From Lama glama (Eukaryota): 64,000 nt of DNA. The notes under the pieces were generated by a model, which ran no database searches, had not been told where the DNA came from, and was given only the letters and a program-made list of their open reading frames with translations. Each line of letters opens with the position of its first letter. Position 1 is the stretch's first letter. The stretch spans positions 4,588,001-4,652,000 of the forward strand of contig CM052828.1 of assembly GCA_028534125.1 (NCBI GenBank), in the 5' to 3' direction. Both the position numbers and the translations under genes were made by a program. This document shows positions 1 to 64,000 of this stretch, piece by piece.

Positions 1-1312
1 GGGCTGAGGAAAAGTGCCCGGAAGCACTGGGGTCACCTGTGAAAAGACAAAAAATCTGCCCAGGAAGAAGGCGCAGCCCAGCACGATGGGACGGCAATGC
101 CGCCGTGACGCCGGGGATTCCAGAGAAGGATACTTAATCTTCGCTGATTTTTACACCAAGTGGCTTTGCTCTGGAAGCAAATGCCTTGTCAAACTTCTAT
201 TTCTGATTAAAGCCCATCTATTTAATGCTGTTTCTAGTGTTTTTCACCAGGTCCCTATTTTCTAAGACCTTGACCTTACACACATGGTGTGCTTAACTCT
301 GGTACTCTTCAAGAGCACAACCTCTGTTTACTCTGATTCCAGGTCCAAGCTAAGTCTAAGATTCTGTTAAAAAAAAAAAAAAAGTCTTGAAGTAGGACAC
401 AGGTGTCCCAGCAAAGACAAGAACAGGAAGAGGCTCCTCGCTGTCCCAGGTCTAGTCCCTTGGTCACACAGGTCAAAGGTCATCACTAGGATGCTGGCAG
501 AGAGACACTAGGGCTAAGAACCCTTTACTAAAATCAGTGCTTCTCAGTTTTTAATGTGCAAACAAAGCACCTGGGGACTTTATTAGTGCACAGGTTCTGA
601 CCTGTTAAGTTCCCAGGGGACGCTGGGCTGTGGACAGCGCTTTGAGAAGCATGTTGCGGGCATATGCAAAGTGTGGGGGTGGGCGTGGGGGAAGGGAGGC
701 ACCAGCTTGAGCCAGGATCAGAGAAACAGTTTCACACCTAGTAGGTGGGTCCTGCCAGGAATCTATATGCATGAATGGTTGAGGAGAACTCATTCTAAGG
801 AAGGAGGGAATCAGACAACAAGCCTCGTTGGGTAACAAGGGTCCTATTGAAACAGAGCCTGGATTCTGAGTGTGGCCAGGTCTCTGTCATTCAGATTTGC
901 AACCCAGCCCACCACCCAGTGACTCAGGCTTGAGTCTACGAGAGGATGAGCAAATCAAACCATGAAATCTGAGAACACTAAAAACTGTGTAAGACACTGG
1001 AGGAAAGGCAAAGTGCTGGCCCCTCACCAGTAGAGGCTAGGGCAGAACTGTGTGGACTAGGGTCCCAGGGAAGCATCATGACAGAACAGAACAGGACTAA
1101 GGACATGGGTATCTCAGGGAGATGAAGACCACAGGTGATTTCCTACATCTGAGCCACTCAGTGCCGAGGACAAATGTTATCTATTGAGAACAGCCCCTTT
1201 AAAGAAACCACTGTAACTGAGGCCAAAGGCACAAGCAGGAGTGCATGAATATACTGGAATAAATTCATACCTGGCCCTGAGAGATTTCTCCTTTGAAATG
1301 ATAGTGTGGCTA

Positions 1313-1600
1313 CATCATTCACTCATTCATTCATTCATTCATTCCAACACTGACCAAGAGCCTCCATACCAGGCATGACACAGGTGCTGGAGCTCTGAGG
1401 ACAGCTAAGACATGGCCTCTCCTCCCGCAAGAGCCAGAGCAGACACCCAAACAGAATACCAGCAATGCAAGGTGACAAGAACGGGAGGAGGGACCCAGAG
1501 AGCATAGGAGGTGACACATAGGAGTGGCGGAAACTAGGCTTCTGTCTGGGGCTGTACAGAGATGCTTACAGAGCTGGCGATTTCTGAGCTGAATTTTGGA
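1313..1600 (-). mobile_element. L2 3' end remnant
   Basis: (TCAT)n terminus followed by CCAGGCA...GGTGCTGG...AAGACATGG. Confidence 0.65.
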
Positions 1601-2244
1601 GGCAGGGGAGAAGATGCAGAGGGAGAAAAGGGGTCTTGCAGGCAGATAAACAGCACGAACACGGAATGATGAAAATGCAAGGCACAGCTAAAGATTAGTG
1701 AGTAATTTCTCTGACGGGGGTAGTTTCGGGCTGGGACACAGGGTGTGTGCAGCGAGGTGGTGGCAGACAAAACTGGTACCATAAGCCACAACTATTTAAA
1801 CCAGATCAGTTCAAAAGGAGGATTCCAACTGCTCACGAGAAAAATGAGCAGTCTTCTTACCAAATCTCTTGGAATATGAAGCAGCCACCATTCAGACATT
1901 CTTCATTAAACGCCTGATGGGCTTTTATATTTTTTCATATTAAAAAAGATGCCAGTTAGTTAAATAAATTACAGCACAGCTATGCCACGAAATGCTACAC
2001 AGTCATTAAAAACACTGTTGTAAAAAAAATTAATGGTGATGCCTTATAATATGAATGAAGCATTAAGTTTAGAAAAGCAGTTTAAATGTATTTTTTCACA
2101 GAGCAGCCTATAAACACGTATCAACCACTGCAGTATGCTCATATGGTCCTGATTGTGTGTATGTGTGTAAAAAAATTGTGTGCCAATGGCAGGAAAGACC
2201 ATTAAATGCATTCAATAAAATGAGAAATAAGATTTAAAAAGAGT

Positions 2245-2387
2245 GGGGAGGGTAGAGCTTAGTGGTAGAGCACATGCTTAGCATGCACGAGGTCCTAGTT
2301 CAGTCCCCAGTACCTCCATTAAACAATAATAATAAAATAAGTAAATAAATCTAATTACCTCCCCCCACAAAAGTATTAAAGAAAAAA
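2245..2387 (+). mobile_element. Camelid tRNA-derived SINE (vic-1 type)
   Basis: GGGGAGGGTAGAGCTTAGTGGTAGAGC...GGTCCTAGTTCAGTCCCCAGTACCTCC with A-rich tail; TSD AAGATTTAAAAA at 2229-2240 and 2388-2399. Confidence 0.9.
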
Positions 2388-5300
2388 AAGATTTAAAAAA
2401 AGATGCCAGCATTTAAAAAGAAATTTTAGCACTGTAATAATGTCATTCAACAGATATTTGAACATATGTACTCTGTTTAAGAGAGATTCCTCTTATATAC
2501 AAAATAGAAGAATGAAGAAATGTCAAGAATGAAGAAATGTAATATGAACACTGGGTTCTGTTCCTGGAGCCACCGCTAGCCAGCTGTTGACCTTGAAAAA
2601 AAAAATCCCTCAACTGCCCTGGGTGGATATTCTCATCTCTGAAGCAGTAGACTGAGTCCATGAGGCTCCATCTAGGCTGCCAATCTATGTGTCTGTGAGA
2701 GGAGATCTAAGCTCTCAAGGAGCTGCCAATCAGGTAGGAGCGATAATCAGACATGGCTCACAGGCCTCCAGCTTCTCCAAGACTGATGGGAAATCCCCAG
2801 GAATTCTTGACCCCGCCCCTCGACATCCGCCCCAGCAGCAATGCAGGAAATCCAGTCCACTATCTTCAGCAGACTCAATGGAACCATTTCCTTAATGAAA
2901 CCACCCCCCCCACCGCGGTCCCAGATACTAAGCCGGAGGCTTTCCTTTCAAGCCCTCCCTCCATTACCCCATTCCTCCCGTTTCCTTCCCCTCCCTCAAT
3001 CTGGTATAAAATCCAGCACTTTAATCAGCAGCGTGCAATTTCCAAGGCACCCAAGTGTGCGAGGGATCAGCAATGATCCTGGGAAGCATCTGGCAGGGGA
3101 TCGTGTCATCCTTCACAAGCCTCACCAGTATACCGAGCCCAGTGGAATGGAATGGACTGTTCTATTAAATCATTTAAGTCAAATGCAACAGATGCTTCTA
3201 ACCATTCCTAATGACACATTTTTACTTAAAAAAAATAAGGTCTGGTGTTATTTCAAATGTCCTTCCTCCTCTGTCCACAGTGACAAATGCTCTGCAAAGT
3301 GATGATATTTACTTGATATCCAACAAACTCCTGACCGTGCAGCTGAACCAAGACCCTAACACCAGCCAGCTCTGCATTTAACACCCAAGTACCAAGAGAG
3401 CTTCTATCACTCTCTCTCCACTCTCATACTCACTCGAATACACGTCTCAATTTAAAGCGCCACAGAAACTACTTACTCTGTTATTTGTCCTCACTTTGCA
3501 AATTCCGAAGCCAGAGTAAACATCAGTCATAACTTTCCAATGGATTGAGTAACATTCCTCAAGGACACTGCATTTCTTTTCATAGATACAAAAGGAATTT
3601 TGGGGGCAATGTATCATTTTCAATTTCTATATTATATACAGTCAAAGTAGATTTAGAATATCTCAATAGTTTCAGGAGGAACAAAGGGGTTATTTCATTG
3701 GTTCTAAAAAGTCATAAAAAATAGACTGAATTTTAAATAAAACGGTTAGTATCTTCGTTGAAATCTGAAACTCTTTTAGACTTAAGTTATTTGGGAATTC
3801 AAGTGAGCACTCATTAAAAAGAAAACAAGAAATGCACACGAGCATAAAATGAGTGGTATCCTTAGAAGAGATGATGTAACTGGAGTTATAAAGTAGATTC
3901 TCCTTCATAGAGTTACACATTCTGTTAGTAAACAAAGCTCAAGATAACGTTTACTACTGGTGTGGGCAAACTCTTAACAATTTAGCTCTTGCAACCCAAT
4001 AAAGAGCAAGGAGATGGGGTGGAATCAGGTGCATTCCACTAGTGAAAGAACAAATAACACACTGATTACTGAGAGCAAGGGGAACCAGTTCATCCTTCCA
4101 GCCCCAACTCTGGCATCACTGGGTTATCATCCATCCCATATGCACTGCAGTTAGGGGTGGGCGGCAAAGAGACACTCAGTCAGTCTATTTCTTGGAATCA
4201 TTTATCGAATTTTTGAGTTGGAAAAGGCCCCTAGTAATAACCATCTTGCTAACGTCTGAATTTTACAAATGAATACAAAACAAAAACTCCACTTAGTGCT
4301 CACTAGAAAAGAAACTGGATAGTCCACTAGAGAATTCTCAACAGGGAAAGGAAAAAACTTCATAAATAGATAAGGCTCCATCATTTGGAAAGCTACGTGG
4401 AGGGCTATGTAATTAACATTTCAAAACACGCAATTCCAAAAAACACAACAAAAAAACGGTGGCTTCATAAACCTTGGGGAAAACAAAAACTGTTATACAG
4501 TAAAATGAGCTTGAGAGATTTGTGACATTCATTTTGGAAATGAGTATTTTCGTGTACATTTTGATTTAACCTTATGTTACTAATTAGACTTCCCTCACAA
4601 AATTTGCAAGTGGGGCATTTTCAGTGAGTTATAGCAAACTGTACGTGTCAGTTGCTCCAAAGTTCAAGAAAAATGGGAGCAGACAAAAAGGGTCTGTGGC
4701 TTTAATCAAGGGTGTGGTGCCTTCAAAGTAAGAAAATGTGACTTTGAGCTGGAGAAAGGAAGGCTGGTATCCTTTTGAGAGGAAGAGACTGCAATACAGA
4801 GGTCTTGGAAGTATCTGAATTATTGACATCTTTTTATTTCCCAAGACATTTGGAAGATGGTAAATATACTCTTTATGGGGAAATGCATTATCTCTTTGTG
4901 TTACTGAACCTCTGATTATTTTATATCTCAGTGCACTGTGCATACACAGTATTAATAACACATAAATATTATATAGCACCCGACAGTGAGCAGACCTGGC
5001 CCGTGATGAGTGCATGTCGACTCCTTGTACAGGGCAGAAACTTGGCCCGTCTGTACTCCACTCCCCAGACACGCAGCCCCTCCGTTGAGCCTGAAAGCTC
5101 TGAGGCAACTTAGAAAGCAGGTGGCTGACTGTTTCACGGGAGGCAGCAGTTAACTGATGGCAAAAGCCTGTGGTTTACAAAGGCTCCATTTGCAATTACA
5201 AACCCCAGCTGCTGATAGAACATTCCCTAAACCCGCAGGTGAAGGAGTTCTCACCTTGACAATGTTTTGTCTTGCTTTCTCCCTGTAACACACATGTAAA

Positions 5301-7032
5301 AAATTTCAAAATCGCAAAAGACTTCCAAGATTTCTGCCTCATTTAAGTAAAATAAAATCTAAGAGAATCCTAACAGGATCTCATTCGCGTTTCTGAAAAG
5401 CTTCCACCGATCTTAAATTGCTCCTAAACCACGAACAGAACTAGACTTTGCTAGTTTTTGAAACAAAATAAAGATATATATGTGTGAAACAGAAAATCCA
5501 ATAAAACATACTTTTCCCGCCATGTTTTTAATTCACGGTAATTTGCCGATATTTACTTTTACATAACAGACGGACATTAGCAAGTTATTTTGATGCTCTA
5601 AGCAATTATATTTCAAAATTAGTGACTTTTCAAACCCCAAAAGGTATTTTTGAAATAGAAAAGCCGTACTTCATTTAACAGTTATTTTAGCAACAGTTCC
5701 AACTTAGAGCCAGCTCTCAGACGGTAGGTAGGACTTCGCCTTGCATCTCGGTAATTAGAACCATTACTTGTTTAGAAACGGATGGTCAAATTAGTCTTCC
5801 CACTGAGAAAGTATTATCTGTTACTGCCTTTTAACAAGTATTTTAAAAAATAAGCTCAACCCTACTGGCTTTCCCAAAGATCTTTGCAGAGACTTATTTT
5901 ACGTTATTGTAAATTTCGTACTTTACCTTTCTTCCATGATGCTTAAAAGACAAGCGCCCCCAAATCTGGCTCTTTGCGCCCAGGTGGACTGAACTAGGGG
6001 GTTTGGCCATATAGCCCCGCTGAGCAGAATGGCAAGTCCCGGTCGCTAAGTGCCCTTGGGTTTTGGCGCCTCTGTGGGAGCTGCCTCCACTCTAATCGCA
6101 GTACCACCTCCGGGCCCCCGGCAGTTTTCCCTGCCGCCTGCGGACCTCACCGATTCCTCAAACCGCATCTTTTGGTCCAAATCGTTTGCCCTTTCTTTTC
6201 GCGGAATGTAAAGGCTAGAATTGCAATTCCGAAACTTAACGGTATTTGGGTCCTCGACTGCCTTCGTCGGTTAGGGTCATTCAGGTCGGCGACCTGGGCT
6301 GGACCAGCGGCAGGGGCTCCACTCGAGGGACGGCGGCAGCGCGCTCAGGCCCAGCGGTCGGCGAGCGGCGGGAAGGAGCGGCCGCTGGGGGAAGGTTCCC
6401 CACGGCAAGCGGGCTCGGGGGCCCGAAGTGGTCAAAGGATACAGCTCTTGCCATCTCCTGGGATCTGTGTGCTCCCACCAGGAACGCAATTCCCTCCAAG
6501 GGGGCTCACCTCCTTCCCTCAGGAGGCGCGACGTCGTGGCCAGTGCCCAACATCACCAACTGCGGGTCTCAGCCCAGCCCCGGGGCAGCCTCGCGGGCGT
6601 CCTAGGAGCAGCCGCTCTGGGGGCGCCGCGGACCCGGCCAGGCCGCCTGAGAGCAGGCTTTGGGAGACCGGCAGGTCCGAGTGCTCAGCGCTCTCGGAGC
6701 CCAGAGCCTGGGCGGAGAGACCGGACTTGGAGGAGGTCGCCAGGCAGAGAGGATCAGCGACTCCAGCCGCAAAGGGGCAGCCGCTGCGTAGACCCGAGAG
6801 CGGCGATGCTCGCCGACCCCTGCAAGCTGCTCTCCGAAGCGCCTACCCCGACCGCTTGGCGGAGGAGAAAGGGCGCCATGGCCGCAGGAGTGCCCACCGC
6901 AACTAGTGCCGCGGGTTCCCCGCGAGCTCCGCACGGCTGCAGCCCGCCCTCCCCACGCGCACCCGGAGCCCCGGGGCGTGCCCCTGCCACCCAGCCAGCC
7001 CGCGCCGGCTTCCCGCTCGGGCCGCGCCTCAC

Positions 7033-7096
7033 CTGTGAAAAGCAGACCGCCGAGCAGCGCGCACAGCAGGACCCCGGTGTCCCAGCAGCTGACCAT
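7033..7096 (-). CDS. FLT1: FLT1 (VEGFR1) coding exon 1, signal peptide
   Basis: Minus strand reads ACC-ATG-GTC-AGC-TGC-TGG-GAC-ACC-GGG = MVSCWDTGVLLCALLGGLLFT+G, matching the human FLT1 N-terminus MVSYWDTGVLLCALLSCLLLTG. Strong Kozak (ACCATGG); 64 coding nt end in phase 1 at a G|GTGAG donor (7032). Confidence 0.98.
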
Positions 7097-7413
7097 GGTG
7101 AGCGCGACGCGGCCTGCCCGCCCGGTGCCCGCGCTCCTCGCGGGCGCCCGCCGCAGCCGCTCGAGCCTGTCTCCTCTCGCGCCGCCGCCGCCGGCCCCGC
7201 GCTCCGGCCCTACGCCCCGAGCGCCCCTCTCCGCGGCTCCAGCCGGAAAGACAGCCACTTCCCCCCGGTAATCCTCGCAGCCCGGCGTCCTCTGGCCGTT
7301 GCGTTCCAGCTCCGGAGCCCGCTCCGAGCTGCTGCCGCCGCCGCCGCCGCCGCCGGGGAGGAGCCTTGAGGAGCGTCCGCCCGGCGCGCTCCGAGCCTCC
7401 AGCGGATCTCGAT
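7097..7413 (-). other. FLT1: FLT1 5' UTR (exon 1), TSS inferred at ~7413
   Basis: Minus strand begins ATCGAGATCCGCTGGAGGCTCGGAGCGCGCC, like the human mRNA 5' end, 26-31 nt downstream of TATAAA. GC-rich, no upstream ATG. Confidence 0.85.
7328..7354 (-). repeat. (GGC)7(AGC)2 trinucleotide tract in FLT1 5' UTR
   Basis: Plus strand GCTGCT(GCC)7. Confidence 0.95.
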
Positions 7414-7427
7414 TAAGAGGAGCCGAG

Positions 7428-7437
7428 GGCGGGGGCA
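7428..7437 (-). promoter_or_regulatory. Sp1/EGR1-type GC element just downstream of TATA
   Basis: Minus strand TGCCCCCGCC: GC box intact; EGR consensus CGCCCCCGC has one mismatch. Confidence 0.65.
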
Positions 7438-7438
7438 A

Positions 7439-7444
7439 TTTATA
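7439..7444 (-). promoter_or_regulatory. FLT1 TATA box
   Basis: Minus strand GGTTATAAATT; TATAAA at -31..-26 from the inferred TSS. Confidence 0.9.
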
Positions 7445-7460
7445 ACCTTTCCCCCCACCC

Positions 7461-7467
7461 ACTTCCT
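7461..7467 (-). promoter_or_regulatory. Proximal ETS site of FLT1 promoter
   Basis: AGGAAGT on the minus strand at about -54..-48, the position of the known essential ETS motif. Confidence 0.85.
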
Positions 7468-7487
7468 ACCCCGGCACCTCCTTCCAG

Positions 7488-7495
7488 TGACGTCA
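7488..7495. promoter_or_regulatory. CRE/ATF site of FLT1 promoter
   Basis: Perfect palindrome TGACGTCA at about -82..-75, matching the known FLT1 CRE. Confidence 0.92.
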
Positions 7496-8349
7496 AGGGG
7501 TCCCCCACCCCTCATCCGCCTCCCCAACTACCCTCTTCCTCCGGGACCTGATTCCCTCCAGCTCCGGAGGGGGAGGGGACCGCCGGGGGCGGGGGAGGGA
7601 GCGTGCATGGGGAGGCGCGGGCGGCGGGGCCCCGCAGGGCCGCCGGGCAGGTTCACGGCTCCTGCTCCCGGCTTCTGCCTCCTCCCCTCCCTCCTTCCTT
7701 TAGCTCTCAGGAAATCCTTGCAGTCTCCCTCCGCCCGGCTTACTCAGCCCTGGGGGCCGCCCGAAGCTGGGAAGGGGACAGGGCTGGACCTCCACCGCCC
7801 GGCCCCCGGGGCGGAAAGTCCGACCCTGGGAAGCTGGCTGCGCCTCCGCGACGGTGTCCTTGGCACGGAGGGGCGAGGCGCAGGCCGGCTCCCTCCCTTT
7901 CCTTGCTCTTCCCGCGTTGTCCCGCCGCCCCCCGACTCCCTGCGACTCTCCCCAGACGTCTAGGAAGGCGCCGGACACCCTTGGCACAGGGGACTGCGCC
8001 AAGAGCTCCCGCGGGGACCGGACGCTCGGCTGGCACCTTCGGGAAGAGAGCGAAGCCTCTCAGGTCCCTGGGGAGCGCGTCTGTGGCTTTTTCGGCCGCA
8101 CATATGCACCCGCCCAAGTCATTTCCTAACCTCTCCGCTTCCTAGAAGCAAAACAAGCAATAACATCATGATACCTTTTAAAGGGCTGAAGCATGAAGCT
8201 GGTCCTTCAACTTTTAAGGGCCGAGCACTTGAACTTTATTTTCTAAGTGCTCGGAAAGAATCTTTCTGGTGGCAGCTTGCTACGCAGAATGAGTGACTCC
8301 ACTGCTCTTCGAACAAAACCAGGTGAAATTAACATGAGGCCCTAGATCT

Positions 8350-8389
8350 TTTGCGATGACACTAATTCCACCTTGTTCTCCAATTACGT
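8350..8389 (-). promoter_or_regulatory. Orthologue of the FLT1 -976/-937 hypoxia enhancer, with variant core
   Basis: Minus strand TTGGAGAACAAGGTGGAATTAGTGTCATCGCAAAA aligns to the recalled human TTGAGGAACAACGTGGAATTAGTGTCATCGTAAAT at the same distance from the TSS. Confidence 0.75.
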
Positions 8390-11300
8390 CTCCATTACCT
8401 CGAAGGCTGATACCGTCCTAGGCTCCACGGAGTAGCCAGTCTTGTCCCTGTAGATACTGCCGGTTTGAAAAATAGTTCTGTTAGAACCTGACGGATGGTC
8501 AGAATGTGATGGCTCCTAAAAACAGGGCCAGCGACTTTTACTGAAGGGCTGGACTGCCCCACGTTTGGGAAGGTTTAGGCAACTTGAAGTTGCCACACCT
8601 CTGGGCGGCACGGCGAGGACAGGTCGTCCCGCTGTGCGCCTCACGCGGGAAACATGCGTCTGCGCACCTGGCGCTGGGGCCCGGGAGCCGCAACCCCACG
8701 CAGCTCAGATCAGGGGAAGACCACGTGGAGCTTTTGTGCGCCTGCAGGCTTCACCGCCTTTTTTTCTATTTTTCCAGGGCTCCTCTCCACTCTCCCTGGC
8801 TCCTTTTCTCTACTACCCCAGACTTAATCTTGCAAAACCGGAGGATCATTCCGTGAACACTTGAGTATGAATCTCAGGATTAGAGGCTGACAGCCCTGAT
8901 CTTTCTCACAATCGGTCCCCCATCCTCAGTCATATCCTGGGACACACGCGCAGAGCCGAAATGTTCCACTGCCTCACTTCAGAGCTGTCGTCACTCCGAC
9001 GCTCTCTCCCAAGAAGAGGCTGTCAGCATCGCCCTTCGGCAGCCCCTCACAGAGCCAGACATTGTGTTGGGACCGAAACCATTGTGATGGGAAGATGTCT
9101 TCCAAGGGGCTTAGAATCTGGAAAGGAGGTTGACCATAAGCGCCCTGGCTGACGTTGCAGTACGAGGGTCACGGTGCTGGAGGGAGCTTGGGTCCAAGAT
9201 AGGCAGAGAAGAGGCGGTCTGTAGTACAATCTACAAAAGTTTACTACAGCTCTTCAAATGCTATTTGAGCTACAACACTCCACTTACCTGCTGCATGAAT
9301 CTACATTGAGTTCATTTGTGAAGCCAGAACAGCTATATGGTGGACAGTTGAAACAATCTTCAGAGCCTCAGATGTCAAGCAACAACAGTAGCATATTGCT
9401 CAATTATTTAAGGTTAAAAGAGTCCTGGTTGAATCTAACTTTACACCAAAATCATTCTGCACTAAGAGTGATCCTCCACAAATTCCCCAACTGTTCTTTG
9501 GAAAAGTTGCAGGCTTCTAATTATAGTCAGCAATTGCTTTACTACTTTTTCTTTTGTTAACTGCATTAGCCTCCTTCACAAAAAACTCAAAATGCTAAAA
9601 GTTACAAGGTTTTGTTTGTGATTTCATTTAGCTCGCATAAATTTTAGCATTTAGGTAGATGACTATCTAAGCTAAAATGATGGGAAATAAAAGTATGATT
9701 CTCAACCCTCCCCCTCCCTGCAAAAGAGATACGTTTGAATGAGAATGGGCTACAGCCCTCTTCTAAGTAAATCACTAACGAAAGGGGTTTTATAGATAAT
9801 AGTGATGGAAAAGATCAATTTCAACGTGCTTAGTGGGTATAAAAAGCTATTGAAGTAGACTAGCTGCTTGCTTCCTGCTCCCATACAAAAGAACATTTCA
9901 TCTCCTGCAAAACCAGACACTCTCTCTCGTTATCAGCTACAAACATTCTCTTGAGGATTCTTTCTAGTCCCTATTCAGAGGCACACTGTTGATAAAAACG
10001 AACAGCTTTAATATTCAAGAGTGAGAATAGTGTGGGCGCATCCGTGTGAGAGACAGAAGGGAACCCAGGGCCTCATCTTCCTACAGTGGACCAAGCGTGG
10101 AGCTGGTCAGCTTGCAGTCACTGGGGCTCAATCAGGACTTTGTTCCATGCACCCCCTTCTCTGTCCCCACACCAGGGGTTAGGTAGCTTCAGAGCAAAGA
10201 AAAACTGTAGTCCATGGCTCCATGCTGCATAGCATAAACACATAAGGTTGGGCACAAGAACCAAGTGACTTTATAGAAGTCTTCCATGTTATGTGAAAAA
10301 ACACTTCCTAGCGCATCTCCGTTTGACAGTTCAGGCTCCTAGCTCTAAGCAGCGCATGCTCACAGCTCCCGTGAGGCAGGCTCTGCTGAGCTCACCAGGC
10401 AGATGCACCTGTTCCCATTTCCAGATGCTGACAAGTTCTGGTGGCGTCCCTTGGGGGCCTGTGGGCGTGGACATGCTCCCTCTTGGCTCTTGCTTTAGCT
10501 CCACATGCTTCACCCAGCCCGTGACTACCTCCCTAGAGGCTGTGATGTAGACACTATACTTCTGTTACTGCAGCCCTAGATCAAAGGAGCCCTTCCTGTT
10601 GGCTCCTTGGTACCCTGGATGCCTGTGGGACTTTTTCTCGAGTTAAAAGCCCTGAGGCTCTTTCACAGGAGCTGTGGTCTGGCTGTACTGGATTAGTCAC
10701 AGCGTCTGACAACTCAAACTGCAGACCCTTATACACACTCTTATTAAACTTCTTGTTTGATTTAGTGCATCTTTCTGGCCTGTTGAAATCTTGCTCGTTT
10801 CCAATTCTGCCGTTCAATGCATTTTCTGTATGACCTGCTTCAAATTATTTCAAAACTTTGAAAAATGTGCCTTCTGTAGTATCAAAATGATTGACGAGGG
10901 CAGAGCTGAATGAATGAATAAAGGAAGGGAGGAAGGAAGGAAAGAAGAAAAGAAGGAAGGAAGGGTGAGAGGGAGGGAGGAATCCGTAGAGGCTGAGTAA
11001 ACCCAAGTATTCTTTGTGTCATTATCTCTAGATGTAGCTGCACCATTGGAGGCTGCACATTAGCTTAACATTTACCATGTCATTATTCAGGGATAATTGA
11101 TGGTCCTAGCAAGAGGAAACAAGACAGTTTAGTTTTATTCAAAATATTTTAGGAGAGTTTAAAAAAAAAGCCTAGACTGAGATCAACAGAGAAGACTGGG
11201 GCAGGAGAAAAGGCAAAACAGAGAAGGAACTAACTCCTGAAGGGAAAGCGGCTGGCCAAGGAAGTCTGCTCATCGTATTGATCATCTAACCAACAGAGGT

Positions 11301-13688
11301 AGCAGCTTTTCCCAAAGGTTAGTTTCATCTCAGCCTGGATCTGTCATTCCTGACTTCCTCTTCTTTTAAAGATATTACTTTTAATACACTGTTTTAGTGA
11401 GAAAACATTTTAGACAGATGAAAATGTTAAGTCTTTTTCTTATAGAGTGCTTTTTTTTCTGTTTCTATATAGCTTTCATAATTATTGTGTTTAATTGCTA
11501 TAAAATATTATCCTACTGCTGGACATTTCCATTTCACTGATATAAATAATTCCAAAATGAATTTAATTTGACACTGGAATGTCTTTAAGTCCATTAGGCA
11601 CATCCACAGACTCAGTACCCCTTCCTCTAATCCCCTTTCATACACCCCCCCCCAAATACTCTTGTCTCACTGGAGACTTGCACCAGCTTCATCCAACAGA
11701 AACCTGGCTAAGTAATCAGAAGAAAAAAGTTCATGTCTTTTTGGTGCAGAATCCACAAAATGCATTTGCTCATTCAGTAAACTTTTGTTTTTTGGTTTTT
11801 GGTTTTGTGTTTTTTGGGTGGGGGCACGGAAGCACAATCCTGGGTCAGTCTTGTTGAAATTAGTAGCACAGAAGATAGAATTATTGCCCTAGAAGGACTT
11901 AAAGTTTATTTGAGAAGGTGCACATTGAAACATTAGGAAACAGCTCTATGGCAATTAAAAGAGAACAAGGTACAGGCGTAAGTACTAAAAGGAATTATTA
12001 ATCACTGAATTGGGAACCGGATTGGAAGTTGTCAGCAGAGACGAGAAAGCATTCTGTGAAGGGGGCAAACCCAGGCAGCTATAGGGCGGGGGGAGAGCGT
12101 GGGGCAGAGGCAGCCAGTGGAGGAGGGAAGTTACCAGGGAACAGGAGGACAATTCTAGCAGGTAAGACTGAGGGACCCTGACTCCTTGGTAGGTAAATTT
12201 AGATGTGTTTCATCCTACCAGCCCTAGGAAGGGATGGTTTAGGACGGTTAGACTGGCCTACAGGGGATGAAAGGGAAGTGAGACTGAGACGCAAGGAATA
12301 AAGTATTATGAAATAAATTTATGAAGAAACAAACTATTAAGAGGCGATAGGATGGGGCCAGGTCGGTGATGGGAAGAAGAGCACAAGAAGGCGGGGTGGC
12401 TCTGGCTAGTAGTTCAGGGAAGGGATGGGGAGAGAAATTCACTTTGAGGCTGAGGTGAGGGAGAGAGAGGAGCCCAGGAGGACCCCAAGGTTCCAAGGAG
12501 GACTCTAAGGCTGCTGAGCATAGCCAGGAGGGGGAGGGGGAGGGGAGAAGAGAGGGGAGGACTTGTTGGTTTCAGCCAGGGTGAGGTGAGAGGGCATTTG
12601 CAAGCACCCTACTTTATTTTCCTGCTGGAGCCAAGACAGGGTTTAAAGTGATAGTCTGGTTCAGGCCCAGATACTTTAAGGAAGTAGAAATTCATCATCA
12701 GACTGCTGTCCCCTAACGCTAGACCAAAATCTTCAACACAGAGAACGTGTGAGTTTTAGGTAATGTCTGGGCTCTGATTAGGAAGTTTATGAAAAGCCAC
12801 GAGTTGGATTTCCACCTCTGAGAAAGGAGGGGTGAGAGCAGCAGAGCTCACCACCTTCAGCCCTTCCTCCTTCCAAAGATCCTTGAGCTCCAGACAGAGC
12901 CTCCGGGCAGGTCTGCTGGCAGCTTGGGTGGAAGACCAACCCTTTCCTTCCTGCATCTCTTCCAGACTCCTCCCAGACGTACTTTTCATGCGTATCAGCA
13001 GCAGCAGCAGAAGTCATGGAGAAGCCCAGCCACTCTCTGCCCCAGACCACAGGCGCATCTGAACCAGAAGTCAGCCGGAATGCAGGAACGCGGCCCCGGA
13101 ACTTCCCAAGGTGCAAAATCTGGCATTTGTAAGAAAGATAGACCCCCAAGCTCACCTGATCCAACTGTGGAGGGAAGAGTTCAGTATAATAAGTGGCTTT
13201 AGATTTCTTCTGTTGAAAAAATAATATTCCATGAAATCAACTTCTGACTATGCTAAGAATACTGCTTCCAATTATTCCCCGAAAGACACATCATAAGCTG
13301 CTTTCCACTAATTTTTAGACGCTAAATGCCTTTGCTTCTATAATTTTATAACAAAATTTCTTCAGAACACCTGCAAAAATATCAGAATCATTGCTTCATT
13401 TTTGGGCATATATCCCCTGTTTATCCACGTAAGAGAGAAAAGTTAATGTCAAGATATGGTAAACAAATCTCAGTTTTAGACATAAAAGATATCAGTGTCC
13501 AAAGCATCAAGTCAAATGCTAGCGTAGTTTTTCTTGGTGCAATTTAAAACTCAGCCAAATCATACTTCATTTAATTTTATTTAAAGAAAATATTTTATTT
13601 AAATAAAATTCCCTTTCTTCACACCCTGAAGTAATCAGAGTGATAACATGCCTGACACGTGCTTCAGAATCATCCAAGAGGTTTACGT

Positions 13689-13941
13689 AAACTGGGAGTT
13701 CGAGATTTGCAGATACACACTACTGTATATAAAATAGATAAACAAATTTATACCGTGTAGCACAGGGAACTATGCTCAATATCTTGTAGTGACCTATGAC
13801 GGAAAAGAATATATGTATGTATATATGATGGAAACCTTATGCTGTACACCAGAAATTGACACAACATTGTAAACTGACCATACTTCAATTAAAAAAAAAA
13901 CCACTTTAAAACAATCTAAAAAACAAAAAAACAATCAAAAA
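13689..13941 (+). mobile_element. 5'-truncated L1 3' UTR (artiodactyl/camelid type)
   Basis: GGGAGTTCGAGATTTGCAGATAC...TAGCACAGGGAACTAT...GCTGTACACCAGAAATTGACACAACATTGTAAACTGAC plus polyA; AGAAT(C/T)ATCCAAGA in both flanks. Confidence 0.88.
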
Positions 13942-15183
13942 AGAATTATCCAAGAAGAGTAAAGAAGAAACTAGACAGGCCACATGTTAATGTTGTAGCT
14001 GGGTCATGGATATAGAATTTATATATAATTCTTTCTTCTATGTTTAAAATATTTTCTCGATAAAACACATTTTTCTTTCCTAGTCTAAAATTGAAAATGC
14101 AAACCATCAGCCCAAAGCCAATTTTAGGATCTGAGCCTAGAAAAAAGTGACACTGGAGAGGAAAGAGGTACAGTGAATGTTCCCTGGTGACCAGAGCTTT
14201 GGTTTCACTGACAGCCATGAGGACCTGTGTCTTTCCCTGCGTTTTCAGCAAAAAGCCCAGTGTTGGTTGATAAAGAGGTGTGAATAGGTGTAAAGCAATC
14301 ACAAGGGAAACAACTGATGGTTTGAAAAATACACGTGATTCAAAAAGTACTGCTGTGTACAGAAGTAACATGGATGAGCAGAAACAAGATCAAGAAGGAA
14401 AAATAAGAAAGAAAATAGGAAAATTCTGTAAAAGAAGAATCAAGGAAGAAATTCTGTCTATAATGGAGAGGAGGGAAATGCACAAACTTTGAAAATCATT
14501 TTTCTTCTCCATCGTGTTTATTTCGAAATTGTGGCGGGTGATCATTAACTAAAGAAAGTGAAATTTGGGGTGAAAGGATAGAAACCCACGCTTAATCATC
14601 TCATGGAATTAAGACTTTAAAAGCTATGTGTTAAAAAAAAAAAAGGATTTGTTGGCAAGCATCCTAGGAAATTTTAGGAACAGAAAGACAATGCTGCAAG
14701 ACCATTGGCCATTTGTTTCTAGAACGTGTAAAGTAGAGAAGTTCCAATGGTTGGAAAAAGAGAGATTTCAGAACACTGGGGAAAATAAAACATAGACTCA
14801 TAAAATACTAGTGTACAAACAAACCTCATGGATGATCTAGTCCAACCACCTGATTTTATTTTAAAGAAACAGGCAGAGAGATGATACGCTTTGCTCACAG
14901 TGAGCCTGAGACAGAAGGACCTGCTTGGCTGATAGCTGAGACTCCCCCACCCCTGCAGCCCCCCAGCCCTTCTGGTCTCTTCGTATTAAGCCTATTAGAC
15001 ATAAAAAGAGAGCTGGTTCCTAAAGACCCGTTGCTTCATCCACCAAGTCAGCATGAGATGATCTGACAAATCAGTGGAAGGAAGGAAAGTAGGAAGGATT
15101 TGCCCACAGGTCAGGTCAGATCTCAGTCAGGTCAAGATCACCCACTTTGGGCAGAAGGTCACCTGCACTCAGACAGCAGCCTA

Positions 15184-15290
15184 GGGGGTGTGGGTATAGC
15201 TCAGTGGTAGAGTACCATGCTTAGTATGTACCAAGTCCTGGGCTCAAGTCCCAGTTTCTTCATTTAAAAAAGAAAAGAAAGCAAAATAAA
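15184..15290 (+). mobile_element. Camelid tRNA-derived SINE
   Basis: GGGTATAGCTCAGTGGTAGAG A-box, degenerate B-box, A-rich tail. Confidence 0.85.
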
Positions 15291-16860
15291 GCAGAGAGCA
15301 AAGAGCTTCTATGGATATAGAGGGGACGTGTGCGGCTTCTCGGGCCAGCCCACCCCGGGCTCTCTGCCTCTTACTGGATATATTACCTGGAGCAAAACCA
15401 CTTAACCTCTAGCTCAAGATGTGTTCCTCACTCTGCATAGCAGAGGTGATGACATAATAATAGGTTGCTGTGCAGATTCAAAGAGAAGTCTAGAAAATCA
15501 TTTATAATAGTGTCTGGACCAAAATAAACACTGAGTTAGTGTCAGCTAAGGTTACAGTAGTGATGTTTGTTTGGCATGACCCCCTGCATGCTCCCTCACT
15601 AACTTTCTTTCACCTAATCCCATGGCCCACCACAGTGTCTGCACTTACTAGCCTGGTCCCTAAAGGGTAGACCCACTTCCCTTTACCCTAGAGCATCCTT
15701 TGAGATGCTGCCTCCTGCCTGACTTCACGTGTCCTAGGATGCCGAGAGCCTCCAGTAGCCACCCTCATCTTCTAGACCAGAAGGCCTGTCCACTGACACC
15801 TCACCCTAAGAAGCTGCTGGGCATCATGGCCATCCCTGCAAGGACCAGCTAAGATGATCACATTTCATTGTTCCCTTTCCTCTCCATCCTGCCTGGTCCA
15901 GCTGCCCATCCCCTCTCTCCATGGGCCTCTGCTACTGAAGTTCCAGCATCAAACCCTAAGCTTTTGTAAGAAAACTCTGCCCCTTTAATAAGCAAAACCT
16001 TTGACCCACCGAGGTTGGCAGGGGCACCTTGGTGAGGGTCCCCCCATCCTCCTCTTAACCCAAAATCTCCTTTCCTGAGTTTCCCACTCATCCCACCACG
16101 GAGCTGGTGTTTGGGGGCCCAGGGCTGCCCCGCAGCATTCCACAAGCGTGGATAAAAGCTTCCTTTACCTGCCATCAGTAGAGCTGAAACCGGCCGTGAC
16201 TGTTATCAGGACCCCAAGAAAGGCTCAGATAGGAGAACAGTGGATGCGGCCCTCTCCGCCCACCAGATGTTCTCCTCTGGTCCCCATTCAATCATCCCAA
16301 TGATCTGGCTGACCAGGAAGAAGGCATAGGTAAAGACCTTTAAAAGAAACCAAAACACTGCTGTCCTGCCTGGACCTCCTGTGGCCACCATTCCTTCTGT
16401 CTGGCTGGGCAAGCTGCAGCCTGCTTTGACCTTTGCTTATTCTTGCACTTAAAATGCTCCCACTTTAAAAATAGTGGAGGAAGAGGAAGAATGCCTAGAA
16501 CTTGGTAGGCATACTCACCATTCCTGAATGGCAACAGGAAGTCTGCTATACCCTGGCCCCCAGACGCACATTTCAAATGACCCCCTAGTGGGTCCATGTC
16601 ACCCTTGGTTGGTAAGTGGAGGCCAGAGTGTGTTTTTGGTTATGAATATCCTATTATAGTTTATAGAATTAAAGATAGAAAGGGATGCCATTTCAATGCT
16701 CTTGAGGAAACATCCCTAGGACACTAAAAGTGAGACAGGTATGTGTGTCCTGCCATCAGAGGGAAGAAGAATGCAAACAGAACAAGCTTTAGAAGCAAAA
16801 CACAAAGACAGGGGTTTGATATGAAGAGACTCCTTGGCTGGTTTAAAAAGTCAACCTTGA

Positions 16861-17300
16861 CTAAGTGAAAGAAGCCAATCTGAAAAGGCTACATACTGTA
16901 TGGCTCCAACGGCATGACATTCTGGAAGAGGCAAGACTACGGAGACAGTAAAGATATCAGTGGTTGCCAGGTGCTGGGGGAGGGACAAATGAGTAGCGGA
17001 GAACAGAGGACTATAGGGGCAGTGAAACCACAATGACGGCTACATGTCATTATCCATTTGTCCAAACCCACAGAATGTATGACACCAAGAATGGACCCTA
17101 ATGTAAACTATGGACTTGGGGGGATCGTGTGTCAATGCAGGTTTACCAGCTGTAAGAAATGCACCACTTTGGTAGGGGCTGTTGACAGTAGGAGTGGCTG
17201 CGGGCTGGGGGTGCCCGGGGGTAATGGGAACTCTATCATTTCCACTCAACTTCGCCGTGAATCCAAAACTGCTCTAAAAAAAAAAAAAAGCCTATTAAAA
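16861..17300 (+). mobile_element. L1MC1-like 3' end
   Basis: CTAAGTGAAAGAAGCCAATCTGAAAAGGCTACATACTGTATG...GTCCAAACCCACAGAATGT...CCTAATGTAAACTATGGACTT...AAAACTGCTCT-polyA. Confidence 0.85.
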
Positions 17301-18029
17301 ATTTTTAAGCCTATTTTAAAAAAGTGAACTTTCATCCTCTTGATTCACCAGTTTGTGGGTATTGCCAACTTGACTCTGCCCTTTTTTTAGCATTCACGGA
17401 AATCCGAGGCCTAATTTCATTCAGTATTTCCCAGTGTCTGCCCAAGAGGGACGACCAGGTATTACTGCCATAAAATTTAAAAGTTACAAAATGCCACTAA
17501 GTGTTTTTAAAAAAATTAGAGGGCATACGTGGGAAGTCACACGAATGAAAAGAGGAAAACAACCTGCAAGTGGTGATTAATTTAGCAACTTAAGGAAAAC
17601 AACTCCGCCGGGGACACAGCTGCACCGCCGGCTGAGCACACGCACTGCGACCCGGAAGCCATCCTGATTCACGCTCGTCTTCACGCCAATTCCATGTCGT
17701 TAGTAACGGTTACTCACCGCCTCATCTGTCTTGGGAATTTTCTTTTCTGAACATCCTTCATTTCATAAGCTCCTTTCCTAAGTTCGCTTAATATTTTCAT
17801 TTATAAAATTAGGAGAATGTAAAAGAATTTTTTAAAATTCCTGAGACAGAGTAGGCTTCAGCCCTCCACGATAGCGCTGAAGGGTTCTCAGAGCCCAGCT
17901 GAAGGCCAAAATGACTTGGTCAGGTAAACAAAGTGGCAGAGGAGGTGAGGGTGGTACAAGAAAGCTTCCAGTAGGCTTCAGAAAGGGGCGCCTGGATCTT
18001 CCTTTCCTGCCCTCCAGGGAGAGAGGATG

Positions 18030-18180
18030 CTTTGGATCCCACCTCTGAGCTGACCAGCAGTGTGATCTTGGTAAACGACGAAACTGCCCTGAGCCTCACT
18101 TTCCTGGCTTGTAAAACAAGGATTAAAAACTGCAGGCCTCCTGGGGTGATTGTAAGGGAGAGGCATAGATGCTTGACACA
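18030..18180 (+). mobile_element. MIR core
   Basis: TGTGATCTTGGTAA...CTGAGCCTCACTTTCCTGGCTTGTAAAACAAGGAT. Confidence 0.7.
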
Positions 18181-21100
18181 AAACTCTGCCATCTGCACAA
18201 GCTCAGTAGGGCTCCCCTGCTAAAAGGACTCATCTGTCATCCCCTCTGCCTGTATCTCTTCGAGATTTAAATTGTCAACAGACTGAGTCCTGTTGGCTCA
18301 GTCAAGTCCTTGGGGGGGGTGTCACAGGTGCACATGCACGCGTGTGCTTGTGTGCATGCACACATGTGAGCAGAGGAGTGTGCCAGTATATCTGATGCCT
18401 GAACGTGAACTCTGGCTTCAAATTGAAAAGAGCCTAGTTAAGAAAGGTGGCCAAAACATACATTCTTCGATTAGAAAGAAGATGACCACGTGCTTCTCTG
18501 CTGGCACCATTTATTTCATCCTGTCCTCTTCCTCAATCAGGGCTCTTGGAAGGAAAACAAAGAGGGCAAGAGAGAGGCAGAGGAGGCATTTTTATAGAAA
18601 CAGCACCATCTGCGTCAGGGAAGGACAGCCCTGCTGTTCTTACAACCCAGACTTAATGTAGGAAAGAGGCTGGTGGGAGATGGGGACGTGGGGCTGAAAG
18701 GTTTCAGGTGAGTTAAAAAGGTGTTTTCAACCCAAATGTATACCTAAGGCCAGGGACTGAGCACAGCTGAAGATCCATGACAAAGTCATTGAATTTTATC
18801 GATTACCATCTTTTATCCAGATGTTTTCTGTAATTAACTCATGCTTTAAGTAATATAATAAGTTTCAATTAGCCTCTGGATCCCAAACAGGGTAGAGCCA
18901 TTTAGAAATTGCTTATTGGCAATAAAAGATCATCATATTCCTCTTTAATGTTCATGTTTAAGATTTTAAAAGAATGTTTACTAAGGGTTAATGCTTAGAG
19001 TTTCTGTATTAAAGGTACCTTCTTTTCCACGTATAATTCATTAAAGCTATGCTCTACTCTTGGACTCAGTGACTCTTACTGTGGGCCAATCTAGCCACTT
19101 GAAAATCTAAGGCACCGCTGCTGGCCTGGTGGCAGCTTGCTTAGGATCTGAACAGAATATCCAGGAGAAAATGAACAGACTTGGAACCTGGGCTTGCAGG
19201 CTAACGCTTGCGAGGCGATTGCAAACATCACTGGGCATTTCAAGTCTTGTGATTCACGTTTCTGTGTTTTTTTAGCTGCTGTAACTGACTCTTGATTGAT
19301 ATTAAACAGTTAAACCTGTCTGCTTTCAGAAAGGTTCTGAGCTGTCATTGGGTCCATTAGGGCAATGGCCAGATACTTGGAATAAACTGAAACAATGAAG
19401 AGGGGAAAGAGGCCAGGAGGACCGTGCTGTGGACGCTCGTATGACAGAGGTGCCCACAGGTGACGGAAACCTTTAGTCCAAGCCCAGGAAATTTATCAGC
19501 AATGAGAACAGGAGCCTAAGACGAAGGAAAGGGATACCTGAAGATGTGCACAGAGCACCAGAGTAGGAAATCAGACGGACATACGTCACAGGAAGGAGCA
19601 GGCCAGGGGCTCTCAACCACGCCCAGCCTCCGGACAGAGCTGGAGAAAAGAGACGTGGCAACAGCCCTAAAAAGAGAAGATCACAGGCCGGAAACCAGGG
19701 TAGGAAGGACCAGATCAGAAGCCCGGGAACAGAGCAACAAATGGAAGGCAGAGGCGGGACACCCTAAGGAGCAAGAGAGGGCTGGTGCTAACTTCCTGAA
19801 TGAATTTCTTTCACGTAGACTTTACTTCATGGAGCCAAGGAACAGCTTGACTGGGATGTTTCAGAATCCACGAAGGGAAGAAAAGACTCCTCTGTAGCCA
19901 CCTACACAAGTTAAGCCGATGAGAACAGCCCACTGGAAGGCAAGAGATGCAACCACTCTGCCTCTGCCAAGGGGCCCCTAGATCCTCCCAGCAGAAGGTT
20001 ATCAAAGATGCTATGCAACTCAATAAGCCCTTGATTTACGTAGCTTATATTTGGGCTAATCCTTTTGTGAGAGGACTGGGTGGGGCAGGGGTCATGGGGA
20101 GCCACCTGCTTCTTGGCGGGCAGCAGGAAAGTGAGGTGGAAATGCCAACACCGTGTGGACCTGTGGAGCTTAAGGAATCAGAGCTGTTGCACACTGACAA
20201 CTATTTCTGTCGAAGAGAACAGAGGATTAAAACCTTTCACCATTTTCTCCTAGTTCTGAGCAATTCTTTTCCAAAAAAAATTTCTTTTCTTTCTAGTTCA
20301 TAGAGAATATAGCAAAGTTTTTTTTTTTTTTTAAAGGGTTGGTGATGGGGAAAGTTCAGTCTTAAATGTTTCTTCCATGAACAGGTTTGGGATGGCAACC
20401 TGCCTTTGCCTATGGTTGTCATTCTTCTAAGATGGATGTTTGCAAAACTGTCCTGTGCGGTGAGACCTCAAATATAAAATCACTCTTGGAGAAGGTCCTT
20501 CTCCACTGGTCCCTTGAAGCACATCCAGGGACAATGCAATTGGACAGCTGCCACTGGAGGGCATTAGACATCATTTAATTTGCTGCATGATGACTTTTGA
20601 CCTCTGCATTTGTTTTATGTGGGTCACCAGCTGGTTCTCACCGTCCTTATCAGACATTCATTGCCCTATTTCTAGGGGTAGGAAACTTAGATCTGCAGAT
20701 TCAAGATGACACTTTACGGGGCTCACAGCTAACTGGAACACAGATATATTAAAAAAAAAAAGTAACAAGGACAATAGGGTCAAAGCAGAGTGGCACCCTC
20801 TATCAAAAAGCCACAGCAACAAGGCTCTCAGGGGCCGTGAGCATTTTGCAGAAGCAACGAGGACCCTCCTCAGTGAACTCACGGCACCACAGGGGTTTGC
20901 ACACTCTGCTGCCGGAAGTCTCACCTCGTCTTGGCTAACCATAGGAGCAGGCCAACATTTTCATTCCTAAAGAGTGTTGAGCAATTAGATGCACCCAATT
21001 TATATCTTCCTAGGGACTGCTCTATCTATGTCTCCCCAAATTTATTCCTGTAGACCGCAAGCTATAGTCTCTTTTCTAAGCTTATAAATAAAATAATATA

Positions 21101-21530
21101 GAAATGAAAAATAGATCATTCATTCATTCATGAAGCATTAAGCAGCCTTGGCTTTTACCCCCCACTCCCCTCAGAGAGCAGTAAGAACTGAAGAAGCAAA
21201 GCAATTAGAGGATGATTTTCACATTACAAAGAGTCCCAAGGGTTCCTTTTAGTGCTTCCCTAGAGGATTTAAATATTTAAGTATTGTTTTACAGACCATT
21301 AACTCTTGCAGCTGGAGAAGGAGAAGGGCTGGATGTGGGTGGTCAGGAAAAAAGAAGACTTAAACCTGAAGTGTTAGAAGCCAGTCCCCACAACAGATCC
21401 ATAATTGCAGTAACTTATTTACATCCTGCTCAGGTAGGATAGAAAGTCCTCAAGGCACTTTTCTCATCCTGCTTTATTTTGATCTTAACGTCAATTAGGC
21501 ATCGTGATAAACTCAAAAAATGAGGGTTTA

Positions 21531-21865
21531 GAGGGATGAATAGATGCAACACAGGATTTTTAGGGCAGTGACACTACTCTGTTTGACCCTATAATGGTGG
21601 CTATAGGTCATTACAGGTTGATTCAGACCCACAGAATGTACACCAGGAGTGAATGTAATGTAAACTTGTGTGCTTTGGGTGACTATGATGTGTCAGTGTA
21701 AGTTCACCGGTTGTAAGAAAGGTACCACTCTCGTGGGGGATGATGGTAACAGAAGAGGCGGGGCCCGTGGGGAGGCCAGGGGGTGAATGGGAAATCGTGT
21801 ACTTTCTGCTCAGTGTTGCTGTGAACCTAAAAAGAGCTTTAAAAAAGAAAGTCGATTTTAAAAAT
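21531..21865 (+). mobile_element. L1MC1/2-like 3' end
   Basis: GGATTTTTAGGGCAGTGA...ACCCACAGAATGTACA...TGATGTGTCAGTGTAAGTTCA...TTGCTGTGAACCTAAAA. Confidence 0.82.
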
Positions 21866-22559
21866 TGAGAGTTTAAAATTTGATGGGAAGTAACATTTTC
21901 AAAAATTAAATTCACATAAAATGTGGGAAGAGTCTGTTGCCAAAGAAGATGAACAAGAAGCAGAGGTATACCTGTGATGGGTTTGGAATGGAGTTTCCAT
22001 TTCCTTCTCTCCAGACGGACAGGATGGAGGCGAGTGGGAGGTAGCCGCACTGCAGTTACTAAACACCTCCTGTCACATCTGTGCTCTCTGAGTGTGTGTC
22101 CACACGTGGAATGTGTAGAAAACAGCATGTAAATTATGTACACATATAAATTCTGTTGGTCTGGTCAGTAGCCAGCTGTTAGTATTCTCAGTCTACAAAG
22201 GTGAACAGTGGGAGATGGTGGCAGGGGTGGCAAGGAGAGTCACAAATGTCTACATATTTAGTGACATTTATAGTGATAAATGCAGACAGAGGAGACCCCC
22301 TCCTTGCCTCCTTGATTTTGCAGTCTAGTGCTGCTCCAAGAGACAAGGGACACCATATAATTCTGGGCAAAGTAGGATGAGTACCAAAAAGGAAGTCCTA
22401 AGTGGACTAGGATAACGTTTACTAGACTGTCCGTGGGCCTAACAATAGTTCAAATGGGTACATTTTGGGACCACCGAGGCAACACCTCCCATTGCCCAAG
22501 CTTGCACGGCTTGGAGCTGACCGCAGGTACCTCCAGAGATGGGGTTCCCTTTTGTCAAT

Positions 22560-23013
22560 TTTCCCTTCCAAACAGAAGGGGCGCAGGAGGGCTGTGAGCC
22601 TTGGCACAGCGGGTCCTGACAGCCCCAGCGGGAGGGTCACTGCCGAGACATCCAGCCCCATCTCATTGTTCAGCTCCGGGAGTTTCCTCCTCTGGCAGAG
22701 ACCTGGAGCCGTGAGCTGAGCGGGAAGGGGACGGACCCGGGCGGGACTGCGGGGTGGCTATTGCTGCCGCTCCTTCCCCTCTCCGGGAGCTCGGGTTTCC
22801 CGGGGTGNNNNNNNNNNNNNNNNNNNNNNNNNNNNNNNNNNNNNNNNNNNNNNNNNNNNNNNNNNNNNNNNNNNNNNNNNNNNNNNNNNNNNNNNNNNNN
22901 NNNNNNNNNNNNNNNNNNNNNNNNNNNNNNNNNNNNNNNNNNNNNNNTGATGGGGGAAGGACGCCTGAGAAAACAGACCTTGGGCCGCCCTTAGCGTTTG
23001 ATCTTTCCCCGTA

Positions 23014-23071
<58 letters not shown>

Positions 23072-24080
23072 TGTGTGGTGGAGGGGTGTCAGGCTGGTAG
23101 AGACGGGCACTGCCCCTCTTTCCGTCCTGCCTTCGCTTCCCCGGCGCGCTCCTAACGATGGCAAGAGACCTGGCCCTCCAAAACACCCAGGGGACAAAAA
23201 GAAAAAGGGACGGGAAGAGAAAAGGACGGAAACGACAAGAAAGGAAAGGAGAAGGGAAAAGACAAGACTCGCCCCCAAGTCGCCCTATGGGCTCATTTCC
23301 AACCCTCCACCGGCCTGGGTCACAGGCAGAACCGAAAGTTCCCAACCCTTGTCTCCACCCTGTGCCAACCCCGCTCTTCCAGTGAACCGAGTCCAGGGCG
23401 ATCCCACGCGGAGCGAACCCCACCGCGAGGAGTTGTCCCTCGGGCAGGGCTGACCGGCTGCTGCCTCGGGGCAGCGAGCGCCGCGTGCGCCCCGCCGGGT
23501 GCGCGCCGCGCCGGGGTGGCCCCCGGGTGGCCCCCGCCCCGCCCCCGGCCCGCGGCGCGCGGCCGTCTGGTTAATTGCACCTGGGCGCCCCGGGGTCAGA
23601 GCCGCTGCCTGAGGACACGTTGCTACAGGCTGCAGAGGACGCGGGTTCATCCCAGCACCCAAATGTAACCTCCCCGCCCTTCTCCCGCTCACGTAGCCCG
23701 GGGTTTCGGGACGTGAAGTGCCGGCGAGGAGGCGGCTCCGGCCACCGCATGGGCTGGGCGATAAACAATCTCACAGGATACACAACACGCTGGACTGTCA
23801 CAAGTCCCTCGCAGGAAAAGATAAATAACATCTGAGGAGCCGCAGCGCAGCCTCCCCGGGGCCAAACAAAAACCCTGGGAGAAGTAAGTAAACAAGAGGA
23901 GGGGAGTTCACCCAGCCTCCGCCGCGGAGAAACCAGATGCGGCGCCCCTCCCCGGGCTCTCCCTGCTGGGGGTCGCTTCCACTGGAAGCCAGGACAAAAC
24001 AAAATCAACCCCACACGCGGTGCCAACTTTGTCCTTTCACCCGATTGGCAATGGTCACTTTCCGGGTAACGAGCGAGTTT
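22560..24080. promoter_or_regulatory. Orphan CpG island ~16 kb upstream of FLT1 TSS
   Basis: CpG-dense, core 23390-23760; GC boxes from 23532; no recognisable CDS; includes an N gap and a (TG)n tract. Confidence 0.85.
23017..23070 (+). repeat. (GT)27 microsatellite
   Basis: Perfect dinucleotide run. Confidence 0.95.
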
Positions 24081-25599
24081 CCTGGGCACTGGAGGAAACC
24101 TTTCTAGAGCAGGGGTTGAGATGCGCTGGGTTTTCTGGAAGAAGAGGCCGAAGAATTTCCTGAGGAAACAACTCTCTTCCAAAGGTTTGCTCCTTGGGAT
24201 CCTAGTTGTCAGCTATCCTCACATCTGTGGTTCCATCTTGACTTCCTATAAACACTTCACCAGATCAGAGTGGGAGAGGGAGCTGGAATTGAGACAGGAA
24301 CAAAATCCAAACCTGAGAACTACAAACGCTCGGTGAAATGGCTGTTGAAAATGCACACCTAAAGGTCTCACCTTTCTCCCAACTGCAGTTTGAGTGCCTT
24401 CAGTGCGGGAGCCAGATCCAGACCTCTGGGTCAGTGCTAAGCACCTTCTGGGCTTCCTCCCTCCTCCCCTCCTCCTGCAAAAACTTAGCTAGCTCTAGAC
24501 TGCCAGTCTTCACAGCCCAAGCGGAACCTCTTAAGAAGTCCAGCTCCAGGCTCGTATTTCCAACAGCCCCTTTCACGCTGCCCAAGGTATATTATTTGGA
24601 ATCCGGATTAAACCTAAAACACAATTTGATTCACTGCTTACACACCTATTTACCTATTTACCTGTTGATGTCAGCTGGACCACTCTAGGAGCTCACTCCC
24701 TACTGCGTACTAGGATCTTTTCAGTAATCTTTACATCCATGTAAATATAAGTTTATGTGATGTTTTGAGATCAGCGAAATGGGATGAGGACAGTTGCGTG
24801 GGGGGTAGTGAGTGTGGGCTGGCCAGTTACTAAATATAACTCATAGTAGACTGAAGTCCTCGTCCCTCTGAATGCTCTGACCCCTAGCTCAGCAGGGACG
24901 CACAGACACAGTGTACCTAGATTTCCAGATGTTCTTCAAGCTTTCTCATGCCAGCCATGTGGGCGTAATGGAAGCATCTGGGTTGGATATTGGCACAAGT
25001 AGATAGGTCAGTGGTTGGAAGACAGAACACACAGAGCTCTGGTGAGAACGCTGAGGGACTCTAACGGGAAGCTTTCACTGTAGTCCAACACAACACACGC
25101 ATCTCCTGTGGACTATGAGCGCCTCTCAGAAGCAGCCCCATTTCTGATTCATCTTTGCATTCCCAGTGGCTGGCCCAGCACACAGAACATAGTAGGCACG
25201 TGACAAATATTCATTGCTGATCAAAGGTATTATGGATCTGCTTATCAAATATGGAGGTGTCACAAAATTGATATAGTAAACATAATTGATTTTAAAATCA
25301 GGGTCACCCAAAGTCCAAGCAAATGGGAGCAGTGGGTGAATTGATTATGAGAACATATAAGGTCTCTCTCGAGTCTCCCAAACTTTGATTCTGCACATAC
25401 AGGTTGGGGAAGGTAGGACTCCTTAGCCAGCCACACAGATGAAAGCTGATGGTAAATTCAGTGTGAGGCACCAGAGACCTCTGTCTCAAAAGTGACCTTT
25501 GACTGCATTAAAAGTAAGTAGAGGCTCTGGGTCAGAATCTACTGTGTGTGTGCTGGGCGTATGGAGCTCTGGGCTCAGTGCTGAGCTCCCCAGTCTGGG

Positions 25600-26052
25600 A
25601 AGAGATGAGAGGAGAGGGATGGGATAGAGGAGGGACCGAAATCCCTTTGTGTGAGGACGATGGAAGGAACTAGCGATGTTTAGTCTGGAAGAGAGGGGAG
25701 TCCTTTGGGAGACGTGAGAGCTGCTTTCAAATATTTGGAAAGATGTCAGATAATGAAAGGGGTTGGAATTCTGTTGGCTCCCATTCCCCAGACGAGACCA
25801 GGGAGCTGAAGAATCCTGAAACGAGGGTGACTGTCCACAGCTGACACAATTCCTGCTGGCCGTGTCTCTTGGTGACAGACTCCTGGTTAACACGCTGCCT
25901 CAGGGGGAAGTGAGATCCCTGAAAGGACTGATTACAGCAGAACCTACGTGACCTCTGGCCAGGAACGTACTAAGATAGTTTCAAGCATCCCATGGTGAGT
26001 AGGGTGGAGAGAAGGCTTCTAGGATCCCTTCTGACACTAAGTCTATGATCTG
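25600..26052 (+). mobile_element. L3/CR1 3' remnant
   Basis: GAAGGAACTAGCGATGTTTAGTCTGGAAGAGAG...GCTTTCAAATATTTG (KEL-MFSLE..R; FKYL) and a CR1-like end GATCCCTTCTGACACTAAGTCTATGAT. Confidence 0.7.
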
Positions 26053-26309
26053 TCTATTTCTATTTTGCTAAGGGTTAACTCTGCCTTGCTGTAATTTCTT
26101 AAACCAAATGAGATCATTAAGGCTTTTTTATATTACTGTTGTATAAAGACAAATATGCATTGTGGAACCAAACCAAGCAGTGCGTATTTCTGAGCCTCAG
26201 CTTATAGAGTGAGACGTTTAAAGCTACAGCCACACATTACTGATGCTATACAATGATCATGATTACTGCAGGTTTGAAGTCATTAAATGCTGATATTTGC
26301 AAAAAGCTT

Positions 26310-26970
26310 TGTCTGGCCAGCGGGGTTACAGAACAACTGGAACTTGTATATACAGCTGGCAGGAATGCAGAAAGGTTCAGCCGTTTCAGAAAACAGTTGA
26401 GCAGTTTCTTATTAATTTAAACCTACACTCTCCAAATGACCCAGCAATCCCAATCCTAGGTGTGAATCCAAGAGCAATGAAAACTTATGTCCACACAGAC
26501 CCATACACAGAAATGTTTGTAGCAGCTTTATTCATAATGCTGAAAACTGGAAACAACCCAAATGTTCGTCAGCCAGTGAATGAATAAATAAGTTGTGGTA
26601 TGTCCACACGTGGACCACTACCCGGTAATAAAAACGAATGAATTGCTGATACAGACAACAATACAGGTGAATTTCAAGAGCATTACACTAGTAAAAGAAG
26701 TTAGACACAAGAGTGACACACATACAGTGTGACTGCATTTATTTGACCTTTGGAAGAGGCAGAACTGTAGGAATGAAAATCAGATTAGTGGTTGCCAGGT
26801 ACTGGGGGTGAAGGGAGGGCTTGTCTACAAAAGGACATAAGAGAACTGTTTAGGGTGAAAGAAATATACGTTGATTGTGGTGGTGGTGATGCAATATACA
26901 CTTGTCAACTCAGAGAACTGTACACCCAGAAGGGTGAATTTTACTTTATGCAAATCATACCTCAATAAAA
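26310..26970 (+). mobile_element. Old L1 (L1MB7/8- or L1ME-like) ORF2 end and 3' UTR
   Basis: ATGACCCAGCAATCCCAATCCTAGG, MKTYVHT-like ORF2 remnant, GATTAGTGGTTGCCAGG, terminal ATACCTCAATAAAA. Confidence 0.85.
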
Positions 26971-27664
26971 TGGTCTCAGGAAAAGCTCTGTCCTCATTTG
27001 TAATAGTTATTTTCTGGAGATTTGCACAGAGTTGGCATTCTAGAACTGTTTGTGGAATGAATGAATGAATGAGTCTTTACGGATGAAGTCAGGTTGTACA
27101 GAGATGAAACTGGAGGAGATTAAATGCTCCAATCCTCTTGGAGATGCTCTGCTGTCTGTCTGAGGAACGCCTCCCCCCTTCCCCCGCCATGATCGCTCAA
27201 GAGGTACAGGTGGGGTGGGAAGACAGGCTTGTGGCAGGAGGAAACAGCACCTCCACTGGGAAGCCAGCTTTTTGAGGAAGTCTTATTCATCTGCAGTTGG
27301 GACCTTCATTCGGGAAATGCCTAGTAGCCAACCCAATATTGCAACGTGCAAATGTTGTCTGAAGAGGCGGGGCGGGGAACACTGCATGTGGGAGAAATTC
27401 CCGTCGGAGGGCAGCCAAAGACTCTAACAGTGCGCGTGCTGCCCCAGAGGGTCGAAATTTCCTTCTGTGTTTCTAATCTAGCAATTGTCTTTTAAATTTT
27501 ACTTCAGAACAGGTAGATCAGAAAACAACACTCTCCAAATCTGAATAATACACTCCTAGTAATCACTGGAAGACTACAGCTGGCTTTAGGAAAATATGCC
27601 AAGTTGTATTTATAGACCAGTTACTTTGCAACTTTCTTCCTCTATGAGTATCGCAGGATTCCTT

Positions 27665-28610
27665 TTTAAATCACGTGAAACATTCTAAGCGTATGGTTCA
27701 GTAGTGTTAAGTATATTCACTCTGTTAGGCAACAAATCTCTGTAACTCTATTACCTTGCAAAACTGAACCTGTCCCCATTAAGCAACTTCCCATTCATCG
27801 CCTTCCCCAGCCCCTGGTAACCACCACCCCACTTTCTGTCTCTGTGGATTTAAATGGGCCATACGGTATTTGTCCTTTTGTGACTGGCTTATTTCAGTGA
27901 GCACAATGTACTCAAGGTTCATCTATGTTATGACATGTGTCAAAATTTCCTTCCCTTAAGGCTNNNNNNNNNNNNNNNNNNNNNNNNNNNNNNNNNNNNN
28001 NNNNNNNNNNNNNNNNNNNNNNNNNNNNNNNNNNNNNNNNNNNNNNNNNNNNNNNNNNNNNNNNNNNNNNNNNNNNNNNNNNNNNNNNNNNNNNNNNNNN
28101 NNNNGTTTCCAATTCTTTTGGATATCTCTCTATCTGTCTCTATATGTCTAGAAGGGGAATTGCTGGATCATATGGCAATACTATTTCTAATTCTTTGAGG
28201 AACTGCTCTACTNNNNNNNNNNNNNNNNNNNNNNNNNNNNNNNNNNNNNNNNNNNNNNNNNNNNNNNNNNNNNNNNNNNNNNNNNNNNNNNNNNNNNNNN
28301 NNNNNNNNNNNNNNNNNNNNNNNNNNNNNNNNNNNNNNNNNNNNGGGTGTGAAGTGGTCTCTTGTGGTCCGATTTGCATTTCCCTAATGATCAGCGATGT
28401 TGAGCATCTTTTCTTGTGTTTATTGGCCATTTGTGTATATCTTCTTTGGAGAAATGTCTACTCGAGTCCTTGTTCATTTTTTCCCCTTCGTTCATTTTAA
28501 AATCAGGTTGTTTTTGTTGTTGTTGTTGAGTTGCAGACATTTTAAGATATATTCTGGAGACTGCCTTAGTAAAGCTATGATTTGCAGTATTTCCTCCCAT
28601 TCCGTGTGTC
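27665..28610 (-). mobile_element. L1MB-like fragment (contains two N gaps)
   Basis: CCCCAGCCCCTGGTAACCACC, GGAATTGCTGGATCATATGG, TTTGCATTTCCCTAATGATCAGCGATGTTGAGCATCTTTTC; the minus-strand ORF MANKHKKRCSTSLIIREMQI is L1 ORF2. Confidence 0.9.
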
Positions 28611-29770
28611 GTACGGTGGAATCTGTCTACACAACAGAATCCTCTGTGTGGGAGCCGGTACCTTAACAAGCCCCCTGGGCTGTTCTGCTGCACTGAAGGG
28701 CATCTGCTTCACGGTTCTGATGCTCTTACGATAGGGCGGAACCTTCGTTAACGGATTTATGTAATAAACGTTAGTGGATTTGAATTGAGCCTGAGAGTGC
28801 TAAGAGTAGGAAAGGATACTAGGTGGTCACATCACCCAAGCACCTATTTTTAAGATGAACAAACCAAATCCTGTAGATCAAAGTGACTCCCCAGAGGGGG
28901 CACACGGCAAGAGCTTAGACACAGGCGTCCCCCTCTGTCTGTGGTGCTTCCATCATACTGGGGGGCTCTGGAATCTCTATGTAGGAGAACTGTGTGCTAT
29001 ACGGGCAGCCTGTGTGGCAGGCGCACACATTCCCCTAACAAAATAGGTGCATTAAAAGTGGGGTGTTTGTTTTCCTTAAGTGTGGGAATGTCTGATCAGA
29101 AAAATTTCCAGGCTCATGTTTTGCCTGAATGCCACGTTTCCTTGACGGCATGCTAGAGCTAGCTTGGGAAACCTAGCATCCTTGGGGAGTGGAGCCTAGG
29201 GACAGGTTAAGGGGCTGTGTCTTCCCTTTTTGAACAGTAGTGTCTCCTACCTGCCTCCCTGGTGTGCGGCTTCACTGTCCCTGGCTCTCCTCCTGCTTCT
29301 ATGGCTGTACTTTCTTTGTCCCCTTTGGGACCATTTCGAGTTCCTTCTCCCCCACAAATGTGAAGGTTCCTATGGCTCTGCCCTCAGCCCTCTTCTTTTC
29401 TCCCCAAGTACCTTCTCCCTAGACAGCCGCCCTTGGGCCCTTGGCTTTGCTGGTGATGGCTCCTGGGTGGAGCCCAGACCTGGATACGCAAGTGCCTTCC
29501 ACCTGTGTCCGTGGGGAGGCCCCAGCACATTAAACTCACCGTGTCCAAATTTCACCTGGTCTTTTCTTCCTCTAGACTTGCTCTCGTTGCCCTGTCTTTG
29601 CATTTTTCCATGCTAGAAACCCAGCTGTCACGGTCACTCAGTCATCTAACTCTGTTCCTGCTATTTGTTAAGTAGCGATCAAGTTCATTATCTTTCTTTT
29701 CATCCTGGCTTGACCCAGTCAGTTTAGCAAGTCATTGCTAAAGCAGAGACACTCAGGCTCCCAACTACAA

Positions 29771-29803
<33 letters not shown>

Positions 29804-29826
29804 CACTTACACACACTTACACACAA
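29771..29826 (+). repeat. (AC)n microsatellite, interrupted
   Basis: Direct inspection. Confidence 0.92.
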
Positions 29827-30059
29827 AGGAACGTGTGTGGTGAACAGGCAACATGATGGCAGGGATCCCCACCCAGATCCCTTTGCCCCGGAGGATGCCC
29901 GGACTGCTGAGTGTTGGCTGCTCAAGGCTCGCCACCTGCATAACCTCCCAGCATGTGTCAGGTTACCTGTGTTCCCCACCCTCGAGGAGCCCTCAGCCAG
30001 TGACTGATGAGTCCATGGATACAGAAGTCAGGACCCCTGCATCAAAGAGGGACACCTCT

Positions 30060-30247
30060 GTGCTGCCGTTCACCTTCCAAGCATCTGTGGGAGGAGGCTG
30101 AGGCTAGACTTCAGCTGAAAACACATCTTTCCTTAGCTGCCTCCCCTTCCCTCTCCTGCTTCGCTGTCCTTCCGACAGATCCCTCCGGAGGGCCTCTGCA
30201 CGAGAATCTCATCTCAGCTCTGTTTCTAGGGACCCTGACCCGAGACA
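30060..30247 (+). mobile_element. LTR16-like (ERVL) LTR 3' part
   Basis: Ends ATCTCAGCTCTGTTTCTAGGGACCCTGACCCGAGACA, an LTR16-type terminus. Confidence 0.6.
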
Positions 30248-30416
30248 GGGGGCATGACTGACACTTGTCAAGGGGAACAAGCAGAGCTTAGAAAGACCAA
30301 CCACACACAGGCCAGGCCCTGGCAGCCCTCAAGGAATCGATGAAAAGACGATTCAGGAAGTGTTACTTTACCAACCAGACAGAAAAATTAACATATTGAT
30401 TTACTTTTTTTTTAGC

Positions 30417-30509
30417 TTTTTTTTTTTTTAATGGAGGTACTGAGGATTGAACCCAGGACCTCGTGTGTGCTGAGCACACACTCTACCACTGAGTTATTTC
30501 CCTCTCCCC
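30417..30509 (-). mobile_element. Camelid tRNA-derived SINE
   Basis: Poly-T then GGAGGTACTGAGGATTGAACCCAGGACCTCG...CTCTACCACTGAG (reverse complement of the SINE). Confidence 0.88.
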
Positions 30510-31177
30510 TGACTTACTTACTTTAAAGAGAGGTGATTTGCAGACTGTTTGCCTATCTGCCCATTTTGCTCTACTGGACCCTCTGTCTTCTGGCCTTATC
30601 TGGAAAGGGGGTGTGTATTTGGCATAAGCCCTGAAAGATGAGATGCAATCAGCAGAAGGTGGACAGGAACATGGAAAGAGCTTGTGCAAAGGCCCTGAGG
30701 CAAAACCAAAACACTCCAGCATGTCCGCCGCCACCACCAACAGAAAGGTAGAGTGTCCCAGGGACCCAGAGGAAGCCACGGTGCCTGGAGCTTGTGGAGT
30801 TCAAGAAAGAGGAGGACAGGATGAAGCTGAGAGAAAGGTAAAGGCCAGAACACTCAGGGCCTCTTAGGAGAGGCATGCGGATTTTAATCTGAGATGTAAC
30901 CGGAAGGTTTTAGGCATCGTGACAAAGCAATCTGTTTTGTATTTTTAAAAGAATATTTGATTCCAGAGTCTTTTGTCTTAATAAGGAAACTTCTGCAAGT
31001 TCAAAAGAAAAATGATTGACAATTTCAAGGGTCAGAAAATCACTTTTCCATGTATCCTTGAAATTGTTAAAGCCATTTTAATTTCCAGGCTAGCACAGGA
31101 AGGACTAAGGAGGGCAGCTGGTTTGTTTTTAAAAAGTAAATTATATGAAATCTTTATAAGATTTTAATTTTCTTTTT

Positions 31178-31328
31178 TTTAAATAATATTTTTTGTTTTG
31201 TTTTCATTTGAGGGGGAGGTAATTAACGTTTATTTACTTATTTATTTTAATGGAGACTGAATGGGGATTGAACCCAGGCCTCGTGCATGCTAAGCATGTG
31301 CTCTACCACTGAGCTATACCCTCCCCCC
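31178..31328 (-). mobile_element. Camelid tRNA-derived SINE
   Basis: GGGGATTGAACCCAGG...CTCTACCACTGAGCTATACCCTCCCCCC; TSD TTAATTTTCTTTTT at 31164-31177 and 31330-31343. Confidence 0.9.
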
Positions 31329-31899
31329 ATTAATTTTCTTTTTATATCATAGCAAAGGATGAACATTAGTTGAGCAATTTTTACTTGATTAGATCATTTC
31401 CAGCAGACCTTATATTCAGGAGCTTTATTTTAATAGCTTATATGCAGAAAGCTTTGGTGGTCACTGGCAAAAATATTAAGCATTGAAATTCGAAATTCTC
31501 TTTGCATGTACTGCAGTTTTTAAAATGACAGCTACTATTTCAAAGCCTAAATTAATGTAATGAAAATAATTTCTTTAAACGAAAGGAGATGAAATGGTGC
31601 CTACGCAAACTCTATAAACTTAAAAGAGGAATAATTTCTATCAAACTGCTCCATCAAAAGATGAATAATTTCCATCAAACTAATTTCCCTCCGACTTTCC
31701 TGTAATACTTTCCCTCTAAAAATCTTATATAAGCTTGTTCATCTCTATGCAGTTTAAAGAATCATTGTATTGATAGTTTATTTTCTACACATTCTTGTAA
31801 TTGTCAATGACAATAGTGAAATACTCTTCTGTGTATCCCTAATGTCATTAAAATCTATTTTAATCTCCAGGATTTTCTTTCTTAAAAATTTACTGTTTT

Positions 31900-32850
31900 G
31901 CAGAGAATTTTTTAAGCAGGGGCAGCAGTAGAAATGAGACCAGTCAGGAGGTCCCCGGGCGCCCAGAAGCGAGGCACGGGGGTGGCTCAGAAGACTGTGT
32001 GGAGACAGGCAGGCCAGTGAGACGCACGTAGGAACAACAGGACTTGCTGATGCTTTGGATGGGGGGGGGGTGAGGATGAGAGAGGAATCCGGGATAGTGA
32101 CCACATTTTCAACTTGAGCAAATGGCTGAACAGTGTCAGCAGTGACCAGATAGGGAAACTGGGAGAGGCCCTAGTTCGGCGGTGAAGGAATCAGGAGTGG
32201 CACTTTTTAAAGCAAAGGGTGCATCCACGCAGAGCTGTCAAGTGGGCGTTTAGATGGAGGATTCGGGAGGTTGGAGAGGTTTGAGGTGTCCTTTGCGGAA
32301 TCCTTAGCACTTAAGTCACAAGATGGGATGAGGTCATGTGGGGAGAAAGGACAGAGGAGAAGAGAGAGCCTTGAACCGCTCTGGACGCCAGCACTTAGGA
32401 GTCGGGTGTCTGTCTGAGGGAGGCAGGGAGAAGCCTGCAACAGATCCTGCCAAAGAACAGCAAGAGAAGCAGCAGAAAAACTCAGAAAGTGCAGCATCAG
32501 AGAAGCTGGGAGAAGAACACGCTTTAAGATGCGGACGTGGGTCGGTGAGTTAAATGCAAAAGTCACGTGACACAAAACCAGAGAAGATGTCCCTTGGATT
32601 TGTAATCCGGGGGAGTTCAGTGGCTCTGACAAGGACAGAAACGAGACTGGAGGGGGTTTGAGGAGAGAACGGGGGACAGGAGGTCACACCGTGGACAGCT
32701 CTCGAGAAGGTTTGCCTGGACAGGGGCGAAGTGGGGAGGGCCCGCAGAGAAGTGTGTGCGCAGCACCAGGAAGCTTTGGCGACGTGCTGGTTAATGTTTA
32801 ACAGAACCCCCTTTGGAGACGGAAACCTTCGTTTGTTTGGATAAATACTC
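31900..32850 (-). mobile_element. L2 remnant
   Basis: GACTTGCTGATGCTTTGGATG, TTGAGCAAATGG, CAAAACCAGAGAAGATGTCCCTTGGATTTG are typical of antisense L2. Confidence 0.65.
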
Positions 32851-33480
32851 TGCACGGTCAATTTCAAGTCACCACCGCAAGGCCAGACAGCTTGCAAGCT
32901 CACTGAGCACTGAGCACTTGGCTCTGAGGAGCCAGGGCGACCCAGTTCCAGCAGCCACTGCCTCAGAGGGAAGTCCTTCCCCAGAGCTGGGGCTGCTAAA
33001 CCGTCTGGGAGGTGGTCCTGAGAAGAAAGAGAGTGTTGTTTCAGGACAGCAAAAGCCTAAACGAGGGAGGGAGCAGGCACCGAGAGGTTTGCCGACTTGG
33101 GGGTGGGAAGAGGAGAGAGACCCCTTCCAGGGCTCCTAGTCCCTCAGGGAAACAGGAGACGAGGCTGTCAGCAGAGGGACTGGCCAGCGGATGCTGGTGG
33201 TGGTGGAGTTGAGGGATCGCGTGGTGGAGGAAGGTGGACAGGAGCCTCAGGAAGACAGAGAGGAGCGGTGTGTGACAGGAACGTGGGGTGAGGGCCTGGG
33301 AGGCGTCTGGTGACCTAATCTGCTGAGGATCTGCCTGTTGCAGGCGGCGTCCTCCCAGACTGTGAGGAGTAGGGTCTGCGAGGCCAGCGTGGTAGATGTG
33401 TCATCCCCATGTACACTGAAGTGGCCAAAATCCTGCATAAGGTGAATGGACAGCCAGATAGGCATCCAGGAGCTGAAGCA

Positions 33481-33483
<3 letters not shown>

Positions 33484-33514
<31 letters not shown>
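33484..33514 (+). repeat. (TG)15 microsatellite
   Basis: Direct inspection. Confidence 0.93.
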
Positions 33515-33517
<3 letters not shown>

Positions 33518-34858
33518 AAGTCTGGGCATGACGGCCATCAGGAGGAGGAGGAGATGGCCTGCGAGAGGTGCAGCCGTTTGTGCAACAGTGAGGGAGAGAT
33601 GTGGTCTGCGAGGGGCAGTGGGGAGCCAGGAGAACACAACGGATGTTTCTGGTCCTGAGCTCCGAGAGGCGTGAGAAACGGCTCCAGCTGCTCCAGCTGC
33701 AGTGGAACATTCTCAGGGTGAGCCAGGCTCTGGTGAAGGAATGGGGTGGAGCTGAGGGTCCGCTGATGGCAAAGTGGAGAGCCCTCAGGGGGCTAGTGGG
33801 GACGGGGTCCGACCGAGGGTGCCCAGAGCTGACTGTGGGTGTGACTCTGGGTGAGCAGAGAGGCTGGGGTTTCTGGTGGTGGCTGAGTTAAGAACGGATT
33901 AGAGGCACGTACCCTCGTTTGGGTACAACACATTCCACACCAATATGCCGCTAAGATTATCAACAAGACGCCCGGCTTGAGAGCCTTTGAGACATTACCT
34001 GAGTTAACCTCTAAGCGGACTGAAATGCTCTCAAGCATCATTCGGCGTCCCCCCAGTCACTGAACGCGAATTCCTTCACTTGGCACCTCCTGGGTTCTTG
34101 TTCATATTTCTGGCACCCAACTGAGATTTCTTGGCCCATGTCATTTTCTGCCTTAGAGAGTTTTTCTCTCTGAAATTTAATTTCATATACCATTTGTATG
34201 TCCTCGTTTGCTTTCTTCTCCTAAAGCTGTTTCTGTGTGAGCTGTAAAACGGTGTCTTTTATAGGATTTATTTTCCCTTACTTGTGAGATTAACTCCAAA
34301 CATACTACTTTGACGACTCAAACTTTTCTCCTGAACAAAAGGGAGATTCAAAAACATTAACCAATCGAATCTCCTTGATTCATGTACTGGTATTCGTAGG
34401 AAGCCATCTAGCAGTAGGCCTCCTTCCTTCTATGAGTGTTTTGAAAGAGTACCAAAGGGAAACCAGCCACCACAAGTATTTTTCTGCAGGACTTAGGAAA
34501 TTCTTAGTAGTCAACCAAATAGGATAATGCAGTCTGTTTGCTGCAAGAATATAACTGATATCATAACAGCTGCCACCTTTTATTTCAGAGGGAAAAAATA
34601 CCGCATTATGTTAAAGACACAGGATTTCAAATGCTCAATTACATATATTTTATTTTTGCTGGAATTTTCCATCTTTAGAACCTAGCCTCTAGAAACAAGA
34701 GAGGCGCTGTCCTGGGTTCCTGTTTTCCAGGGTGGTGGCATTTCGTGGGGTAATAGTACAAATGAGAAATTCAACAAGGTTACAGGAACTTCTGATAGAA
34801 AATACGGGTCAGAGTCAATCTGGCGTGGGAATCATTAGCAGTAACTTTTAGTTCTTTT

Positions 34859-35090
34859 GGGAGTTTGAGATTTGCAAATGTTAGCTACTAGTATATAAAA
34901 ATAGATTAAAAAACCAAGTTTCTTCTGTATAGCACAGGGCACCATATTCAATACCTTGTAAAACTTTTAATGGAGAAGAATATGAAAACAAATATATGTG
35001 TGTGTATGCATGACTGGGACATTGTGCTGTACACCAGAAATTGACACACTGTAACTGTACTTCAATTTAAAAAAAAAATTAAAAACAAAA
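34859..35090 (+). mobile_element. 5'-truncated L1 3' UTR (camelid type)
   Basis: GGGAGTTTGAGATTTGCAAA...TATAGCACAGGG...GCTGTACACCAGAAATTGACAC...polyA. Confidence 0.88.
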
Positions 35091-36749
35091 GAAAACCCCT
35101 TTAAATTCTGAATTCCTTCAACATGTGCTAAAGAATTAAAAAATAAAAAGAAAAGAAAAGAAAAGAACACCAGGCTCCCAACCATTCTGTGAAAGGCACT
35201 AAACAATTGGAAAATAATCATTTTAAATGACGTGACCATTCACCTGGCGATGCCTAATCCCACTTACCAAATTCAGAAATCTCTAAGAGCCTAACAGATA
35301 TGGCATTTCTGAGTGTGGTAAACAGATTCCCTTGTTTTGATATTATTTGAGATCCACAATCTAAGCTTGTTTTGACAATGTATTTTTCTATTCATTTTTG
35401 TTGAGTGTCTGCACCATCCATGTTTTGGGCACAGTGTTAACCCATGGATATAAGTTGCAAGTAGTTGTAATACAGAGCACATTGATAAGAGATATAAGGA
35501 AACCCTCAAACCCTCTGGGAATTTAAAGAAAGGAACATTACTTCTTGCCAGGGAATGAGAGACGAAATCTCAGCGGAAGTGGAATTTGAACGGTGTGTCA
35601 CGGGGACAGTAAGTCTGGAACAGAAGCAAGAGGTGATGGGAGGATCAGCTAAGGCAGAGGAATTAAAGTGAAGATGTGTCCCAAGTCTGGGAAATGCCAA
35701 GTAGGCTGGTTTGGTGGGGGGAACACAGGACCCACGAGGCATAGAAAATTAGTTTACAGCCAGACGTGCCTGGATACCACGCGGAGAAATCTGGGCTCCG
35801 GGGAAAAGGCAGTGGGGAGCGGCCGGATGTGGCGTGCACCCGCTCTCCGAGGTGGACTCTCCAGCACGCGTGGGAGAACTTGGAGAAGCGGCGACTGGGG
35901 CAGAGCTGTCAGCTACGACACTGCTCACATCACAGGTTTAAGATCTTTTGCTTTTAATATCTCACAATTATTGCCATCATTGTTAACTTTCATGGTCATT
36001 TATTAGATGTCTGCCATGTGCCAGGCACACTCATCAAGTCTCTAGTATACACAAGTGATCAGGACAGAATGTAAGGGAGTGCTTCATCTCGTTGGTATCA
36101 TCAGATAATAAGCAAGAGGAAGGAGGAAGACTTCAGATGAATAAATTCTATTAAGAAAATCAAATGCGGTATCCTTCCCTTTGCAGAAACGGGGTTGAGT
36201 AGGTTATTTTGAACAGCCCTCCCACTGAAAACCATGAAAAAGGGTGGGTAAAGTACCTTTTTTTTTTTTTTAAAGAAAAACCTCAAAAGCTCAGATACAA
36301 GAGTAAGGAATTTACTAGGTTGAAATCTGTAGGAAAGAGGAGGTCATTGAGGCCTGGACTTGCTTTTGCTTTGAGAACAAATGTGATCCAGGAGAACTTG
36401 AATTTGGGATTTGGTGGCCTAGAGGAGTAGGAGGAAAAAATCCTTGCTCCTCTTCAAATTGGGGGACTGGCAATATGACATCCTCATCACATCACGCTGG
36501 AATTAAGGTATGAGTCAGTGCAAGTGTAAGACGCAACCAGGAGTAAGCCTTTCCACCCTCGTGACTTGAGACCTCATCTCTGCCAAAACCCTGGAGGACT
36601 TAGTCCCTTTTCAAATATGCAATTAAATTATTCTAGAAAGTTCTTCTGAACCACGAGGATCACTAAGACTTTCTGAAGTGAACTACCACGTTTTAGTTAT
36701 CCTCGTGTCTATTCCGAGCGGTTTGTGGAGGGCAGAATTAAAACCCACT

Positions 36750-37450
36750 GGAGACTTTTGGTTTCTGGCCCAGCCGGTAAGCAGCTTTAGCAGTCCATAC
36801 TCCAGCCTAACAAGGAAAACACTGAACACACCCAAAAACTAACAACTCGTCTTAAATCTGAAAGAGAAGTGAGAACACAGGGCAAACGACGACTCTCCCC
36901 AAACTGGAAAGACACACAGGCAGCTACGGAGAATCACAACTTCCCGGAGCAGACACCTCCCAGCAGATAGACACTTCCTCGGGAACCAGTGCTGGGGTGG
37001 GAACCCTGAGCGATAATGGACCAGCTGCTGGAGCCTCAGTGTGGACAAGTCTGAGAGATGAGAACTCCTGGGACACCGAGTCATCAGGGGCCTTCACACT
37101 TTGGGGAGTTTTAGCCCCGGGAGCTCTACCTGGTTCTCCTTGTGAATATCAGCAAAAAATCCGCGCCCCGCTTCAGGCAGGAGGAAGGGCAAGGAGCCCC
37201 GGGAAAATACACCGGAGGCCTCTGTTCACCAGGCCTGCCCTCGGGGGCACCAGGTAAGCAGAGCCTGACCTGCTGGGGTGTCATCAGAGCCCAACTGGCA
37301 TGGGGAAAGAAAGACCCGACTCCAGTCCTCTCGAGCCGTAAAACCGAGAAGCACTGTCAAGTTCAGTCTCAAGGCACAGGCTCAGCTAAAGTCAATCAGA
37401 AGAGGCATCTTCCTTGGCAGGAAGAGAACAGAGGACACAGCACCCCACAA
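36750..37450 (+). mobile_element. Ancient L1 (L1MC/L1M4-type) 5' UTR remnant
   Basis: GAGAATCACAACTT, GGGAACCAGTGCTGGGGT and TGCTGGAGCCTCAGTGTGGACAAGTCTGAGAG resemble the recalled L1MC 5'-end consensus. Confidence 0.65.
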
Positions 37451-38050
37451 CCCCCGTCAAAGGCTGCAGCAGTCAGGGAAGAGGGTAGCAGGGGAGGAGC
37501 AGTTGTAATTACACGATACGACAGCAGAGCCAGAAAGTGAAACCTGCAGCCACATCTCACTGTACTGAATGCCGGCGCGGTGTTCCGTAGTCCAAGCACC
37601 TAACACCCCAGCACCAGCCAGACCCGAGGGTGAGGCCCTCCTCCTGGGCATGACCACCCAGCACAGCATCGCAAGAGGTGGCCAGACTGGAGGGGTGACT
37701 TTCGTTCTGGTCACACATTCATTCATGGCGGAACGTGACTACACCTTCAGCACAGGCAGAGAGAATCAAGCGTCCTGTCAGATAATTTTCCTATAGCTGG
37801 TTGTTCATTGCTTAAAGAACCAGAGGAGAAAAGCAATGAGTAGGCCTATTTTCTGACGAGCTCTTGAGTGTACTAACTCACTGGCAGCCAACTGAACGAC
37901 ACACTACACATGTTTACACTGTTTTCTTAATTTAGGCTTTCTAATTGGCAAATAGATAAAAGGATTTTAGAAACTGGCTCTTAAATAATATCATTGATTG
38001 GCACTTGTTAGATATTTTACTTATGAAGCGTTATCCAAACAACACACCCT

Positions 38051-38150
38051 GAGGGAGGGTATGGTTCAAAGGGAGCACAGGCTTAGTATTCACAAAGTCC
38101 TGACTTCAATCTCCAGTACCTCCATTAAAAAAAAAAAAGAAAGAAAGAAA
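38051..38150 (+). mobile_element. Camelid tRNA-derived SINE (diverged)
   Basis: GGGAGGGTATGGTTCAA...CTCCAGTACCTCCATT-polyA, flanked by ACACCCTG repeats. Confidence 0.8.
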
Positions 38151-38672
38151 CGAAACACCCTGCTTCATTATGCCCATGATATAAAAGCAACTGAAGCTCA
38201 GTGAGAGAAGGTGGGTTCCTTGGAGAACACTGTGTCTTCCTAACAGCGCCCTCAGCATCCTCTAGCGTAATTATTGTGTAATTATTGTAATGGAGGTACA
38301 TCCCGCACCTAAGGCTGTGAGCTCTGTGAGTCCAGCAACCACGTGAGACTCATTTACACCAGTGCACGGAGGGCCAAGCCAGGTTTATACATACCAGGTG
38401 TTCCATAATCATCAAATGAATGAAAGAAAGAATGAAGAAAAGGAAACCGAGTCCAAGGGAACGAATTTGGGGCCAGCAGAGATAGCTGGGTGAAGTCTTT
38501 TCTGGGGGGAAAGCGTCCTGGCACGACGCCTCCTGTTCTCAGCTTAGTGTCTTCAGGAAGTTGTAAACGGCCAACAACGGAGGCAGATCTGAAGAGCAGC
38601 GGGGGCAGCTGGCTACACTAACCCACAAGCTCAGGGAACAAGTTTGCTCTGAGATTGAGGCCCTCCTGGTGG

Positions 38673-39550
38673 CTTCCCTTTCTCTTGGGGTCCAGGCACT
38701 TGGGTGCAGACATGGCCAAGTTCAAGAACCACACCACGCACAGCCAGTCTTGAAAATGGCACAGAAACGACATCAAGAAACTCTGACCACAAAAATGTGA
38801 GCCTCCTAATGGGATGGGCCCCAAGTTTCCGACGAACATGCGCTTTGCCAAGAAGCACAAGAAGATGGGCCCAAGGAAGATGCAGGCCGTGATGCCAGTG
38901 CCACGAGTGCAGGTGTCAAGGCTGTCAGGTCCTCGTAAAGGCAAGAAGGCCAAGCCCAAGATTGCAAAGGGATCAACAAGTGCAGTTGACTTACCTACAT
39001 TGCAGACCCCAGACTCGGGAAGCCTGCTGGTGCTGCATCACCCCAGGAATCAGGCTCTGCCGGCTGAGTCTAAGACCGAGGTGCAAACCAAGGCCCAGCT
39101 AAACCTCCTGCTCCAGCTCAGCTCCTGCTCCTGCTCCAGCTCAGCTCCTGCTCCTGCTCCTGCTCCAGCTCAGCTCCTGCTCCTGCTCCAGCTCTTGCTC
39201 CTGCTCCTGCTCCAGCTCCAGCTCCTGCTCCTGCTCCAGCTCAGCTCCTGCTCCAGCTCCAGCTCAGCTCCTGCTCCAGCTCCAGCTCCAGCTCCAGCTC
39301 CTGCTCCAGCTCCAGCTCCAGCTCCAGTTCCTGCTGAGCTCCAGCTCCAGCTCCTGCTCCTGCTCCAGCTCCAGCTCCTGCTCCAGCTCCTGCTCTACTT
39401 CCACCTCCCAAAAGTGCCCAGGCCACCACGATGGCTCAGAGCGGCACCTCTTTCTGCCAATGTGAGGGTAGAAGGACTGATGTGACCCCTGGGCTGCTAG
39501 TTGGGCTGGTCTCCTCCTGTGCTATTTGTATAAATAAACCTGAAGCAGGA
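38673..39550 (+). pseudogene. RPL29: Processed pseudogene of ribosomal protein L29 (eL29)
   Basis: ATG at 38712 reads [57 protein letters not shown] versus RPL29 [59 protein letters not shown]. TGA stops at 38751 and 38784 (Arg positions, CGA>TGA type); intronless; TOP-like CTTCCCTTTCTCTT 5' end; RPL29-like 3' UTR with AATAAA at 39533-39538. Confidence 0.96.
39105..39395 (+). repeat. (CTCCWG)n hexamer tandem repeat inside the RPL29 retrocopy
   Basis: About 290 bp of CTCCTG/CTCCAG units with occasional CTCAG 5-mers. Confidence 0.97.
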
Positions 39551-40096
39551 TCTGCCCCTTCCCCTCTCAGAAAGGAAGCCCTCCTGCTGGGGAGTAGGTA
39601 ACAAGGATGTGTTCTGGTTGTTTAAACCAGCATAACGCCCCCCCTACATCTGGCAGAGTACCCTCCTGTACAGTGTTCTATGTTTAAATAACAAGTGTTC
39701 ATGTGCTCAGGTGTTGTTGTTACTTCTGTTGTCCCCCCCCTCCCCTGAGAGAAAGAAGGTGGTAAAGTTTTCTAGTCACTCCTACTTTCCGGGCTCATCA
39801 AATCTAAAAAGGGAAAGAGGCTTTCAGTCAGTAACTATTTATAGTGGGACTGGGTTCCCAAATGAGCTCGTCAGGCCAAACGCATAAATAGTCAGAAGGA
39901 CACTAGAAAACCTTTTAAGTTGCCCATAGATTACAGTCATCTGTCCTTCCTTAGTCTGATGGCCAGTCCTGCCTAGGGCCTTGGAAGAGATCCCTGTGTG
40001 TTCTATGGACACCAGAAGTAGTCACCCTGTGCCTGGGGTCCATGATGAAGAAAAACATTCGCATCTTTACAGGGTCAAGCAGATGCCAGTGGGAAA

Positions 40097-40613
40097 NNNN
40101 NNNNNNNNNNNNNNNNNNNNNNNNNNNNNNNNNNNNNNNNNNNNNNNNNNNNNNNNNNNNNNNNNNNNNNNNNNNNNNNNNNNNNNNNNNNNNNNNNNNN
40201 NNNNNNNNNNNNNNNNNNNNNNNNNNNCATTCTAAGCAAAGTAAGCCAGAAAGAGAAAGAAAAATACCATATGGGATCGCTCATATGTGGAATCTAAAAA
40301 ACAAACAAACAAAAACAAAGCGTAAATACAGGACAGAAATAGACTCATAGGCAGAGAATACAGACTTGTGCTTGCCAGGAGGGTGGATGGTGGGAAGGGA
40401 TAGACTGGGATTTCAAAATTGTAGAATAGATAAACAAGATTATACTGTATAGCACAGGGAAATATACACAAAACGTGATGGTAGTTCACAGAGAAAAAAA
40501 CGTGACAATGAGTGTGTATATGTCCATGTATGACTGAAAAATTGTGCTGAACACTGGAATTTGACACATTGTAAAATGATTATAAATCAATAAAAAATGT
40601 TAAAAAAAAAAAA
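40097..40613 (+). mobile_element. Camelid L1 3' end (5' part in N gap)
   Basis: CATTCTAAGCAAAGTAAGCCAGAAAGAG...TATAGCACAGGGAA...AATAAAAAATGTT-polyA; TSD core TGCCAGTGGGAA at 40084-40095 and 40619-40630. Confidence 0.92.
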
Positions 40614-42609
40614 GCATGTGCCAGTGGGAAGCAGCATGTTTCTCATCTCTCACCCACCAGGATGCTTGGTCCGTGAGGCTGACTCACCAGGACTCCACGT
40701 GCCCTTCCTCCCTCCCTCACCGAGCAAATGCTGGGTCAGGGGACACAAAGAAAAGGCACTGTCCTCACCCTTGAAGAGTCTGCCACCCAGTGAGGGTCAC
40801 AGCCTGATCTTGTCTCCTTTTCAGCGACCTTGGTTGGGGATAAGAAACACAGCAACAGTCTTGACTTTTGAAAACACTGGAAGCCTCTGTTTCTCTTCTC
40901 CCGAACTTAGCTGGACCCCTTTCACACCTGGACCCCAGCCACTGTCCCCCAGGCAGGTTAGAATCTCAGGCTCAATCCAGTTAGAGAGGTGGGAACTTGA
41001 TCTAGGCTAACATGTGATCTCCAGCCACGAGGGACTTGGCAAGATCCCAGGAGGAAAAGAAATTTGTATTCTAAGCTGAGGCTAATTGTTCCCATATTAT
41101 TTTGCCATTTCCCTATTACAGGAGCAGTGTGCATGCTTGAGGCAAGACACAGGCCGAGTTAGAGCAAGTGTTAAAACCAAGCAGGCTGTGCCATTTACAA
41201 AAGAAGTGAAAGTTGAGGTTCCCCAGAGAGAGGGAGTCGCCACTAAGGTATTTTCTGATTCTGAGAATGTTACTGTGAACTCCAGCAATGCTGCTACCCT
41301 TGAAACCCACGCTTCAATTTTCTTAATACTCATGGTTGAGCCTCGAGAAAGGTCAGTTGATGTCAACAATTTTCTGTCAGAGGCAAATTTACAAATTCCC
41401 AGGAAAAATATGTGAGAATGTCAAATCTTTGGGAAATATACGGAAAGAGTCAGGGAAGGGGTGAGCCCAGATGCCACCCCCCTCCTAAGAGTTTTTAAAC
41501 AAAATCAGGAAGAGATTTCGAGGTAAAGTGTTTAAAACATCTGGTTCTTATTGGAAATATGATTAGAAATGTATCTTACTATATGAGGCATTTTGAAAAC
41601 TGAGAGGAAGTACATTTCTGGGTGACCCAGTGTTTTGGATGATGTCACAGTCATGGCACGAAGAGAAATACCAAAGGCTTTTTTGAAATATTTTGAGAGA
41701 TTTGCTTTGTATGTTGTTTTATTATTGTTTTTATGAAAAGCTGTTTACAAATGAAATAAGAAGGAAGAGAATGAGACTTGCTCAAATGCAATTAGGACTC
41801 AAGAAATCCCTAAACCTAAGTAACGTAAAGAGAGAAGGTGGTCGATAAGACAGGGTTTCAAAATGCTGGTCAATTATAAAGCAAATGTTTTCTTTTCTTT
41901 CCATTCTCTGCCCTTTCCCACCCCTGTTTGTTTGTATTTGGTCCATTTTCCACTCTGAAAGTAATAAAGAAAAAGGAGCATGTATTTGATTAGAGAACCC
42001 AAAAAAGGAAATAAATGGCTCTAGCTAGCTCCTGGTCCAGCTCACCCACCTGTCTCTCCTTGGCCAATTTTTTAAGTCCTAGCAGCCAGATCTATTGCAT
42101 TGGAACTCCTGGGGGTCAGATCCAGGAATCAGTGTATGCTTTTTAAAAAAAAAACAAAACTCCCCAGATGATGCTAATGGTGCAGTCAAGGTTGGGAGCC
42201 ACTGTCATTAACACTGCAACATCACGGGGGAGAGACTCCCTGGCCAGCAACCAAGTATTTCCCAGGCTTTTGTACTCACAGACCAGAAACATTTCAAAAC
42301 GCACTTGGGGGAGCAATATATATTTTGGTTTGTCAAGATAGCAAAACCAACGATTACCATTTACTATCATGATCAATTTCATGCAATACAGGACATGCAA
42401 ATACTAAAACAGCAGAAAGGACATAATCTCAGAGTATTAAAAACCCGATTGCATATGTATATATATATATGCATAGCTGTAGATGTTTAAATGTATATTT
42501 CATCATATTTCTTTCTCCCTTTTACTGAGAAATGTTCTTGGACTGCCTGGCTTTGGGACCGCCTTGGATCCTATCTGCAACACTCCTTCCCAGATGCTGA
42601 CACCAAAGG

Positions 42610-42830
42610 AACATTTACTCTTTGCCAAGCCCTTGTCTAATTGGTTTACACATATTAAATCATTTAATTCTCATGACCCTAAAAAATAGGAACTGTTATT
42701 ATATTCATTTCTCAGATAAAGAAATAATCACTGCCGGTGAAGCAATTAGCTCCAGGTCACATGGTAGGGGCCGGAGCTTCGCTTTGAACCCAGGCAGTCA
42801 GATTTCAGAACGCCACGTTCTTAACCACTT
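42610..42830 (-). mobile_element. MIR
   Basis: TCATTTAATTCTCA...CATTTCTCAGATAAAGAAA...AGGTCACATG...TTTGAACCCAGGCAGTC. Confidence 0.78.
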
Positions 42831-43619
42831 ACAGCACCAGTAGCTGTATGTTCATGTATTACAGTAGTCGGCAAACATTTATTAAACAACTGCTGTATGG
42901 TTGGCACCATGATGAACCCCAGGAATACAGAGATTGAGGGGAGTAAGACTAGGTCCTTGGTACCTAGATGTGCTGGGGACACACTTAGTCCCACCCCTCA
43001 AGTCTCCACAGAAGGAGGGACTTTCCACTCCTCTTCCCAGGAGGGAAATGAAAGAGGTGCCCATCCACTTCTCTCTGCCCCCATACTTGCTACCAGCAGT
43101 GGCTTGTGATGGTTTACCAGATGATCAGTAATTTGGAAGAAGAAACCTGGTTGGCCAAGCAATGAGTTTCCTGGGTTGGCCTCTTCTCCCAGGAAGGGGG
43201 TGGTTTGCATTGTTTCGAGGCTGCCAAGGAGCTTGGGGAAGCCTGGCTAATTCACTGCTGTCTGGACGCCCTATTGGCCATTCAGCTACTGAAGAGCCTG
43301 GCCAAAAGCCCAGGCCCTGTTGCCGCTGGGCTTGTGGTCAGTGGCAACAACACCTGGGAGTGATTAAGGATTTGCCTCCCTGTGAAAAATGGTCATCAAG
43401 TAGAGCTTAGTTTGTACTAGGGGGGGTGGGAGGATCTGCCCTGAAAACACATGGCTGGGCATCTATGCCAACATTCTTACACCTGCAAGGCTGCCAAAGG
43501 CCGAGAGTCTTGTGTAGGATGTGCAAGTGCCTATGAAAGGAAACCAGGAGGCGGGAGAGCCCGGAGCAGGGATTCCCAAGCCAGACGGGGGGAGGGGGCG
43601 CATGAACTGAGTCCTGAAG

Positions 43620-44400
43620 GACCACAGATGGTTTAGACTTTGAGGAGTAGGAGTAGGGGCGGAAAGACACTCCAGGCAGGGGTGGGAGCAGATGCAGAGG
43701 CAGGAGAGGACACAGCCTACAGTTCAGAAGGACCAGAGCACAGAGCATCTGTGGCAGAGAGGAAGAAGTGAGCCTGGAGGGACAGGCAGGGATGGAAGTG
43801 TGTAAAGCCTCGAATGCCACGCCAAAGCTTTTGTATTTCACCCTGAAGGCAGTGAGGAGCTCAACAAGGATTTTGAGCAGGGAGTGACATGATCACTGTT
43901 ACATTTCAGCAAGATTTCTCCAGCAATAGCGTGGTGAACGGGGACAAGAGGAACTGCTGGGAGGCTGGGATGGTGGCAAAAGACAATGAGGTCTGGAAAT
44001 AAGGGAGATGGCTGTGAGGATGCAGAGGAGAGAGAAATTAAAGAGACATTAATAGCGTAGGGAACTATATTCGATATCTTATAGTAACTTACGGTGAAAA
44101 AGAATATGAAAATGAATATATATATGTTCATATATGACTGAAACATAATGCTGTGCACCAGAAATTGACACAACATTGTAAACTGATTATACTTCAATAA
44201 AAATACATATTTAAAAAAAAAGAGACATGAATGGTTCATGGTGATCCATCAGCTTTGGAGATCAGGGTAAAAGAAGTCTGATTTCTGGCTTAGCAACTGC
44301 GTGTACAGAGGTGCTATTCCCAAGATAGGGAATATAAAGAGATCAGGAAGAGGGTGATAGTTCAGAGGCGGCCAAGTGTGTTTTGAGGTGTCTGTGATGG
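43620..44400 (-). mobile_element. L2 remnant (split by an L1 insertion)
   Basis: TGAAGGCAGTGAGGAGC...GGATTTTGAGCAGGGAGTGACATGATC; GATTTCTGGCTTAGCAACTG. Confidence 0.7.
44052..44218 (+). mobile_element. Short L1 3' end inserted in an L2
   Basis: L1 tail motif plus polyA; TSD AAAGAGACAT at 44040-44049 and 44219-44228. Confidence 0.9.
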
Positions 44401-46538
44401 GAGTTCCTGTCCTGCTCTGTGGTTGGTCCCTCCTGTGGTTCGTTGAACTGGACACAGCTCTGCCAGCATGCCCCAAGACACTCCTGTGGTTACCAGTGAC
44501 ACCCATGAGATGCAGTAGCCGTTCTGTTACACGTGGAATCCACGTTGCTTCTTCCCCTTGCTCTGGGCCCTGGCAGAGCATCCGCTGCGGCTCTCAGGAG
44601 TGGTTCTGGCTCCTGTCTCCGGCGAGTCACCCAGCTCCTCCTGCACTCACTCCCTCCCCTAAGTCTCTCCTGCCACCTCCCCAGTAACTGGTTCCACCAG
44701 TTTTTCTGAGCATTTTGCCCTCTCCTCCACTCCAGCTGAAATCACTTTGCCTCCAGGCACTTTTTCGTCTTCCCCGTGCAAGGCACCCCATCTGAGCAAG
44801 AAGCCACAACCCTGCCATCTTAAATCATGGTCCCAGCTGATTTATCTCTCTCCTGTGTACCCATTTGGAGTCGGTTCTGCCTGGGGCTGGCAGATTTAGG
44901 TGAAACATCCCAGTGGATCTGCTCTATTCTGAGGTCTGTCCTGACAGAAGGCACACTCTGGTCTTTTAACAGGAATTAAGGTGATCAGGGCCAACCTGGG
45001 GTCAGCAGAAGGGTTTGGGGCTACACCAGCATGGAGCTAGAACATCTACAAGAATCTCCCCAGTGCCTCCTCTAAGACCCAACTTTGACCAAGAAAGAGT
45101 CCCCTGGATTGTTCACCTCCCTCTCTGCCCTCTGAGACTGGGCAAAGCTTGGGAGAAGACGTCTGGATTCTGGGCCAGTCTGAAGATCACAGGAGCAGCT
45201 AATTTTAGTAGACAAAAGAGAAGTTAAGTCCAAGACTGAATTCGATCTCGAATTTCCTACTAGACCCTGCAGCTCGAAGGACTTGTCTATGAAACGTGGT
45301 TGATTCATGTTGGCTGGGGCCAGTGTGGAGGAGGCCACAGCTCCAAACTGTCTTCTGGGAGACTGGCTGCCCAGCTCAGTCTTCTATAACTGCATACTTT
45401 CTCAGCCAGAAGGCTTCATTTCGGCGGGACTTGGAGTTCAAACTTGGGTTGATTATAGACTGAGCTCTGCCAATGAAATGGAGCTGCTACATGAAAGCTG
45501 TCACACAGAACCCAGACAAAGGCCAAAATATAAAAACATCACTCTATCAACACTGTTGCTCTGATGAGGCAGGCTGGCCCAGCCAAAGAAATTGCCTCAG
45601 TGTGATAACTTTCAACCCCTACCCGTCTTTTCTTCTGTCCCCTCTGGGTTGGTGATATCATGAGAATAGTTCTCGATTGAGACCCAAGAAATTTCCTGGG
45701 TCCCTGGAAATTCTTATTTTGCCCCTTACCACAGGGCCACTTGTGCAGGTCATTTAACCTCTTTGGGCTTCAATTTTCTCATCTAAAGATATTAGATTGA
45801 AAAAGAGATCAAAGGAGATTGAATGGGAAAACATGTGGAAACTTTTGCATTCAGTACAAAGCCATAGAACTAGAATTTTCTGTAAAGGTTGCTTCAAAGG
45901 ATTGCTGACCTTACATATACTAATTTCAGTGTTTCCTGTTGATCAGGTTCACTATATGCGTTCATTCAGCAAGCAGTTCTCAACATCATCATGGTGTGAA
46001 GGTGTCGTCCTGTTAAATGGATTTGTCCGCGTTTTTATCTCCCTGGTACATTCTGTGATACTACCCACCCTCCCTCCAGCCCAGTCTAATCAGATAATGG
46101 TAAAAGGCTCTGTTTTCACTGTCCTCAGGGTCAAAGGTTTAGAGCAGAAATGCAGAGAGAACAAATAAAGACACACTCAGCTTTTGGATTTTGAAATAGA
46201 TCTTGAGTCTCGGAGCAGAGATAAGATACAAGAAAAAGGTTTTCAGTCTTAAAAAAACAAGGTCTTGAAGGACTTAGGGCATAGTGTTTGTGCTATAAAT
46301 GACACAGTTAGGAGAATGATCAGATGAGAGCAATTTTTTGCACTCCAAAGGAGTCATCCAGACCAAATGGGGTGGGCAGGGGAGAAGACATCAGGGGGAG
46401 GCAGGGAATGAAAGAACCCCTAGGTATGTCAGGGGATCAGACACAGCTGGCCTTTCACAGCAAGGGTGCCGGGTTTGGTGGCAGGGCTCTCTCGTGCTAG
46501 TGGGACAGAACAGCAATAAGGTAAAAATGACAATCTGT

Positions 46539-46573
46539 GGGGAGGGTATAGCTCAAGTGGTAGAGCACATGCT
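46539..46573 (+). mobile_element. 5' fragment of camelid SINE (A-box only)
   Basis: GGGGAGGGTATAGCTCAAGTGGTAGAGCACATGCT then abrupt end; no B-box or tail. Confidence 0.8.
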
Positions 46574-47415
46574 GATTAATTGTCCCAAAAGTTGTGGGGA
46601 AAGCATCACCCAGCCACTCTTGATGTTTGGCATTGAACCAGTGGTGCCTATTCATGAAACAATAACCCAGAGGAGAACCTCCCCCCCAATCCCCAACCCG
46701 CCATGGTCAGTTGACTCTGTTGTTTCAAGTTAGCTCATGGGAAATGCAGTGACTAATTTAGATTTGGGAAAGACCTGGAGTGGTGGAAACCTTGAGGACC
46801 TGAGATTTAAGTTGAAAGAGTAACGTGATCACGTAGAGGGACAGAAACCCTTATTTGCTGCTGAGGACATGTGAGCAATGCATTTCTGCTGCACCCACAC
46901 GGGACTTCTTTGATATTGATAATTCCATTCAACGGTCAGGTGATGTCTCCGGGACTACTGATGTCCTTAAGAAAACAAAAGCTTAAACGAGCCCTATGGC
47001 TAATGTTGGAGCAGCTGCAGGGATGACAGAGCCAGCAGGTCCCAAGGTCAGAGTATGGGTTCAGCTTTCCAAAGCTTCCCCTGCTCCCCCTCCCACCCCA
47101 GCCTCCACGCATCTATTCTCCACCTCCTTGCTCTCATCCCTGATAGAGGAACTAAACAAAGACAGAGGAAAGAGATCCACATGCGACGGGGAAAGAAAGG
47201 ACAAGAAGAAGGAGGGTGGACGGACAGAAAGGGAAATACAAAGAGGAAGAAAACAGAGCGATATAATTTAAACTCTACACAGAGTCTGCTGCTTGATGTA
47301 ACGCCCCTGTGACCTTTTACTAAGTGTGTGTGGGGTCATTTTCCTCTTGGTGAAAAGGATGAAAATCTAAAATAATAATGATAGTTACCTTGATTGAGTC
47401 ATCACTGCTCTGCAC

Positions 47416-47464
47416 TGTGCGCGCGCGCGCACACACACACACACACATACACACATGTATACGT
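47416..47464 (+). repeat. Compound (GC)6(AC)n alternating purine-pyrimidine tract
   Basis: TGT(GC)6(AC)8ATACACACATGTATACGT. Confidence 0.93.
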
Positions 47465-49040
47465 TCAAGAGAAATGTAGATAAATGCATGGATTACAAAG
47501 TTCAACAACTTCAAAGGAAAGATTCTTAATGTCTTAAGGGATGGTGTCAGCCCCCTCAAAAAATTCTTATTGCAGGTAAAGAGGTATTTCCTCGTGGGTG
47601 TGCCCATGCACACAATATGCCTATAGGTTGTATAGGTTGTATTGTGTATTAAAGAGATTGACTTGTTTGGGTAATTTGAAAGTAGACGTGGGGCACTCCC
47701 CCAGGTGATGAGGAAAGCCTGAGCTGAGGGTGTGTGGAGAGCTGGAACCACTTCTCTTTAGCCATTTATTTGGCACAGTCACTTCTCTTGCTTTCTAAGC
47801 AATGATGGGGAGGAGAGCTCTTCCTCAGCAGAGGCTCGAGCCCTCAGATTCGGTTCCTCTTCATTAGTGACCTTCCGTGAGACTGTGTCTTGATCCCCCA
47901 GCTGGATTGCTAGCTCCATTTCTCCATCTTTGGGTCCCTCCCTGACCCTGCTCTGAGACCTTGGCTGTAGGGAAGTGTCAGTAAGCACTGATCGGTTGGT
48001 TGAGGGCCAGCTGGGCCATGTAATTTCCTCCAAAACCAAGAGGATGACTTGTCCTGGCAGCTTATACCTTGAGGATAAAAGACAAACACTGATTTAGAGC
48101 ATACATCTGGCTGTCAGAGCTGACCAAGGTGGGGCAGGATGCGCTGGGCCTGGCCTGCGAGAGTCCAGCCGTGTGGTCAGACAGCCACGAAGGCCTGTCT
48201 GCCTTGACCAGTGCAGGCCTGGCCGGGTCCTCCTTTGAGAAGAGAACAGAGCCCCCACTGAGGGTGTGAATTCAGACATGATTTTTCAACTGGATCAGTC
48301 ACCTCAGATTCCTGTAGGACTTGCCTCTGTCCATCTTTCTCTTTTTCTCTGTGTCTCTTTCTGTCTCTCTCAGTATATACTGAGTTCATCTGGATAATGT
48401 AAAAAGGGAGAAAAGCTATGGCAGTTCCTATGAGAAAGGCCCCTGATAGAGCAGTTATTTTATTGCAAAGAGGAATGATTCTTGTTTTTAAAGCAGGGTC
48501 CTTTCTGCATGAAACGTCTCTTCTCCCCAGCCTCCCTTCTAACATACATCTCTAAGGCATTCCTTAATTCTGGGAGTGCCACAGTGGTAAGCCATTCCTT
48601 TATCCTTTATTAAAGTATACACACACTCATTCAGAGCCCATTCCCCCAAAATGGTAGCAACCACTCACACTTTAGTATAAGTGAGTTTATGACACTCTGC
48701 TATTTATAGATTTCACTAGCAAAGAAGCAGGTGAAATCATGGGCCCTGGGATATGGGAGCCTAGAAAGACATACGACTTTAGGGGAAGGGGAACTGGAGG
48801 AAAAAATGAAGCAAAAAGGTGAGGCTGAAGATACCAGACAGAAAATTTTCTTTTGCGTTTTTTCGCAACGTCTTTCCTGCCCATCTCTCTCTGAAGTTGC
48901 TGCTCGTCTTTGTGTGCATGTGTAGATTACTCCTATGTAGACCCACAGGGGTACCAACGCGATTTTATCAGTGCACAATGCTAGCTGATTCTTTTAAATC
49001 ACATTAACATTTGTCCTTGAAACCATGGAAAATCTCCTAC

Positions 49041-49183
49041 TTTTTTTAAAGGCTTTTTGGGGGGCAGGAAGGAGATAATTAGGTTTATTTATTTATTTAC
49101 TTTAGAGGAGGTACTGGGGGTTGAACCCAGGACCTCTGCATGTTAAGCATGTGCTCTACCACTTAAGCTATACCCTCCCTCCC
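49041..49183 (-). mobile_element. Camelid tRNA-derived SINE
   Basis: GAGGTACTGGGGGTTGAACCCAGGACCTC...AGCTATACCCTCCC; CTCCTAC repeated in both flanks. Confidence 0.88.
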
Positions 49184-49910
49184 TGAAAAACTCCTACATT
49201 TTCAGCCAAATCCCTTTCATTCATTCATTCTCATAAATATTGATTTAATACTGTTCTGGGCATTAGGAATACAGAAATGAACAAGACAGATAAATGGTTT
49301 TTACTTGTATGGTGAAAATAAATGTGCCCTTTGTCTAATTAGACTGTACTTAGGAAGAAAAAAGAAATGTCCCTGTTTGGCTTAGGTTGGTGGGAGTGTG
49401 TGTGTTGGGGAGAGAGAGACATTGAACCTATGAAGAAATCACTGAGTCTTTTGAAGTTTTCCTATATTTATTTTTAATTAATTTGAAAGTTCAAATTACC
49501 TTGAACAAGTGCCTTAATTGCTCACTCTGCAATTAAGTCATTATCTCCTTCTTTCTTATGTTCATAATATTTGAAATAGGGAATACTTTCGTAGCTTCAA
49601 ACCAAAAATTTTATAACAAAAAGCAAAGAAACATAAAGGAGGCTCAAATACATGCTTTCGTATTTAGTTCTTAAGTTTCACTCAAAAGCAACCTTGTTAA
49701 TATTTCTTTGGGGAATTTTTCTGCAAAAGATGTACTGACTGAGAATTAAAAATGAGTCCATTCAAATCTAGGCTAGAGATGGCTTCTACCATCAGCATAG
49801 GTATTACTGCCAGAAGGCCCTTGATAGTGTATAATACTTGAAGTGGCATCTTTCTCAAGTATCTTTTTACTAATTGAATGTTGCCTTTGACATCTGAGGA
49901 ACTCTCATTT

Positions 49911-50068
49911 CCTGGCTATGCTGTGTATGGGACCTGGTACAAAATTAAAATGGCAGACCCCTTGTTCAGAATTTCAAGACTAACAACAGGGCATTAAACC
50001 AAGTGTAGGCCCTTCTGAGTGCCGGACTCTGGACAAATGCAGTTTGCCTGCCTGTGAAGCCAGTCCTG
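49911..50068 (-). mobile_element. MER45A-like hAT DNA transposon
   Basis: Minus strand CAGGACTGGCTTCAC...CACTCAGAAGGGCCTACACTTGGTTTAATGC...GTCTTGAAATTC...TAGCCAGG resembles the recalled MER45A consensus. Confidence 0.75.
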
Positions 50069-51655
50069 CCCTGACCCGGATGGAGACACAGCCTGGAGAG
50101 GCACTGGCCGACCACTTTCTCCTTACCCCACACCCCCAGCTCCGTGGCACCTGGCACTTCCACCCTTCTGTGCTCTGGCTCCATCCTCCTGGCTCCACTG
50201 CAACCTTCTCCTGTCTGAACGTTGTCCCTCTGTAACGCTCTCTGGCTCCCTTCCTTCCCAACTCCAGCACGTTCCTGTTTCTACATATGACCTATCCAGT
50301 CTCTGTAAGCAGATCCAACACCTGTCCTGAGATGAGTTCTAGTCTCAGATACGTAGGGGTTTTTCAAAATGTCCCTTTTATTTTTAGGTCTGCCTCCTTT
50401 TGGTGTCAAAACAGGTTCTGATGACCAAGTGCTAATGGGTCATGCCTGTGTGATGTCGCAGGCACGTGGATGTGGGGTGTAGGGGGTAATCTAGGCCTAA
50501 TTAGAGGGCCAAGAAAGAATCAAAGAATGAAACAGTGCGCCCAGGTGATCCTGGACCCACGCAAGACAGGGAACCCCAAAACCAAGATGTGACCTTGGGC
50601 CCGGGAGCAAGCATTCACCCCCAGCCTTGCGCACACCAGGGCTGTGAACTTCCTCTGATACATGTTCTAAAGGAAGAGGAAATGTTAGACACATCTCTCA
50701 GATTGCCTGCGTGGAAACTGCTTTTTAGATGGTTCTGGTCTAGCAGCATAAATGTGATGACTCACACCGAGTCTTTATTCATTGACCCCCTCCTCAGAGG
50801 ACTCTGTGAAGTGACTCACACCTCTATTTACTACATTTGATTGGGAATGTTTGGTGAAATCCTTTCCCCTGGGAACAGGAAGCTTTTGGTGTTTCTTCCA
50901 GAGATGAAGTGCCGCCGCTGGGGGCAGAGCAGCACACGCTCTGCAGATGGGCTACTTCCCATCGGGAGGCTCAGGCGGGGAGACCCAGCGCGGGGACCGC
51001 AGAATCATAGCGTGGGGGAAGGCGCAGCGCGTTACAGGGGGCTGGTCAACATCGGCACGCTATGAATCAGCCAAACGCACAGAAGATAAGGCCCCACAAA
51101 ATATTTCCTGTTTTGAGTATTCAGAAGAAAGACTGAGAGTAAGAATGGACTGTGGGGAATGCTGGCAAAAGGCTCAGTAACTGAATTTTGGGAATTGCGA
51201 CCCCTGGTTTTCCCTATGGAAGATGCTAAGGTATCTGCAGTCAACGGGGCAACGTGGGGAGGCAGAGTCAATACTAGGATCACTGATGGCAGCAAAAGGG
51301 CAGACCATGAGTTCAGCAGCCACAGGCCCCAGACTCAGGGGTAAGCAGGGCAGGGAACAACCAGGCAGATGAGGGACTTTAACCACAGGCCAGCGGATGC
51401 CACAGCATGTGCACCCCAGTGCCTGCAGGAGTCCGGGGACCCCCTGCCCCCAGCCCCACAGGACAAATAAGCCACACATTCCTCCCCCAAATAGCAGATG
51501 CCATCTTGGGGAAAGAAGCAGGGGGAAGGGGAGGCCATCGGAGACACTGAGTAGTTATACAAGTGAAGCAAAGCACTACCTGCAGAAGTGATTTAAATTA
51601 TCAGGTGGACTAAGCTTTAACCCAGATCAGACATTAAATTACAATTTCCCAGTAG

Positions 51656-51800
51656 CTAGATGCAATTTCTTGTAATAACATACAATGGAAAAGAATCTGA
51701 AAAAAAAGTATGTACATTTATAACTGAACCCTTTTACTGTACACCTGAAACTAACATTGTTAAGTCAACCACACTTCAATAAAAACCAAATTAAAAAAAA
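51656..51800 (+). mobile_element. Short L1 3' end
   Basis: TTGTAATAACATACAATGGAAAAGAATCTG...CTGTACACCTGAAACTAAC...CTTCAATAAAAA; flanked by AATTTCCCAGTAG. Confidence 0.85.
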
Positions 51801-51813
51801 AATTTCCCAGTAG

Positions 51814-52548
51814 GAAACCCTCCTATACTATGGGTGGGAATGCAATTTGGTGCAGCCACTATGGAAAACAGTATGGCAATTCCTTAAAAAACCAAAAATA
51901 CCGTGTGATCTAACAATCCCACTCCTGGGCGTACATTCAGAAAAAACTCTAATTCAAAAAGGTANNNNNNNNNNNNNNNNNNNNNNNNNNNNNNNNNNNN
52001 NNNNNNNNNNNNNNNNNNNNNNNNNNNNNNNNNNNNNNNNNNNNNNNNNNNNNNNNNNNNNNNNNNNNNNNNNNNNNNNNNNNNNNNNNNNNNNNNNNNN
52101 NNNNNNNNNNNNNNNNNNAGCAACATGGATGGACCTAGAGATTATCATACTAAGTGAAGTAAGTCAGAAAGGGAAAGACAAATTTCATATGATATCACTT
52201 TATATGTGGAATCTTTTAAAAAATGATACAAATGAACTTATTTATAAAACAGAAAGAGACTCACAGACATAGAAAACAAATTTATGGTTACCAGAAGGGA
52301 AAAGGGGTGAGGGAGGGATAAACTAGGTGTTTGGGATTAGCAGATACAAACTACTATATATTAAATAGATAAACAACAAGGTCCTACTGTATAGCACAAG
52401 GAACTATATTCAATATCCTATAATAAACCATAATGGAAAAGAATATGAGAAGAAATATATATACGTATAACGGAATCACTATGCTACACACCAGAAATTA
52501 ACACAACATTGTAAGTCGATTACACTTCAATAAAAGGGAAGAAAAAAA
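51814..52548 (+). mobile_element. L1 ORF2 C-terminus and 3' UTR (camelid/artiodactyl type)
   Basis: Translates VQPLWKTVWQFLKK...ATWMDLEIIILSEVSQKGKDKFHMISL (L1 ORF2 end), then 3' UTR and polyA. Confidence 0.93.
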
Positions 52549-53149
52549 AATTTCCCAGGAGCCATGTGATGGCAGCATGAGAAAATGATAAGGTTATTTA
52601 TAGACCAAAGTCATTATGGTTTTGTCTACACATCGAGGGGTGCCAGGCAGGAGTAAGTAGCCCTGCTACACAGTTGATTATTTACCACCTACTGTATGCC
52701 AGCCACTGCACTCAATGCGGAGGCCGGGGGTGGGGTACAAATCTGGTTTAAGAGAGAAGCAGACAGGTAAGTAATTATCAGAGAGCGCTGTTGGTAATCT
52801 CTCCGACAGAGGAAGGCCTCAATGACCCGGGGGCCTGGAAGAACAAGGACACAGAGAAGTCTCCTGGGACACTGAGACTTGAGCTGAATTTGGAAGGACA
52901 ATAGGCGTCAACTAGAATTTAGGTTCTAGATGAAGAAGTGAGGGAAGCACTTTCCAGACAAGGAGGACAGTAATAGACACAGAGGCAGGAAAGTGCGTGA
53001 TGAGGTCGGGGGAGAGTGAGGACTCCACATAGCTGGGGTGTGAGGACAAGTCAGAGGTGATGCTAAAGAGGTAAGAGTCCACTGAGGAAGAGACTTGTGT
53101 GTTGAGCTTAGGCATTTGAATTTCACCTTGAAAGTTATAAAAGATCATT

Positions 53150-53292
53150 GTGAATACACACAGGATTTTGTGGTGGCTCACAGTGAAAGAGAATGTGACA
53201 ATGAATGTAAGTATGTTCATGTATAACTGAAAAATCGTGCTTTACACTGGAATTTGACACAACATTGTAAAATGACTGTAACTCAATAAAAA
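53150..53292 (+). mobile_element. Short camelid L1 3' end
   Basis: GCTCACAGTGAAAGAGAATGTGACAATG...TTTGACACAACATTGTAAAATGAC; TSD AAAAGATCATT at 53139-53149 and 53293-53303. Confidence 0.88.
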
Positions 53293-53305
53293 AAAAGATC
53301 ATTAT

Positions 53306-53392
53306 GGGGGGAGGGTAGAGCTCAGTGGTAGAGTGTGTGCATGAGGTCCTGGGTTCAATCCCCAGTAATTCCATTAAAATTTTTAATTAAAT
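53306..53392 (+). mobile_element. Camelid tRNA-derived SINE (internal deletion)
   Basis: GGGGGGAGGGTAGAGCTCAGTGGTAGAG...GAGGTCCTGGGTTCAATCCCCAGTA. Confidence 0.88.
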
Positions 53393-53971
53393 CAATCATT
53401 GGAAGATTCTAACCAGGGAAAGATTGTAACCGTAGGAAGGAATCAGATTCTTATTTAAAAAAAAACTTAGGCGACAGTGGGAGGACCAGCAAAGAGGGGC
53501 AGGGAGAGGAGAAAGGGAAGCCAGTGAAGTGACAATTGCAGTAACTCAGTGAGAAGAGAGGACGACCTGGACCAGGAAGGCAGCTCTGTGGACAAAGAGG
53601 AGGCTCCCCGCTCTGGGGAGGCTGGGGTTTTATTCTCGTTGCCTAACACAACGCTTGCCATGCGTTAGGTGTTCAGGAAAGATTTACTAAATCAATGAAT
53701 GAACGGATTGAAATCAATGAATGAATGCATGGGGTTGCATGCTCAGGTAATCATAGTACTCTAGACAGCAGAACCTGTGTCCTGACACCAGGTAATACAA
53801 CCAGCCTCTAAAGTAGAAGATCTTACCTGGAGGTCCCCCCGATTTCCTAGAGAATCCATGCATTGGTTTGGGTGGAAGGACTACAGATACCAAAAATTGA
53901 ATGCAAAATTTTTTGGTTCCATATGGTTTGGGGAGGGAGGTGATTAATGATTTTCATCAGAAACTCAATGG

Positions 53972-54169
53972 TGTTAACCACTATATATAAAAATAGATAA
54001 AACAAGTTTCTTCTATATAGCACAGGGAACTATATTCAATATCTTGTAATAACTTTTAATGAAAAAGAATATGAAAATGAATATTGTATATATATGCATG
54101 ACTGGGACATTATACTGTACATATTGTAATTGACTATTGTAACTGACTATACTTCAATTAAAAAAAAAA
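53972..54169 (+). mobile_element. Short camelid L1 3' end
   Basis: Same tail family as the 34859 copy; ends in polyA. Confidence 0.87.
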
Positions 54170-54216
54170 CTTAACAGCATTGAATCCTCAAAGTTAACAC
54201 ATCTTTGCTTTGAAGC

Positions 54217-54381
54217 AGTGCTTCTTAAGTTGTGGTCCCCAGAAGAACATCTTCAGTATTATTTGGAAACTTTATTATAAATTCTCAGGCCCTCACTCAG
54301 AAACTGTGGGTGAGGAGCCCAGTATGTGTGTTGGCAAGTCTTGCCGGATCTTTCGGTGCACACTCAACTCTGAGAACCATT
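54217..54381. mobile_element. MER5A-like hAT-Charlie element
   Basis: Termini CAGTGCTTCTTAA ... TGAGAACCATT (imperfect TIR); internal ATTCTCAGGCCC...TCAGAAACT. Confidence 0.72.
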
Positions 54382-54443
54382 AAAGAATTATAAATAGGAT
54401 GCTGTGTTTCTAAATCTGTAGAAGTGAAAAACTAAAAGTCAGA

Positions 54444-54743
54444 GAGAGCCCAGAAATAAACCCTCACATTTACGGTCAAATGATTTTTGACAAGGGTGTC
54501 AAGACTGTTTAATGGGGAAAGGACAGTGTTTTCAGTCAACAGTGCTGGGAAAGCTGGATATTCACATGCAAAAGAATGAAACTGAACCCCTATCTAACTC
54601 CATCTCCAAAAATTAATTCCAGATGGATTAAGGGCCCAAATGTGAGACCTTAAACTCTTAGAAGAAAACACAAATCAAAAGCTTCTCGGAAATGGGTTTG
54701 GCAATGATTTTCTTGGTTATGACACCAAAGGGCCAGGTAACAA
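54444..54743 (+). mobile_element. L1 ORF2 internal fragment
   Basis: GAGAGCCCAGAAATAAACCCTCACATTTACGGTCAAATGATTTTTGACAAGGG (ESPEINPHIYGQMIFDKG). Confidence 0.9.
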
Positions 54744-54744
54744 G

Positions 54745-55003
54745 TGTCAGAGTGACCGACCCCCAACAAGAACCCACGCCACCGAGACTTCCGTGAGCGT
54801 CTCTGGTTAGTGACAAGCTCTGTTCGTCACACGTTGTTGCTGGGGGGAGCTGAAGCCCTCTGCACGTGTCCTCTGGGAGAAGACACTGGGACCTGGGCTT
54901 GGCCTCCCAGGACCCCATTTCGGTGCCTTCCCTGTGGCTGATTGTACCCTGTATCCTTTCTCTGTAAAGACCAAAACTGTGAGTAGAACAGCTTTTTTGA
55001 GCT
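54745..55003 (+). mobile_element. MER21-like LTR fragment
   Basis: GTCACACGTTGTTGCTGG...GCTGATTGTACCCTGTATCCTTTCTCTGTAA...TGTGAGTAGAACAGCTTTT resembles the recalled MER21 consensus. Confidence 0.7.
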
Positions 55004-58000
55004 AATAAATAAATGCAATTAATTAATTAAAAGGCCGAGAGAGAGACACACACAGAGAGAAAGCATAGCAAATAGAAACCAAAAGTAGGTAGCAGAGTAA
55101 GTCCAACTGTATCAGAACTCAAAATATATGCAAACATACTGAAGTCGCCAGTGAAAGATGGAGAGGCCCGGTGGATCGGTTACAAGCAGCAGCAAGCCTA
55201 GGCATCACCGAGGTTTACACTTGGAGAGGTTCTAGGCTAGTCCAGAGTCGTGAGCCGGGGAGGAGAGAAGCAGGGGGCGCCCACGCTGTCCTCCCACCGT
55301 GCTGAGAGCGGGACCCGGATGCCCCGGGCCCTCTGCCACCGTCCTCCACTCCGAGGAGTTCGGGCGTGTGTGCAGGACTGCCATCAGTTATCCCCAGGCC
55401 AGCATGTCAGCACTTACTAAGCCATAAAAGTAATTCCTTTTTTATATATGATCACTCATCAAAGGCATTTGGTTTACTCTAGGAGGTTTTTATATGGCCT
55501 CAAATTAGTAAGTCTTTTTTTTTTTCTTTTGATAGCTTCAGCCTCAAGAAGCAAGAGAATTGGAGAAAGGTCAAGAGGCCCCTCGTAAAAGAACACAAGA
55601 TAAGCAGCAGGATATGCGAAATGAGGCTCCCACGGAGCCCGGAAAATGCAGGGACGAACCTCTGTGAACTGACAGAGCCGGCAGCTGGGGCTGGAAAAAC
55701 GGGCTCGCAAGTCGAGATTGCTTTGATAATGAAAAGGACGAATTTGACCTAAGAGCAGAGGAGGTAACATCCCCAGGGGACTTTGAAGTCCCGTCTGTTT
55801 CCTGGGCTGAAAGGAGCTGGGATTTCTCCAGCGGCTCACAGGGATGGGCAGACAGCGGAAGATCTGACGCCGCGGGGAGGGCCCCCTGGGGAGCTTCAAG
55901 TGAGGAGGACCAGGCTGTTTGAAGTCGGGAGTACCAGACTTCACATTCGATGCTGCTGGATAATTTTGTTCAATTTTCCTGAGACTACATTTCTTTGTCT
56001 TTAAAATGAGAACAACCGAATCACCTCCCTGAGTTGCTAGGATGATGACATAAAGTGATATGGGAAAAGTCAGTGGGTAAAAGAGGAACTCCTTAAACGC
56101 CAGCTCCCCTTCCTCCAGTGTGGACTTCTGTGGATTCAAACTCATTTTGAATTTCTAGGTCTCCAGCAAATGTATTTAGTGCAGCACTAAGGACTAAATG
56201 TCACCTCTTGGGTATCCCCAAGTCTAAAAAGTCAGAAATGTTGAAATGTCTTCTCTCTCTGAACTGTCCTGGGATGTCCTGACTTATCTTCTTACCCACT
56301 TCCCCTTCTGCGGTTCAGATATTCTCTCAGTATCTGTGTTTGTGAAGTTCCATCTCTAGCTCTGAATTTCCTCCACAGTTCTTGTGGCCGAGGTCCAGAC
56401 AGCCTGCCTGCATGTCCCTCTCCCTCACCCAACACTCCGTTTGTTTTGCCAGCAAGTACGTATGGAATGCCGCGAAGTGCCAAGTCCTGTGCCCAGACCA
56501 TCGTTTCCAGCTAAATTAGAAACAGTTCAACCCTCAAGGAGCTCCTGTCCATGGAGAGAGGGATTCTGTGATGATGGTGGTACCTGATCTGCTGCATCCT
56601 GTTGCCCGGGAGACGCAGCAGGGCCAGGCACTGCCTGAGGACCGAGGAGAATCAATCCAGGACCAAAGAAACATGCATCGCCCGAGCTGCTAGGGTCCAG
56701 CCATGCCAGAGGGCCTGTCGGGCAAGGCTCCACCAGGAGTTCCTGGCCGGGGGCTGTCCACTCTGCAGACAGAACGTGAAGCCCTCGCAGCCCGACGTGG
56801 CCCGGGAGGCAGAGCAGACAGGAGGGGGTGATCCGCCGGGGCCAAGCTGCAGGGGCTTAGATGTCACCAGCATCCAGCATCTAGCCTGTGGGATGTGGGA
56901 AGCCCGATGCTGCATCCTGGCACCCCAAGGCCTCAGGGGCTTGCTTGGGAAAAGATAAGAAGTGAGTTGTGGGAAGGTTGTGTGGGTTGTGGGTCCAGGG
57001 ATTCTGGCAATGCCTCAGCACAGGGGAAGCTGTCCTGCACTCAGAATGCTCGCCAGGCAACCTGGAGGGCCTGGGACTCCACAACCCAGCAGCACTGCAG
57101 AAACCAGATCACTGGGGAGACTTCACAAAGGGGTGAATGGACTGGACAGGTAACTGAACAGCTGTAACACATGGCCGTGTTGCTCAGAAATCACCGTGCT
57201 CACTGTCACTGGGCAACGTGATGCGGTGAAGAAAACATGGCCTGGGGTCAGACCTGCCAGGTTAGATCGCAGCTCAGAGGTGTAGCAGCGGGTGATCAGG
57301 GCCTCAGGGTCCTGATCTGTCAACTGGGGCTGCAGGAGGCTTTACTGAGAATCGATGTATGAAAATACATCATAGTATATACTGGTATAGATTAAAGGTT
57401 CAACAAATGGTCATTATGATGATGATTATTGAGAGATAAGCCCAGTGAGTTTTGTCCTCTCCCTCGTGGTCTCTTTCGCCACCAGGTCACTAGACGAGTC
57501 CTCTGTGAGCTCTCCTGTCTCTGCTCCCCTCCGGTCGCTGCCCTCTGCCTCCTTAAGTGCAGAGCTGGCCCTCCTCACTCCAGCTGAAGGGGGCCTCTCC
57601 CACCCCTGAACTCCCACCACGTGTCATGTACACACGTCCCGTTCTGCTTGGCAACACGGTTTCCCAGCCCCTGTCCTTGACTCCGTCCTGCAAATGAACG
57701 CAGAGACCAGGCCATTTGGTTCCCGATCAGCACCCAGCAGACTGCCCTGCACTGCCTGTGCTCATCAGGTACTAAGTGTCACTGCAAAAAACAGTGAGCA
57801 CATAGCATATGTGTCAACAAATGAAATTGCTTTTCTCCTACACAGTTCCTTGTACTAACCCTCCAAGACGTAGGGGAATAAAGGTTATCTAAGCCCATTT
57901 CCCATGGACTGTATCCTCAGAGAGCATGCAGTTAGCACCTAAGTGCCCCTGTCACCCTTCAAAGCAGGCCACCAGACCACATATTCTGGTCCTTGTTTTT

Positions 58001-58620
58001 TGGAATTCAGTATACAAAACAGAACCTGATGCCACATTCCAGGGCTATGACAAGTCAAATCCCAATTCTGTGAACTCCAAGAGATCATAAAATACATCAT
58101 AACAAAGATTACTTCTAATAAGAGAGTCTGGATGCCTAGGGTTTTGAAATCTTCTTGGTTTGTCAAATAGACACTCAGTTATAATCTAATTTCCCTTGTG
58201 GCACCCCTAGCAAACTTTGTAAATACCAAGGATGTTGTCGGTGGGGGAGATGGGTGGGACTGTTAGAAATGCCGTGGGGTGGAAAACATACTAGAGATTA
58301 AGGAAAAATGTACAAAGGAAATGAGGACAGAATAGGCAAAATGAAGAACTGGATGAAGTCTTGGTGGAATGATGCTCTGTCCTGGTCCTGAGGTCTTTCT
58401 TCCTCTTAGTATTTCTTTACCCAGGCCTGGACAGATTGTAAACATAGCAGAGTCAGCTGAGAAATCCAGGAAGCAGAGTAGACTGGTTGCAGAAATACTT
58501 GTAGGCTTTCCCTGGTGAGGCTATTCCTCTTCTAAAGAACTCCAAGAAGGTGCCTGCTTATCTAGAAGAGTAACATCAGAAAAGGCTTTTCCTTTCCTGC
58601 CAATTTCTACTCATCTCGAA

Positions 58621-58745
58621 TTTCTTTTCTTTTCTTTTCTTTCTTCCTTCCTTCCTTCCTTCCTACTGGAAGTTCTGGGGATTGAACCCAGGACCTTGTG
58701 TATGCTAAGCACATGCTCTACCACTGAGCTCTACCCTCCCCCTCC
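58621..58745 (-). mobile_element. Camelid tRNA-derived SINE with (GAAA/GGAA)n tail
   Basis: GGGGATTGAACCCAGGACC...CTCTACCACTGAGCTCTACCCTCCCC preceded by (TTTTC)/(TTCC)n. Confidence 0.88.
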
Positions 58746-60779
58746 ACTCATCACAGTCTCTACTAACTGAGACAACTCTAAATCTCAACTAATGATCGGC
58801 ACAGAGTAGTTCCTCAGGAAAATAGCTTGGAACAGATCGCTGTCTTGTCTGATGGCTGCTGGCTTCGGTTCCGATGCCCGCCACAGTAAATCGTGTCCTG
58901 TGCATTTGAGGGTAAAATGTCGTTCACGTTAGAGATTGCGCCAGGACATGGAGGGCGGCTGGCTCTGTGGGATCTGAACAGCTTTTTGATAGGGGAGCTT
59001 CCGCAGGTTGCGGTGTATCTCTTCCAGATGTCCTGCTGTGTGTCTGCTAGAAGAAATACGAGCAGACAAAACATAGCTCATTTTACCTTAAAAAAAAGGG
59101 AGGCTACCATGCCCCAGGGCACAAGTGACAGACAATAAACTAGCAAATACCAGTGAACTGTTGGAACTGGGTTTTTGCTGGGCCATGGATGGAAACACAT
59201 TTGCACCTAATAAACAGGAAATGACGAGTAAATGGAGGGAACGGCACACAAATGGTGACTACTACCTGTGTCTTTAAGTGACTCCTGGGCTAGGGAGAGG
59301 TGGGTGCACGGCAAGTCTGGTGCTCTGTTCCAGCTTTGTGGACACACAGCAGCAAATCCTACAACAAGCCCATAGGTGTGTTGAGAAAACCGTGATTTAC
59401 GTAGGTGTACCTGGCGCACATGAAATTTCAGCCTCTGTCAAAACACACATTCTTAGGGAAACGTTCAGATCGAGTGTTTGCGTCACCATGTTTATGAAGC
59501 ACTGGTGATTCTGGCTCCATGCTTCCTAAAGGGAACCAGCCTAAATGCTGCCTGAGAGGTTTTCCTGTAGCTGGTGAAGGCCACTGTCCCTCACCTCACT
59601 AGGTCCCCGCTTGCTGATGCCGCCAGGTTTTCTGCCAGAGAAAGGCCCCTGCTCAGCACCTGGGACGTCAGTGAGAGCCTCAGGGAGCAGCAGAAAATTA
59701 AGACCCAATCTGATGGAGCGTCACTCCTGGGGCCTTAGCTGTTTATTTTCTCACATTCCTCCTGCCCTCCGCCTTGTAAGTCACCTTCTGCCCCTTCTGC
59801 GGCACTCTTGCTGCAAAGCAGACCAGCAGAAATGAACACAAGGCCACAGAGGAAGCAGGCTGGGGAGAGGTTGGGACTCAAGCCCCGGGCTGGGCGGAAG
59901 GTCCAGGCCAAGGGAGCCGTCATGTGGTCCAGGGACAGGATGGTTCGGAGGGGACTGAGAAACAGGCCCAGGAGCTCCAAGCAGGGCAGAGCACGCGCCA
60001 TCCACAGGCAAGGGAATGGGAGAGGAAGGTCTACACAACCAGAGGAGTTAGGCTGGACCAAGCGGAGGTTCACCTGTCTTCCGGAAGTTTTTGACAAAAG
60101 ACAGGCAACAAATTCTAGCAATCACGTTACCCGGAGAGGCGGCCTCACCTGAGTGAGGGTACGCATGTGTGTACATATTTGAAAATGTTTTATCAAAAAT
60201 GATCATTTGGCGATAGAAAGTAATATGACGTCCTTCCCTAGCCCCTTACACATGCGTGCGTGTGCACACGCACACACGCACACATACATACACACTCTCA
60301 TACACACACACACACACACACTCAGTGAATATTCCTCACTAGAAACTTCTTTCCACTGGTCTGGCCACTACTGCACACTTGCTTTATAAGAGGGCAAAGG
60401 AAGATTGCTCTAAGAAAAAAGTAAATTAAGTGGTTAAAATTTTTAAAAATTTCTAATAATGCTTGTTATTTCAGCATTATAGCTTCATTCCTTGGGATCT
60501 TTATGAGTTCCTATTTAAAATTTTAAATACCTTGGGTCAGAGGCAGAGGGTAGTCCCTCAGGCCATCAGTAAGTTAATGGGGCCAGTCATTCTAGAGGTT
60601 GTCCTGGGGATCTTTAGCTCTGAATTATTTCGACACCTCAGATACCCCGGCCTGGCATTGTGTTGCCCAGGGCCCCAGGCTTGCTATGCTGGGACTTAGA
60701 TTTCACCGAGGTAAACTGGCTGACTTAGGTCCCAGGACATAAGCCTAGCTAGAGATTCATAGGCCAACAATGAAAATTA

Positions 60780-61300
60780 AAAAGCAAACAACATATTGGG
60801 AACATATTTGCCATTTGTGACAAAGGCTAATTGCCTAAATACAAAAAGAGCTCACACAAATCGATAGAAGAGGAACACTGCAGTAGAAAATCAGCAGCAA
60901 GGACAACCAGCCCCCGTCCACCCTCACACACTCACACCCTCACACACACACACGCACACACACACACTCACACACACACACTCACACACACTCACACACA
61001 CACACTCTCACACACACACACTGACACACTCACACACACAAATGAAGCGACAATTCAGAAGGGAAGAATTACAACATGATTTTAAAAAGCAAAGAAAAAA
61101 ACAGTTTAACCTCACAGGTAATTAAAGAAATGCAAACTAAAGCAACAATGGGATACTTAACTGCTTATCAAATTAGCAAACACTTTGTTTTGTTTTATTA
61201 ACGATAAATTTGGTATTGGCAGGCATTCAGGAAAATAAATGGCTTTTACACTGTTTGTATGAGTGTAAATTGGCACAACCTTTCTTGGGGGAGATTTGGG
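60780..61300 (+). mobile_element. Degraded old L1 (L1ME/L1MC-like) ORF2 fragment
   Basis: GACAAAGGCTAATT, AAAGAAATGCAAACTAAAGCAACAATG, GAGTGTAAATTGGCACAACC; interrupted by (CA)n. Confidence 0.7.
60926..61040 (+). repeat. Imperfect (CA)n/(CACT) repeat
   Basis: Direct inspection; a similar tract lies at ~60248-60322. Confidence 0.9.
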
Positions 61301-61629
61301 ATATTTACGCGAGGCCCTTTAACCCAGCATTTCTTTATATGTACACCACAGGCAATTGGTGAAATGGCTATGATACAACCACATGTCACCGTTAAAAATG
61401 ATGCTGTAGAAGAAACATCCACTGCCATTGCTAACAATGTAGATTATAAATGAACATGTTTAGTACAAATAAAATTTTTGATGAAAATATATATATATGG
61501 GCCTCAAGAATCAGACTCTCTGTGATATAAAATGACTAACTTTGACATTTATTTTGCTTCCATGGATAAGTCTACTTTAAAAGCTAACACAAAGAATTTC
61601 CCCAGCAGTAATTAGTTTATTCTATAAAT

Positions 61630-62140
61630 ATTTATTAATCTCTTTTTATGAGCCAGATTCTAGATGAGAGATACAGAAATAAGACAAAATTCTAGTCTTT
61701 GCCCCTTTTGGCAGGGAACAGAGATGATAAGTAGAACATACAGAAGTAAGAGAGTGACAACTTCAAAAAGAAAAGAAAAGAGTTTACAATGATAGAGTCT
61801 GTCAACAGTCCAGGGGACAACATTAGATATGATGGCCGGTCTGATGGAATTATAGTTGAGTTGAGAACAGACTGGGGAGAAGTCTAGAACCATGAGAGAA
61901 GCATTCTGGTGGGACAGAGAGCAAGTGCAAAGGCCCCGAGGCAGGAACAGTATTCTAATGACTAAGGAACAGAAGTAAGTTAGATCAGTGTGGTGAGAAT
62001 CTGTATACAAAAGTGAGCAAGAGGGTGGTAAGAGATGAGGTCAGAGAATCAGGCAGGGGTCAGACCATGGAGATGCTTGGGCCAGGAAAGGATGTTAAAT
62101 TTTATTCTAGGGCAATGGGAAGCCATCAGAGGACTTCATT
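61630..62140 (-). mobile_element. L2 remnant
   Basis: GCAAGTGCAAAGGCCCCGAGGCAGGAAC...GAGATGAGGTCAGAGA...TTTTATTCTAGGGCAATGGGAAGCCAT. Confidence 0.7.
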
Positions 62141-62417
62141 GATAATTTGATAAAATGTATTTTTTTAAGGATAAAAATAAAATACAAACTTTTGGTAATA
62201 CACAGTTAATACATTAACTCCACATATATAATTTTATTTAATAAAACAATTCTTCAGGGTAGGTATTACTTATTCTCTTCCTAGACGTTGAGTGACTTGC
62301 CACAGCCACAAAGCTGGTTGGTGGAATGACTGGGATGAGAAACTGGGCTCCTGCATCCCAGGTAAACCGTTACAAATAAAAATAAAAACCAGTTTTATAA
62401 AATAAAAGTGCATAACA

Positions 62418-62612
62418 TGCAGCACGGGGAATATAGTCAGTCATATTGTAATAACTGGGCATGGTGAAACGTCTAGACTTACGGTGATGATTTTGAAATG
62501 CACATAAATATCAAATCACCATGATGGACACTTGAAACTAATATGATACTGTATAACAAGTCAATTAAAACTGAAGTCAACACTTCAATTTAATTAAAAA
62601 AAAAAGAGAAAA
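62418..62612 (+). mobile_element. L1 3' end
   Basis: CAGCACGGGGAATATAGTCA...TATTGTAATAACT...CACTTGAAACTAATATGATACTGT...polyA. Confidence 0.78.
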
Positions 62613-63444
62613 AACGGTCTGCAATACTGAATGCTAGTCAGTTGGTGTGGTGGCTAAAATTCATACGTTAGCATTCCCGTATGAGTACGCTGAACGAACA
62701 AATGAATTCTCCCACCTCCACTTCCCCCAGTACAGGCTTTTAAGGAAGCAACCTAGGGACTCAGCCTGCGCCTCCCAGGTTATCACAGCAGCACTGGAAA
62801 ATCTGAGACTTTTGCAACATTTGGCACCTGCACTTCAGATGACCCTCAGGCCTTTTGAAAGACTGGCCTAAGTGTACTGAATGCAACCTCTCTTCTGAGA
62901 GGGCCGCCCAGCCCTGCCTCCCTGGGTGCGAGCTGTAGGACTGAGCACTTACTTCCAAAGCAGAGGGACCGCCTCAAGCCGCGCCCCAGCGACGTCCCGC
63001 TTCCAGTCGGGATGGGGAGAAATATCTGTCTCGGGCTGCGACCTGTTCTTTCACCACCGCAGAGGCCGACGGAGCCACGGCCATCAGCTGAGCCTTCTCC
63101 AGCCGCTGCCAAGGCCGGCCTGCGCCTCCTTCTCTCTGACGGAGCCCCGACAGCCACTTGCTGGCACTTCTCCTCGTGGGGCCTCGGAACCTTACTCCCC
63201 TCCCAGTCCATCCTTGGCTTTTTCCAGCTCATTCTTGGGGCAGCCGCGAGCTGCAAGCATCCCATTCACTCAACGGTCTCTGTTTTATCTCTGAGTTCCC
63301 CAAATGCTGCCCTCGGTTAGCTGGACGTCCCCTGGCCTGGGACTTGCCAGCCTCTGCTTACATGTTTGTGCACTCTAGCTGTTCTGTAAGGCCCTTCACA
63401 CATCTATCTCTCTGGGATCTGAGTTCAGCCTTTATAAATGAGCA

Positions 63445-63660
63445 AATGAGATGTCTAGAGTAGTCAAACTCATAGAGACAGAAAGTAGAGTGGGGGTTGC
63501 CAGGGGCTGACGGGAGGGGGATGGAGAGCCGTTTAATGGGAGGTTCAGTTTTACAAGATGAAAAACTTTTGGAGATTGGCTGCACACCAGTGTGAATGTA
63601 TTTAACACTCCTAACATGCACACTTAAATCTGGTAATTTTTTTACCACAATGTAAAAAAG
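63445..63660 (+). mobile_element. L1MB-like 3' end
   Basis: TAGAGTAGTCAAACTCATAGAGACAGAAAGTAGA...GGTTGCCAGGGGCTG...TGTGAATGTATTTAACAC. Confidence 0.82.
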
Positions 63661-63689
63661 GAAAGACAATTAGATACTGCATTCTTCCC

Positions 63690-64000
63690 GAGGAAGAACA
63701 TACCATCACCTGTGAAATAGTCTTGTCAAAAAATTCAAACCAGTTTAAATCTGCTCAAGACTCTGGACTTAACTACCAATTTACAGAAAATGCAGAAACA
63801 GAGGCAGATGTTAAGCAACGTCACATGGAAACAATCAGCAAAACCCAGTCTGTTGGAAACTCTACCGGAAAAACAGGGTTTCTTCATTAAAAAAAATTGC
63901 AAAAAAAAAAAAAAAAAGTAGGCGGAGGAGAAAATCGCAGAGTTAAAGAGTTTCAAAAATCAATTGCTATGCTTGGTGTTATTTGGATGCTGATTCAAAT
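63690..64000 (+). mobile_element. L1MC4/L1ME-like 3' region
   Basis: CTACCAATTTACAGAAAATGCAG, GAAACAATCAGCAAAACCCAG, TTATTTGGATGCTGATTCAAA. Confidence 0.65.

What the first reader, a model, noticed from the sequence alone, without database searches (positions are those of the whole stretch)
8350..8389. FLT1 hypoxia-response element orthologue lacks the HIF core (AACGTG > AAGGTG)
Seen: at exactly -976..-937 from the inferred TSS the minus strand reads GAACAAGGTGGAATTAGTGTCATCG. Knowledge (recalled): the human/mouse FLT1 hypoxia enhancer at this position is GAACAACGTGGAATTAGTGTCATCG, and HIF needs RCGTG. The base at 8372 destroys that core while the immediate flanks stay conserved, and it is a transversion rather than ordinary CpG decay. 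Inference: direct HIF induction of FLT1/sFLT1 (a VEGF decoy) may be lost or relocated in this lineage, which matters for camelid hypoxia physiology.
Basis: partly seen in the sequence, partly recalled or inferred. Interest (0 to 1): 0.7.

Follow-up and report, generated by a model that had tools for sequence, protein, structure and literature searches.

The report
Camelid FLT1 hypoxia motif broken
In this genome, likely a South American camelid, the DNA about 960 bases upstream of the blood-vessel receptor gene FLT1 lacks the low-oxygen switch motif reported at the matching place in human and mouse, but that motif's role is disputed even in human cells, so this is likely ordinary drift rather than an altitude adaptation.

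Summary
The base is real in the assembly: the minus strand reads AAGGTG at 8374-8369, G at 8372, single copy. Published human FLT1 primers bracket the site, so it is the positional counterpart of the human -966/-962 element; the core lies at about -959, not exactly at the human numbering. No read covered 8372 and no other mammal's sequence could be obtained, so 'camelid-specific' is untested. The functional premise is weak: a paper read here reports no hypoxia induction from this human element and cites no HIF binding in a gel shift, against two older positive reporter studies seen only as citations. Five other RCGTG sites lie 190-580 bases upstream. Two human oestrogen half-sites in the same kilobase are also gone, while TATA, CRE and ETS remain. 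Neutral loss of such a CpG motif is expected (44-98% in a rough model). Verdict: likely neutral turnover of a dispensable motif; a real camelid regulatory loss is not excluded (about 15%). Interest 0.2.

The parts
8350..8389 (-). Positional counterpart of the human/mouse FLT1 promoter hypoxia element (about -935 to -975 from the inferred start at 7414)
   Evidence: Sequence; bracketed by human bisulfite primers; numbering
8369..8373 (-). AGGTG where the HIF core RCGTG is reported in human; no RCGTG on either strand in 8330-8410
   Evidence: human core position from PMC8633902
8372..8372 (-). The differing base, G on the gene strand; only one copy of this 21-mer in G000 when this base is left free
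   Evidence: no read coverage
8385..8390 (-). GACGTA 16 bases upstream: contains ACGT but is not RCGTG on either strand
8357..8397 (-). Flank cores that could be kept for other factors: TAAT at 8397 and 8386, GGAA at 8369, ATTA at 8366, TGTCA at 8361 (consensus cores recalled; short, expected by chance)
   Evidence: function not tested
8560..8564 (-). ACGTG (context AAACGTGGGG), nearest intact HIF-type core, about -1150
   Evidence: presence in human undecided: the human primer fits either 3 substitutions or one 3-base gap (my reading)
8642..8949 (.). Four more intact RCGTG sites: 8646(-), 8701(-), palindromic CACGTG 8722-8727, 8949(-), in a CpG-rich stretch called at 8401-9100
8292..8304 (-). 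Counterpart of human ERE1 (-902): last 8 letters match, GGTCA half-site absent
7924..7937 (-). Counterpart of human ERE2 (145 bases below the p53 half-site): GGTCA half-site absent
7488..7495 (-). CRE, TGACGTCA, intact
7462..7467 (-). ETS site AGGAAG, counterpart of the human -52/-49 site, intact
7439..7445 (-). TATA box TTATAAA
7033..7096 (-). FLT1 exon 1 coding part (64 bases, signal peptide), followed by a GT donor at 7032-7031

Best explanation
The camelid FLT1 promoter has AGGTG where an RCGTG HIF core is reported in human and mouse, and this is likely neutral turnover of a weak, dispensable motif, so hypoxic control of FLT1 would be little changed. Shown: the base, its position in the counterpart of the human element, the absence of RCGTG there, five intact RCGTG sites 190-580 bases upstream, and loss of two other human distal half-sites with the core promoter intact. 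Inferred: that the ancestral base was C; that HIF cannot bind AGGTG (from the established RCGTG consensus); that hypoxic induction runs through HIF-2 at other sites, as proposed for human trophoblast, and through RNA processing; that the change drifted to fixation at some unknown point between the laurasiatherian stem and this species.
For: (1) The human element failed direct tests: reporter -1629/+8 not induced by hypoxia or DMOG in BeWo cells while endogenous FLT1 was; the authors conclude other HREs act; they cite Camenisch 2001 for no HIF binding in gel shift and no reporter induction. (2) Turnover is normal in this kilobase: 2 of 2 human ERE half-sites are absent at their expected places, while 3 of 3 core elements (TATA, CRE, ETS) are intact. 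(3) With human mutation rates for this context and branch lengths of 0.12-0.22 changes per site (recalled), an unconstrained RCGTG survives with probability 0.02-0.56 across 9 of 9 settings, so loss is the usual to even outcome. (4) C>G at this CpG is 2.2 times as frequent as in the same context without CpG; the region has CpG o/e 0.67-0.72 against 0.28 further upstream, and if transitions are damped 3- to 10-fold there, transversions make up 24-51% of hits on the CpG. (5) RCGTG is common: 146 strand matches in 64 kb.
Against: (1) Two reporter studies (Gerber 1997, Takeda 2004) are cited as showing an HRE about 1 kb upstream in both mouse and human; Gerber was not held, Takeda was not looked up, and Dutta 2008 on ETS1/HIF-2 at this gene was not held. 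(2) If human and mouse both keep the core, neutral survival over 0.5 changes per site is only 0.00-0.09, which argues for constraint in that group. (3) The negative data are from a choriocarcinoma line and in-vitro binding, not endothelium, and used no core mutant. (4) This exact change is the rare kind: 1.8% of hits on the CpG genome-wide, 4-10% if transitions are damped. (5) If 24 of 25 letters do match human as recalled, the flanks are more conserved than neutral (0.0007-0.09). (6) No orthologue from camel, pig, cow, whale or horse was obtained, so age and spread are unknown. The rates are human, the branch lengths recalled.
Confidence: 0.6

Rival explanations
1. Relocation: HIF input is kept but has moved to the RCGTG cluster at 8560-8949 (nearest AAACGTGG at 8564, palindromic CACGTG at 8722-8727), which made the old site redundant.
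For: 6 strand matches (5 sites) in 8413-9413 against 2.3 +/- 1.5 in 500 shuffles (share reaching it 0.034), and 1.7 +/- 1.3 in 8400-9000 (0.006; interval chosen after looking). The stretch is CpG-rich, so likely unmethylated and bindable.
Against: Over the whole 2 kb the count is 7 against 4.2 +/- 2.1 (0.136); 7 of 106 fixed 600-base bins in the window hold 5 or more matches. Whether these sites are new is unknown; the human primer does not decide it for 8564. The human -1629/+8 fragment, which spans the matching region, was not hypoxia-inducible. CACGTG is also a MYC/USF site (recalled).
Confidence: 0.17
2. Real functional loss: the site is a working HIF-2/ETS element in endothelium of most mammals, and camelids (or only the Andean ones) lost it, blunting hypoxic induction of the VEGF decoy sFLT1, possibly favoured at altitude and in pregnancy.
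For: Core reported in both mouse and human with positive reporter assays (as cited); HIF-2 drives FLT1 in endothelium and trophoblast; genome is likely a South American camelid, a group adapted to altitude; a GGAA core abuts the site.
Against: Negative binding and reporter data for the human site; no selection signal at FLT1 seen in what I read (0 occurrences of FLT1 or VEGF in the main text of PMC7331169; 0 of the 30 listed camelid-hypoxia papers mention FLT1); a transversion is no sign of selection; nearby intact cores remain; lineage restriction not shown.
Confidence: 0.15
3. Assembly error or a private variant of the sequenced animal.
For: No read covered 8372, so it is not excluded.
Against: Only one copy in G000 with the base left free, although this assembly holds near-duplicate small contigs at other loci, which I read as alternative haplotypes; 10 of 11 reads laid on 7800-9800 were at least 95% alike; per-base error in such assemblies is low (general knowledge).
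Confidence: 0.05
4. The change matters as a gain: CAAGG or AACAAG creates a site for another factor (NR5A/ERR-like or SOX-like), or the conserved unit was always a homeodomain/MEIS/ETS cluster in the flanks with the CpG a passenger.
For: CAAGG at 8375, TAAT at 8397 and 8386, TGTCA at 8361, GGAA at 8369 (consensus cores recalled).
Against: Cores of 4-5 letters occur by chance every few hundred bases; the match to the recalled NR5A and SOX consensus is imperfect; no motif scoring or binding data.
Confidence: 0.03

Closest known systems
Human/mouse FLT1 promoter HRE (Gerber 1997; -966/-962 in PMC8633902)
   Same: Same place in the same promoter, bracketed by the human primers; core about 7 bases off in numbering.
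   Different: No RCGTG core. The human element is itself disputed: positive in two cited reporter studies, negative in BeWo reporters and a cited gel shift.
Human FLT1 ERE1/ERE2 half-sites and the -677 p53 half-site SNP (PMC2858160)
   Same: Short, experimentally described distal elements in the same kilobase that a single base makes or breaks; both ERE half-sites are also absent here.
   Different: Different factors; the p53 site exists only on a rare human allele, so it is not a fair comparator and was left out of the 2 of 2 count.
Transcription-factor binding-site turnover in mammalian promoters (general concept, recalled)
   Same: Loss of a short CpG-containing motif with similar motifs nearby and an intact core promoter.
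   Different: No cross-species occupancy data here, so turnover is inferred from sequence only.
HIF-pathway changes proposed for altitude-adapted mammals, e.g. EPAS1/EGLN1 variants and the HIF1A bHLH truncation claimed for alpaca and other cetartiodactyls (PMC6560271 passages; bioRxiv 10.1101/386987 abstract)
   Same: Would act by damping a HIF response in an altitude-adapted group.
   Different: This is one target-gene motif with no selection or expression evidence; the HIF1A claim itself covers lowland relatives too, a warning about lineage specificity.

Membership tests
Hypoxia response element (HIF site) | RCGTG core | tested here: not met
   AGGTG at 8373-8369; no RCGTG on either strand in 8330-8410. 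Consensus.
Hypoxia response element (HIF site) | HIF ancillary sequence a few bases downstream (pattern recalled) | tested here: not met
   None within 20 bases below the studied site; 1 of 7 nearby RCGTG matches has one (8646).
Hypoxia response element (HIF site) | HIF-alpha/ARNT binding in cells or in vitro | not testable with these tools
   For the human counterpart, cited as negative in a gel shift.
Hypoxia response element (HIF site) | Confers hypoxia induction on a reporter | not testable with these tools
   Human counterpart: negative in BeWo, positive in two cited studies.
Orthologue of the human FLT1 -966/-962 element | Same position in the FLT1 promoter, single copy | tested here: met
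   Human primers map either side; core at -959; single copy.
Orthologue of the human FLT1 -966/-962 element | Letter-by-letter alignment to the human and mouse element | tested here: inconclusive
   No tool returned those letters.
Lineage-specific adaptive regulatory loss | Change confined to the adapted lineage | tested here: inconclusive
   No orthologue from any other mammal found.
Lineage-specific adaptive regulatory loss | Fixed in the species (read or population support) | tested here: inconclusive
   0 reads over the site; no second allele among G000 contigs.
Lineage-specific adaptive regulatory loss | Change unlikely under neutrality | tested here: not met
   Neutral loss probability 0.44-0.98 in 9 settings (rough model, branch lengths recalled); neighbouring distal half-sites also lost.
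Lineage-specific adaptive regulatory loss | Altered expression or phenotype | not testable with these tools
   Needs hypoxia experiments in camelid cells.

The most novel reading that the evidence does not exclude
Andean camelids alone broke a mammal-wide HIF-2 site in the FLT1 promoter, uncoupling the VEGF decoy sFLT1 from low oxygen, so that placenta and vessels keep VEGF signalling at altitude: a natural one-letter edit of the pathway that drives human pre-eclampsia, and a ready test of whether the disputed human element works in endothelium.
Probability: 0.08. Interest if true: 0.7.

Novelty: new variant of a known kind. Interest (0 to 1): 0.2.

Why it matters
If the loss were confined to altitude-adapted camelids and functional, it would be a single-base regulatory adaptation on the sFLT1 axis that is central to pre-eclampsia and altitude pregnancy, and the natural G allele would be a clean control for a 25-year disagreement about the human element. 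As things stand it is one broken five-letter motif of disputed function in one assembly. I found no report of it in the held library, which omits most subscription journals.

Tried and rejected
Orthologues from host DNA in public collections: metagenome scan gave 1 match, a chance 22-mer with no homology beyond it; viral contigs 70 matches to a 15-mer, longest alignment to the promoter 26 bases; prokaryote genomes 1 match, 24 bases only; plasmids none. Sequencing runs: one search, restricted to Hi-C libraries in the hope of a spread of species, listed only 2 runs, neither shown to hold the stretch; an unrestricted search might have given camelid runs and was no longer available. One run could be laid: 11 reads on 7800-9800, none on 8200-8536. 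Earlier scan findings: nothing near, by sequence or in relatives; 4 findings with the word FLT1, none about the promoter. Literature for the human probe sequence: 0 papers with the 12-letter flank; 3 and 10 papers with short motifs, none by title about the FLT1 promoter element and none opened. Primary papers Gerber 1997 and Dutta 2008 not held; three other recalled ids not held. Rejected: 'the 8564 core is a camelid gain', first suggested by three mismatches to the human primer, because one 3-base gap explains the primer equally well. Rejected: 'transversion implies selection'. Rejected: the p53 half-site as a turnover control (rare human allele only). The supplements of PMC2858160 (primer tables) were not opened, and one picture-only supplement of PMC11873275 could not be read; the former might hold human letters near -902.

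Full report
What is there. The window holds the 5' end of FLT1 on the minus strand: 64 coding bases of exon 1 at 7096-7033 (MVSCWDTGVLLCALLGGLLFT, then a GT donor), a TATA box at 7445-7439, an ETS site at 7467-7462 and a CRE at 7495-7488 (the gene name is recognised from recall and backed by human FLT1 primers landing here). About 930 bases above the TATA box the gene strand reads GAACAAGGTGGAATTAGTGTCATCG at 8378-8354, with G at 8372. There is no RCGTG on either strand in 8330-8410. The stretch is single copy in G000, and a 21-letter pattern with the disputed base left free finds that one place only.

Is it the counterpart of the human element? PMC8633902 gives bisulfite primers around the human HRE at -966/-962. 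Allowing for C-to-T conversion they map to 8563-8542 and 8246-8222 with 3 mismatches each, bracketing the site; the forward primer has one equally scoring chance match at 4079, the reverse is unique. Of a second human pair one primer maps at 7429 with 2 mismatches and the other finds no good match. The human and mouse letters were returned by no tool: the ancestral C and the conserved flanks remain recalled.

Which animal? Beta-globin exon 1 in G000 matches PDB chain 3gdj_B at 29 of 30 residues, far above the next entry (53.3 against 41.2 bits), and differs at position 2, Asn for His. From recall, 3GDJ is camel haemoglobin and Asn at beta-2 marks llama, alpaca, guanaco and vicuna. So the genome is likely a South American camelid, which keeps the altitude question relevant.

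Is the base real and how widely shared? Not settled. The one run search, restricted to Hi-C libraries, listed 2 runs, neither shown to hold the stretch. One could be laid: 2% of it gave 11 reads on 7800-9800, 10 of them at least 95% alike, none over 8200-8536. Searches for mammalian DNA in metagenome, viral, prokaryote and plasmid collections gave only chance short matches (1, 70, 1 and 0 hits). Earlier findings of the scan had nothing on this locus.

Was the human element a working switch? The evidence is split. For: Gerber 1997 and Takeda 2004 are cited as showing an HRE about 1 kb upstream in mouse and human by reporter assay, and HIF-2 drives FLT1 in endothelium and trophoblast (passages of PMC6255857; PMC10952167; PMC2858160 repeats the claim). 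Against: in BeWo cells a -1629/+8 human promoter reporter did not respond to hypoxia or DMOG while the endogenous gene did; the authors conclude that other HREs act, and cite Camenisch 2001 for no HIF binding in a gel shift and no reporter induction (PMC8633902 passages and section 23). A further paper places HREs both at the promoter and at a candidate enhancer about 30 kb upstream (PMC11873275 passages and supplement passages), mouse Flt1 has several distal enhancers (PMC10192733 passages), and in human microvascular endothelium hypoxia lowered sFLT1 by RNA 3'-end processing with membrane FLT1 unchanged (PMC3133880 abstract). I read none of Gerber, Takeda, Camenisch or Dutta 2008 directly (not held; the other two not looked up).

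Is the loss surprising? Using human rare-variant rates for the assumed ancestral context (PMC6138700 Supplementary Data 1 rows), the CpG pair mutates like 16 average sites. With branch lengths of 0.12-0.22 changes per site (recalled) and CpG transitions at full, one-third or one-tenth rate, an unconstrained RCGTG survives with probability 0.02-0.56 in 9 of 9 settings. But it is 2.2 times commoner than C>G in the same context without CpG, the region is CpG-rich (o/e 0.67-0.72 against 0.28 at 9500-20000), CpG islands damp transitions about threefold, and with 3- to 10-fold damping transversions of any kind make 24-51% of hits. More basically, any change to the CpG breaks the motif, so selection for loss would not prefer a transversion (inference). 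The same model cuts the other way for human and mouse: joint retention over 0.5 changes per site has probability 0.00-0.09 without constraint, and 24 unchanged flank letters, if recalled correctly, 0.0007-0.09. Something in this stretch is probably constrained; it need not be the HIF core.

An internal control. Human FLT1 has two described oestrogen half-sites, at -902 and 145 bases below the -677 p53 half-site (PMC2858160 passages). Their counterparts lie at about 8304 and 7937; the neighbouring letters partly match but GGTCA is absent at both, and the gene strand has no GGTCA in 7400-8700 (one on the other strand at 8497). So 2 of 2 other distal human motifs are also gone, while 3 of 3 core elements are intact. 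The p53 half-site was left out because it exists only on a rare human allele.

Relocation? Five intact RCGTG sites (6 strand matches) lie at 8564, 8646, 8701, 8722-8727 and 8949. That is above shuffles in 8413-9413 (6 against 2.3 +/- 1.5; 0.034 of 500) but not over the whole 2 kb (7 against 4.2 +/- 2.1; 0.136), and 7 of 106 fixed 600-base bins in the window hold 5 or more. The human forward primer seemed to show that human lacks the 8564 core, but a 3-base gap explains it equally well with the core intact (my reading), so it is undecided.

Mechanism and verdict. Most likely (0.6): a weak, dispensable HIF-type motif was hit and drifted, at an unknown time; hypoxic control of FLT1 would run through other HIF-2 sites and RNA processing as in human. 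Relocation to the upstream cluster 0.17; true functional loss 0.15, of which the Andean-only adaptive version is about half; error or private variant 0.05; gain of another site 0.03. The site is not an HRE by the defining core; it is the positional orthologue of a reported one. I found no report of the change in the held library (0 papers; 0 of 30 listed camelid-hypoxia papers mention FLT1, of 100 found; no FLT1 or VEGF in the main text of PMC7331169). Other papers seen: PMC6160690, PMC6560271, PMC4309431 (passages), bioRxiv 10.1101/386987 (abstract). One alignment column across mammals would decide most of what is open. Interest 0.2.

Noticed in passing
window 38787-39100 (+), frame open to 39485: Decayed RPL29 (eL29) copy, likely a processed pseudogene: best PDB match E 1.2e-8 over residues 2-68, followed by a low-complexity repeat; no Pfam hit.
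   Followed up: partly
window 23001-24200: A second CpG island about 16 kb upstream of the FLT1 start. Mouse Flt1 has a described enhancer at -16 kb; correspondence untested.
   Followed up: no
window 8292-8304 and 7924-7937 (-): Both human oestrogen-receptor half-sites (ERE1, ERE2) of the FLT1 promoter are absent here.
   Followed up: partly
window 7334-7354 (-): Seven GGC copies in the FLT1 5' untranslated region.
   Followed up: no
L004 926-1018 (-): Adult-type beta-globin exon 1 with Asn at position 2 in place of the His of PDB 3gdj_B, the change linked from recall to high oxygen affinity in South American camelids.
   Followed up: partly
G000 small contigs, e.g. C582125 and C582087: Near-duplicate short contigs carry globin exons at identical coordinates, likely alternative haplotypes or collapsed paralogues in this assembly.
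   Followed up: no
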